A DNA stretch of 64,000 nt from Eledone cirrhosa (Eukaryota), in contig OZ024743.1 of assembly GCA_964016885.1 (NCBI GenBank), positions 29,450,001 through 29,514,000 on the forward strand, in the 5' to 3' direction. The notes under the pieces are model-generated. The model had not been told where the DNA came from. It did not search any database and saw only the letters and a program-made list of their open reading frames with translations. Position 1 is the first letter of the stretch. Each line of letters begins with the position of its first letter. This document shows positions 1-64,000 of this stretch, in pieces. A program made the translations under genes and the position numbers.

Positions 1-360
1 TCACGAGGTGGTAGAAGGCGGATAGTCTGCTGTTCCTCGTGAGGAGGTTGTATCTCAGCTTCTTCGGGAGCTTCTGCCGGTCGCAGATGTTGGTCCAGGC
101 GGCTTTGATGTGCTCCTCTATCTGCGCGGGAGTAATTCCCGTGACCTTGGAGTAGAGGTTGTCATCGTCAAGGTGTTGGAGGACCAGGGTGTTGTAGGCC
201 TCTCTGCTGATGACCCAGAATTCCTTTCCCTTGTCGGAGGGGAGGTAGATGAGGTTCTTCGATTTCAGGTTGGAGAGAGTGGTGAGTTGAGATTTGGTGA
301 GTTTGTGTGTTGTGCGTGTGTGAGTGTGTTTGTGAAGTATATCCGAGATGGAGTGTTTTA
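1..360 (-). pseudogene. Penelope-like element (PLE) reverse transcriptase, N-terminal fragment, frameshifted; runs off window start
   Basis: Manual minus-strand translation: ...NLKSKNLIYLP/SDKGKEFWVISREAYNTLVLQHLDDDNLYSKV...NSRLSAFYHLV, matching the PLE DKG..V....Y...L.D...Y...FY.L.K pattern. Confidence 0.7.
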
Positions 361-457
361 GCCTGATAAGTTTAGTGTCGAGTTCGTGGTTGGTGGGTGG
401 GGGGTGGAGTGGGTTGTCGGGGTGAAAGTGGGGAAATTATATTTATATATATTGTAT

Positions 458-492
<35 letters not shown>

Positions 493-532
493 CGATATTA
501 AATAAATGGAAATTATATTTATAAAACCATAT

Positions 533-600
533 GTATTTCATTATATATATTTCAGGGATATCATATTAACAATATGCTATGCCTTCCTCAGACAAAATAC
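533..600 (-). ncRNA. Type-I hammerhead ribozyme motif in a short pLTR-like fragment between (TA)n tracts
   Basis: Minus strand: GUAUUUUGU-CUGAGGA-AGG C AUA G CAUAUU GUU AAUAUG A UAU C CCU-GAAA-UAUAUA-UA-AUGAAAUAC; 9-bp stem I (2 GU), long stem II, palindromic stem III, AUA triplet. Confidence 0.7.
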
Positions 601-686
601 AATATAGACAGTTTTATAGATAAATAGATTTGACATACCGTTCTAAATATTTACTAGTTGTAACCCAACAATTTAAATATAACTTT

Positions 687-688
<2 letters not shown>

Positions 689-760
<72 letters not shown>

Positions 761-800
761 TGAGAGAGTGAGAGAGAGTGGGAGAGAGAGAGAGAGAGAG
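689..800. repeat. (TA)n / (GA)n microsatellite
   Basis: Direct reading; one of dozens of TA/CA/GA tracts in the window. Confidence 0.95.
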
Positions 801-1377
801 AAGGATATATATATATAGTGTGTGTGTATGGGAGGGGGTGTTTTGTGTGTGTGAGCGAGAGCGTGACAGAGAGAAGTCTTAAGTATGATCTGGCTCTGAT
901 GAAGAAGGCCAGTCTTAAGATATAATCTTTACTATGATGGAAAGGTGAGTTTGCAGGTGAAATCCTCTGTGATAGTGAAGCGTAGCATTTATAGCATTCG
1001 CGATGACTTTAGTTATGTAATGTTCAGCTTAATATGGTTGGGGTGAAATAATGTGATGACATGTGCGATGATTCTGTCGATTTACTTATGAATGTGACGA
1101 ATAGTATTTCTTTTGAACATGCTATCCAGGTCTCTGTGAAAGGGGTCAATGAAGAGTTTGCAAGATTTGTCTAGATTGCATGTGCCGTAAATACATTACA
1201 CCCAATTGATTTTAGTAGTAAATCGCCCTAAATAATATTTGTCTTGTTTAGCACAGCGTTTATACGATAAGTTTTAAATTCCTTTATTTTATCTGAAATG
1301 CACAACACAAATGCATATACCAGGGATTGTTTAAGGAATGCTTATTCAAAGGCAACGTATATAGATATGTATAACAA

Positions 1378-1692
1378 TCAATAATAAAGAACATCACGAA
1401 CGACATCACGCGGGTCAAAAATAGATGCAGCGATCCCGTGACTGGTGTCGCACATACCAAGCGGTTCCACAGGGTGCTGGAGACGAATGGATAGCCAACA
1501 TTATTTACAAGCAGAGTAAGGGACACCAGACGCAAAATGCAAAGAAAAACCCAAGGCAAGTGCTTCCTTAAGATCCCGCACCTGGGCGAGAAAACCACCA
1601 ACGCTATGCGCAGGGCTATACGGAGGTAGGGCCTCGACATCCACTTAGCCCACTCGGGGCCATCCCTACAGAGATACCTCTCGAGGAAACCG
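1378..1692 (+). pseudogene. PLE RT thumb/linker fragment
   Basis: Translation IKNITNDITRVKNRCSD...VLETNG*P...FLKIPHLGEKTTNAMRRAIRR*GLDI..., a decayed form of the PLE R..CS...NGYP...LPY.G pattern. Confidence 0.6.
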
Positions 1693-2410
1693 ATTTAGTG
1701 ATTCTGTCAGTAGATTAAGACATGAATGTTAATATTCGTTATTCGTTTACGTTTTGCGGAAATCCATACCGAGTTTATATGCTGGTAGGCATAACCTGTT
1801 CCATTTACACCAACCAAATCACAATATCACATAAGAGACAAGGGCAAAGCCTATGGTGACATGACTTCAGATACTATCATTAAGAAACCTGTTGCTTTAA
1901 ACAATTATATCTTATCAGTGCAATTGTAGCTGTTTGATAATTGTTAATGGTTGCAAATTAGCAATGTAAACCAACACGAATTTGTTCATATTTTCTCATA
2001 AAAAATGCAAATTTCAGAAGTGAGTTTACAGTATTTTATATTCTAATGTAATATGTATGGTTTAAGCTGACAGCAAGAATATAATTTAGATTAATTTCAT
2101 TGAATGCTATATTGATGGTATAAATTTTATATTTTCTTTTTAAAATGTGCGTTTCTCTCTTTCCAAACTGTCAAATAGTAATGAAGAGATTAAAACATGT
2201 GATAAATGACAAATATTTTATAGTAATAAAGTACAGTATGGAATATGTTTCTAGTTGATAAGAAAATAATTGAAGGCAATCATTCAGTTACACACATATA
2301 TGTATACAAATTATACAATCGTTGAATGAGTGTTCGTATGAGGAAGTGTATGTACACTCATTCACATACATATACACACATTCTATCTCCTCCTCTCCCT
2401 CTCTATCTCT

Positions 2411-2496
<86 letters not shown>

Positions 2497-3016
2497 TATA
2501 TGTACAGCGTTTTTGCACATCGTGTTTGTGCAAGTATTCATTATTGTTTGAAATCAGTTTAATAGATGACTTTATATAAGTTGATTATAATCTTCTAAGA
2601 ATGAAAAATGATTCATATATATTCTTCACAAATTTCATTATTTTTTAATCAGTTATAGGATTTTCAGATCGATATTTGTCGTTGTATGGAATCGTTATTA
2701 CCAATTATTGAATTCTTTCACCCAGGCAACGTTTTAAGCAACATATTTGTCTCCTCAATATTGACAATAATGATGATGATGAGGAGGATTGCGATGATGA
2801 TGATAATGATTATAACGCTCATGATGATTATGATGAAGTTGACAATGGTGATGTCAATCATTCTGATGACGATAATATTGAATACAATTTAGTAGCATTG
2901 TGGACGTGGAACCGCCATGTGGACATTTCACTTAAACTAGTAAATTACTTGCAAATATGATCCACTACTGTATTGGGTACTTATATTGGACAGTCACTTA
3001 ATAATTGTTTCAACAC

Positions 3017-3183
3017 TTGGCACAAGACCAGCAAATACCCCACTGGTACTTTATTTTATAAGACCCCGTAAGGATGAAAGGCAAAGTAAACCTCGACGGA
3101 ATTTGAACTCAGAACGTAAAGGTCCGTAACTATGCTTAAAAGCATGGCGTCCGACTCTCTACCGATACTGCCAATCCACCGCC
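3017..3183 (-). mobile_element. tRNA-derived SINE with Deu/Nin-like central domain (octopus OK/OR-type family)
   Basis: Reverse complement GGCGGTGGATTGGCAGTATCGGTAGAG (A box)...GAGTTCAAATTCC (B box)...TTTGCCTTTCATCCTTACGGGGTC..ATAAAATAAAGTACCAG; many copies in window. Confidence 0.8.
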
Positions 3184-3239
3184 CAGTCACTTAATGATAA
3201 ACATAATTTAACCAGAAAAAGCCGAATATGATGTAACTG

Positions 3240-3480
3240 TGGTTATATAAACACCTAAAATATTATTAAGAGGATTATCTCTGAATTGAGGGATCAAGAT
3301 CACAACTCCTAAACTACGGATATAGGGTTAAAATATCTCAGGAAAGAAAAGCTGAACAGACAAGATGGTCGGATAACATCTGCTAATCTTGCCGGATCAA
3401 TTGGAAATGGTTGCTTCTGACAGAACCTGCTGATAGACGTGGTTGAGGACTCCTAGGAATGTGAGCGAAGATGAAGAAGA
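3240..3480 (+). mobile_element. Degenerate RTE-type LINE 3' end fragment
   Basis: Similar to 36740-37140 (AGATGGTCGGATAACATC...GCGAAGATGAAGAAGA tail). Confidence 0.4.
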
Positions 3481-4119
3481 AAAACATATATAATACATTT
3501 TGTAGAAAGACGGCGTGGTCTATATGTGTTCAGGTAATAACTTGAGACAGTTGGTGTAAATAATTGCGTCGTAGAAGTGAAATTACTGATTGGACAGGAT
3601 ATTTGAAAAGTATCCTGTTCACCATGAGTTCTAATCTTCTGCGGGTAATTCTCCGTTTAAACTTAGCAGGTATATGATCAAAGGCCTTCCAGCCGTGAAC
3701 AGCCTGTAATTATTCTATTCCTAATGTACATTAAACTTCATTATCCAGTGTTTTTAAAGCAGTTGGGTGTCATTTGAGAGATGTTACTGATATTTATTAC
3801 AAGCAGAATGACCATGAAGAGACTGTCTCACTTATTTTAATCACGTCAGTTAATAATATATGTATCACATATATTTTAGGAAGGCTACATTTGATTCTTT
3901 ATTTACATGGGTAATACGAAATGTGTTCCCTCTAATTAAGACTTACATTGAAATCCCACGAAGTTATTGAGGATTTCTATTTGTTAGGAAAGTATTTATT
4001 TAACTTAATACCCAGTCATTAAAATTCCCTTTCGAAAGATGCTGTGCAAAATATAGGGAAGACGGGCAAACTTTTCTCTCTTTGGTCTATAATTTAATAG
4101 CACTATTTATGCGGCCAAG

Positions 4120-4305
4120 GGCGGTGGATTGGCAGTATCGGTAGAGGGTCAAACGCCATGCTTTCCAGCACAGAGTTACGCCCCTTTATGGTCTGAGTTC
4201 AGATCCCACCGCGATTAACTTTGCCTTTCATCCTTATGGGGTTGATAAAATAAAATACCAGTAATGCACTGGGCTAATTGCTGGCCTTTTGCCATTTGTA
4301 GAAAC
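4120..4305 (+). mobile_element. tRNA-derived SINE (same family as 3017-3183)
   Basis: GGCGGTGGATTGGCAGTATCGGTAGAG...TTTGCCTTTCATCCTTATGGGGTTGATAAAATAAAATACCAG. Confidence 0.85.
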
Positions 4306-5540
4306 AACTATTTATACGGCCAGGGGGAATTGCTTCAGGATGATGACAATATGAAAAAATATTTAAAGTATTTATTGGTGAAACACATATTTATGATCAA
4401 CAAACACCTAATCATTATGCGCTCTACTGTGTCTATAGGAAATCCATCTCTTTTACTAGATTTATACACCTGGCAGGTGTTTAATTTATTATTACACATT
4501 CGTGAAACACTTGTCAATTAAGTAGACTTCCCAAATACATTATAATTTACACATAAGTTTACTGAGCTGTTAGTATCTTTCGGTAATCCGCCAATCACAG
4601 TGTGTCTCAGAAGATTGACCAAGCAGCCATTTATAGTTGACAGAGTATTCTGTACCCTAATCATCCAAGCATGCAATAAAGCAACAAGGGTCATGTACAT
4701 ACCCTCTGTACCTACTAAATATAGAAGGAAAATCTCATTAAATTGCGCTATAAGTCTCTTCGAGGGTGAACAGCTTGTTTTTAATCTTATTTGACATGGC
4801 TACATATTTGTGTTATAGATAAAAGAGGAATTTCGTGTTTAATCAAGCAAAAAATTTATACATTATTCTTTAATGCAACGATATTAACATATAATATATT
4901 GCAATATCAATATACAATAAAAGATATAGAATATATTTTATTTTCATATTTTTATAAACGACCATATAGGAATATAATTTCTGCTTGTTGGCGTCGTAAA
5001 ATAAATGATATTTGGATATTACCGGTAATGTGTGCAAATGCCTACAAGAACTATCATTCCAGTTGTGATTCATTATAATAAAAGGGATATAAAATGAAAA
5101 TAAAAGTTATATCACTCGAAAAATATGCATTGATGCCTAATAAATCTAATAACTTTATATATAATGATTCCTACAAAAGTACATCTACATATGTAACCAA
5201 AAATATACACATATACGTAAACGTAAAACGATAGAAACATCTTAAAACCTTCAACTTGAATATATTTAAAAAAAATATGTTTTAATTTTTCATTTTACAT
5301 ACCATATTTTCTCAAGATCCAGAGGTTTGTCTTTAAAGCCCTCTTTTGCTAAAATAAATTTTGTTTTCCATATCGTCTCACTTAATATTGGATACACTAC
5401 AGACAATTAGCTTAACTGTTATTCTCGTGACAACATCCTTTGCATCTGGAATGAAAATAACGAACAGTTACGAATACATACAGACAACCTGAACCACAAT
5501 TAGTCACGCTACAGAATAGTTTTTCGTTTTATTATATAAT

Positions 5541-5715
5541 GGCGGTATCGGTAGAGGGTCGGATGCCATGCTTTGCAGCAAAGAGTTACGGCCCATTATG
5601 GTCTGAGTTCAAATCCCGCCGAGGTTAACTTTGCCTTTCATCCTTACGGCATCGATAAAATAAAGTACCTGTAATACACTGGGATAATTGCTGGCCCTGT
5701 CCCCAAAGTAGAAAC
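5541..5715 (+). mobile_element. tRNA-derived SINE (same family)
   Basis: GGCGGTATCGGTAGAGGGTC...GAGTTCAAATCCCGCC...TTTGCCTTTCATCCTTACGGCATCGATAAAATAAAGTACC. Confidence 0.85.
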
Positions 5716-7175
5716 AATGATAAACGTTAAATTGTTTCAATAATCTATTTCAATGATTTTTTCCTTTCATATTTAACTAGTAACAAAGGTAGCCGACAAT
5801 GCCAGGATATATTAATCATCGGGAGACCGGGGATTATCCTAGTGACAACAATAATAAAAAAGATCATGGTGGTGATGATTATGGTGATATTACGATTAAT
5901 AGTGATGACGACGCTGAATGTAGTACTTATGGTGGGAGTAGAGTTGTTTTGGGAAATGGGGGTTGTTGTTGTTTGTAGTGTCGGTGATACTGTTGCAGAT
6001 GTTGGTGAGCACAACTCTTGAGGACGTGGTTCAAAACCCTCAGAGGTCAACATTGCCTTTCATTCTTTTAGAAATAAAAAATAACGTACTAATTCAGTGG
6101 CGGCAGATTGCAGGAATATTACAAAATATTTTTTCCGATACCCCACACAAGGTATTTTGAGGGCAAACCCCTTCTGCCATGAGTTACCACCACTAGATAA
6201 TATCAGTAATGAAAAGACCAATGGACATTTTCCTTCTTGATCGGAACCAACGATCGGCTCCTGTCCTTTGTTCTTTCCTCCAATTACATCCAGCACTTCC
6301 TTATAATATCATAATTTCGAATTTGTTTATATGATAGTAACATCGTCATATGTATAGTTAAATAATACCACTTGCATACATCCCAGTTGAAGAGATATAC
6401 ACTTCAAGATTGTCGTCAATTCTATTGTAAGATTGGAAGATTAAAATGCGAAGAAGTTAAATATGAAGAATCATGAATACAGTTTTATTTAGCATCACAT
6501 TAAATATATATCTACGTCCGCTTCTTCTTATGTTTAATATGAATAAAATATATTTTATTGCTGTCTGGTCCTTGCTCCAATGTTATATCGCCACACAAAA
6601 GTACCCAGGATTATAGTTTGGTGGCTTCTCACTATTCTTATTGATTTTGTTTTGTTTTATTAATCTTCACAATTAAAATGTCTAACAATAAAATCAATAA
6701 GCACAGCAACGAGACACACAATTGAAGTTCCGAGTGTTTTGTGATGGAAGTAAGATATTTGAGCGACGACGGTTGTAATAGTAGCAGAAATGAGGGAGAA
6801 AATATGACTTAAAGAAGCCCTGTGTTAAAATTACAATGAAGAGAGAGAGAAGCAAGGATACGAAAGACGTCAAGGAAAGGATACAGAGAGATAGAGAAAG
6901 AGACGTAAAGATGGAGAACGAGATCAATAGGAATATATTTACAAAATGGAATGATCTTTTTTACCTCCTGGTCCTCATATTATTTACTTAGGCATCTCAT
7001 GTATTTTATTTTGATATTGAATATATTAGCACTGTCATATTTACTTAAAATCAATCGATATTTCGGTCTCATATATTAATAGCGGTCTGATATTTCCTTC
7101 GATATCCTTTATATTACACAAAAATGTAATTCTACCATTGCACTTCCCTTCCTATTCAATTGTATTTCAGGAAGA

Positions 7176-10100
7176 ATTATTATTATTATTATTATTATTA
7201 TTTTTTGAGTCTCAGTTATTGATGTTAGTTAACTGGAAAGTTTGTTGAAATGAATATAAAGCCACTACCTGCAGACTCAGATATTCAGGACGTATCGGAG
7301 GGTTCTTGCTGTTCACAGCAAGCATGCCTTTTGAAGCGTTCCAAAAAGCGTGAAGGGGCCAATTTTCCTTAACCATCCCTGGAAACCTTTTGAGATAGTC
7401 CCTAGTGCGCCTATGACAATCGGGATCACTTTGACTTCATGGCAGTTCCAAATCCTTTTTACCTCCCACTTTAAGTCCTGGTATCGGTTAATGTTCTCCC
7501 TCTCCTTCTCTTGCACTCTCGTGTCGAATGGGCAGGCCACATCCACAATCAGGCACGATCTTTTTTCTTTGTCCAAAACCACCAGATCAGGTCTATTGTG
7601 TTCCAGTTTCTTGTCCGTCTGTATCCTAAAATCCCACAGCACCTTCACCTGATCGTTTTCTATCACCGCCTCTGGCTTATGCTCATAGCACATCTCAGAA
7701 TGTGGTAAATTGTTTACTTTGCATAGGTGCCAGTGGATAACCCTGCCCATCACATCATGTCTCCAGCCCTTATAGTGAGTCTGGGCTAGGTGTTTACACT
7801 CGGATACAATGTGAGCCACAGTCTCCTGTCTCTCTCCACAGATCCTGCACAGTGGGCTATCCTCCTCCTTTTAAATATGGTGTTTGAACCACTTCGTTTT
7901 GAGGGCCTGCTCTTGCGCAGCCATTAGCATTCCTTCTGTAGCCTTTTTAAGGTCTCCTTTTTTCAACCAGTTCCATGTCTGTGGAGCTCTGAATTCAGCT
8001 TTCTCAAAGAAGGTACTATGAAGGGATTTTTCATGAAGGCTGCTCTTTCTCCTTGATATTATTTCCTCCTTGGACATCCCCTGGCCTACTGTCCCCTCCT
8101 TCAGTACAGTTCTGAGCATTGGCTCATTACTATCAGTCACGTATTTGTGTAGGTTGTTTTTCACCATCTGAACACAGTCCTCTATGCTGATAAGACCTCT
8201 TCCACCTTCAGATCTCCTTAAGTAGAGTCTATCGACATCACTCCTCTTGTGGAACATGTTGTAGATAGTCAATAGCTTCCTAGTCTTCCTATCCATTTCT
8301 TTTTGTTCAGCAACATTCCATCTCAGAATTCCCGCACTGTACCTAATAATAGACACAGCTCGGGAATTTACTGCACTTATGGCATTCCTACTGTTCAGAT
8401 GTAACTTAAAAGAGCTCCTTACTCTCCGAATGTATTCAGTTCTTATCAATTTCTTCATTTTTTTGTTCTTGATGTCATCAGCCTCCAGAATGCCCAAATA
8501 CTTGTATCTTTCTTCAGAGTCAATTTCCTTTATCATCTCACCTATTGGTACCTGGATTCCGTTACTTCTGCTCAATTTACCCCTCTTCATGACAATGACT
8601 CCACACCTACTAATACCAAATTGCATACATATATCATTGGTGAAAATACGGACAGTGTCAACAAGCACATCCAACTCCTTCTCACTCTTCCCGAAGAGCT
8701 TAAGATCGTCCATGAAGAGTAGGTGATTGATGGTAAGCCCTCCCTTTCCCAACCTGTATCCTGCTCTCACTTTTCGCAGTACACTGGTCAGGGGCATCAG
8801 GGCATGGACAAACAACAGAGGGGACAGAGATATCTCCCTGGAAGATACCTCTCTTGATCTTCACGCTTCCCAAGGATTCTCCAGTTGATGTTAACTCTGT
8901 TTCCCAGGACTTCATACTTTTGCCCAACAACTGTCTGATGTTATCTGCCACCTTGAAGATCTCCAGGCTTTTGGTGATCCAAGAATGAAGCACCATGTCA
9001 AATACCTTTTTGTAGTCTATCCATCCCATGGCCAGACCAGTGTGTCTCCTCTTGCAATTCCTCATTACCATCTTATCAATAAGTAACTGGTCCTTTGTAC
9101 CACGTGACTTCTTTCGGCATCCTTTCTGTTCGTACGGTAACAAGTTGTTTGTGTGGAGGTGATGGTAGATTTCCTCAGACATAATGCTTGTCAACAGTTT
9201 CCACATTACGGACAGACATGTGATAGGTCTATAGTTGGTAACATCATTACCCTTGATTCTGTCTTTCATTATCAGAACTGTGGTACCTTTTGTCAACCAC
9301 TCTGGTACCTCACCTGGCATCAAGCAGTCATTGAACATGGTTGTCAGTTTCGCGGGGAGGGATGTTATATTTTTAATCCAATACCCCTGCACACCATCTG
9401 GGCCTGGTGATTTCCAGTTGGTTAGTTTTTTGGCCTGCCCCTTAAGAGTTTCAACTGTGATACTCAAATCAGTTTGTTGGTGTGCCTGTTCACTAATCTC
9501 CTTCTGTACTGTCTCAATCCACACTGCCTGGTCATTTTGTTTAACATCCTGCTCCCATGTTCCTCTCCAGAATGTTTTAGTTTGTTCCGCCTCAGGGATC
9601 AAGTTGTTGCCTCTTTCTTTCCCTTCAAGCTGTCCAAACAGCATCTTCTGGTTGTTGTCGAACATCCGGTTCTGTCTATACTGACTGACTCTGTTCTCGT
9701 ATCGCCTGATTTTTGCACTCTTTGCTACAATGCGTTGCTTCAGTTCCTCTATGATAATATTTAGCTTTTTCCTCCTAGTTTTGTACTTTATTTCCAGTCT
9801 ATTTTTAGTGTCTATGTTTTTTAGTGTCCCATTCAGTAGGGACTCAAGTTTTCCAATGTCATTTCTCATTTCCCTGATTTGACCACTCAGTCGTTTCTTC
9901 CACCAAGGTTCTGCTCTTTCTTGTCTGTTGTTTCCTCTCGCTTTTATACCAAGTATTTTCCTCACCGTATTTGCTGTTGCTTTGAGGATATTGTTGCACT
10001 GGTAAAGGCTCCTCGCCTCAAGGTATGGGATGACTTTGTTTACCCTAGCTGTTGTTTCTTTTAACTTTTTCCTGTCTACAAATCTTAGGTTCATAGGTCT

Positions 10101-10321
10101 CCCACTATCATTGTTCAATTCATCTACCACTAAGTTTAGGATATCTACCAAATCTTGTCCTAGCCCGTCAGCATTCATCTCCTCAGTGGCCGTATCTCTG
10201 TTCCAGGTATTATTTATGTCAGCATTCAGATCATTGTCTGCTTCGGGTGGTTCCTCCGTTCTCTCGACCTCTTCACATTCATTTCCCACTGGCTCGTTTG
10301 CCTGGCATACCCCACTCTCCA
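7176..10321 (-). mobile_element. R4/Dong-clade non-LTR retrotransposon (RT + CCHC + restriction-like endonuclease), 5'-truncated, two disruptions, (TAA)n tail
   Basis: ORFs 8700-10475 (KSPGPDG, YRPITCL, WIDYKKVFD, GIFQGD), 7871-8815 (HLLFMDDLKL, YKYLG), then CRICGERQETVAHIVSEC and 7313-7819 (RHD, LWDFRIQTD, NRPDLVV, IVDVACP); (TAA)n at 7176-7202. Confidence 0.92.
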
Positions 10322-10389
10322 TTCTTCTTCTTCTTCTTCTTCTTCTTCTTCTTCTTCTTCTTCTTCTTCTTCTTCTTCTTCTTCTTCTT
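10322..10389. repeat. (TTC)n microsatellite abutting the 5' end of the R4/Dong element
   Basis: Direct reading; source of the poly-R/poly-E in the ORF track. Confidence 0.95.
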
Positions 10390-10456
10390 TGATCATTCCT
10401 CTTTCCACTTGAGCCTGATGTAGTTTTTTCAAATGACCCTGATAATTGCTTATACT

Positions 10457-10622
10457 TTTGGCACAAGGCCAGCAATTATCCCAGAAGTACTTTATTTTAT
10501 CGACCCCATAAGGATGAAAGGCAAAGTTAACCTTGGCGGGATTTGAACTCAGAACCTAAAGGGCCATAACTTTATGCTGTAAAGTATGGTGTCTGACGCT
10601 CTACCGATACTGCCAATTCACC
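10457..10622 (-). mobile_element. tRNA-derived SINE (same family)
   Basis: Reverse complement matches 4120-4305. Confidence 0.85.
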
Positions 10623-11041
10623 GGACCCTGATTATATTATCGAAAAGTATTTGGGTTTTTTTTTCCTCTAACAAAGACTCCCAATCAGCAAGTCATCCCC
10701 GGCTCCGTGAAATCCCATGTCATCAATCCACTGGTTTTCACATAGTTCAAAGAAGTCGCAGTATTTACTGGCTTTCCTCTCGAATGCATCATTGATGTTC
10801 GCCTGGCAGGAGACACTACACGTCACTTCATCATCTTTACCATCTCCATTTCATTGCATTCAAGTAAGTCTTGGAAGTAAAACAGCAGAGGTGGTATTTG
10901 CCGTCCACTTCAATAGAAACCTTCCAAATTTAATTCTACTTTAGATCAGTTTTCTTTCTTAAAGTGGTTGGCAGAAAGTGTTCTCATTTATTAGATACCT
11001 TCAACTTGGCTTTCCTAACCATTTCAGGCCTCCCCTCTCTC

Positions 11042-11120
<79 letters not shown>

Positions 11121-11369
11121 CGGCGATGAATTAGTTTTGCGAGGTTTTTTATATGAAATCGTGTGTCGAAACAGATATTGTTATATTTGGGGAGGGTCAT
11201 ATTTGCGTAATATTGCCAGAATTAATAACAGAACACACTCACTGTTTGGTTGGTTTTCGCTTCTCGCTGTCTTTTATATATATATATCTGCGATCTAACT
11301 TACTCGGTCCTCAATGTTGCCATTGACTGACCGGCGGTCAAAAAATAATACAGATACAATATAGACACA

Positions 11370-11440
11370 AACACATATATATAGTTTACATAATTTACAT
11401 AAATCTTTCGTTGCACATCTGCAACATCGTCAGTGGTGTT
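11370..11440 (-). ncRNA. Degenerate hammerhead motif in a PLE pLTR-like segment
   Basis: Minus strand AACACCA-CUGACGA-U GUUGCA GAUG UGCAAC-GAAA-G AUUUAUGUAAAUUAUGUAAA C-UA; core and stem II intact, stem I poorly paired. Confidence 0.45.
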
Positions 11441-11860
11441 ATATTCATTGTTCCTCCTGTTGTGTTGTATGTCTACGCCATTTTTTTTTGTTCAGTCTGT
11501 CTATATATTTATTTATTTATTTGCTTGTTTGTTTATCTTATTTTATTTTGTCTTCTTTGCGCATGCGTTTGCGTGTGTGTATAGTGTTATGTGTGATGTG
11601 TGACTAGTGTGTATAGTGTTGTGTCTGCTGGGTGACTAGTGTGTGTTTATGTGCTTGTGTATGTAAATTTTTATCTTATTTTATTTTATTTTATTTACTT
11701 ATTTATACTTCTCTTAGGTCAGTGTTGTTTGTTTGGGTGTTGTTGTTGTTCCACTCATTCTTTCTGTTTAGCTTTGGTCTTCTAATTTCTATTTCTATTT
11801 CACTGGCCTCTCTGATTTGCCTATCTGCTGGGTCATTCCTATGTTTAGATATTATTCTAA

Positions 11861-11912
11861 TTTCTATGTTGTCTATGTTACCGTCATGACGGTAACATAG
11901 ACAACATAGAAA
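11861..11912. repeat. Perfect 52-bp palindrome with no spacer
   Basis: TTTCTATGTTGTCTATGTTACCGTCA|TGACGGTAACATAGACAACATAGAAA. Confidence 0.95.
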
Positions 11913-11929
11913 CGAGCCTTAAAATGACC

Positions 11930-12365
11930 ATGATCTCGATTACTGTAGGAAAAACTATGGAACCACATTCAATAGCCTAGGCTAAAAATTACCGTGATCA
12001 ACCTCCCTAGTATAAATTTTCTAGATCTCACCTTTGACCTAAACACACATACACATAAGCCTTTAGACAAACTCAATGAACAGCTTAGAGAATGTCATGT
12101 CAGCTACCCACAGTATTCAAGAATTTAACACCATCATAAGTAAGAATATCTCAAGTTTAGAGTCAAACAACTCAGAGCAGCGCTGTTCTACAATAGCAAC
12201 CGAACCAATAGCGGCTTTAAAGATAATATATCCTGCTTCCACGACTACTAACCTAGAGCGAGAAATAAATGAAATAAAGCTAGAAAAACTATATGGCTTA
12301 CACCCACTTCTCCCAGAATGTTAAGACTAATGTTAAGAAATTTATATTTCTTATAGATAATCATG
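11930..12365 (+). pseudogene. PLE RT C-terminal/thumb fragment
   Basis: NFLDLTFDLNTHTHKP...ISKNISSLESN...KTIWLTP.FSQNVKTNVKKFIFLIDNH; same type as the PLE at 47893-50966. Confidence 0.65.
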
Positions 12366-12645
12366 CCCTGTATGGTATATTTGGTGTGGGTTGGCTGTCT
12401 GTGAGGTTGGTTGCTCAGTACCAAGCTTATATTTCAATTCTTCTTGGTGACTCGGTCTTCCCTTAATGGCTGTTCCTATAGGTATTTCTACTGGGCGTTG
12501 TTTGATTCACCACCACGTAGTCCGGTTCACTTCTTTGGGTCCGCAACCTGTTGTGAATAATGCTACTATGTGCTAGACAATGCTATGGTTAGTGTAAAAT
12601 GAGATCTTAACTATGTGTTTATTAAATATTTTGTGGTACTTATGT
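12366..12645 (-). pseudogene. Degenerate PLE linker/GIY-YIG fragment
   Basis: Minus strand gives IFNKHIVKISFY and a frameshifted IV.HIVA-like segment resembling PLE IFNRNT.K.SYS / NIVY. Confidence 0.4.
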
Positions 12646-12879
12646 GGTTTAGGGAAACACATTACACACACACATACGTGGGATATCAAATAGGCGTAAC
12701 TGGTAGAGCTGTTGAGCTACCATCATAAATAAATTGTTTATAGTGGTGAAGGCTAGTATTGGACCAGTCACAACCTTCGGTAATGCTCAAAACAAAGAAT
12801 TGGTGAAGAAAATTGCAACGAACCCAGTGAACAACACAACTCATGTATTGGTTGTCATTGACTCGCAAGTGTTCCTCCA

Positions 12880-13370
12880 CTCTATCTCTCTCTAGGGCGG
12901 GTACAATTCCCGAGATCCATGGACGAGTTCTCTCTAGCAGTCTCTGTCCCTCATTATCGATGCCATGTCCTGCGTCTCCAAGAGAACAGTGTCTGTCCTT
13001 AAGGCATCAACTTATGTTAACCTCGGTCTTCCTCTTCCAGTGTGTTAATGCAGGGCTCCGACAGGAGCACTGAGTGCAGTGTCAACTCTGGATGTCGGTG
13101 AGCATGTCCAGCTAACCTCAGTCTCCTCTGTGTCACTTTTGAGCTGACCTTTGGGAGGCGCCCGTACAGCTCTGAGTTCTTCATCATCAGTGTATACTGA
13201 TTAATATTCAGAGCCATCCTCAGCATTCTCGTGTAGCACCCATCCACCATCTGAATGAGTTTCTTGGTCAGTGTCCAAGTCTCAGACACGTATAGCAGCA
13301 CAGACTCCACTACAGCAACGTTATTTTAATCCCATAGGATGTCCTCCAAATCACTCTCCTCACCAGGCAA
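12880..13370 (-). mobile_element. RTE-clade LINE RT C-terminal fragment
   Basis: ESVLLYVSETWTLTKK...DGCYTRMLRMALNI...RRLRLAGHAHRH (ORF 13017-13310). Confidence 0.85.
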
Positions 13371-13469
13371 GCTTGATGTATTCAGTTGCTAACGAAAAGG
13401 GGATATGTTGTACTAGGAAAGTTGTTACCTGTAACGCTCAAAGGTGACTTGACATATGTCTATCTATCT

Positions 13470-13900
13470 ATCCATCCTGCACGCAATTGTACACTGCCCG
13501 GGCGTAACCGACCTGTGGAACTACGCAGAACAGCTTCTGTCGCGTATGGGACAAATGCAGTTGACTGCCGAGTCCATAGTAAAGATCAAACCACCAACTT
13601 CTTTCAAAAATGAAAGAGAGGCGGTTTTCCTCTGTATAGTAGCTATGATGAAAGAGGTTATATGGTCGAAGATATAGAGAAGACTGAGGACAGATGCCTA
13701 TCTCTCGGGACAACAACTCATTCCCTTCTTTAGATACCACTTTAGAAGGAGAATAAGAATGGAGAGAGAGACACTGCACCCCAGTAAATTTACTGAAAGG
13801 TGGGTGAATGAAGCGAAAATGGCCCGAGTGATTGGGCCTTCTCTGTTTATAAGCCTGTAGGTTAAAGAAGAGAGCAAAAGGAAGAAGGGAGCACTTGCAC
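13470..13900 (+). mobile_element. L1/Tx1-type LINE ORF2 C-terminal (zinc-finger region) fragment
   Basis: ILHAIVHCPGVTDLWNYAEQLL...; homologous to 30465-30790 and 54590-55550. Confidence 0.7.
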
Positions 13901-14109
13901 AACACGCTCCTGAAGTTGAGGGTTGCTCTATCGACGAGTTATTAAACAACCCATTGGCGATTTCGATTGTTATATTTGTTTGTTTCAATATTTTTTTACA
14001 CGACTGTATGTAAAATCCCCGGTATGTTTTTGTATTGTGCCATTTTCTTGTGCGCCCTTGTGGCAAATAAAGAAATCTATCTATCCGTCTATCTATCTGT
14101 GTGTGTGTG

Positions 14110-14186
<77 letters not shown>

Positions 14187-14232
14187 ATATATATAATAAA
14201 CAAGTAGTTTATTGTTCTACATGGCTGAATAC

Positions 14233-14397
14233 AATAAATGTAATCTGAGTTTTTCGAATATTGATAATATTTGATTCGTCACTAGAATACCCGTCATTCT
14301 TGCTCTTGTGTTGGCATGTAAACATGTTTACATGCCAACACAAGACCAATAATCGAATATTGTTATTAATATTCGAAAAATTAAGATTATATTTATA
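14233..14397. repeat. Fold-back element: perfect 42-bp central palindrome (14304-14345) plus imperfect outer arms
   Basis: TCTTGTGTTGGCATGTAAACA|TGTTTACATGCCAACACAAGA; outer TAATCTGAGTTTTTCGAATATT vs AATATTCGAAAAATTAAGATTA. Confidence 0.85.
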
Positions 14398-14398
14398 C

Positions 14399-14438
<40 letters not shown>

Positions 14439-14455
14439 ACACACAGACACACACG

Positions 14456-14504
<49 letters not shown>

Positions 14505-15074
14505 ACACATAAAGTTTTGGAACCCTTAGAACTTTTACGCTTTATAAGTAACGGTGTGCATGAAATCATAAGGTGGCGAATTATCAGAATCACTAGAGCG
14601 CAGCATAAAATGCTTTGTGGTTTTGTTCCTGCTCTCTTCCCAGAGAGATCGACTTGGTCCGTGACCGACACTGTCCTCCAGGGTCACGGAGATGTATCAC
14701 CAACGTGCTTCAAATCCCGCTATGACGTAATGTTTAGTTCGTCACTGTATTTAACACCCGACTCGGCTGTTGAGTTCTCTTAGACGCGTCCATTCTATTG
14801 CAAACATCCGGATCAAATCCCCATGTTGAGGATACTGTTGACACTGCCTTTTACCAGTACGGAAATCCCAAGAGAACCAGTAAAAATATAAATATTGATA
14901 AGATTGTTTCATTTTTGTTAGAGGTATTGAATGTCTTCGGTTTTTTTCCATAGTACATCTTGTTAAAGTCGCATCGTAGTAATCAATACTATTATAACGA
15001 ATTGCATGAAACACTTCCTTTATTTCGTATACGTTATTTTTTTTATACATTCATTATTTATCATCACCACGTCG

Positions 15075-15285
15075 TTGGTTCGGCAGAGCCGCTAGAGCTT
15101 AAGTCAAATACTTAGCAGTAATTATTTCGGCTCTTTTAGTTCTGAGGTGAAATCTCGTCGAGGTCACCTTTACATTACATCCTTTCAAGGTCGATAAAAT
15201 AAAGTAACAGGTCCGTATTAGCGTCGATAAAAATGACCTCCCTCCTCCCACAAAACTGTTGAGCTTGTGCTACGATTAGAAGCTA
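15075..15285 (+). mobile_element. Diverged tRNA-derived SINE (same family)
   Basis: CATCCTTTCAAGGTCGATAAAATAAAGTAACAG central domain. Confidence 0.7.
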
Positions 15286-17429
15286 TTATATATTATGACC
15301 GTGTAATGGATTAGGAAAATCAGTAGACAATCTGACAAATTAATTTGCGTTATTTACTTGTCCATCCCTGCCACCTCACATTCTAAGTTCAAATCCCCAC
15401 AAATTTGACATCAATATTCATTATCCTGTGGTCTATCACACAAGTATTAATGGAATATTATGATCGATGTACTCAACTTCGATTTCCGCCCCAACACGAG
15501 ACAATATTATCTGGTGCTTGAATGAGTCCATTAATGATATGAACCAAGAAGGGAGCATCCACATAATTGTTCGAACTTCAAGAAATAGCAAGCAATCTCC
15601 CTCAAACCACATCTAACTGTCTTAAAGAAGGAAATATACATAAGATAAATATGTTTATTATCACAACGGAAGTTTATTTGATCGTATATATATATATGTT
15701 TCTCTTGAAACATAGTTGTATGGTGTTAAATAAGACAATATATTTGTTCTTATTTATAGCATTTGAACTAGGGTAATGTACGGAAGAGTCAGTTGAGCAT
15801 CTATTATCTCATTATCCATAATCGTGTTTTCCAGGTAGAACTGGAAATAATCCTTATATATAATCCATCTTTCCAATAATATTAACTCTCTAGAATCGGT
15901 AGAGCGTCTATTCTTTTCTCGTTATTTATAATTTGCCTCTACCCACTGGAAGCGGCAATAACATCTATACTCATTTCTTGCCAAGAAAGTCAGCTCTCTA
16001 GAATCGGGAGAGCATGTATTCTATTCTTAGCACTCATAGTGTCTTTTCCTATCCCAAACTCCATTTTTAATTCTTCATCTTATGAATATCCGCTCTCTAG
16101 AACTTCTTTTACTCCCATATTTTCTCTCTAAAATTATGGATAATTAGATGTTCAAAGTAACATTAACATCATCTCGTCACGTACGGCATGTGGCGTGCAG
16201 TCATTTCCTTGTAGCAAATCAGTAAAAAAAATCCGTCTGCCATCGCAAAAGAAACAGATGGAATGGTCAGCGATGGAATGCTTTTTATCATTTATCATAG
16301 GTCTGTTAGACGAAAGCTCACCCAGTTCTAATCAATAATACTAAAACAAAAAAAAATAATAAATAAATAAAAAGACAAACAAAAATAAAGCACTACGGAG
16401 TCACGCAGACCTATAAAACACAACTTTATAGTCGGTTTATAGTTGAAATAATGTTATTTCGATTTTATTATCAGTTTTAGATTTATGACAAGACAACACA
16501 AATATATTACTTCCTCACTGTGGGAGTTAGATTTACAGAATATACTTGCAAAACATCATCCGAACATTTCCGATATGTTAATTACATCTTATTGCTTTTA
16601 CACAGTGGGAGATAATATTTCTTTAGCTATTGTTGATTTATTGAATGTGTACTCTTAGTCACTTTGTACTTCAAGTTACAATTTAATGCTAGTTCTTTGT
16701 ACTCCCAATGACATAGTATATCTAATGATTATACTACTAGAAAATGATTATACTAGTAAAAAACCTAATGATTATACTACTAAAAAACCCTTTAAAAACT
16801 TTTTAAAAAGTTTTAAAACTTTTAAATAATTATTTTTATATATAATTTTTTTAAAAACCCGTTTAACATTTTAACTTTCAAATGGGATAGAGTCCCTGGT
16901 CTACGTTTGTGAAAAAGTCAGGGAATCATTGTAACTCATTTAGAGGTGTGGCGGCCCGGAGATGGGTAAAAGGGAAATCCACTGGGAGTGAAGGACCCGG
17001 AGCTGTTGTAAAATATCTTTCTAAAAGAGGGAAACTTTGAAATAAAACCTGCAGTTGATGTGATTACTGGTCATTTGGTTTAAGCTTGTCACCAGTCAAT
17101 AATCATTGAAACTTAGAGAGTGGTGCTCGTGTAGTACAAACGTTTGCCACTATAATCCAATGATGGACATATGTCTCTTTTCTGATCTACTCATCTATCA
17201 TTTTATCAGCTGAAAGTCCCTTAGCGATGAGGAGGAGTCTCGTTTGCAGATCTGACCAATTGGAAGCACACAGTTGAAAATCGGCACACAGACAGGAAGG
17301 GTCTTATCATAACATCGTTGTTGTGTCTTCCTGTGACGGGGGATAACTCGGGTGGAGACTCATGTGTCTGAGCAGCCCTATTAAGGAGAGCACTGCTCAC
17401 CCTACTTCTTAGGGAGGTGCTAGAAAATG

Positions 17430-18260
17430 TGCATTTAAAATTGCCTTTCAAACCAACGTTAGGTAGTTTACTGCGGATATCGGCAGTTCATTCAAGAAGG
17501 AAAAGGAAAAAGTGAAAGACATAGTGAAACAGTTAGGAAACATCGAGTGAAACTCTATATTTGCTACTGGAATGTTAGAACATCTTTGGACCCAAACACT
17601 TCAAACCGACTAGGAAGAAGAAGAACCGCACTGGTAACGAAAGAACTCCAAAGACTGAATATAGATATTGCACCCTTGTCAGAAACACGTCTCTCAGAAT
17701 GTGATCAGCTGACTGAAGCATCATCAGGTTTCACACTTTTGTAGACAGGGAAGTCAAAAAGAGAACGGTGATAATCAGAGACCTATAATGAAATTACGCA
17801 TTCCACTTGCTTGGGGGCGATGTGCAACAATTCTGTCAGTTCATGCTCCAAATCTCCAGGCCAGTGAAGAAAGTGTTATGTCGTTCTATGTATTCCTTCG
17901 TAGTGCAATTACATCTACTCCACTTGAATAAAAAGTGATATTCTTTGGTGCTTTCAATACTCGTGTCGGCAGAAGCCACGTGCCATGGGATGCACTTGGC
18001 GATTACGGCATCAGTAAGATGAAAGCCAGGGTTTGAAGTTACTTGAGCTCTGTTTGGAACACAACCTACCCAATTGCAGTATATTCTTTCACCACAAAAG
18101 AAGCTAAAGTTATCTGGATACACCGAAGGTCAAAAGATGGCCACATGATAAATTTCATAGTAACCCAGAGATGCGACTTGAAGGATGTATGTATAGTGCG
18201 TGGCATGTGCAGTGTAATACAGACCATAAGATGATTCGGAGGAAGTTTCAGTTATGTGTT
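17430..18260 (+). pseudogene. RTE-clade LINE apurinic-like endonuclease fragment, degenerate
   Basis: WNVRT...RRTALVTKELQRLNIDIAPLSETRL (17547-17744), followed by frameshifted SVHAP, LGAFNTRVG and HMINFIVT motifs. Confidence 0.85.
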
Positions 18261-18329
18261 CGAAACATAAGACAGGTATGTGTGGCATCTGTTTCAGAAA
18301 TAAAGGTTCATATTTCAAATCTAGTCATT

Positions 18330-18650
18330 CATGCTATCCCCATTCATATCAAAATCATTTTCTTATATCGATACTATATCTAACATTTATATAACAAAAA
18401 TATATGTTATATATGAATATTGGACACGAACCCAGTGAAATATTCAATCGATGTTCAATGAGAATGTTCTATTCTTGCACAACATCCATAAGATTCAGGA
18501 TGACCGCAAACAACAAACCAGATGAGATGAGACTCCGGGAAGCACTTGCAGGTTGCAACTGTAATGTGAAGTCCATAGTATACGAGTTCAAATACAAAAC
18601 ACCAACCAGCCAGAAACCCCTGAACAATATGTTGGGATGGGCCAGAACCG
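18330..18650 (+). pseudogene. PLE linker fragment
   Basis: IFNRCSMRMFYSCTT...GCNCNVKSIVYE resembles PLE IFNRNT.K.SYSC...CNC...IVY. Confidence 0.5.
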
Positions 18651-18804
18651 ATTTAAACACGCACACACACGCGCACACATCCAACACACACACACACACG
18701 CACATACACACACATACACGCACACACGCACACACACACACACATACACCCCCCACACACACACACATACACATGTGTGTGTATGTATGTGTTTGTGTGT
18801 GTGT

Positions 18805-19090
18805 GTGAAGGTTCGTGGTTTTGTGGATAGTGTATTCGACTCACGATCGTAAGGTTGTGAGTCCGATTCCTGGGCAGTACGTTTTATCTTTGAGCAAACA
18901 TTTTATTTTCCGTTGCTCCGGTGTATTGAGCTCTCCAAAAATAAGTTGTACCAGTAATTAGAAGGGCCAGCCTTGTTATACTCTGTGGCATGCTGAACCT
19001 CTCTCAGAATTATGTTATAGGTAGGTGTATCTTTGGCATTCTCAGCCACTTGCACGTTAATACTCCTAGCCAGCTCCTTCGTTGTTTTAT
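18805..19090 (+). mobile_element. tRNA-derived CORE-type SINE (OR-like)
   Basis: GACTCACGATCGTAAGGTTGTGAGTCCGATTCC...TTGAGCAAACATTTTATTTTCCGTTGCTCC; related copies at ~51040-51230 and ~58015-58260. Confidence 0.6.
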
Positions 19091-19215
19091 AGACACACAC
19101 ACACACACACTCACACACACACACACCCACACACATACACACCCACACGCACACACGCACACACACACACACACAGAATATATATATATACAGATTTCTT
19201 CTTCTTTAAATATGT

Positions 19216-19257
<42 letters not shown>

Positions 19258-19259
19258 TT

Positions 19260-19323
<64 letters not shown>

Positions 19324-19375
19324 GCTACATATTTACACACACATATATATACATATATATATATATGTAAATATG

Positions 19376-19428
<53 letters not shown>

Positions 19429-19430
19429 TT

Positions 19431-19471
<41 letters not shown>

Positions 19472-19522
19472 CTACATATTTACACACACATATATATACA
19501 TATATATATATATGTAAATATG

Positions 19523-19554
<32 letters not shown>

Positions 19555-19783
19555 TATATACAATTAAGTTAAAGATGTACATCCATATATGTATACTGAA
19601 ATACTAGTATGTATATGAATACACACACGTATACATATGTAGATGTACCAAGTTTTTTCACTGGTCACTTTACTGTGAGTGGCCAGCTATTCTGTATGTA
19701 AACACACAGACAAACCGGTTTTTAGAGTCATACTGGTTTTTGAGGAAACACCTTTCCTCTATTCTCCAGAAAGCCAGACAAGG

Positions 19784-19828
19784 AATATTGAACTAGTTTC
19801 GTTGTTGTTACAACTCATCAGCAATATT
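19784..19828 (-). ncRNA. Minimal type-I hammerhead ribozyme, family 1 (identical minus-strand copies start at 20251, 20718, 21185, 21652, 22119)
   Basis: AAUAUUG-CUGAUGA-GUUGU AACA ACAAC-GAAA-CUAG-UU-CAAUAUU: perfect core, 7-bp stem I, 5-bp stem II, palindromic ACUAGU stem III, GUU triplet. Confidence 0.9.
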
Positions 19829-19913
19829 TACCTATCTTCCGGCCTCTCTAGAGAATCGTAAAAGCACATATCGTTATATGCTTTTTCTATGAAAATTAGT
19901 AGTGGGCAGACTA

Positions 19914-19921
19914 ATTTGCAT
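19914..19921 (-). promoter_or_regulatory. Octamer motif ATGCAAAT, once per 467-bp unit, ~86 nt upstream of the HHR
   Basis: ATTTGCAT on + strand; conserved at the homologous position of family 2. Confidence 0.45.
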
Positions 19922-22681
19922 AGAGTGTGAGTAAGTACCGGTTCAACGGAGACGATAAAAACAAATAACGAAACGAAATTAAATTTTGTTTCGTTTGTAA
20001 CTCACTTTTGTATGACTGACGCTTAAACAATTAAGTTAAAGATGTACATCCATATATGTATACTGAAATACTAGTATGTATATGAATACACACACGTATA
20101 CATATGTAGATGTACCAAGTTTTTTCACTGGTCACTTTACTGTGAGTGGCCAGCTATTCTGTATGTAAACACACAGACAAACCGGTTTTTAGAGTCATAC
20201 TGGTTTTTGAGGAAACACCTTTCCTCTATTCTCCAGAAAGCCAGACAAGGAATATTGAACTAGTTTCGTTGTTGTTACAACTCATCAGCAATATTTACCT
20301 ATCTTCCGGCCTCTCTAGAGAATCGTAAAAGCACATATCGTTATATGCTTTTTCTATGAAAATTAGTAGTGGGCAGACTAATTTGCATAGAGTGTGAGTA
20401 AGTACCGGTTCAACGGAGACGATAAAAACAAATAACGAAACGAAATTAAATTTTGTTTCGTTTGTAACTCACTTTTGTATGACTGACGCTTAAACAATTA
20501 AGTTAAAGATGTACATCCATATATGTATACTGAAATACTAGTATGTATATGAATACACACACGTATACATATGTAGATGTACCAAGTTTTTTCACTGGTC
20601 ACTTTACTGTGAGTGGCCAGCTATTCTGTATGTAAACACACAGACAAACCGGTTTTTAGAGTCATACTGGTTTTTGAGGAAACACCTTTCCTCTATTCTC
20701 CAGAAAGCCAGACAAGGAATATTGAACTAGTTTCGTTGTTGTTACAACTCATCAGCAATATTTACCTATCTTCCGGCCTCTCTAGAGAATCGTAAAAGCA
20801 CATATCGTTATATGCTTTTTCTATGAAAATTAGTAGTGGGCAGACTAATTTGCATAGAGTGTGAGTAAGTACCGGTTCAACGGAGACGATAAAAACAAAT
20901 AACGAAACGAAATTAAATTTTGTTTCGTTTGTAACTCACTTTTGTATGACTGACGCTTAAACAATTAAGTTAAAGATGTACATCCATATATGTATACTGA
21001 AATACTAGTATGTATATGAATACACACACGTATACATATGTAGATGTACCAAGTTTTTTCACTGGTCACTTTACTGTGAGTGGCCAGCTATTCTGTATGT
21101 AAACACACAGACAAACCGGTTTTTAGAGTCATACTGGTTTTTGAGGAAACACCTTTCCTCTATTCTCCAGAAAGCCAGACAAGGAATATTGAACTAGTTT
21201 CGTTGTTGTTACAACTCATCAGCAATATTTACCTATCTTCCGGCCTCTCTAGAGAATCGTAAAAGCACATATCGTTATATGCTTTTTCTATGAAAATTAG
21301 TAGTGGGCAGACTAATTTGCATAGAGTGTGAGTAAGTACCGGTTCAACGGAGACGATAAAAACAAATAACGAAACGAAATTAAATTTTGTTTCGTTTGTA
21401 ACTCACTTTTGTATGACTGACGCTTAAACAATTAAGTTAAAGATGTACATCCATATATGTATACTGAAATACTAGTATGTATATGAATACACACACGTAT
21501 ACATATGTAGATGTACCAAGTTTTTTCACTGGTCACTTTACTGTGAGTGGCCAGCTATTCTGTATGTAAACACACAGACAAACCGGTTTTTAGAGTCATA
21601 CTGGTTTTTGAGGAAACACCTTTCCTCTATTCTCCAGAAAGCCAGACAAGGAATATTGAACTAGTTTCGTTGTTGTTACAACTCATCAGCAATATTTACC
21701 TATCTTCCGGCCTCTCTAGAGAATCGTAAAAGCACATATCGTTATATGCTTTTTCTATGAAAATTAGTAGTGGGCAGACTAATTTGCATAGAGTGTGAGT
21801 AAGTACCGGTTCAACGGAGACGATAAAAACAAATAACGAAACGAAATTAAATTTTGTTTCGTTTGTAACTCACTTTTGTATGACTGACGCTTAAACAATT
21901 AAGTTAAAGATGTACATCCATATATGTATACTGAAATACTAGTATGTATATGAATACACACACGTATACATATGTAGATGTACCAAGTTTTTTCACTGGT
22001 CACTTTACTGTGAGTGGCCAGCTATTCTGTATGTAAACACACAGACAAACCGGTTTTTAGAGTCATACTGGTTTTTGAGGAAACACCTTTCCTCTATTCT
22101 CCAGAAAGCCAGACAAGGAATATTGAACTAGTTTCGTTGTTGTTACAACTCATCAGCAATATTTACCTATCTTCCGGCCTCTCTAGAGAATCGTAAAAGC
22201 ACATATCGTTATATGCTTTTTCTATGAAAATTAGTAGTGGGCAGACTAATTTGCATAGAGTGTGAGTAAGTACCGGTTCAACGGAGACGATAAAAACAAA
22301 TAACGAAACGAAATTAAATTTTGTTTCGTTTGTAACTCACTTTTGTATGACTGACGCTTAAACAATTAAGTTAAAGATGTACATCCATATATGTATACTG
22401 AAATACTAGTATGTATATGAATACACACACGTATACATATGTAGATGTACCAAGTTTTTTCACTGGTCACTTTACTGTGAGTGGCCAGCTATTCTGTATG
22501 TAAACACACAGACAAACGAAACAAAATTTAATTTCGTTTCGTTATTTGTTTTTATCGTCTCCGTTGAACCGGTACTTACTCACACTCTATGCAAATTAGT
22601 CTGCCCACTACTAATTTTCATAGAAAAAGCATATAACGATATGTGCTTTTACGATTCTCTAGAGAGGCCGGAAGATAGGTA

Positions 22682-22726
22682 AATATTGCTGATGAGTTGT
22701 AACAACAACGAAACTAGTTCAATATT
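22682..22726 (+). ncRNA. Minimal type-I hammerhead ribozyme, family 1 (inverted arm)
   Basis: AATATTG CTGATGA GTTGTAACAACAAC GAAA CTAG TT CAATATT; predicted cleavage after 22719. Confidence 0.9.
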
Positions 22727-23148
22727 CCTTGTCTGGCTTTCTGGAGAATAGAGGAAAGGTGTTTCCTCAAAAACCAGTATGACTCTAAAAACCGGTTTGT
22801 CTGTGTGTTTACATACAGAATAGCTGGCCACTCACAGTAAAGTGACCAGTGAAAAAACTTGGTACATCTACATATGTATACGTGTGTGTATTCATATACA
22901 TACTAGTATTTCAGTATACATATATGGATGTACATCTTTAACTTAATTGTTTAAGCGTCAGTCATACAAAAGTGAGTTACAAACGAAACAAAATTTAATT
23001 TCGTTTCGTTATTTGTTTTTATCGTCTCCGTTGAACCGGTACTTACTCACACTCTATGCAAATTAGTCTGCCCACTACTAATTTTCATAGAAAAAGCATA
23101 TAACGATATGTGCTTTTACGATTCTCTAGAGAGGCCGGAAGATAGGTA

Positions 23149-23193
23149 AATATTGCTGATGAGTTGTAACAACAACGAAACTAGTTCAATATT
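23149..23193 (+). ncRNA. Minimal type-I hammerhead ribozyme, family 1 (inverted arm, second copy)
   Basis: Same sequence, 467 bp downstream of 22682. Confidence 0.9.
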
Positions 23194-23482
23194 CCTTGTC
23201 TGGCTTTCTGGAGAATAGAGGAAAGGTGTTTCCTCAAAAACCAGTATGACTCTAAAAACCGGTTTGTCTGTGTGTTTACATACAGAATAGCTGGCCACTC
23301 ACAGTAAAGTGACCAGTGAAAAAACTTGGTACATCTACATATGTATACGTGTGTGTATTCATATACATACTAGTATTTCAGTATACATATATGGATGTAC
23401 ATCTTTAACTTAATTGTTTAAGCGTCAGTCATACAAAAGTGAGTTACAAACGAAACAAAATTTAATTTCGTTTCGTTATTTG

Positions 23483-23563
<81 letters not shown>

Positions 23564-23587
23564 ACATATATAAATAAAGATATATAA

Positions 23588-23662
<75 letters not shown>

Positions 23663-23939
23663 TAGAGAGAGAAATGTCGTACGTAACGATGATTTTAATG
23701 ATTATTCTAGAACGATAATTATAGTAGTCATTAAGATAATCTCCCTGGGGGATATGCAGTGTTCAAGATATTCCTTATCATTATAGCTGAGAATACGTTG
23801 TATTTATAACAATTCTGTGAAAGAATATATTTCCCATGGTAATTATCTCTGATTTTATTACTGGCCTGAATATCACCTGAATTCTGACATCTTTTCAACC
23901 ATTCATATTTATATGGTATACAATGTAAGTAAAGGATGG

Positions 23940-24110
23940 GAACCTCGATCAACTAGAAATAATGGCTAACATCTCTTAAATCATACCCTACCGTCTAAAA
24001 AATGGAAGGGGATATTAGTAAAGTAAACTGGCATATGCAAATATATGGATGGTCACATTTGAAATCAATTTGATCATACGCCTGCTGGATTGGGCCTGAA
24101 CAGATTCTTA
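23940..24110 (+). repeat. Old dispersed repeat (SINE-tail-like); related copies at ~28590-28720, 32790-32980, 33075-33230, 51985-52150
   Basis: Recurrent CTAGAAATA..GCTAA.ATCTC.TTAAATCACACC.TACCGTCT.AAAAA...TTTGATCAT consensus. Confidence 0.5.
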
Positions 24111-27100
24111 AAAACATTTTAAAAAAAATTCTTCCTGGCATCTAATCCTTAATCCTTGATATCAAAAATCTAACCCAGGAATTAGATAAAGGATTTACAA
24201 ATAATATTTTACATTGTAAGTATTATCGCCATTAACAGAGTATTCCACTCTATTGTTCGCTATTTACTAATGCAATAAACAACAAGAAAGAACTCTCAAC
24301 AATAAAAAAACAGTGACGGATAAACGGCGTTTCAGGTAACAACGTCTATCCAATGTAAAAGAAGAACCCGTCTCATATCGTCTCTTAACTTAAAAGCAGA
24401 CCTATACATAGAAGGCGTTACATTCCTATGCTATGACTATTCTTAAAAGACTTCTACGCAACTCCAACACTATTTATATCGTCTAAAATCTGGACTGCAC
24501 AATAACAAATTTAAAGTAGCATTTACCATTTCTGATGTCTCCCTGTGATACACACGACTTATAAGGACAGAAGACTAGCAAGAACCGTGTTCTAAACATA
24601 TTGACCTTCACCTCCTCTACTGTGCCGAACAGAAATAAACAGGGCAGTGCGGAGAAGGAATATGTCCAAACTGTTGGACTGCTCCCCATTATCCATAACA
24701 TTTATTACTGCATATCGGTGGGTTCGATCCGGTATTCAGTTTGATGGAGATATGATATAGCTGGGATGGTGGGTCGTTGTTAGCACGAAAATATCTGCTA
24801 TTTGGCTCATTAAGTAAAGTTGAACTGATGCTTCCCACCAGCAACTTCTATTTAGTTCAACCAGAGTTATTGCAGAGGGGTCTATAAAAGGAATAACCTA
24901 TATGTCATTCATTTCTAAATATCATCTTCTACACTGGAACAAATCCAGACAGAATAGCTTCAACTCATTTCTAGAAATTGTTTGTTAACACATTGATGGG
25001 ACGAGCAGTACATGTGAAGGATGGAAACTAAATACTGTAAGACTCACTACCATTTCGACTTCAATTCCATCCTACATTTATTAAATACAAAACATTGAAA
25101 TATATCAGAATCGAATTTGTGATATACTGCAGATAAAAGAAAATAAAACTGTAAAATTCCTGAGTGTTAAAAATAATCTCTGAAATCAAAAAGCAATCAT
25201 TACAGAATATAATTTAATTACTATTATTTATTTGAAATCTGACATATAGTTCTGTTTTTATATAAATTTCTTTATTTCCATCTTTGAGCCTCCATTTCGA
25301 GTTTTGTTAATATTTCTGAAGAAACATTTTTTCATTAAATTTTGTTTCTAGCTTTATCGATTTAAAAAAAAAAAAGTAGCCAGTGTACATTCACAATTTA
25401 TCCGAGGCTTAATATCTTTAACTTAAGAAAGAAATATTTTATATCTTTGAAGGGAATGATTATTTCACTTTATGATGAAAATCATTACCTTATGACCATA
25501 AAACTAACTTTAAAATATTAGATGCCCTCCCGTAACGATCATGCAGAGAAAATACTATGGAAAGTGAAAATGTAGAATAGTAGTTTGAATAAAAAACTGT
25601 ATTTTACAGACAGAAATTAAAACGAAAGACAAACAAAACAGCAGAACAACTCTTCAAGAGATAGGAGAAAGCTAAGAAAATTAGGTTAAGTTATCTCTTA
25701 GGTATATAAAGAATTCTATAAGCGATGGAAGAAAATGTTCCTAAAATGAATTGGAGTTCTAAATAAACATTTTAGATGAAGTATTCATTATCGAAAAAAC
25801 ATAAAAGTTAGTTTACATCAGATACGTTTTCATTTGTATATATAAGGATATTAGCCACCAAATCTCACTTTAATATCAAGTGCTTAATGAGACTATTGAT
25901 TTCGAATAAATATATACAATTAAAAGCCTTTTGATATGTCTTTTACTTGCATTGTTGCTGTATATGTTTGAGATGATCAAATGATACTTTCAGATAATTA
26001 CTTTACTGAAGAAAAAAAAACAAAAAGAAAAAAAACATTCTGATATCGTATCATAGCATTGTGGAGTGTTTTACCAGTTAAGATTATCTTACCTCTGAAT
26101 GGTATGATGTAGAAAAAAATTACAAAATATAATATATTTTCCCCTTTAATCACGTTAAAATGTCAATATGCGAATTAAGTGATCCTGCTAAATGAATCAG
26201 AGATTCCTTACAATATTCTATCAAGAACTGAACTCTATCGAAAATTCGCAAATGATTTGCTCCAAGTTCAATTCAAAAATGTGTTTCAAGGAAGTAATCT
26301 TTTTATTAATGATAGTTTGAAAAATCTCTCAAATTAGATTTCCTATTTTTAAATTTGCTTGACGAAATTATGATTAAATGGATTTTAATAAACTACAAAA
26401 CAATCCCACAAGTAACGTAGGTTATTAACATTTTATTAGGAACAACTATACATTTTATGTTTTAAAAAATCGGAATACATCAAATATTTCAACGAAATTG
26501 AACTTGTTATAAAAAACCAAAAAATCAATAGAGTTTAAGATGTTTCAATTTTAATTGTGAATATATGTTTTTATCATACTAAGTATATTCATACAGATTG
26601 CCTATATTAAACAAAATATCTTAAAATATGTTTGGGTATATCCGAATATACAGACCTACTCAACATATTTTACTATAATTAGATGTCTTGTTTATCGGTT
26701 ATTTAGCTTATTATTTTGACTAAGCTTTATATTTCTCTTTTATTATAAAATATGTTGAATAGCTGATTTTATATTTTTATTATCAATATGCGCTGTTTCG
26801 TAATTTTGATGTCCGAAAGTTGTTAATAGCGCAGACATGAATATTATTCATGAGAAATTACTTTGTAAACATTACTATTTAAGAAGGACTATTCACTAGA
26901 GTGTCATGTATGCGTCATAGGTGAGCGGAAACCTACTTTAACAATATTTATGAAATTCCTTGTTTAACGACCAAATATATCGTAATCATTTCAAATGAGT
27001 TAGGATAAGCTTATTACTCTAATATAAAAGAAACCCTATAGGGAAAACCAAAGATTTCGACTGTATATATTACCTCGTTTTAAATATTTATTTCATTTCA

Positions 27101-30100
27101 GGGATAAGCTTTGTTGGTAATAATCTAAATATTATGTGTTTTCCTTTCTTATAAAATAAAACAATTAAATATAAAAAAATGTGAACTGATATATTTCAAA
27201 CGAGAAAATGCTGTTACGATAAATGGAAATCTTACACAAATGTATTTAATGTTTATAATTACATTTAAATGAATACAATAAAGTTGTCCATAGCGTAGAC
27301 TGACTTTAAAAGCATTGCTACAAAATATTTAATTGACGATTGAATATAATACTATGAACTAATGTTAATAAATAATATTTGACTTGTTTTAAATACCTGT
27401 TAGGAGACAGCTATATGGAGACGATAGAACATATCATGATAAAAAGACCTTATGACGCATCTTAACTTTACTGTGGTGTCCAATCCTAGAACTAATATAT
27501 GTTAATTACATCCTTCCAAGCATTCCTTTAACTGTATAGAATATAGAGATCTCTTTTGTATTTAATACTAGAATATGGAGACGATGTTGCAAGAACCAGT
27601 AAGAATGAAAATATACTTGTTTCAACAAGGATTGAAGTCAGTAAAATGCAGTTTAGTCACTATTGCAGTTGTCTGAAGAAATAATAAGTAAATATTTACT
27701 TTGAAATAATTTGTCTATTATCAAATAATATTTTTCTCTCTAAAATAAACCACAAATCTCTAAAGAGAATTAGTAAATATCTTACGTCTGACGAACAGAA
27801 GTTTACGATGCTTTATATAATTTATATGTGTTGTGTCTCTGCAAAATAGTTTTCAACAAAAGAACCATGTCCCATTTTAGAACAAGTTTCAATATTTAGC
27901 ATTAATATTATTTATCCTAATCTAATTTCATGCTATTGACATCGAGTGGCAGTGCCAGTAAAATAACACAGGAAATGGATTTCAATGTTTTACATTCTGA
28001 TAATCTCCATGGGGGGAAGGAGGTTATATGTTTGGTATTTTTTGTTTAACTTGTCGATCATGGCTATGAAGGCATTACAGTTGTGGAAATTATTTTTGAA
28101 TATAACAGCGTACATTCACATTACGTCACGGTCGATAAGAAGAATTACGCTGATGTATTTCTGCGGGAAGATTTAGTTGATTATTCCCATCATACAAAAC
28201 TATGTTGGCATTGTCAAATGTTAGAAGAGTATATTAATGATAAACAAATAGTACGCGTAGGAAATGTTATTATGATTGGTTGAGGAATGATTCAACACAA
28301 CTTCTAGATCTATTTGTTTGAAGTTGTTACTCAGGAGTATTTTAAAGGAAACTCGCGATGGCAATACATATCTGATAGCTAGAAGTGAAACTATTAGTAT
28401 TGCATAAAATATTACAAATGTGGGCATAGGATGTTATAGAAAAATGTTATAAAGAACAACATTTTCGTTATACATACATTCTACAAACAGTGAAATTTAT
28501 TATGAATGTGGATAAGTTAGTGGTCAACGTTACCCCATTCATTTATATGTTGATGAAATATATATATAATAGGATTTTCTACATGATTGCATTTCCTGAT
28601 AGACATAGCTGACAAATAACTCTTAAATCACACCATACACTCCTAGACAATAACATGCTTGGCCATGATTGTAAGGTCTTCATAGACGTTATCGATCAAT
28701 CTGAATCTAGTTAAACAAAAATAATAACACATAATATAAAGATGACACTATTCTTGATAGATCAACCCTGATATATTACAGGTGTTAGCTTTTATCAAAT
28801 GAATTAAATTTAAGATACTGTTGATTAGATTCGAAACTTCTGACGTGTCGAGACAACATTCACAACACTATTAACTGTTTCTACCTATATTTCTTCACTA
28901 AGATATCAAAAAGTATAACGAGTACATTTAAGCTTTCTCAGTAAAAGCATTTCAAACTGAGAATCTTTTAGAGTTTATCGATATTTTAGTAAGGACAATA
29001 TATATATCTATTGACTTATTTTTCCAATGTTTCTCCGAGATAACTGGACTGCGTAATAATTGGTTGAAACACATTATGTATACAGTTCTTTGTTGTCAGT
29101 AATAGATGATAAATGTGGTTAAAGTATATTGAACGTATCAGTAAAGTAGTTTCGTACATTCTAGTGACATTTATCAATGTGACATCTCATATAACGAAGA
29201 GATAGGAGAAATAGTTCTGTATTAAAACTGTTGCTAAAATTGAAATTCCAAGCATTGAATATATAATGCAAAATATGTGCAAAGATGATTTAAATATTTT
29301 ATAGATAGCATCGGAGTATGCAATTTTTCAGGGCACGACTAAAACAACCCATTAGGAGTAAGCTTAACTGTATTAGGATGCCTTGCTTATAAACAGTTTT
29401 CATTTAACCCCTATATTTATGTTGGCAACGAAGGCTAGTTATCTCTTCTAAGTGCTTCTAGATCCTGCCACTTTCAAATATCTATGAAAGTAAGTATTCT
29501 TGTTATTCCACGTCTGGCGAGAAAGTGGTAGCTTGGTGCTACATCCACTATTTAGCTGTTGTTTTTCTTTTGTAGTTAAGTATATGTAATGATATAAGCA
29601 GCACTGTGGTAGATTCGTTAGTGCGTCGAGTAGATTGCTTCGCTTTATTTGCTTCAACTCTCTGCGCATTGAGTTCAAATCTCGCCGTTTTCAATTATCA
29701 TTTTTCTCCTTTAAAGATAATTAAATAATGCACAAGTCCAATAATAGGTAGATATGTCTTCTTCTATATCTGTTTTTTTATTTTCCCCTTCGATTTCACT
29801 GTAAGTAATTAGTTGAGTAAACCGGGTTTAAAATGTTCGTGATACAGTATGTACTACAACGGGCGAGTATGATTCCGTCAGAGGTTCAGGGCCCATAGAC
29901 GGATGCATGTAAGTATAAGTATGGTTGTATTTGTTGTTGCTGCTTTTTTGTAAACCTCGTGTCGTCCTTGTATGAGATTACTACGGTCAAAATTAATCAG
30001 GGAACGTATTACCCAATATGTCTACATTTTGATTAAGGTATGGTGCAATTTAAGGGAGGATTGGGCAGCTTACATGCATACTACTAGCAGATAGAGCAGC

Positions 30101-30464
30101 CTACATGCATACTGCTTCATTGGATGAATGGAATCAGTACCTATTGTTTTTTCTTGGTATGAATTGTGATAATTTATGTTTGGTAAAATATTTTTGTTGA
30201 TTAGGTGTTATTCTGGAGGAAAAGGATAGGTGTGAGTGCTGAATACGATATGTGAGAGAAAGAATCGGTTCGATATAACGATGAGATGATTGCATCCAGT
30301 AATTGTACATAGAACTGTCACAATACCACAACCACAGAATCACATGGATTGTTGAAGTACTTTTGGTTGTAGATGCTTAACACTAGGTCAACCTTGATTA
30401 AGGAAACCTTTGGTGTTTTCTGCCATAACCATACAACCACAGATACTTCTTTAGTTTGTGATCA

Positions 30465-30790
30465 TGCATTACTGACTTGTGGAACTCTGTCGAACAGCTG
30501 TTATCGCATGTAATACAGATCAGGCCATCGGCCGAGTCCATCATGAAAATGGCCCCCCGCCTTCTTTTGGAGAGTAGGGTGGTTTAGGGTTGCTGGAGTT
30601 CCAGAGGCATCTCTGGGTTGTACTCTTCTTTATTGGGGAATTTTATTGTTATATATTTTGTTGTTATCTTTTCCCATATCCGATGTTTTGTAAGCCCCAC
30701 TGTTCCTGTTATTGTATTGTCCTCTATATGTCGGCTATTGCTGCCAATAAAGAAAGTATTATTTCTCCTATGAGGGTTATACACAATCTC
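30465..30790 (+). mobile_element. L1/Tx1-type LINE 3' fragment
   Basis: LWNSVEQLLSHVIQIRPSAESIMKMAP, homologous to the 13470 and 54590 copies. Confidence 0.65.
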
Positions 30791-33578
30791 TTGCTACGGG
30801 ATAATTACCTATAATATGAATAAGAGAAAGTGAGTAGATCGTTGCTTACCGTTACCTGCATGGGGAGAGGGGCCATAAAAATAAATGATTTACAGGTAAG
30901 TTATATTATATATACATGTTGAGGTCTATAAAAAATAATTTAGATTATGTTTCATAATATTTGTAGCAAAACCTGTATTTTTTGTGTGTACTATTTTTTA
31001 AAACGTGGCATTTATAATATCTGGTAAGGAAGCTTTGGGTTTGTACTGCAAATATAAATCATTCTCTTTTTGCTTTCCGTCCTAAACCCCTCGTTCAAAG
31101 CTTGGTTTTTCCTGTCGGTCCAATTCTGTTGAATATAATTAAGTAGACGGAAGCAATATAAAAGTCAGTCCGATGGATTACATCTATAATTCAAAGATCT
31201 AGCTTTGTTACGCAGTATCGTGCTGATTCGGCTTGGGAATTATTTTTGTGGGTAGAAGTGTCTGCAGAATAATCAACGATGTAATCTATAATTTATGAGT
31301 TAGACGTTCAGTTGATCGAAAAACGGAATGTACATCATCGAAATCGACGGAGGATTTATCACTTTTGCTATTTAAGTAGTGTTACTTATCACCGGTTAAA
31401 AAATACAGACCATAAACCAGATGTATTCTTCCGACAACGGCTAATTTTCTGCGTCAAGGGGCATTCGTAGAAATCAGCCATCTTATGGTGGTGAGACACT
31501 TGAACATAGAGCTATGAAGACTACATAATAGAACTGTATTTTTCTCGGAAGACTTTGAATTTACATGAATTCTTCCTTATAGATAACTACTTTTCCCCAT
31601 AAACGTTTAATTAATGCTTTGAAGATTTGAACTACTAAAAAACTAATTTATGATATGTAAACAAAATACTTTTTTAGTGATTTCTTTGAAAATATTAACT
31701 TCAAATGCAAAATAATTTCCATAGAAATTATTAATGCCGTCTAAATTAATAGCGTAATCATTTTCATGTATCAGAACACTTGAAATATACTTGTTATCTT
31801 GTTATATACGACATACTGTGCTATAAATGTGGCTTGTAATGAACAACATATGCGCTCACACACGCACGCTGATAGACACAAAAACACGCATAGACAAACA
31901 TACATATACAAGCGTATTAACTCATAGACAAAATGAGATATGATGCAGTATTCAGAAAAAATATATTAATAATGGATATTTGATAATTTTAGTACATTGT
32001 AAATAATAAATTGCTTTGATATTTATCTAAAGTAACTACAATAAAATAAAATATCTCTCTACTGCATCCAGTTTCATTACATGTCATATTTAACAATCTC
32101 ATATGAGCATTTGAAGTTCCAGGTAAATATATCAATTTTATATGATATTACTTCTGCTGTGGGCAGTCAATTTAATATTATTATCTTGTTCTCTGACGGA
32201 ACTCTGGGTTCGTATGTTAATTAAATATTGTGGCAGTCATTGTAGAAGACACTGAAAAGCTATGAGAGAGCAACATAATGAACAAAATGAAACGACACAC
32301 CAATAACAAACACCATACATAGACACCAAAAATAAACACCAGCATGAAACGAAATAATATGGGAGCTCTATATGTATTGGCTAGACTTGTTAAAACCAAA
32401 TCCTATCCTACCGTTCTAAAAAAGGAATACCGTATTACATAATATAACTAAGTCTGAAAAATATGGGATGGTCGTATCCAGAAAATCTTTGATCCTAGTT
32501 CTACTCAAAAGGAGTTTAAATAGAATAAGACAACAATAATAACCATCATCACATGAGCCAATGAACGTAGCCACGTGACACGTGACCTGATATATCGACT
32601 GACCAAATCACTATAAATCACATTCCACTCTCTTAGAAAAGGAAGTATTCATTCGATATTATAGTGTTAGGAACAATATATCTGTGAAATGTATACCATA
32701 TGATCAGGATTTGAACACACATGTTCCTACTCTAGACTGCTCAATCTGCGAGGAACAGCAAATAGATTTCATCAATGGGGTCTCCATATAGTCGTGACTC
32801 GACCATCTAGCAATAGCATGTAAATCTCCATGAAATCACAGCCTACAATCTTAAAAAAATGACGTTAGATAATGTGATCCTGGGTTCCCTGCACGTAGAA
32901 AACAAGACTCTGTGGTTATGGCTAGAATGTCTTTCATCACTGATCTTCTCGACCAGGTTTGAGTTGGTGTTAAACAGGCATAATAAATTAACGAATATTG
33001 GTAATCGTTTAGATTAGATAGTTTATAGAAAGCGAATAAAGAGAAGATTGAAGAAAGGAAAATTAGGGGGAAGCCCTACGTAGCCATAGGATTGCTAGAA
33101 ATATAAACCTAAATATTCCTCAAATACCATTCTACTGAATTTAAAAAATAGAGGACGTCTAATGTAATTTTGATTTCAATAAATAACGACTAAAGTACGC
33201 CTAGAAATGACTTTGATCATTGGGAAATGAAAACAATAGAGTTCTTTCATAAGCAGCGATTTTCAAAGTGCAGTTTCAAAGTTTAGATTAATATAATTTA
33301 TTCAATTGTGTGAGTCATTAAACTAGGGCTATCCTGGGATACTGTCTTGAAGGGATTTCGTGCATCATATCGATGCAGTACTTTTCAAGTCTGATTCTTA
33401 TTTTATCAATCCTTTTTGTCGAACTGCTGGATACCAAAGAGTAAAGGTAAATACAGACAGTATGAAACAAACACACAGACACATCCACATACAGGGACGC
33501 AGACAGACAGACACACACACACGCACACGCACAGACACACACACACATATATAATGCGCTGAAATTCCTCATACTTAC

Positions 33579-33676
33579 CGTCTGTAAAATTTCATTCGCA
33601 AGCATTTGAACACCTGCCGAGATATAGTAGAAAAACTCGCTGTATGTGCTCGGCAGCTAATTGAAACCGAAAGCAT
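33579..33676 (-). CDS. Candidate first coding exon of a host gene (mitochondrial-presequence-like peptide)
   Basis: ATG at 33676, open 98 nt MLSVSISCRAHTASFSTISRQVFKCLRMKFYR+CG, followed by strong donor GTAAGT; Arg/Ser-rich, no acidic residues. Confidence 0.35.
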
Positions 33677-34239
33677 GTCGTTACGGAGCGAACTACATAG
33701 GCGTGCTTGCGCCTATTTGCGGATTATACCAGGTATCATTCCAAATTTCATAGTAATGTAACTTTCTATACTGACTTTAATGTGTATTTATAATAAACGT
33801 CATGAGATTTGTGAAAACAACATATTCATAGTAATTATTGATTCTATTTCGTGGAACCTCCGTTTCTCATAAACCAGTCTCAATTATTCCGCATTCTAAT
33901 AATATTGCAAATATATCATTTCTCCATCTCTACTATCAGAATTCCAAATCATCATCTCCTACACATTCCATTAGACAACTTAAAATAACCTCATTTGTAA
34001 ATCCCTTTCGCCAGTGACATTTTCCCTTTATAGTTCCAAGGCAAGTTTATGGGCAGTTACATAGCTTTTGGGAGATATTTCTTCCCGGATAAGACGTGAA
34101 TAGTAGTCAATGTATTCAAACTCTGGAACCAAACCTTTACATATGGGTGGTAATGTAAAATAAAAACAAAATGTGGTTAAATAAGAAATAAAATCGTTAT
34201 TACATTACCACCTATATTTCGAGTAAACACTTGTTTCTG

Positions 34240-34443
34240 ATTTAGGCACAACGCCAACAAATTTAGAGAGGAGAAAAGTCAGTTAAATCGACCCCAGTGC
34301 CTTACTGGTACTTTATTTTATCAACTCCATAAAGATGAAAGGGAAACCTAACCTCGGTGGGATTTGAACTCAGAACGTAAAGGGACGTAATTACATCACA
34401 AAGCATATTGTCTGACGCTCTACCGAAACTGCTAATCCACCGC
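34240..34443 (-). mobile_element. tRNA-derived SINE (same family as 4120)
   Basis: Reverse complement GCGGTGGATTAGCAG...GAGTTCAAATCCCACCGAGG...TTTCATCTTTATGGAGTTGATAAAATAAAGTACCAG. Confidence 0.85.
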
Positions 34444-34679
34444 TCTCAATGTCGAGCCAATAATGATTTGATTTCAAATTTATACACAACGGTAGCAATT
34501 CTATGTAGAAAGGAAAATCAATTATATCGACCCTCAGTAAATGACGTGTATAGTTTATGGTAGAATGTGCCTGCCAGAGACTGGACTGGGGTAGAAGAGC
34601 ACACTAGTGCATTTCATCTCACATAAGAGCAAACAATACGGCACCGTGTACTGGCTAAAAAACATACGAATCAGTTCAG

Positions 34680-36640
34680 CCTTATCACTATCACATATAT
34701 GCCACCATATTTGCATAGTGCCTCAGAGAAGGTAGTTGAGGCAAGGGCCCATCTTAGGTCAATATCCCAATCTCACCATCAATCACCATCTCAAGGGAAA
34801 AAGATACAGCTTATCATGGCCAAAAAATCACTAGACGACGCTTATCTTAATGCTGAAGCCGACTATATCTCAGGTAGGATTGATCAGCTATCGCAACATC
34901 ACATCAGCAAACACCATCATCTTGCTTGGAAGGTTGTCAAAGATCTTCAAGCAAAAACTCAAACTCTGCAGTTAGAATCAAAGGAGGCTCTGCCAAAAAA
35001 CGTCTTGAAAATTGGTCTGCTCATTTTAAAAACCTTCTAGGGAAAAAGGCCAGATTCCCTGATAACTATCAACTGCCATCCGTTCAGGTTTCAGAGCCTT
35101 TAGGAATCAACACCTCTCCTTTCACCATGCCTGAGTTCAAAGAAGTCATCAAACAGCTCAAAGCCTCAAAAGCCTTTGGGCCGGATAATATACCTACCCT
35201 GATTTGGAAGGATGAGCATTTCCACATCCTTTTGTTCAACCTATGTAACCATACTTTCGAGACCAATAAACCACCTAGCGTCTGGCATGCAGCTCAAATT
35301 ATCCCCATGCCCAAAAAAGGAGATCTTTCTTTAGCCACCAACTATAGAGGAATTTCTCTCATGGCAATTGCTGCAAAAATATACAACAAGCTTCTCCTTA
35401 ACCGCTTAATTCCATTTCTTGAGCCAATCCTTCGTAACAACCAGAATGGATTTAGGAGAGGTAGATCAACACTTAGCCAGATTCTCTGCCTTCGCCGACT
35501 TATAGAGGAGTCCCAAAACCGCAATCTAGACCTTGCACTCATCTTTGTTGATTTTTCAAAAGCCTTCGACTCAGTTGACAGGTCGGGGATATTTGAAATT
35601 CTACAACTTTATGGGATTCCTGATAAAATCATCGCGGCCATACGTGTAATGTATACAAATACCAAATCAACTGTCCTGACCCCAGATGGGGAAACACCAC
35701 CTTTCTCAATCCTCGCTGGAATTTTACAGGGCGATACCCCTGCTCCGTATCTATTTATCATTGTTGTGGATTATGTTTTGCGCATGTCTGTGGATAGGAT
35801 TCAGGATAGGGGATACCAACTACAGCCTAGGAGAAGCTCACGCTACCCATCAAAATACTTGACCGACACCGACTTTGCTGACGACATCGCATTGATCAGT
35901 CGGTCACTGGAAAATGCTCTAGAGTCTTTTGAAGTCATTAGAGCAAACGTCCAACTGTGTTGGACTGTACCTCAACGAATCCAAGACTGAGTATGTGAAC
36001 AGATGCGCAAACAGCCCAAACTACCCCATCAGAGACCCTTAATGGTACCACCCTTAAGCAGGTGGAAGATTACAAGTATCTTGTCTCATATATCTCCTCC
36101 TCCAAAATGATTTTCTAACCAGGAAGGGTATGGCATGGTCAGCGTGCAATGACATGCACGCCATATGGAGATCTCAACTTACCAACAAGCTAAAATTGGA
36201 AATATTCCAAGCAACCATTAAGCCCATATTACTTTATGGATCCGAAAATTGGACACTAACATCACAACTTGAGAGGAGATTGGATGGCACATATACCCGC
36301 CTCTTAATGAGAGTGCAAAACCTATCCTGGAAACGACATCCAACCTTGTCTAAAATCTATGGCAAACTCCCTCGAGCCTCTGCCCTTCTAAAATCCCGGA
36401 GAACTCAATTTGCTGGCCACTGTCACCGTGCCAGCAATGCAATTATATCCGCTCTCTTACTCTGGAACCCTGACTCCAGCCTGACTAGGAGTAGGAAACT
36501 GTCATTCCATGACGTTATCTCTAGGGATACGGGTAGCAGTAGATGGGACCTGGGGGCAGCGATGGGGAACAGAGAATTCTGGGGCATGAGAGTGAGATCC
36601 ATCATCTCGACAGTAGTCGACGAATGATGATGATGATGAT
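34680..36640 (+). mobile_element. RTE-clade LINE, 5'-truncated, frameshifted RT, (TGA)n tail
   Basis: ORFs 34926-35990 (KAFGPDNI, NYRGISL, QNGFRRGRST, FVDFSKAFDSV, GILQGD, FADDI) and 36130-36627 (LLYGSENWTLT); GATGATGATGAT tail at ~36626-36640. Confidence 0.93.
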
Positions 36641-36739
36641 ATTTGCATACATCTAAAGAGACATTTCAAATTCATCAAAATCAAACAACATTAGGCAATT
36701 CAAGCCGTCACCCCAACGAATCTGTAGTTTATGTGGATA

Positions 36740-37140
36740 ACCTTTTAGGTTTGCTCCGAATGGGGTTCCTCCGATAGATCCTCGCAGTGAGGTTACTCGA
36801 GTGACTGCGTAGCTCGAAGATCAGACAGTCACTCTTGATAGAAGCCGTACGTCTCCGAATTGAATTGAGAGATCACAGCTCCGGTACAATGGGCATGTGG
36901 TTATAATGTGTCAGAAAATAATCGGTGGGCAGATTTTACGGGCAAAACCAACCGGCAGACAATCCAGGGGTAGACATCGAGCCAGATGGTTGGATAACAT
37001 CTATGAGCTTGTCTAGTCTCGCGTGGGGATTCAGCCGCATCAGTTGGCGACAGTTACTTCTAACAGGATCCGATGGAAGGTGTGTTCGAGGACTCTGCCC
37101 TCAAGACCTTCGTAGGAATAAGTGGGCGAAGATGAAAAAG
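36740..37140 (+). mobile_element. Degenerate RTE-type LINE 3' end
   Basis: GHVVIM...ILRAKPTGRQSRGRHRARWLDNI. Confidence 0.55.
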
Positions 37141-37188
37141 ACGGCAGTTTACATATGATCGCACCCCCTCTCTCTCTGTATATATATG

Positions 37189-37226
<38 letters not shown>

Positions 37227-37321
37227 AAGAGATGCGATCATATGTAAACAGCCATCTTCTTCAATATATATATGTGTGTGTGTGTATGTATATATAAGCA
37301 TATGTATATATACGTATATGT

Positions 37322-37598
<277 letters not shown>

Positions 37599-38116
37599 AA
37601 TGTAAGAATGCCATCGCTCATGTGTAAATGAGATTAAACTTACCGTAGTTATCTCCCACCATATATATCCATGACAAGATAATTTCATTTCATACAATAT
37701 TCTATTGTACATCTTTCTTTAAGCTTCACTTTCTCTTTACCAGTTTAATTCAGACCAATATTATAACATTTCTTTACAGTACCATTGTAGTACCAATTCC
37801 TACCTTTGATATCTAGGCTGGTTGCCGTGGTTAACGAATAATATATATAATTAGATATATATACATCGGTTTTCCTCTTACTTTAACTGAATTAACAAAT
37901 ACTATTCTGAATGAAATCAAATCATTTAATTTTCTGATTTGACAATATAATGAATAATGACATATTGTATAAGATTCGATATAAAGAAAGGAGTTTATCG
38001 TTAGATCAGACCATGGAAAAAAAAATTCCATTGGTCTTTCCATTATTTCAACTGCCTGCTGCTCACGTTTCCTTATTCTATACACACATACACATACTCC
38101 TACACACCGAAGTGTG

Positions 38117-38218
<102 letters not shown>

Positions 38219-38221
38219 TAT

Positions 38222-40255
38222 TAGAGTGTGCCATAAAAAGCAAGGTCACAATATTAACGCTCCCTGTGTATTTTCCCATTATAAATGCCACAATAGGTAA
38301 AATAAAACATATCTTGTATAAAATAAATTATTTTGAGTTTTGCCTATATCGTGGTGATTATAGTGGAAAGTGTGATTATGTTGCTTGAAATCAGCAAAAT
38401 GTGAAACCAAATATGAACATACAATAATTGTTTATTCCATTAATCATATTCCATATTTAGTAAACCAGCTTTGAATATAAAGGCGTACAAGGAAGAAACA
38501 AGTTCAGTTAAGTTGACTCCAGTCATATTTTTTTCAGGTTCTTTTTTGAAATCCGGGACCTTGCGACGATAAGCTTCGACTACTTGAAGAACACACTGCT
38601 TCTCCTCCCCATTCTTGGTGATGGCAACAAAATCAGTTATCAACTTGACTGCTCTCTCCACCAGATCATTGACTACCTTGATATTGTGAACAACAGCACA
38701 GGGATTTTGATATGACGCTTTTGATGACCAAGTTGCAGGTGACAGCTCAAGCCAAGTATCGTCGAGACCAAGGAGATCGAACAGAAGCCATGATATCTTC
38801 CCAACTAGATGAGGCAGCTTCGTGGACGACTTCAACTCGGGGAATACTGGAGCACCACGGTCGAGAGACCCCGACGTTTTCGTTTTGACAAGACGTTGGG
38901 CTATTTGTTTCTTCTCGGATTCTTGGATCCGACTTGAAAACAGCGCTAGCGGAATGGCTTCCTCCATCAGGTACCAAAGATGCCTGCTCAGACCTGTAAT
39001 GGCTGCTTGCGAGAGATCGCTGTCACCCTTACTGTACTATGTCAACTCCCCGTAGAATTGAAGGTCATTCGATGGTGCATCAGCACACTTGACTGCTGTC
39101 AGTCAGTATCGCACGTAGAGCAGAGCATTGAACATACAAATCCGGCGCAACTTTTCCCCTTTAGCTTGAGTCGCTCACCAAATGCATACATCTTTGCACT
39201 ATAGATGATTTTGGACATCCACCGAGTGTTATGATGTGCACCAGGCAACATCCAATGAATTCCCCGAGGAGGGGTGACACCAAGCAAGATCAACATCAAC
39301 TCGGCACGTTCTCAGTAGTCGTCCTGTGGAAGAGAACTCATTTTATCATCGTCGGATGTCAGCAAATCTTGGGGAAACTTGATGTTCTCAGAACACAGAC
39401 GCTTGCGTCTCCGGAGACAATGTTCAATGTTTTAAAGTTGGTCTTGTCCGTGAGTGACACCCAATCTTTTTTGAACTCCTTGAACTCTGGGTTGTCTGTA
39501 CTGGACATTGCTCCGAATAGTTGTTGCCACACTGCATATAAGATACGCAAAATGAAACACCTTTTTGTTGAGCATCTCTTCTAGTTTCACTCAGGCACTA
39601 TTTTTCCATCCAGAATTCGAAGCAGTTGTGTCGAAGGCTAAGTCCACCACAGACTCATCAACATTCCAATCTTTAACAAGATAAAGTGATGCTTTAGCTT
39701 GGGTGGTTCCAGTGTCATCAGGAATTATGTGAACACCGAGGAGTTTACCTTCTCTGAAGTCCGGAGTTCCAGCAACTAGCACACCTAGCCTCTCGTGGTC
39801 ACCGGGATTTATTTTGCCTTCCCAATGCAAGGTAACAAATTCTGGTACAGCAAATTGTTCCTTTATGTGTTCATCCCCCACAGTTCTGATCTTCTTAGCT
39901 GTCCGTCTGCTACTATTCTTGGAGAGAGGTGTGGCGTCTATGTCAGTCCTACCCTCATAAATAATCGATGCCATAAATGCTGTTCTCTAGCCCAGTGTCA
40001 TCTTTAAATGATCAGCCATTAGAGACATTTTTAGACTTTGACATGGATTCTTTGGGAGCTCCAGCTTGATTTTTAGTTTCTTGTCTGACTTTGAGCTGTC
40101 TCTGGGTGGGTTTGAGGCTTGGAATTCAGGATCCTGTTCATCTTCAGTTTCAACATTGGTTGAACTTGAATCACTCAGTTCATTACGTGGAAGTTGTGCT
40201 GCTACAGATCCTGACAAACGGGTGGACCAGAGCCATACGGATCCCCGAAAACCAC
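38222..40255 (-). mobile_element. hAT-superfamily (hATm-like) DNA transposon, disrupted transposase, one terminus
   Basis: LHWEGK, GKLLGV, FDTTASNSGW, PGAHHNTRWMSK, HLWYL.EEAIPLALF, VVNDLVERAVKLI across minus ORFs 39591-39974, 39099-39299, 38440-38967; terminus TAGAGTGTGCC at 38222 next to (TA)n; subfamily assignment from memory. Confidence 0.65.
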
Positions 40256-41330
40256 GTTGAACTAAAGAAAATGATTGCACATGCGGTGGGGGCCAGCATA
40301 AAATTAACCCTTAATGAACATATGTTCAAATTTAATGGAATAACATATGCCCAAGAGGAGGGAGCAGCCATTGGTGTTAACATTGCAGGCGACATAGCTA
40401 ACCTATTCATGGTATGGTCGGACAGTAGACTTAAATTTAAACTTAAAGAACAATTGGAAGACCCCTTAACCCTGATAATGTACTCCCGCTACGTTGATGA
40501 TATAAACATCGTAGTTAAAACACCCCCACTAGAGAACAGTCAGGAATTAGAGAAAAACACAATGGAAAACATCCAGCAAATAGCCAACTCCATCCACCAG
40601 AGTATTAGAGTTACTATAGACTACCCAAACAAACACCCCAACCATCGATTACCTGTACTAGACACAGCGCTCTGGTTAGATACCATTAATAACAAAAAAC
40701 AAATCCTCCATTCCCATTATGCCAAACCCATGACTTCCAAATATCTGATCCACCGAAACTCAGCTGTTTCGGACCATACCAAAATCAACATACTGATTGC
40801 GGATTTGGTACGGGTGATGAGAAACGTGTCCCACATGTGAAACCCCGAAGAACTAGAGAGACACATACAACACTTCATCCACTGTATGCAGTTCTCTGGT
40901 TACAATCAGAGAGATAAAATCAGAGTATATAGAGGAGCCAGAACCAAATGGGAAAAAATGGTAAATAATGACACAAATGGGACCTGCCCCTTGTATAGGA
41001 GCAAATTTTGGAATAGAATAGAAAGAACTAGGAATAAGACTAATAGAATAAACTCCTGGTATGATAGAAATAAATACCAGAGTGTAATGTTCATCGATAC
41101 AACCCTAGAGGTGAATTAGCTTTCAAATTTAGAAGGGCCCTAAATAAACATAAACTCAATATTAAGATAGTAGAAAGACCATGTACCTCCATAAAAAACA
41201 CTTATTAGCAATACATACCCTTTTCAAAGACCTCCCTGTATAGATAAGTAATGTATAATCTGTAAATTAAGCTCCCATATTAACTGTAAAACTAGAAATG
41301 TAGTATATAGCATAAGATGTACTGAAGGAC
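40256..41330 (+). mobile_element. Penelope-like element RT + start of GIY-YIG region, 5'-truncated, disrupted
   Basis: FKFNGITYAQEEGAAIG..IANLFM, YSRYVDDI, LPVLDT, HYAKP, MQFSGY, IKIVERP, CIIC...NCKTRNVVYSIRC. Confidence 0.88.
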
Positions 41331-41797
41331 ACCTTATATCTGTATTAATACTACTACACCAAACCACCAGGCCTGTCCATTGTTCAACTGGTCAAATATA
41401 AATTAAATTAGGCACTCCCAAATATTCTTATTTAGATAAAAGAAGCCATATACTCATTGTATTCTCATTAAAAACCTTCTATACACATGCTTACCAGCAA
41501 ATTGAATTGCCAGCAAATTGAATTGCCATCTGTCATATACTTTCCCCTCCCCTCTTCCTTTCTTATAACTAATATAAATACTTTGAGTTTTCTGATTTTT
41601 TCCAATTTATCCAATATCTCTGAAGAAGTGACAATTGATTATACATTTGCTATCGATAACGTGCTAATATTATATGATTAAGCAAGCAGCGATACATATG
41701 TATTCCATCTGTTACAGAAACATGTCAATACCTAATAAATTCCTTTATAAAAGCACTTTCCTTTTATATTCATCTTTTCTATATATATATATATATA

Positions 41798-42824
41798 TAA
41801 GTATGTACACGTACATATATATATGTATACAGACTTACAGTAGTATGTATATATATATATATATACATACATGCACACATATATATATGTACGTATGGAT
41901 TCACCGAATATTTATTATAATGCTCGATGTGTTTGTAAAAAACATCCCGTATTAAGCCGTAGTGTCTAGCAACCATCGTTGCTCGTTTGTTCAACACTGC
42001 CAAAGGAACGCTGAACTAGTTTCAAGCTTATTAGCTATCGTCAGCAACGTATACCTTCCTGCCAGATTGTTGAATGTATATACTTACCTTATGCATATTA
42101 ACGGCTGAGTAGTCCAATTTGCATATCGAGTGGGTTAATCGGCCGGGAGCTCCGAAAACGATAAACGGAAAAAATGAAACGAAATTTCATTTCCCACTCT
42201 TAGTACGGCTGTTACTTAAATATAAGTATGTACACGTACATACATATATGTATACAGACGTACAGTAGTATGTATATATATATATACATACATGCACACA
42301 TATATATATATGTACATATGGATTCACCGAACATTTATTATAATGCTCGGTGTGTTTGTAAACAAACATACCGTATTAAGCCGTAGTGTCTAGCAACCAT
42401 CGTTGCTCGTTTGTTCAACACTGACAAAGGAACGCTGTACTAGCTATCGTCAGCAACGTATACTTTCCCGCCAGATTGTTGAACGTATATACTTGCCTTA
42501 TGCATATTAATGGGTGATTGGCCCAATTTGCATATCAATGGTGTTAATCGGCCGGGTGCACCGAAAACGATAAACGGAAAAAATGAAACGAAATTATGGT
42601 TGCTAGACACTACGGCTTAAGACGGGATGTTTGTTTACAAACACACCGAGCATTATAATAAATGTTCGGTGAATCCATACGTACATATATATATGTGTGC
42701 ATGTATGCATATATATATACATACTACTGTACGTCTGTATACATATATGTATGTACGTGTACATACTTATATTTAAGTAACAGCCGTACTAAGAGTGGAA
42801 AATGAAATTTCGTTTGATTTTTCC
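41798..42824. repeat. ~420-bp hammerhead-containing repeat (family 2), locus A: ~1.9 units then inverted partial unit from 42596
   Basis: Unit repeats at 41801/42226; 42596-42824 is the reverse complement of the unit; TA tracts on both sides. Confidence 0.9.
42008..42050 (-). ncRNA. Minimal type-I hammerhead ribozyme, family 2
   Basis: ACGUUG-CUGACGA-U AGCU AAUA AGCU U-GAAA-CUAG-UU-CAGCGU. Confidence 0.82.
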
Positions 42825-42852
42825 ATATATATATATATATATATATATGTGG

Positions 42853-42926
<74 letters not shown>

Positions 42927-43250
42927 GAGGCTAATCAGCCAATGTACATTGGTGTCAAGACTATATGTTTATATTGTGTTCCAGCAGAGAGTCCGACGAT
43001 AGTAAGAAACGATGATGTCGTCATCTTCAGTTACCTAACCTTTGTTTCTGCCCGAATGCGGTAGATAGCGCTATGGGAAGCCACACATGGTAGATCAAGA
43101 GGGCAGCCCCATGCTACGTTACTTGAGCAGGATTATAAAGACATGAATCTTCCATAGAATGAACTCACAGATGCCGAGCTGGATAGGGACAAGTGTAGTA
43201 GTATATCTATCAAAGGTTTCCGAGGAATCTCGACGTAATGAAGATGAAAT

Positions 43251-43364
<114 letters not shown>

Positions 43365-43834
43365 GTGTGTGTGTGTGTGTGTGTGTGTTCATGTGTGTGT
43401 GTAAACATTTATGCGTACATACTGGATTTGTAGTCATGCCAGTTGTGTATGATTCCCTTAATTCCTTAAATCTGAGATGTTTGTTTGTTTACTCGCATAT
43501 TACTAAAACCGTCATCCTGTAGAAGGGTTAAAAATGAAGACTATGACATTAAGATAATGCTCAATGTTATTCCTTTCTACGTATATATCAATATAAATAT
43601 ATTTCATACAGAGTAGAAACTCATCTACTTTAGAAATCAAATTATCTTCGTCCTTAACATGATGTGACAGTCAGACATCTCATTATAGACAAGAGGTAGT
43701 TGTGAACAGTATCATTAACGGAGCAATGGAAGCAAATGGGTTTTAACATAAATTTTATAAACTTATATTGATCTATAACTATTAATATTTACATAGATAT
43801 ATATTTACACACACACACGCACACACATACACAC

Positions 43835-43872
<38 letters not shown>

Positions 43873-43873
<1 letters not shown>

Positions 43874-44804
43874 TAGTAGCAGTACCCAGCGTTGCCTGGG
43901 TGGGTAAAATAATATCTGCTTTGATGAAAAGGTGTTGATCTTAGCGACTGTTTCTCGATGACTCATCTATGGCCACACAGGCCATACGGAGGAGGTTGGT
44001 GATGACCTCTATCACTGAGAAACGCGGGGGACTGACGAAGGGGCAGGGAGGTAATGACCTCTTACACTAATTTCCTCACGATGAATTCTCAAATACAGTA
44101 CTAAAAGCTCAGACAACGTCAGTGGCCATCGTTTATCCTTTGACCATCTATAAGATGTGCAATGATAGGTTCTATCGTAGTATAAAAGTTGAACCAAATA
44201 AATTGATTTATGTGGGAGCTAGAGCCGAAAGTGTGGAAATTTGAGTGAAAAGGTGGTATTTTCGAATATACAAACGGCTGCCACGCCGTTCCTGAACAAA
44301 AAATCCAAAATATAAAGGCACTTTAAGACGTGGAATAATCAGATCTAGCGTAATGTGAAATTTGAACAAAGTAGGTTGATTAATGTGGGAGCTAGAGCCG
44401 AAAAAGTAGAAATTTGAGTATAAAACTGGTATTTTTGAATATTTAAGCGGCTGCCACGCCGTCCCTGAACAACAAATAGAAAATATAAAGCAAATACAGG
44501 ATGTGCAATGATCAATTCTATTTTGCTTTAAAATTTGAACGAAATCGGTGGCAAAATGTGGGAGCTAGAGCCAAAAGTCTTATTTTTCGTTACCTAAAGA
44601 AAGGTGATCCCTCTATCGATTTTTATCTGCAGATTGACCCTGGAATAAAAAAAAAACGATACGCTGATATATAGAAAACACTCCCCGATGACTAATCTAT
44701 GAGCCTGTAAAGTTTCATGAAAATCGGTCGTAAGATGTAGGCCCCTATAGGTAATACACATACACCCCGTCCCCCACACACACATCTTTATTTCATATCT
44801 ATAC

Positions 44805-44807
<3 letters not shown>
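43873..44807 (-). mobile_element. Non-autonomous Helitron (Lep1-like) with internal 173-bp tandem repeats
   Basis: 5' TC at 44807-44806, 3' CTAG at 43876-43873, subterminal hairpin ACCCAG GCAACG CTGGGT (43884-43901), inserted at A|T in (TA)n; TGTGGGAGCTAGAGCC at 44211, 44384, 44557. Confidence 0.8.
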
Positions 44808-44846
<39 letters not shown>

Positions 44847-45505
44847 GGAAAATTGAATTAGAAGGTTTCACCGTTTATTGACTACAGAACATACTTTAAT
44901 ATTAGGGCATATGAACGTATGTATATATATATATATATGTGTGTGTGCATATGAACCTATATATTTGTATGTACATGAATGAACTCATACACGCAGACAT
45001 ATAATAATAAAGACAATTGTAATGGAGAAGCAGATGTTTGATAATTACAGGGATGAACTTAAAATCATCGTATTCAATTTTTTAATTATTTGGCTTTGAT
45101 ATTATCACAGATGAGGTTTTGAAGCCATGAATGCTGGAAGTGAACATTTCACCAATTTTGCATAACAATACCCCATTAGGCTACCAATGTTGTGAACAGT
45201 CACATAGAAAATAATCAGTATAAATCACCTAACAAAATTTGTCCCGATAAGCGTCTGTACAGTACCTTTACGTCAGCTAATGAAAAATCAAATAACTCCC
45301 ACTACACACAGCGCAGATAAGATACAAAATTCAGCAGACTATCTGCCAACATATTGCCAACATATAACATTCGAACTTTGATTTTGACTCTTGATGAAGA
45401 AAAGTGATATGGAAAATGCCAACACATATATGAGGTTTTTTTTTAACACCCTCGATACAGTAAATAGCAACTAGATCAGTGGTTATAGCGCTCCCACAAG
45501 ACAAA

Positions 45506-45549
<44 letters not shown>

Positions 45550-46231
45550 GGAAAAAATGAAACGAAATTTCATTTCCCACTCTTAGTACGGCTGTTACTT
45601 AAATATAAGTATGTACACGTACATACATATATGTATACAGACGTACAGTAGTATGTATATATATATACATACATGCACACATATATATATGTACGTATGG
45701 ATTCACCGAACATTTATTATAATGCTCCGTGTATTTGTAAACAAACATCCCTTATTAAGCCGTAGTGTCCAGCAACCATCGTTGCTCGTTTGTTCAACAC
45801 TGACAAAGGAACGCTGTACTAGTTTCAAGTTTATAACCTATCGTCAACAACGTATACCTTCCTGTCAGATTGTTGAACGTATATACTTACCTTATGCATA
45901 TTAACGGCTGAGTAGTCCAATGTGCATATCGAGTGGGTTAATCGCTGGGTGCACCGAAAACGATAAACGGAAAAAATGAAACGAAATTTCATTTCCCACT
46001 CTTAGTACGGCTGTTACTTAAATATAGGTATATACACGTACATACATATATGTATACAGACGTACAGTAGTATATATATATATATACATACATGCACACA
46101 CATATATATATGTACGTATGGATTCACCGAACATTTATTATAATGCTCGGTGTGTTTGTAAACAAACATCCCGTATTAAGCCGTAGTGTACAGCAACGAT
46201 TGTTGCTCGTTTGTTCAACACTGACAAAGGA

Positions 46232-46274
46232 ACGCTGTACTAGTTTCAAGTTTATTAGCTATCGTCAGCAACGT
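46232..46274 (-). ncRNA. Hammerhead ribozyme family 2 (core intact, one stem II mismatch)
   Basis: ACGUUG-CUGACGA-UAGCU AAUA AACUU-GAAA-CUAG-UA-CAGCGU. Confidence 0.7.
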
Positions 46275-46682
46275 ATACTTTCCTGTCAGATTGTTGAACG
46301 TATATACGTACCTTATGCATATTAACGGCTGAGTAGCCCAATTTGCATATCGAGTGGATTAATCGGCCGGATGCTCCGAAAGCGATAAACGGAAAAAATG
46401 AACGAAATCTCATTTCCCTGGATACTACGGCTTACTACGGGATGTTTGTTTACAAACACACCGAGCATTATAATAAATGTTCGGTGAATCCATACGTACA
46501 CATATATATGTGTGCATGTATGTATATATATATACATACTACTGTACGTCTGTATACATATATGTATGTACGTGTACATACTTATATTTAAGTAACAGCC
46601 GTACTAAGAGTGGGAAATGAAATTTCGTTTCATTTTTTCCGTTTATCGTTTTCGGTGCACCCGGCCGATTAACCCACTCGAT

Positions 46683-46690
46683 ATGCAAAT
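46683..46690 (+). promoter_or_regulatory. Octamer ATGCAAAT upstream of the family 2 HHR
   Basis: Exact motif ~67 nt upstream of the HHR, at the position homologous to family 1. Confidence 0.45.
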
Positions 46691-46756
46691 TGGGCTACTC
46701 AGCCGTTAATATGCATAAGGTAAGTATATACGTTCAACAATCTGAGAGGAAGGTAT

Positions 46757-46799
46757 ACGTTGCTGACGATAGCTAATAAGCTTGAAACTAGTACAGCGT
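46757..46799 (+). ncRNA. Minimal type-I hammerhead ribozyme, family 2
   Basis: ACGTTG CTGACGA T AGCT AATA AGCT T GAAA CTAG TA CAGCGT; GUA triplet, predicted cleavage after 46793. Confidence 0.85.
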
Positions 46800-47189
46800 T
46801 CCTTTGTCAGTGTTGAACAAACGAGCAACGATGGTTGCTGGACACTACGTCTTAATACGGGATGTTTTTTTACAAACACACCGAGCATTATAATAAATGT
46901 TCGGTGAGTCCATACGTACATATATATATGTGTGCATGTATGTATATATTTATACATAATACTGTACGTCTGTATACATATATGTATGTACGTGTACATA
47001 CTTATATATATATATATATATAAAATTGGAATTGGTGCTCTGAAATAGCGACATATATATGAACGCATATATAGTGTATTTTGCAATACACTGTATGCTT
47101 AATTAAAAGCATTTCGAAGACCTTACGTTATTGTTTTAGAGTAGTGACAGTCTCACTTACTTTACATTTTCAACAATCAGGGGAGATAA

Positions 47190-47234
47190 AGCTAACAGAG
47201 CTCTGTTTCGTACTTTTTGGTACCTATCAAAGCT
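47190..47234 (-). ncRNA. Variant-core hammerhead motif, family 3 (second copy 47512-47556, GUC triplet)
   Basis: AGCU-UUGAUAG-GUAC CAAAAA GUAC-GAAA-CAGAGCUCUG-UU-AGCU. Confidence 0.6.
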
Positions 47235-47618
47235 AAGTTTACTCCACCTGTTTGCTGAAAATGATGAATGTTGGATTCTTATAGACTTCTAGTAATAATC
47301 AGGAACCGATTATACAGAGCGTTGCCGGTCCAGCAGAAATTGAAAATTGGAATTGGTGCTCTGAAATAGCTATATTTATATGAACGTATATATATATAGT
47401 GTATTTTGCACTACACTGTATGCTTAGTTAAAAGCATTTCAAAGACCTTACGCTATTGTTTTAGAGTGACAGTCTCACTTACTTTAAATTTTCAGCAAAC
47501 AGGGGAGATAAGGCTGACAGAGCTCTGTTTCGTACTTTGTGGTACCTATCAAAGCTAAGTACTCCACCTGTTTGCTGAAAATCATTAATGTTTGATTCTA
47601 GTAATTCTAGTAATTGTT

Positions 47619-47665
47619 AGATTTGATAAGTACCAAAAAGTACGAAACAGAGCTCTCTGTTATCT
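47619..47665 (+). ncRNA. Hammerhead with U3-A8 covariant core, family 3
   Basis: AGAU-UUGAUAA-GUAC CAAAAA GUAC-GAAA-CAGAG CU CUCUG-UU-AUCU. Confidence 0.68.
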
Positions 47666-47787
47666 CCCCTGTTTGCTGAAAATTTAAAGTAAATGAGACT
47701 GTCACTACTCTAAAACAATAGCGTAAGGTCTTCGGAATGCTTTTAATTAAGCATACAGTGTATTGCAAAATACACTATATATATACA

Positions 47788-51031
<3,244 letters not shown>

Positions 51032-51290
51032 GATTTTGATTGCCAGACCGGGCGAAGCATTATGTCCTTGAGTAAGACACCTTATTTCACGTTGTTCCTT
51101 CTGCTGGAGTTGCGACCGAGAGATAATATTAGCAATTGGAGAGACCAATGGAAACATAGTTTTCTTGGTCCGATTTGACGAGCTCCACCCTAATCGTAAA
51201 CCGAATGAGTTCTGTGATCTTGTCGATCGACTGTCGATGTGTGTGTATGTATGCACGTGTGTGTGTGTGTGTGTGTGTATGTGTGTGTGT

Positions 51291-51343
<53 letters not shown>

Positions 51344-52758
51344 TATGTGGGTGTGTGTGTGTACTAATTTCTTTGTTTAGCACCACACTTTTAGTAACCT
51401 TTGTCTGTCATGACCTCTCTTTCTACACAGGTGTGACAATATCTTAGAAATAAATACTTCAGGTACATGTGCGTAGTGAAATGGCATGGACGGTGGAATA
51501 CCTTGATCTACGGATGTTTCTTTGTGAAATAGTAGAATGAAAAACTAATATCAGTTTTGTACTTGTCAATAAAACACACTACATTCTGAAAGAATCTCTG
51601 GCTTTCTATCAACGTGAATTTATTATTATTTTAGGATCACTGACTTTGGTTTATTTAAAACAAGACAAAAACAGGATGAAACGAGATTTTAAGATCCCTA
51701 TGCACTTTCCCCAAATAACCGTACCTAACTAAAATTAAAATATATGTGACTGCAGATTGAAATTCAATTTCGGTTTCCTAATACCTGCAAACAACTCGTA
51801 AATGAATATTTGTTTTACAAGTGACATAAATACTGTAACATTTGGAGTAATGCCAGTGAAAGGATTTTAACCAAAGATTGAAACCGCGTCACAGTTAAAG
51901 ATTATGAAATTATACAGGTTCTTTAATTCCAATCAACACAGTCGCATTATTATCCAAAAGAAGGAACTTTAATCTCATCTCTCGGTTTGCAAAAATAGCA
52001 ACTTAATTGTATTCAAATATTTCCTGGCCGTGTTAAAACAGGGACGATACATTATATAATGTAGATCTAAATACACCATACCTGAAAACAGGCGAGACGG
52101 TCAAAGGTGAAACACCTTTGATCATAGATCTGCCTAAATATGACTGATTAGGAGAGCATACTAATAATAACAAGGTAAACTAGTGTATTTGTTTAGCACA
52201 AGAACGCAAATAGGAGTCACAGAATGAGGAAAGTATATAGTGCATTGTATTTATTCTGGCACTTAATAATTTGTTTTAAAATATTACTCACCCAGAACAA
52301 ATGGAAAGACAAAACTACATGCAAGAGGAATGAGAGAATGATGACAGTACCAATACTATAGTTTAATCCTTACGCGTATTCTATGTACACATAATAAGAA
52401 TAATAAATAGGAGATTATAAATCTCAATATCGTAGTAAAGAGAATTTCCTACCTTTTCCATTTTCGGACTACACAAAGACAGTCGCACACCCTCACGCGT
52501 ATATATATAGCCATCTGCAATATTGACTTAAAGAAAGGGAATATATTTTAAGGTGATGATATTTTAAAGGATGGATTGACCAATTGTAATGACTGGTGTG
52601 TGTAATCTTTTATGTGAAGATCATCCATTCAATGCTTTACATCTGCTCTACATACTATAATACAGAAACTGTTATCAATTGCAACACTTCATATTTTTCT
52701 TCTCCATTACAATTTTCTTCTTTTTTATATATTTTTTATTGTTGTTATTGTTGTTTAG

Positions 52759-52870
52759 CTGCTAACGTCGAGGCTATAAGAAGCTGTGTTGAATGTATTA
52801 CTTATTCAGATGAATCCGGAAAGATTTTTCAGCAAAAGCTAAACGTAGAAGAATGCAACACTCTTTTCTT
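52759..52870 (+). CDS. Candidate internal exon of a small secreted Cys-rich (Ly6/uPAR-like) protein
   Basis: T-rich acceptor TTGTTTAG, open 112 nt xANVEAIRSCVECITYSDESGKIFQQKLNVEECNTLF, donor GTAAGT. Confidence 0.4.
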
Positions 52871-53065
52871 GTAAGTGCCTTTTACTTTTTGTTTTCATCC
52901 TCTTGTTACACGTTTTTTCTTTAGATTGTAAAAAATGCTTTGAGATATGGCAGTGAAACGACACGAGTATATGTACATTATATGACATGATCTGAAAGGA
53001 ATTCTAATTGTCATAATATTATAATTCTAACTTTAGCGTACAGTTATTTCATAAATAATTGTTTC

Positions 53066-53237
53066 TACTTTTGGCACAAGGCCAGCAATTATCTCAGTAC
53101 ATTACTGGTGCTTTATTTTATCGACCCCGTAAGGATGAAAGGCAAAGTTAACCACGGCTGGATTTGACATCAGACCATAAAGAGCCGTAAAATTTTGCTA
53201 TAAAGCATGGCCTCCGACCCACTACTGATACTGCCAA
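53066..53237 (-). mobile_element. tRNA-derived SINE (same family as 4120); partial copies also at 53943-54052 and 55580-55690
   Basis: TTTATTTTATCGACCCCGTAAGGATGAAAGGCAAAGTTAAC. Confidence 0.82.
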
Positions 53238-54589
53238 TATGTAGTCGACTAAATTTACTTTACTTCTTTATTAGTATTTATTGTTTCACACTCTAAGTGA
53301 GACTTGAAATTTAAAATATAAATACTGCATTGATCGATTCCAGTTTTGTACCCCACACGGCTAGTCTAAATTATTTCCATCCTGTTCTTACATTGGAGCA
53401 GTTTTGAAAGAATCTCTTTGTAAGCCATTGGGAGTTGCATGCCCATACGGGTTGGGTCCCACATGTTATTTCGAGCCACAGGCCCATACTTATTTGTCGA
53501 TAATGTACAACGAAAGTGAGTGAGTTAGGGGTTATCATCACTCCGAATGTCATTAATTTATTACTCTTATATTTCACCTCACCATATACTGCGTCATAGA
53601 TTCCGGGCAGGTGCGACCCACACACTCCATTTGTCGCTTCACCTCGTTCTCAGTTAAAAACAAACAAAAACAAATAGAATCAGGTATACAATCCATGCTC
53701 CCTGCTATAGATGATAGAACACAACCTGCCACAGATCAAATAGTGCTTCAACTAATGTTTGCAATGTGGACAAATGGACGCTCGTTCGGTTTTGGGGGAA
53801 AACATTTGTTCTCTTCTAATATGTTTCTTGTGGTATACCGAGGACAAACAGGAAATATTGTATGATACATACCCAGCGGTCATTTCTTTTCCGGCAGCTG
53901 ACAATATCGTGCAATTAATTTTTTATTAATAATTATTTCTAATGTTGGCACAAGGCCAGCAAATTAACTTCAGCGGGATTTGAACTCAGAATGGCAAAGG
54001 CCGTGACTCTATGCGTCAAAGCATGGCGTCCGACCCTCTACTGATACTGCCTAATGTTAACAAAACTGCTGTCTTTGTGTTTAACGTCATATGTAATGTA
54101 GTTATTTATTGTTCTATTTGTTAAATTGTAAATATTTGCTGTACCTGCTGGTTCAATCAACGATGCACATCTTTCCTCTCCGCACAACGGATGTTGCCCA
54201 AGTGAAAGACAATAATTGATAGAGTTTAGCATCGGTGTCATCGTAGGTGAACTGAGAAGGAAACTGTGCGAAAAATATAAATCGCATTAACAATTCTGTC
54301 AAACGACCATGCTGGACTGGAACCGGACTGTTGAGGAGAAAGTTAACTTCGGCGGGAGTAATTCGTCTTATACTAATACGCGAACACGCACACCACCACC
54401 ACTGCTACTACTACTACTAGTAGTTTCATTTATTGGACACAAGGGCCGAAATATAGGGGGCAATACAATAGACGGGGAGAGTGGGACTTTACATATATAA
54501 CGTATAAATAACAATAACAAAATAACAAAAAAATACAACAATGAAAAATTTCCCAATAGAAGGGATAACCACCCACGGTTGACTCAGGT

Positions 54590-55550
54590 ACCCCACCAAT
54601 CCTAAACCACCCAACAATTCGAGAGCACCCAGGAAGGGCATCCATCTCCTCAAATTCACCCACCTACAGGCGCATGATCAGAGCAGGCCCACTAACACGG
54701 GCCATTCGCTCCACATTGACTCACCTTTCATGAAATGCAGGGGGGGGGGGTGCACTTCTTTCTCTACCCTCACCTTCCTTTCCAAGTGAAACTTGAAAAA
54801 GGTGATGAGGGATTGGCCGAAGAGAAAAGTGTCTGTCTTCAGTCCTTTCAACCTCGTCCACCATACAACCTCTTTCGCTACTGCCCCCAGACAGAGTAAA
54901 ATTGCCTGCCCTTCCTGGCCAAAAGAAGGCGGCGGGTCGATCTTCACTATGGACTCGGCCGATAGCTGGATCTGTTCTACACGCGACAACAGCTGTTCGA
55001 CATAACTCCACAAGTCAGTAATCCACGGACACTGGACGAGTGCATGCAGAACGGTTTCGTCGCTCTGCGTGCATCTCGGGCAGGTCCATCTGAGACCACC
55101 TCCGTGCCTGTAGAGTTTATCTCGAACTGCCAGTGCCCCCCGGTAGCACTGTCAACCGAGGAATTTTGGAATTATCTCTGGTCCCCGGCTCGTAGTCCTC
55201 CGGAACAGACTGGTTAGTACGACTTCGTCGACGCCCAGAGCCTCTCCGAGTGCGTCGTCGCACTTGCCCACCAATAATCCTATATAGAACTCGAGAGTGG
55301 AAGTTCCACTGATCGCATTGCCCGCCTGGTAGTGGGCAGTGAGGGCCTGGCAAGATTCCAGATGGCAGTCACCAGTGTCTCGGTGTCTTCTTGACCCATG
55401 ACTGCAGCTCAGTCAAAGAGACGAGCTGCAGAAAGTCCCGTCTCACAAACAGCGACCACACCTGTTCACCGTTTAGGCAGAATATCTGGGGATGACACAG
55501 CCTCAGCGCATTTCTGCGCATTATTAGCCATGGCATGCCCAGCCCTGCAC
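54590..55550 (-). mobile_element. L1/Tx1-type LINE ORF2 C-terminal fragment
   Basis: CPRCTQSDETVLHALVQC..LWSYVEQLL (CCHC zinc finger), ORF 54678-55013. Confidence 0.75.
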
Positions 55551-56159
55551 GTATTATTACTTCTAATAATAATAATGATTTTTACTATAGGCCCAAGGCC
55601 AGTAATTTAAAGGGGAGGGGTAAGTCGATTAAGTCAACCACTGTGCATTATCCACCCTGTAAAAATGAAAGGCAAAGTAGATTTTGGATCTAGAATACTG
55701 TCACAACATTTTAATTTACGGTAGAAGCATGAAAGACAACTCTGAGAATTGCAAATCACACAGCAGAGCAATATTTTAAGGCAAGTTGGAGATATTATTT
55801 TTTCGATTCGAGCAGTGCAATTGCCGTCGAATGAGTGTTGCTGTTGGTAGTATTTTAGATTGTTGAGTTTTATGTTTGTTCTTTTTATTTTTCTGATAAT
55901 AGTTTTGCTGTTTTGGGAAGCCCTCCCTTAGTTATGTTCTCAGATCTTGATGGTGCATGTTTTGCACATATGTTTGTCACAGTTTCTACACATACCTGCC
56001 AATATATTTTGATGTTCGTAGAGATGGGTGCGCGTGGGAAAAACCAGTCATCATGTGATAGATCGTTAGTGATTGCATCCCCGTTTGTATTATGACGATA
56101 TCATCAAATGTTTGGGCTGGAGAGAGGTCATTGCTGGAATCTCAAGTTACTGAGAGCCA

Positions 56160-56640
56160 TGTCATGACTTGAGAGAAGTGTTTTTTCACTGTAATATTGT
56201 GTAAAATTTTGTAGTTAGTAAGATTTTCTGATATATTGTTGGCGCAAGATCAAGTTGGAACAGAAAGAAATCCCCCATAAAGTAAAGAAAAGACTCTACT
56301 GCTGCTTTGTCAGCGGTTGAGTGGGAAGTATCTGGTTTCAAACTGTTTGTAGACCAATCAACACTGGGTAGGATGAAGTCTCCCATCATTAGTATTTTCC
56401 CAGAATGGGACTGTTGTATAAAACACTTAATATTGTTGATACATTTTTGAAGCACAATATGGACGTTTTGGGTGGCCTGCAGAGCCTAACTACGATACAA
56501 ATATTGGCTTTGTTGTGCACGGTGACTAGTTCACAGTGACCATTGGAGAATATTTTATATCCGTCTGTCGCAAGAGAATCATGCAGGAAAATTGCAGTTC
56601 CCCCCCTTCCTTCTGCCAACACGATACATGCGGATGGTTG
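56160..56640 (-). pseudogene. CR1/L2/Jockey-group LINE endonuclease fragment
   Basis: GRGGTAIFL...LCRPP...ILMMGDFILPSVDW (APE motifs). Confidence 0.7.
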
Positions 56641-56743
56641 CAGAATTCCTCACTTTCGCTATGTATGTTCATATATATGCGAATATATGTTAATGTATAT
56701 ATATATATATATATATTAATATGTGTGTGTGTGTGTGTGTGTA

Positions 56744-56798
<55 letters not shown>

Positions 56799-56925
56799 CC
56801 ATATAAATGTATACATACTTCAACAGCCTTCTAATAAAAGTGTGTATACATTTTGGGGGTAAACCCTCTATATATATATTTCTCTATCTGCCCCCCCCTC
56901 TCGCACACACACACACACACACACA

Positions 56926-56986
<61 letters not shown>

Positions 56987-59589
56987 ATATATATATACAC
57001 ATATATACACATATGTGTGTATATATATATACACATCCATACCCAGAACTTCTTAGACAGACGACCATGTCCATGCCTATACATAAAGAGGACTTTGAAA
57101 ATTGTTTCCGTTTAATAGTCGTTGTTACGCTATCAATCATGTAATCATCCTTAAACCCAAACAAACGATTTATATTCCAATAACTACATTTTTTTAAAAC
57201 ATGGTAATACATTTCCCATTTAAGTATGCATATTAACAATTAAACTTTAATTGACCGTAGAAAATGCGCCATCATGTTATAGACAGAAACACTCGTACGC
57301 TACTACACACACACACATATATGCATATGTGTATATCTGTGACTTTAACAGGCAAAATACAACTATATTTAGGAGTGTATGTACACATTTTAGAATAATT
57401 TTGAACAATAACGGTTAGTTGAGCTTTATGTCAATTTGGATAATGGAAAAGATCTCGAAAATACTTAACGGAATAAAATTCATGTATAAGATTGTATTTA
57501 AGGCATTTGTGGATGAAAAAATAAACGTTTAACTGTATATCAATAATGCACTGCGTTGTAGGTTAATTGTTGAAGTAGTAAAGTGAAAGGAAATGTTTAA
57601 GAAATTACATATCATTCAGTGATATCGAAAATATTTGAAAATTTAATGTAAATTGTAAATGTAATGTAAAATGTAATGTAAATTAGTGCACTTAACTTAT
57701 CAACTGACATTAGAGGAAAACAGTGTTTAAAACACAAAGTTCCATTAAAGTAACGGTGCATGAGAAATAATGTATATAGCATTACGCCAATATTTTAGTA
57801 TAACATATGTGAACGTGTATAACGTGTTTAGTATAACATATGTGATTAATTGTAAATCAATTAATAATGTAGTTCTATGCAGATATTTTCATTTATAAAA
57901 TGAATTATTAGAACATATTAAATTTTAGTGAAGTAAGCGTATCCAGGAATCATAACTGGAAGAAGCGCTGATACTATATGTAGGTTTGAAGTTCTGGTGA
58001 GATTAGTGTAAAGCATGCAACTTGGTAGCTAGGGTGTTGGTCTCACGATCGTAAGGCCAATAGTTCTGTCCTTGAGCTAGAAACTTTATTTCTGAATTTT
58101 CCTCTTTACGCAACTGGAAAAATAGACGAGATGAAGACTTTTCACAAAGTGTGTTACAGTGAATTTCCCCCAATCAATTTAAGGGTATACTTCTTGGTAG
58201 CATGCTCAGCCATTTGCACGATTAATTTCACCAGTAATCAACGGAGGCCCAACACGCATTGAGTTTAATGAAAATTAGTTTACAATTGTTACAAATAGAG
58301 GAGCATTGCGTATAGAAGTGGATAAGAGAGGAGATAGAGTGTATTTGGATATATCCATGCTAATGTCGAACGCTACACCTAAGTCATTTTGAAGTTAGAA
58401 ATTAAGAGAACAAATCAAATGTAAATTTAGGAATAATTATCTATAGTTTACTTGAGCGAAGGTCCGAATGAAATACATTTGTAATACAATTGTCAAGACT
58501 TGAAATAAATGGAATCAGCAGAGCCACAGGAAATTGTACTAAATGAGGCGAAATGTTTCGATTGGTCACAACAACAACTCGTATATCACAAGAAGACATA
58601 TATCTACTTTGAAAACTGTATTTTCTAACAGCGACATACAGAAAACGTGGACGAAAAAGTACGTACTGTGTCAGCTTAAATTGGATTAACAGTATAACAT
58701 AGTTAAATAATTTAAGAAAGCCTAATAAACTGTGATATCTTAATGCTAATATTAATGGAATTGTTTTTATTGTATTATGTAATTTCTATTGCTTAATTAT
58801 TAGTGCATTTATGAATACACTGCATTTGTTAACAAATGTGATTAGTGAAAGTAGGATCACGTAGGGATGACAAATAAGTTTACACTAGATATGTTCAATA
58901 ACTAGCAGTTTAATGTCAAATGTGAGGTGAATATTTGTCTATATTCAGTATTGCAATTGAAGGATAATTGTCGGAAGCTTTCCATATGGATTAGATGTGT
59001 AAATATAGAAGTGAGAAATGTAAGGATAATGTAGCATAATATTAAAAGTGGTAAAAGTAACTATGGGAAACGTAAGATGAAATATGTTATTAATCTACTG
59101 TGATGTGTAGAAACATGTAATATGATATGTTAAACATAGGAATATTCGTGTGTGTGATGTTTTAATTTTATAGTACAAGTTATACAGGTTCAGGGAATAA
59201 AACTTAAGACGATGGATATATTGAAAAAGAAATACAATATATAAAAAATGTATGATGAATGATAGTATATAGTTGGCAGTCTGAGTTCGAATTCGCCTTG
59301 AAGGATTGGAGTTGCACGTTATCGTTTCATCTCTATGGAGAAACTGGCCACATGAAAACATTTACCCTCAACAGAAGACAGGAACTCACAGGGCCCACAT
59401 CCTGGGAACATCAGGGCCCCACGCATAACTGCAACAACAACATCAATAGCAAAAAATAAAAGCAGAATCCAATCCTATAGCAGCAGGAACATCAACAATA
59501 GTGGCTGCAAAGTCAACAGATGCACAAGCAACACCAACATCAGTAACGGCAGCAACATCATCAACATCACCTACTGTGACTCACAACGA

Positions 59590-60700
59590 CTACTGTGTAG
59601 TGCTGCGAAAGACCTATAACAGCAGGTGAGTCGGGAATCCTTGTCTGACTGCATGAGGAGCAAATCTCCCGGGTTCGAGGATCTGCCCTATGAGATTTAG
59701 AAAGATATCCAAGCCTTATATTCCGATCTTTTCTCAACCATCTACTGCAAATGGCAGCAAAACGGGAGAATTCCCAATTCTGTGATTCGGGACGTAGTGA
59801 CGCTGATGAGGAAAGACGAGAACAAGTGGGACGTTTCAGATAACTTCAGGCCAACAATTCAGAGTTTATGATTTGGGCCAAGCTGCTAGCAAAGAGATTG
59901 GCGCTTGTTGAGAGACTGGTAGAAGATGTACAAGATGTGCGCAATCCCGATCAGCTCCTTACATGACAACCCCGACCTCACGCGATACATCATGCAGACG
60001 GTTGGGAGTAACCCTGTCTTAGGTGGTGTTTTGATCAACTTACATCAACCGATAGGTTTCGATAGTGTCGACCATTGATACTTGGAGGTTGTGCTCAAGG
60101 CATCCGGTTTCAGTCCCGGCTTCAAACCTTGGTTCACTGCAATGGACAGCGGTATCCGCTCGGTGATCAAAGTAAATTACCATCTATCGCAATCGTATAA
60201 CAATCCCTCTCTACTCACTTCTTTACGTGCTGACTCTTAAGTTACTACTGCAGAAAGGTGGAGCTGCTGTAAGGCTTCTGCTCGAACCAGCACATGCGAA
60301 GGTTTCGTCGGTATATGCGGATGATCCTACACCGATGGAGAATCGATGTGGTCAGCAATTTCTTACAGACATGAATCGTTAACGGGAACAAAGATCAATT
60401 CGGAAAAGTCTGTAGGTTTGCCACTTGGCACCTGGAAAAGCAAATCCATGCCGTTCAACAGGGTTCTCGGGCGTTTGCTAAACAGGCTGGTAATGTTGCC
60501 GGGGGTCTGGTTTGTTACAGACCACCAAGGGGATAATAACTGGGACGAGATATCGAGCAGGGTGTTCACTCTCACCCGAAAATGGGCCATGCGGAAGTTA
60601 TCTCTGAATTTCTCGTCAGAGGACGTGAATGTGTATATCGCATCAGCCATCTGTTATCTCCTGACCACTGTGTCTTGCTCCCGTCCGCGTCACCCCAAAT
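59590..60700 (+). pseudogene. L1/Tx1-type LINE RT fragment, degenerate
   Basis: KSPGFEDLPYE, VTLMRKD, DNFRP, IWAKLLAKRL, FDSVDH, YADD at ~60313, KINSEKS. Confidence 0.75.
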
Positions 60701-60774
60701 TGCTTTTTAACCTCAGGCATTCGTCCAGTAACTGTCCATTTCTGAATTATAGAGGTTTGCGAACAGTTATTATG

Positions 60775-60812
<38 letters not shown>

Positions 60813-60818
<6 letters not shown>

Positions 60819-63120
60819 TCACAAGAATCAAAGCTATGTTCAAAGCATTTATTAACTTACAATTGTTTCATCCAAACCTAGGCTTGGTGTCTTCGGAGCA
60901 TTTTTCAATGTTTGTACACATGATTGACCTCCTTTCCAACGCAAGAGACATACAGATACATATGTATATATTGATGTACAGTGGAGTGCCATATATTATA
61001 TTATATTACTTCCGTATAGCAATTCAAATTCAAAGTCAAGATCAATATCAAAATTAAAACAAAATTAAAATTAAAACAAAACAAAATTAAAATACATTCG
61101 GTAGTTAACATAGATAATGCAAGAGGATAGTTTGTTAGTCAGATGTAGTAGTTATTGTGTGCGTTAGTTATGTGTGTCTCATTTATATATGGTTATTGTG
61201 TGGCACGGTGTTACATGTAATACAAGCACTTTACGTGGGTAAGTAAGAGTATTTGGAGGTTGCAGTGGTAAGGTATTTTTTGTATATGATTAAAAAGTAT
61301 GTGCGCAGAAAAATAGAAATAGAAAGGAGAAGCAAAAGAGGGTTATGGTTTTCGTATCCACCACCCTTTTCAATTCAGGAAGTGTAACATATAGTTTATA
61401 CATCCATCACATAATTAACTATGATTCCGTATTGGATGTTTGATGCATTAAATTAAATTATTTTAGTTTATTGCGGCTCAGTGTTCTTTAATCCAATTTT
61501 ATAGGGTAGGTTGTTTCTGTTGTGAGAATTTACATCGGTTTATTATCCGGAAGTATGTGTAATTAAGGGGCGTTAATGCGTAAGGGGAGGTAACTAGCTG
61601 ATTTCCATAACTAAATTATTGTTCTAACATACATTATAAGGTGTCTCAATTGTGTCCCTTCTATAGACGGTTATATATTTATATCCGGTTTCCAATTTTA
61701 AACATAGTCTACTCTATCATGATGTACTAAAAGTATTTATATTAGGATGATTACTCCCTATCATAGATTGCTACAACTGGATACTCCATACAAAGAGCCA
61801 CATCTTTATATCAAAGTTCCTTGCAAATGTAGTCTACTCACAGAACATGTCAGGGGACCTATTAGTACTATGTCTTCATAACCCTGGTAAGTTCTGGAGC
61901 AGCGTATGGCTGTCTGCATGGCAGACAAAAACATTCCTCATTTACAATGTCATTAATCTATCCATCAAGTTGTACTTGTTTATACAACTCACTTCCCCCT
62001 CATATACAATTCATTGCACTCAACATATAGGTTATACAGATCTCTTATGTTAATAAATTAATCTTATATATATTCAATGTTATCACTCCATACATACAAA
62101 TACATATGCATAAATAATTCATTGTCGAATCTGATGATTAAAGCTTACATAGACTGTATTGTAGAATTATAATTGATACCCCATGAACACCCACCCCTAG
62201 TACAACCATCCTCAGCTACTATATAATTATAAGCAGTTGAAAGTAATTACCCCAAAAGTAGGCGCTCATGGGGATATTTCTAGGGTATAAAGTTATAGAC
62301 AGATGGAATGATTTGTGTTGAGATAGGGGGGATCAGAGAGTGTGGAGTTGTGGTGTGAGGTGTGCCCTTGAGATGTAATCCTATATATATATCCAATGTT
62401 ATCATCCCATACATACAAATACATTTGCATAAATGATTCATTGTCGAATCTGGTATTTAAAGCTTACATAGACTGTATTGTATAATATCAAATATCCAAT
62501 ACGGAATCATAGTTAATTATGTGATGGATGTATAAACTATATATTACATTTCCTGAATGTGAAAATGGTGGTGGATACGAAAACCATAACTCTCTTTTGC
62601 TTGTCCTTTCTATTTCTATTTTTCTGCGCACCTACTTTTTTATCATATACAAAAAATACCTTACCACTGCAACCTCAATAATACTCTTACTTACCCACGT
62701 AAAGTGCTTGTATTACATGTAACACCCTGCCACACGATAACCATATATAAATGAGACACACATAACTAACGCATACAATAACTACTACATCTGACTAACA
62801 AACTATCCTCTTGCATTATCTATGTTAACTGCCGAATGTATTTTAATTTTGTTTTGTTTTAATTTTAATTTTGTTTTAATATTGATATTGATCTTGACTT
62901 TGAATTTGAATTGCTATACGGAAGTAATATAATATAATATATGTCACTCCGCTGTACATCAATATATACATATGTATCTGTATGTCCCTTGCGTTGGAAA
63001 GGAGGTCAATCATGTGTACAAACATTGAAAAATGCCCCGAAGACATCAAGCCTAGGTTTGGATGAAACAATTGTAAGTTAATAAATGCTTTGAACATAGC
63101 TTTGATTCTTGTGAATTCTA
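60813..63120. repeat. Long inverted repeat: arms 60813-61444 and 62487-63120 (~632 bp), each with a degenerate hammerhead near the outer end
   Basis: Near-identical ORFs 60836-61057(+) and 62876-63097(-); CCGAAGA-stem-GAAA-CAATTG-TA at 63037-63075(+) and 60858-60896(-); TA/TATA at outer ends. Confidence 0.9.
62070..62485 (+). repeat. ~105-bp direct repeat pair (62070-62170, 62388-62485)
   Basis: CAATGTTATCA..CCATACATACAAATACAT...AAGCTTACATAGACTGTATTGTA in both. Confidence 0.8.
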
Positions 63121-63275
63121 TATAACTGCTCTGTAGAACAACTGATGTTATTACATTGAGCTATTTATCTTACTGGTAATAAGGTAGTAATTAAATACTG
63201 ACCTTCACTGTTTAGGGTTGAAAATATATATAACTATAAAAAGCTTTAATATATACATAAACATAAATAGTATCC

Positions 63276-63340
<65 letters not shown>

Positions 63341-63603
63341 GATAACAAATTATCGTTATAGTTAATCCAGTTATAGGTTGTGTATAGTTATGTATTGTTG
63401 ATAGCTTTAGCATACGGCGTTGACTGAACAAGAGGCTTCTTTAGGTAGCGAGTATATGAGTTCTCAGGAGTTCCTATGTAAGTTAATATTGGAGTAATAA
63501 GAGTGAAAGAGTGAAGAATAACATGGTCAACAGTACAAAAAGAGTTTATTAACAAGTGTTTAATTGGTTAAGTTGTCTTAAAATTGCTAATCATTTGAAG
63601 TTG

Positions 63604-64000
63604 TGTCACTCAATTTTAAATACGATGTATGCTTAAACAAATCATAAAAAAACTGTTTAAAATTATACACACCGCTTGCAAATTCAAATTGCGACATCAT
63701 TAGTAAAGAAAGAAAATGAAAAAGAAAAAAGAAAAAGATAGAGAGAAAAAAGAGAAAGAAAGAAAGAAAGAATAATAATAAATAAGTTATCATTTAGTTA
63801 TTATTATTCATTTTTTCTTTATTCTTCTTTTTTCTTCTTTCTTTCTTTCTCATTCTTTTTTTCTCTCTATCTTTTTTCTTCTTTTTCTTTTTCTTTCTTT
63901 ATTAATGATGTAATTTGAATTTCCAAACGCTGTGTATAATTTTAAACAGTTTTTTCTGATGTTTTGGTTAAGCATACATCGTATTTACAATTGAGTGACA
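63604..64000. repeat. Imperfect inverted repeat centred near 63790, probably continuing beyond window
   Basis: TGTCACTCAATT...TACGATGTATGCTTAA vs TTAAGCATACATCGTA...AATTGAGTGACA. Confidence 0.85.

What the first reader, a model, noticed from the sequence alone, without database searches (positions are those of the whole stretch)
19560..23489. 467-bp tandem array with eight perfect minimal hammerhead ribozymes: a retrozyme-like element
Seen in sequence: every full unit carries AAUAUUG-CUGAUGA-GUUGU/ACAAC-GAAA-CUAG-UU-CAAUAUU (six on minus, two on plus). Units look identical by eye, have no credible coding capacity, and contain other hairpins (AACGAAACGAAATT-A-AATTTTGTTTCGTT at 19967-19995). 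Established knowledge: minimal type-I HHRs with a short palindromic stem III cleave as dimers and occur in PLE pLTRs, newt satellite 2 and metazoan non-LTR retrozymes, whose tandem transcripts are cut to monomers and circularised. Inference: this array yields 467-nt monomer or circular RNAs and may have arisen by rolling-circle reverse transcription in one recent event. I do not know of a described cephalopod family like this.
Basis: partly seen in the sequence, partly recalled or inferred. Interest (0 to 1): 0.92.

Follow-up and report, generated by a model that had tools for sequence, protein, structure and literature searches.

The report
Retrozyme arrays born by rolling-circle copying
This is one of more than 2,000 insertions of a 467-base, hammerhead-ribozyme-bearing repeat that sit in (TA)n microsatellites as two head-to-head arms with two fixed outer ends, a layout that suggests each whole array was likely copied in one go from a small RNA circle by a borrowed Penelope-like reverse transcriptase.

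Summary
Observation confirmed: 6.3 + 2.1 identical 467-bp units, head to head, eight minimal type-I hammerheads, inside (TA)n. It is a young copy of a family with 5,217 exact ribozyme cores and at least 2,316 insertion ends. Kind: animal non-LTR retrozyme, a known class. New is the evidence on mechanism. In 57 insertions picked without regard to ends, all 41 with two canonical ends pair one end at unit position ~44 with one at ~440 (the Penelope 'tail'); an autonomous Neptune-type element here shows the same anatomy. Arms cross 433 cut sites, inner ends ignore the cut, insertion-specific changes run through all units of both arms, within-arm equals between-arm divergence, and 20-unit arrays can be mutation-free: arrays look born whole from one monomer. 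The ribozyme core is invariant among inherited lineages, with a compensatory stem II pair. Inherited changes lean A>G on the RNA strand (editing?; mixed support). No RNA data, cleavage assay or sequence-matched helper element. The scan noted Penelope-type tandem insertions without a ribozyme in another genome (e1-7881736).

The parts
19560..22517 (-). Left arm: 6.33 identical 467-bp units; RNA-sense 3' end at 19560 = unit position 439 (priming site 'B')
22512..23489 (+). Right arm: 2.09 identical units; RNA-sense 3' end at 23489 = unit position 44 (priming site 'A')
22512..22517 (.). Head-to-head junction of the two arms, 6-bp microhomology ACAAAC
23418..23489 (+). 72-nt 'tail' present at this end only (unit 440-467 + 1-44), with the hairpin at 23449-23477; likely RT-binding/initiation module
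   Evidence: tail concept from PMC8557442 and PMC11167929
22682..22726 (+). Minimal type-I hammerhead, predicted cut after GUU at 22719; palindromic ACUAGU stem III
23149..23193 (+). Minimal type-I hammerhead, second copy of the right arm
19784..19828 (-). Hammerhead, left arm
20251..20295 (-). Hammerhead, left arm
20718..20762 (-). Hammerhead, left arm
21185..21229 (-). Hammerhead, left arm
21652..21696 (-). Hammerhead, left arm
22119..22163 (-). Hammerhead, left arm
19210..19559 (.). (TA)n-rich target microsatellite, left half
23490..23644 (.). (TA)n target microsatellite, right half

Best explanation
This is a young insertion of a non-coding, hammerhead-bearing retrozyme family whose two head-to-head arms were likely written in a single event by a borrowed Penelope-like (likely Neptune-type) reverse transcriptase-endonuclease that would prime from both cut strands of a (TA)n target and roll round a 467-nt RNA circle. 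Steps: (1) a multi-unit copy is transcribed (inferred); (2) neighbouring hammerheads pair through the palindromic ACUAGU and cut it to monomers (motif and selection on it shown; cleavage inferred); (3) the monomer, whose ends are held together by stem I in the predicted fold, is ligated to a circle (inferred from other retrozymes); (4) the helper nicks both strands of (TA)n, 12-15 bp apart, and starts one cDNA at unit position ~44 and the other at ~437-442 (end pattern and target duplications shown; enzyme inferred); (5) each cDNA runs for anything from a few bases to many turns, and the two are joined at a short microhomology (anatomy shown; rolling inferred); (6) some arrays later duplicate blocks of units (shown for a minority).
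For: Two-site rule: 71 of 95 insertions have one A end and one B end, 0 A+A, 1 B+B, 16 only one recognisable end, 7 an irregular second end; among the 57 found without regard to ends, 41 of 41 with two canonical ends are A+B; all 70 with two mapped arms are head to head. 2,316 A ends genome-wide; same two ends as loose ends in public run X1. Target duplications of 12-15 bp readable at 6 insertions with informative flanks. An autonomous RT + GIY-YIG element in (TA)n (L134 family) has two head-to-head arms with two different fixed ends; so does the sister 421-bp family. In vitro a PLE protein nicks and extends both strands, starts at two internal sites that bound the tail, and is predicted to be a dimer (PMC11167929). 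No free 5' end at the cut: arms cross 433 cut sites and 6 of 167 inner ends lie at 200-218 against 6.8 expected. One-monomer bottleneck: of 50 insertion-specific changes covered by 3 or more units, 41 are in all units; 31 of 33 covered in both arms are in both. Born whole: within-arm 0.0042 vs between-arm 0.0041 (42 insertions, p 0.60); arrays of 19.5 and 19.8 units with no substitution; length does not grow with age (rho -0.25, n 48); 22 of 35 arrays of 4 or more units carry only single-unit changes or none. Ribozyme needed: core + stem III invariant, 0 of 15 vs 107 of 403 (p 0.015), though post-insertion mutations hit it at the usual rate; stem II pair is T-A in 38 and A-T in 25 insertions, never mixed; triplet varies only GUU/GUC. 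Double hammerhead -16.6 kcal/mol vs +0.1 for the monomer with stem III. Strand-biased A>G changes occur array-wide (18 of 41) and not among single-unit changes (25 A>G vs 26 T>C of 228), as expected if one RNA molecule was read many times.
Against: No RNA evidence for transcript, cleavage or circle. No helper element sharing sequence with the unit among 50 GIY-YIG loci read, out of 10,595 first-look candidates. 13 of 35 longer arrays have changes shared by a subset of units, some periodic (L049, L082, L150, L8688, L1412, L1590), so later duplication or dimer/trimer templates add to length; the 31-unit arm cannot be credited to RT alone. L056 and L058 have arms of two haplotypes, so one circle per insertion is not a strict rule. 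For the anole PLE the ribozyme was dispensable and uncut RNA was the main substrate in vitro (PMC11167929). Only 95 of more than 2,300 insertions were read, so an 'insertion-specific' change may be shared with an unsampled parent. Perfect identity within long arrays could be inflated by assembly consensus (read type unknown).
Confidence: 0.68

Rival explanations
1. Same helper and two-site priming, but the template is an uncut linear multi-unit transcript of a young, uniform parent array; the ribozyme serves another step.
For: Uncut RNA is the main substrate of the anole PLE in vitro and no reads ended at its cut site (PMC11167929); young uniform arrays of ~20 units exist and could be parents; minimal hammerheads often cut poorly (1 of 9 Xenopus elements cut in bioRxiv 10.64898/2026.07.22.740005).
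Against: It needs some other route by which one changed unit becomes a whole array; RNA-stage changes should then be private to single units, yet the strand-biased A>G class is array-wide and single-unit changes are symmetric; copying with 5' truncation alone would shrink arrays each generation; strict conservation of the core is left unexplained.
Confidence: 0.17
2. Insertions arrive short (about one unit per arm) and arrays grow afterwards by unequal crossing-over, as in the usual satellite model proposed for vertebrate retrozymes.
For: Periodic shared changes in 13 of 35 longer arrays; median arm is only about 700 bp; model stated in bioRxiv 10.64898/2026.07.22.740005.
Against: Within-arm divergence equals between-arm divergence; the longest mutation-free arrays have 19-20 units split over two inverted arms; length does not rise with age; 22 of 35 arrays are star-like.
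Confidence: 0.09
3. The RT jumps end to end between cleaved linear monomers, or the element moves as DNA by a Helitron-like rolling circle, rather than copying a closed RNA circle.
For: Occasional haplotype switches within an insertion (L047, L056, L058); Helitron-linked tandem repeats also favour TA targets (recalled).
Against: Switch points in L056 and L047 are not at the cut site; inner ends show no pile-up at the cut; 12-15 bp target duplications, two-arm anatomy shared with an autonomous PLE, and RNA-level selection on the ribozyme do not fit a DNA route.
Confidence: 0.06

Closest known systems
Animal non-LTR retrozymes (Cervera and de la Pena 2020, PMC7229834; review PMC7761336)
   Same: Non-coding tandem unit of low GC with a type-I hammerhead in each copy, strongly self-paired monomer, no LTR, target duplications longer than 4 bp; a mollusc (mussel) example exists; multimeric cDNA from a circle is their proposed model.
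   Different: Unit slightly longer (467 vs 150-450 bp); minimal, dimer-type ribozyme rather than the canonical invertebrate one; the two-arm, two-fixed-end insertion rule is not in the passages read ('inverted' 0 times, 'octopus' and 'cephalopod' 0 times in PMC7229834); circles were shown there and are not shown here.
Retrozymes as non-autonomous PLE derivatives (Li, Clavereau, Pollet 2026, bioRxiv 10.64898/2026.07.22.740005)
   Same: Retrozyme families co-occur with PLEs; unit sizes 51-972 bp; helper proposed to be a PLE.
   Different: 35 genomes (31 vertebrates, three insects, one coral), no mollusc; link made by pLTR sequence similarity, which was not found here; arrays ascribed to local amplification, which the present data argue against as the main route.
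Penelope-like elements, Neptune clade; anole Poseidon PAc (PMC8557442, PMC11167929)
   Same: Partial tandems with an inverted 5'-truncated copy, a tail at one end only, microsatellite targets, hammerhead in the repeat; two internal RT start sites and nicking of both strands in vitro.
   Different: No ORF; tail ~70 nt rather than 30-40; up to 20-30 whole units; the strict one-arm-per-site pairing is not stated in the parts read (PAc start sites did not differ between strands).
Newt/axolotl satellite 2 and PLE minimal hammerheads that cut as dimers (axolotl data in PMC7229834; Lunse 2017 seen only as a reference title)
   Same: Weak, palindromic stem III predicted to work as a double hammerhead.
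   Different: Dispersed two-arm insertions in (TA)n rather than described as satellite blocks; cleavage untested here.

Membership tests
Non-LTR retrozyme | Tandem repeat of a few hundred bp with a type-I hammerhead in each unit | tested here: met
   467 bp, 8 motifs; HH9 E 4.8e-8, below gathering
Non-LTR retrozyme | Non-coding, GC under 50%, no LTR | tested here: met
   No internal ORF of 100 aa; GC 35%; ends mapped in 95 insertions. PBS/PPT not searched separately.
Non-LTR retrozyme | Dispersed copies with target duplications longer than 4 bp | tested here: met
   2,316 ends; 12-15 bp duplications at 6 informative loci, unreadable in pure (TA)n
Non-LTR retrozyme | Ribozyme structure under selection | tested here: met
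   0 of 15 vs 107 of 403 variable positions; compensatory stem II pair 38/25/0 mixed; stem I differs yet pairs in two sister families
Non-LTR retrozyme | Self-cleavage in vitro | not testable with these tools
   Only energy estimates for the double hammerhead
Non-LTR retrozyme | Expressed as linear and circular monomer RNA | tested here: inconclusive
   No holder on record as RNA; contigs only
Non-autonomous Penelope-like element | Inverted 5'-truncated copy and a tail at one end only | tested here: met
   41 of 41 A+B in end-blind samples; 70 of 70 head to head
Non-autonomous Penelope-like element | Microsatellite target as in Neptune/Naiad | tested here: met
   (TA)n flanks at most ends
Non-autonomous Penelope-like element | Autonomous PLE present in the genome with the same insertion anatomy | tested here: met
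   RT + C-terminal GIY-YIG ORFs with a CxxxxCxxC linker in (TA)n; L134 two-arm, two-end copy
Non-autonomous Penelope-like element | Sequence similarity to the pLTR of an autonomous PLE | tested here: inconclusive
   None among 50 GIY-YIG loci read of 10,595 candidates
Autonomous PLE | ORF with RT and GIY-YIG | tested here: not met
   No ORF in the array, none between arms in the 38 further insertions read

The most novel reading that the evidence does not exclude
A Penelope-like protein dimer loads on a single ribozyme-made RNA circle at two set positions 70 nt apart, primes one from each nicked strand of the target and rolls out two inverted multi-unit arms at once, so that every insertion is a many-fold record of one RNA molecule, including A-to-I edits made on it; the family would then evolve largely through RNA editing written back into the germline genome.
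Probability: 0.3. Interest if true: 0.85.

Novelty: new member of a known kind. Interest (0 to 1): 0.6.

Why it matters
How Penelope-like elements make their tandem/inverted copies and one-sided tails is called undefined in PMC8557442, and rolling-circle reverse transcription of animal retrozyme circles has been a proposal without direct support in the papers read. This family offers thousands of young, countable insertion events that show a one-arm-per-start-site rule and single-monomer origin of whole arrays, and names the RNA, the two start positions, the target and candidate helper ORFs for a direct in vitro test. It also gives a route by which satellite-like arrays and long inverted repeats arise in one step, and possibly a case of RNA edits fixed in the genome.

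Tried and rejected
(1) Inosine or hairpin repair at unit position 12: the first 31 insertions looked A/G-mixed with no pure-G array, but the sample taken along C1 showed G as the common state with pure-G arrays of 19 and 23 units; the pattern came from searching with an A-bearing query plus CpG decay. Rejected. (2) A>G excess, first strict test: 6 vs 4 of 20, not significant; on the tree 45 vs 20 of 122 (p 0.003), 33 vs 17 distinct sites (p 0.03), but 20 vs 13 at sites that change once (p 0.30), 27 vs 15 outside CpG context (p 0.09), and no ADAR-type neighbour preference. Kept as a lead only; selection for G-U wobble and template switching are rivals. (3) Helper search: GIY-YIG scan and 50 loci gave no pLTR like the unit; the RT fragments in the window (8700-10472, 34884-35987) were not linked to it. 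(4) Expression: no RNA holder listed. Runs X1, X4, X5, X6 are contigs of unrecorded kind; X4 has one 497-base contig equal to one unit closed on itself, which fits a tandem in DNA as well as a circle. (5) Rfam at gathering score: nothing. (6) Ends at the ribozyme cut, as a plain cleaved-monomer SINE would have: not seen. (7) Rows dropped: L176 (duplicate of L175) from variant counts; L056 from the within/between and age tests; L056 and L058 from the tree; set 2 (picked on an exact ribozyme core) from the conservation test; 17 targets were picked from the end lists, mostly as A-B pairs, so the 38 insertions of set 3 are not used for the end-pairing test. (8) Papers: seven searches found no description of a cephalopod retrozyme, of the end-pairing rule or of editing in retrozyme copies; subscription journals are mostly missing, the Lunse 2017 paper was not held, and the preprint's supplements could not be seen.
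Full report
Observation. The array is as described: a left arm of 6.33 units (19560-22517) and a right arm of 2.09 units (22512-23489), all identical, the right arm being the reverse complement of the left. Eight minimal type-I hammerheads are present, six on minus and two on plus; Rfam's HH9 model matches at E 4.8e-8, under its gathering score. The unit has 35% GC, no ORF, and folds far better than shuffles (z about -10, linear or circular). Both flanks are (TA)n. All unit positions below refer to window 22512-22978 (+), the ribozyme-sense strand; the predicted cut is after position 208.

The family. The 3.0-Gb genome holds 5,217 exact copies of the 29-base ribozyme core (reversed control 0) and 2,316 ends of one type followed by (TA)n; the other end type gave 768 forward matches (reverse count inflated by overlaps). 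I read 95 insertions in three sets: 31 found by likeness to the unit, 26 at the first core matches along contig C1, and 38 chosen from the end lists. Identity to the window unit runs from 87 to 100%.

Insertion anatomy. All 70 insertions with two mapped arms are head to head, 5' ends joined, 3' ends facing out. Outer ends fall at two places: A (about 44) and B (about 437-442). Of 95, 71 are A+B (9 of them with one arm only a stub), none A+A, one B+B, 16 show one recognisable end and 7 an irregular second end; in the 57 found without regard to ends, 41 of 41 with two canonical ends are A+B. Public run X1 shows loose (TA)n ends at the same two positions. Inner ends are spread over the unit, mostly with a few bases of microhomology. 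Target duplications of 12-15 bp can be read at six insertions with informative flanks. The ~70 nt between B and A, with a hairpin, is thus present at one end only. This is the PLE 'tail' and inverted-copy signature (passages of PMC8557442), and it matches the in vitro finding that an anole PLE protein nicks and extends both strands and starts at two internal sites bounding the tail (PMC11167929, parts 1-2 of 4 read). The genome has RT + C-terminal GIY-YIG elements with a CxxxxCxxC linker, Neptune-type by the criterion, inserted in (TA)n; one copy (L134) has two head-to-head arms with two different fixed ends about 45-50 nt apart. A sister 421-bp hammerhead family, with two insertions in this window, follows the same rule. 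No autonomous element sharing sequence with the unit was found among 50 GIY-YIG loci, so the helper is inferred from anatomy, not identified.

The ribozyme matters. Leaving out the set picked on an exact core, 0 of 15 core and stem III positions vary between inherited lineages against 107 of 403 others (p 0.015; set 3 alone 0 of 15 vs 93 of 403, p 0.029), while post-insertion single-unit mutations hit the core at 0.40 per site against 0.49. One stem II pair is T-A in 38 insertions and A-T in 25, never mixed; the triplet is GUU or GUC; sister families change stem I while keeping its pairing and keep ACTAGT. Stem III cannot close in a monomer (+0.1 kcal/mol) but forms six pairs in a double hammerhead (-16.6). 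So cutting is likely needed for spreading and likely happens between neighbouring units; this is inference from selection and energy, not an assay.

How arrays arise. Arms cross 433 cut sites, and only 6 of 167 inner ends lie near the cut (6.8 expected), so the template had no free 5' end there. Of 50 changes specific to one sampled insertion and covered by three or more units, 41 are in every unit, and 31 of 33 covered in both arms are in both (majority status is built into the method, presence in all units is not). Within-arm and between-arm divergence are equal (0.0042 vs 0.0041, 42 insertions), arrays of 19.5 and 19.8 units carry no substitution, length does not rise with age, and 22 of 35 arrays of four or more units have no change shared by a subset of units. 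A conserved ribozyme, no stops at its cut and a one-monomer bottleneck together point to a circle read many times. Against a strict version: 13 of 35 arrays show block duplication or dimer/trimer periodicity, two insertions have arms of different haplotypes, only 95 of over 2,300 insertions were read, and assembly consensus could overstate uniformity. Multimeric cDNA from circles was proposed in PMC7229834 and PMC7761336 (passages); a 2026 preprint (parts 1-3 of 5 read) ties vertebrate retrozymes to pLTRs and favours local amplification, which these data do not support as the main route here.

A>G bias. On a tree of 61 insertions, inherited changes are A>G 45, T>C 20, G>A 17, C>T 13 of 122, on the RNA-sense strand; single-unit changes are symmetric (25 vs 26 of 228) and led by G>A and C>T. 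A>G changes cluster on single branches (78/82/83, 82/83/99, 84/87, 442/443/455) and lie mostly in predicted stems. This fits A-to-I editing of the RNA template, but the asymmetry loses significance at sites that change once and outside CpG context, and no neighbour preference is seen; wobble-tolerant selection and template switching may contribute. I put editing at about 40%. An earlier idea of inosine at position 12 was a sampling artefact.

Expression could not be judged: no RNA holder was listed and the laid runs are contigs of unrecorded kind.

Verdict. A new family of a known class, the animal non-LTR retrozymes, working like a non-autonomous Penelope-like element. An earlier scan note on another genome describes ready-made tandem arrays with Penelope-type ends but no ribozyme; two other look-ups were empty. 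Interest 0.6: ordinary as an element, useful as a natural record that makes an open mechanism testable.

Noticed in passing
window 41792-42822 and 45544-47010: Two insertions of an older sister retrozyme family (~421 bp, core CTGACGA...GAAACTAGTA), about 70-80% alike in parts, with the same head-to-head arms and two fixed ends in (TA)n.
   Followed up: partly
L129 7589-9892: A third related hammerhead family (period about 490-510 bp) beside a small copy of the 467-bp family and a PLE fragment.
   Followed up: partly
L7273 (G000:C1:30831601-30840873): 19.8-unit insertion with no single-unit substitution but three A>G changes within 6 bases (unit 78, 82, 83) in all covered units of both arms.
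   Followed up: partly
L056 (G000:C3:73499543-73503671): Arms from two haplotypes differing at about 3% of sites; the switch lies at a 22-base deletion near unit 455, not at the ribozyme cut.
   Followed up: partly
L150, L082, L8688, L049: Period-2 or period-3 patterns of unit variants: later block duplication, or dimer/trimer templates.
   Followed up: partly
L159+L160 (G000:C1:5738085-5752751): One arm of 30.75 units (14.3 kb), with signs of later duplication.
   Followed up: partly
L119 1775-5062, L120 4809-7622, L122 4722-6629, L134: Long open frames of Neptune-type PLEs; the L122/L134 family has its own minimal hammerhead with palindromic AAGTACTT; candidates for a helper assay.
   Followed up: partly
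window 7871-10475 (-) and 34884-36627 (+): Broken reverse-transcriptase (RVT_1) frames, likely LINE fragments.
   Followed up: no
window 44152-44576: 2.5 copies of a 173-bp repeat (77% matches) inside a TA-flanked element of unknown kind.
   Followed up: no
runs X4, X5, X6: The unit occurs in runs of three other coded organisms with very few variants each; kind of run unknown.
   Followed up: no
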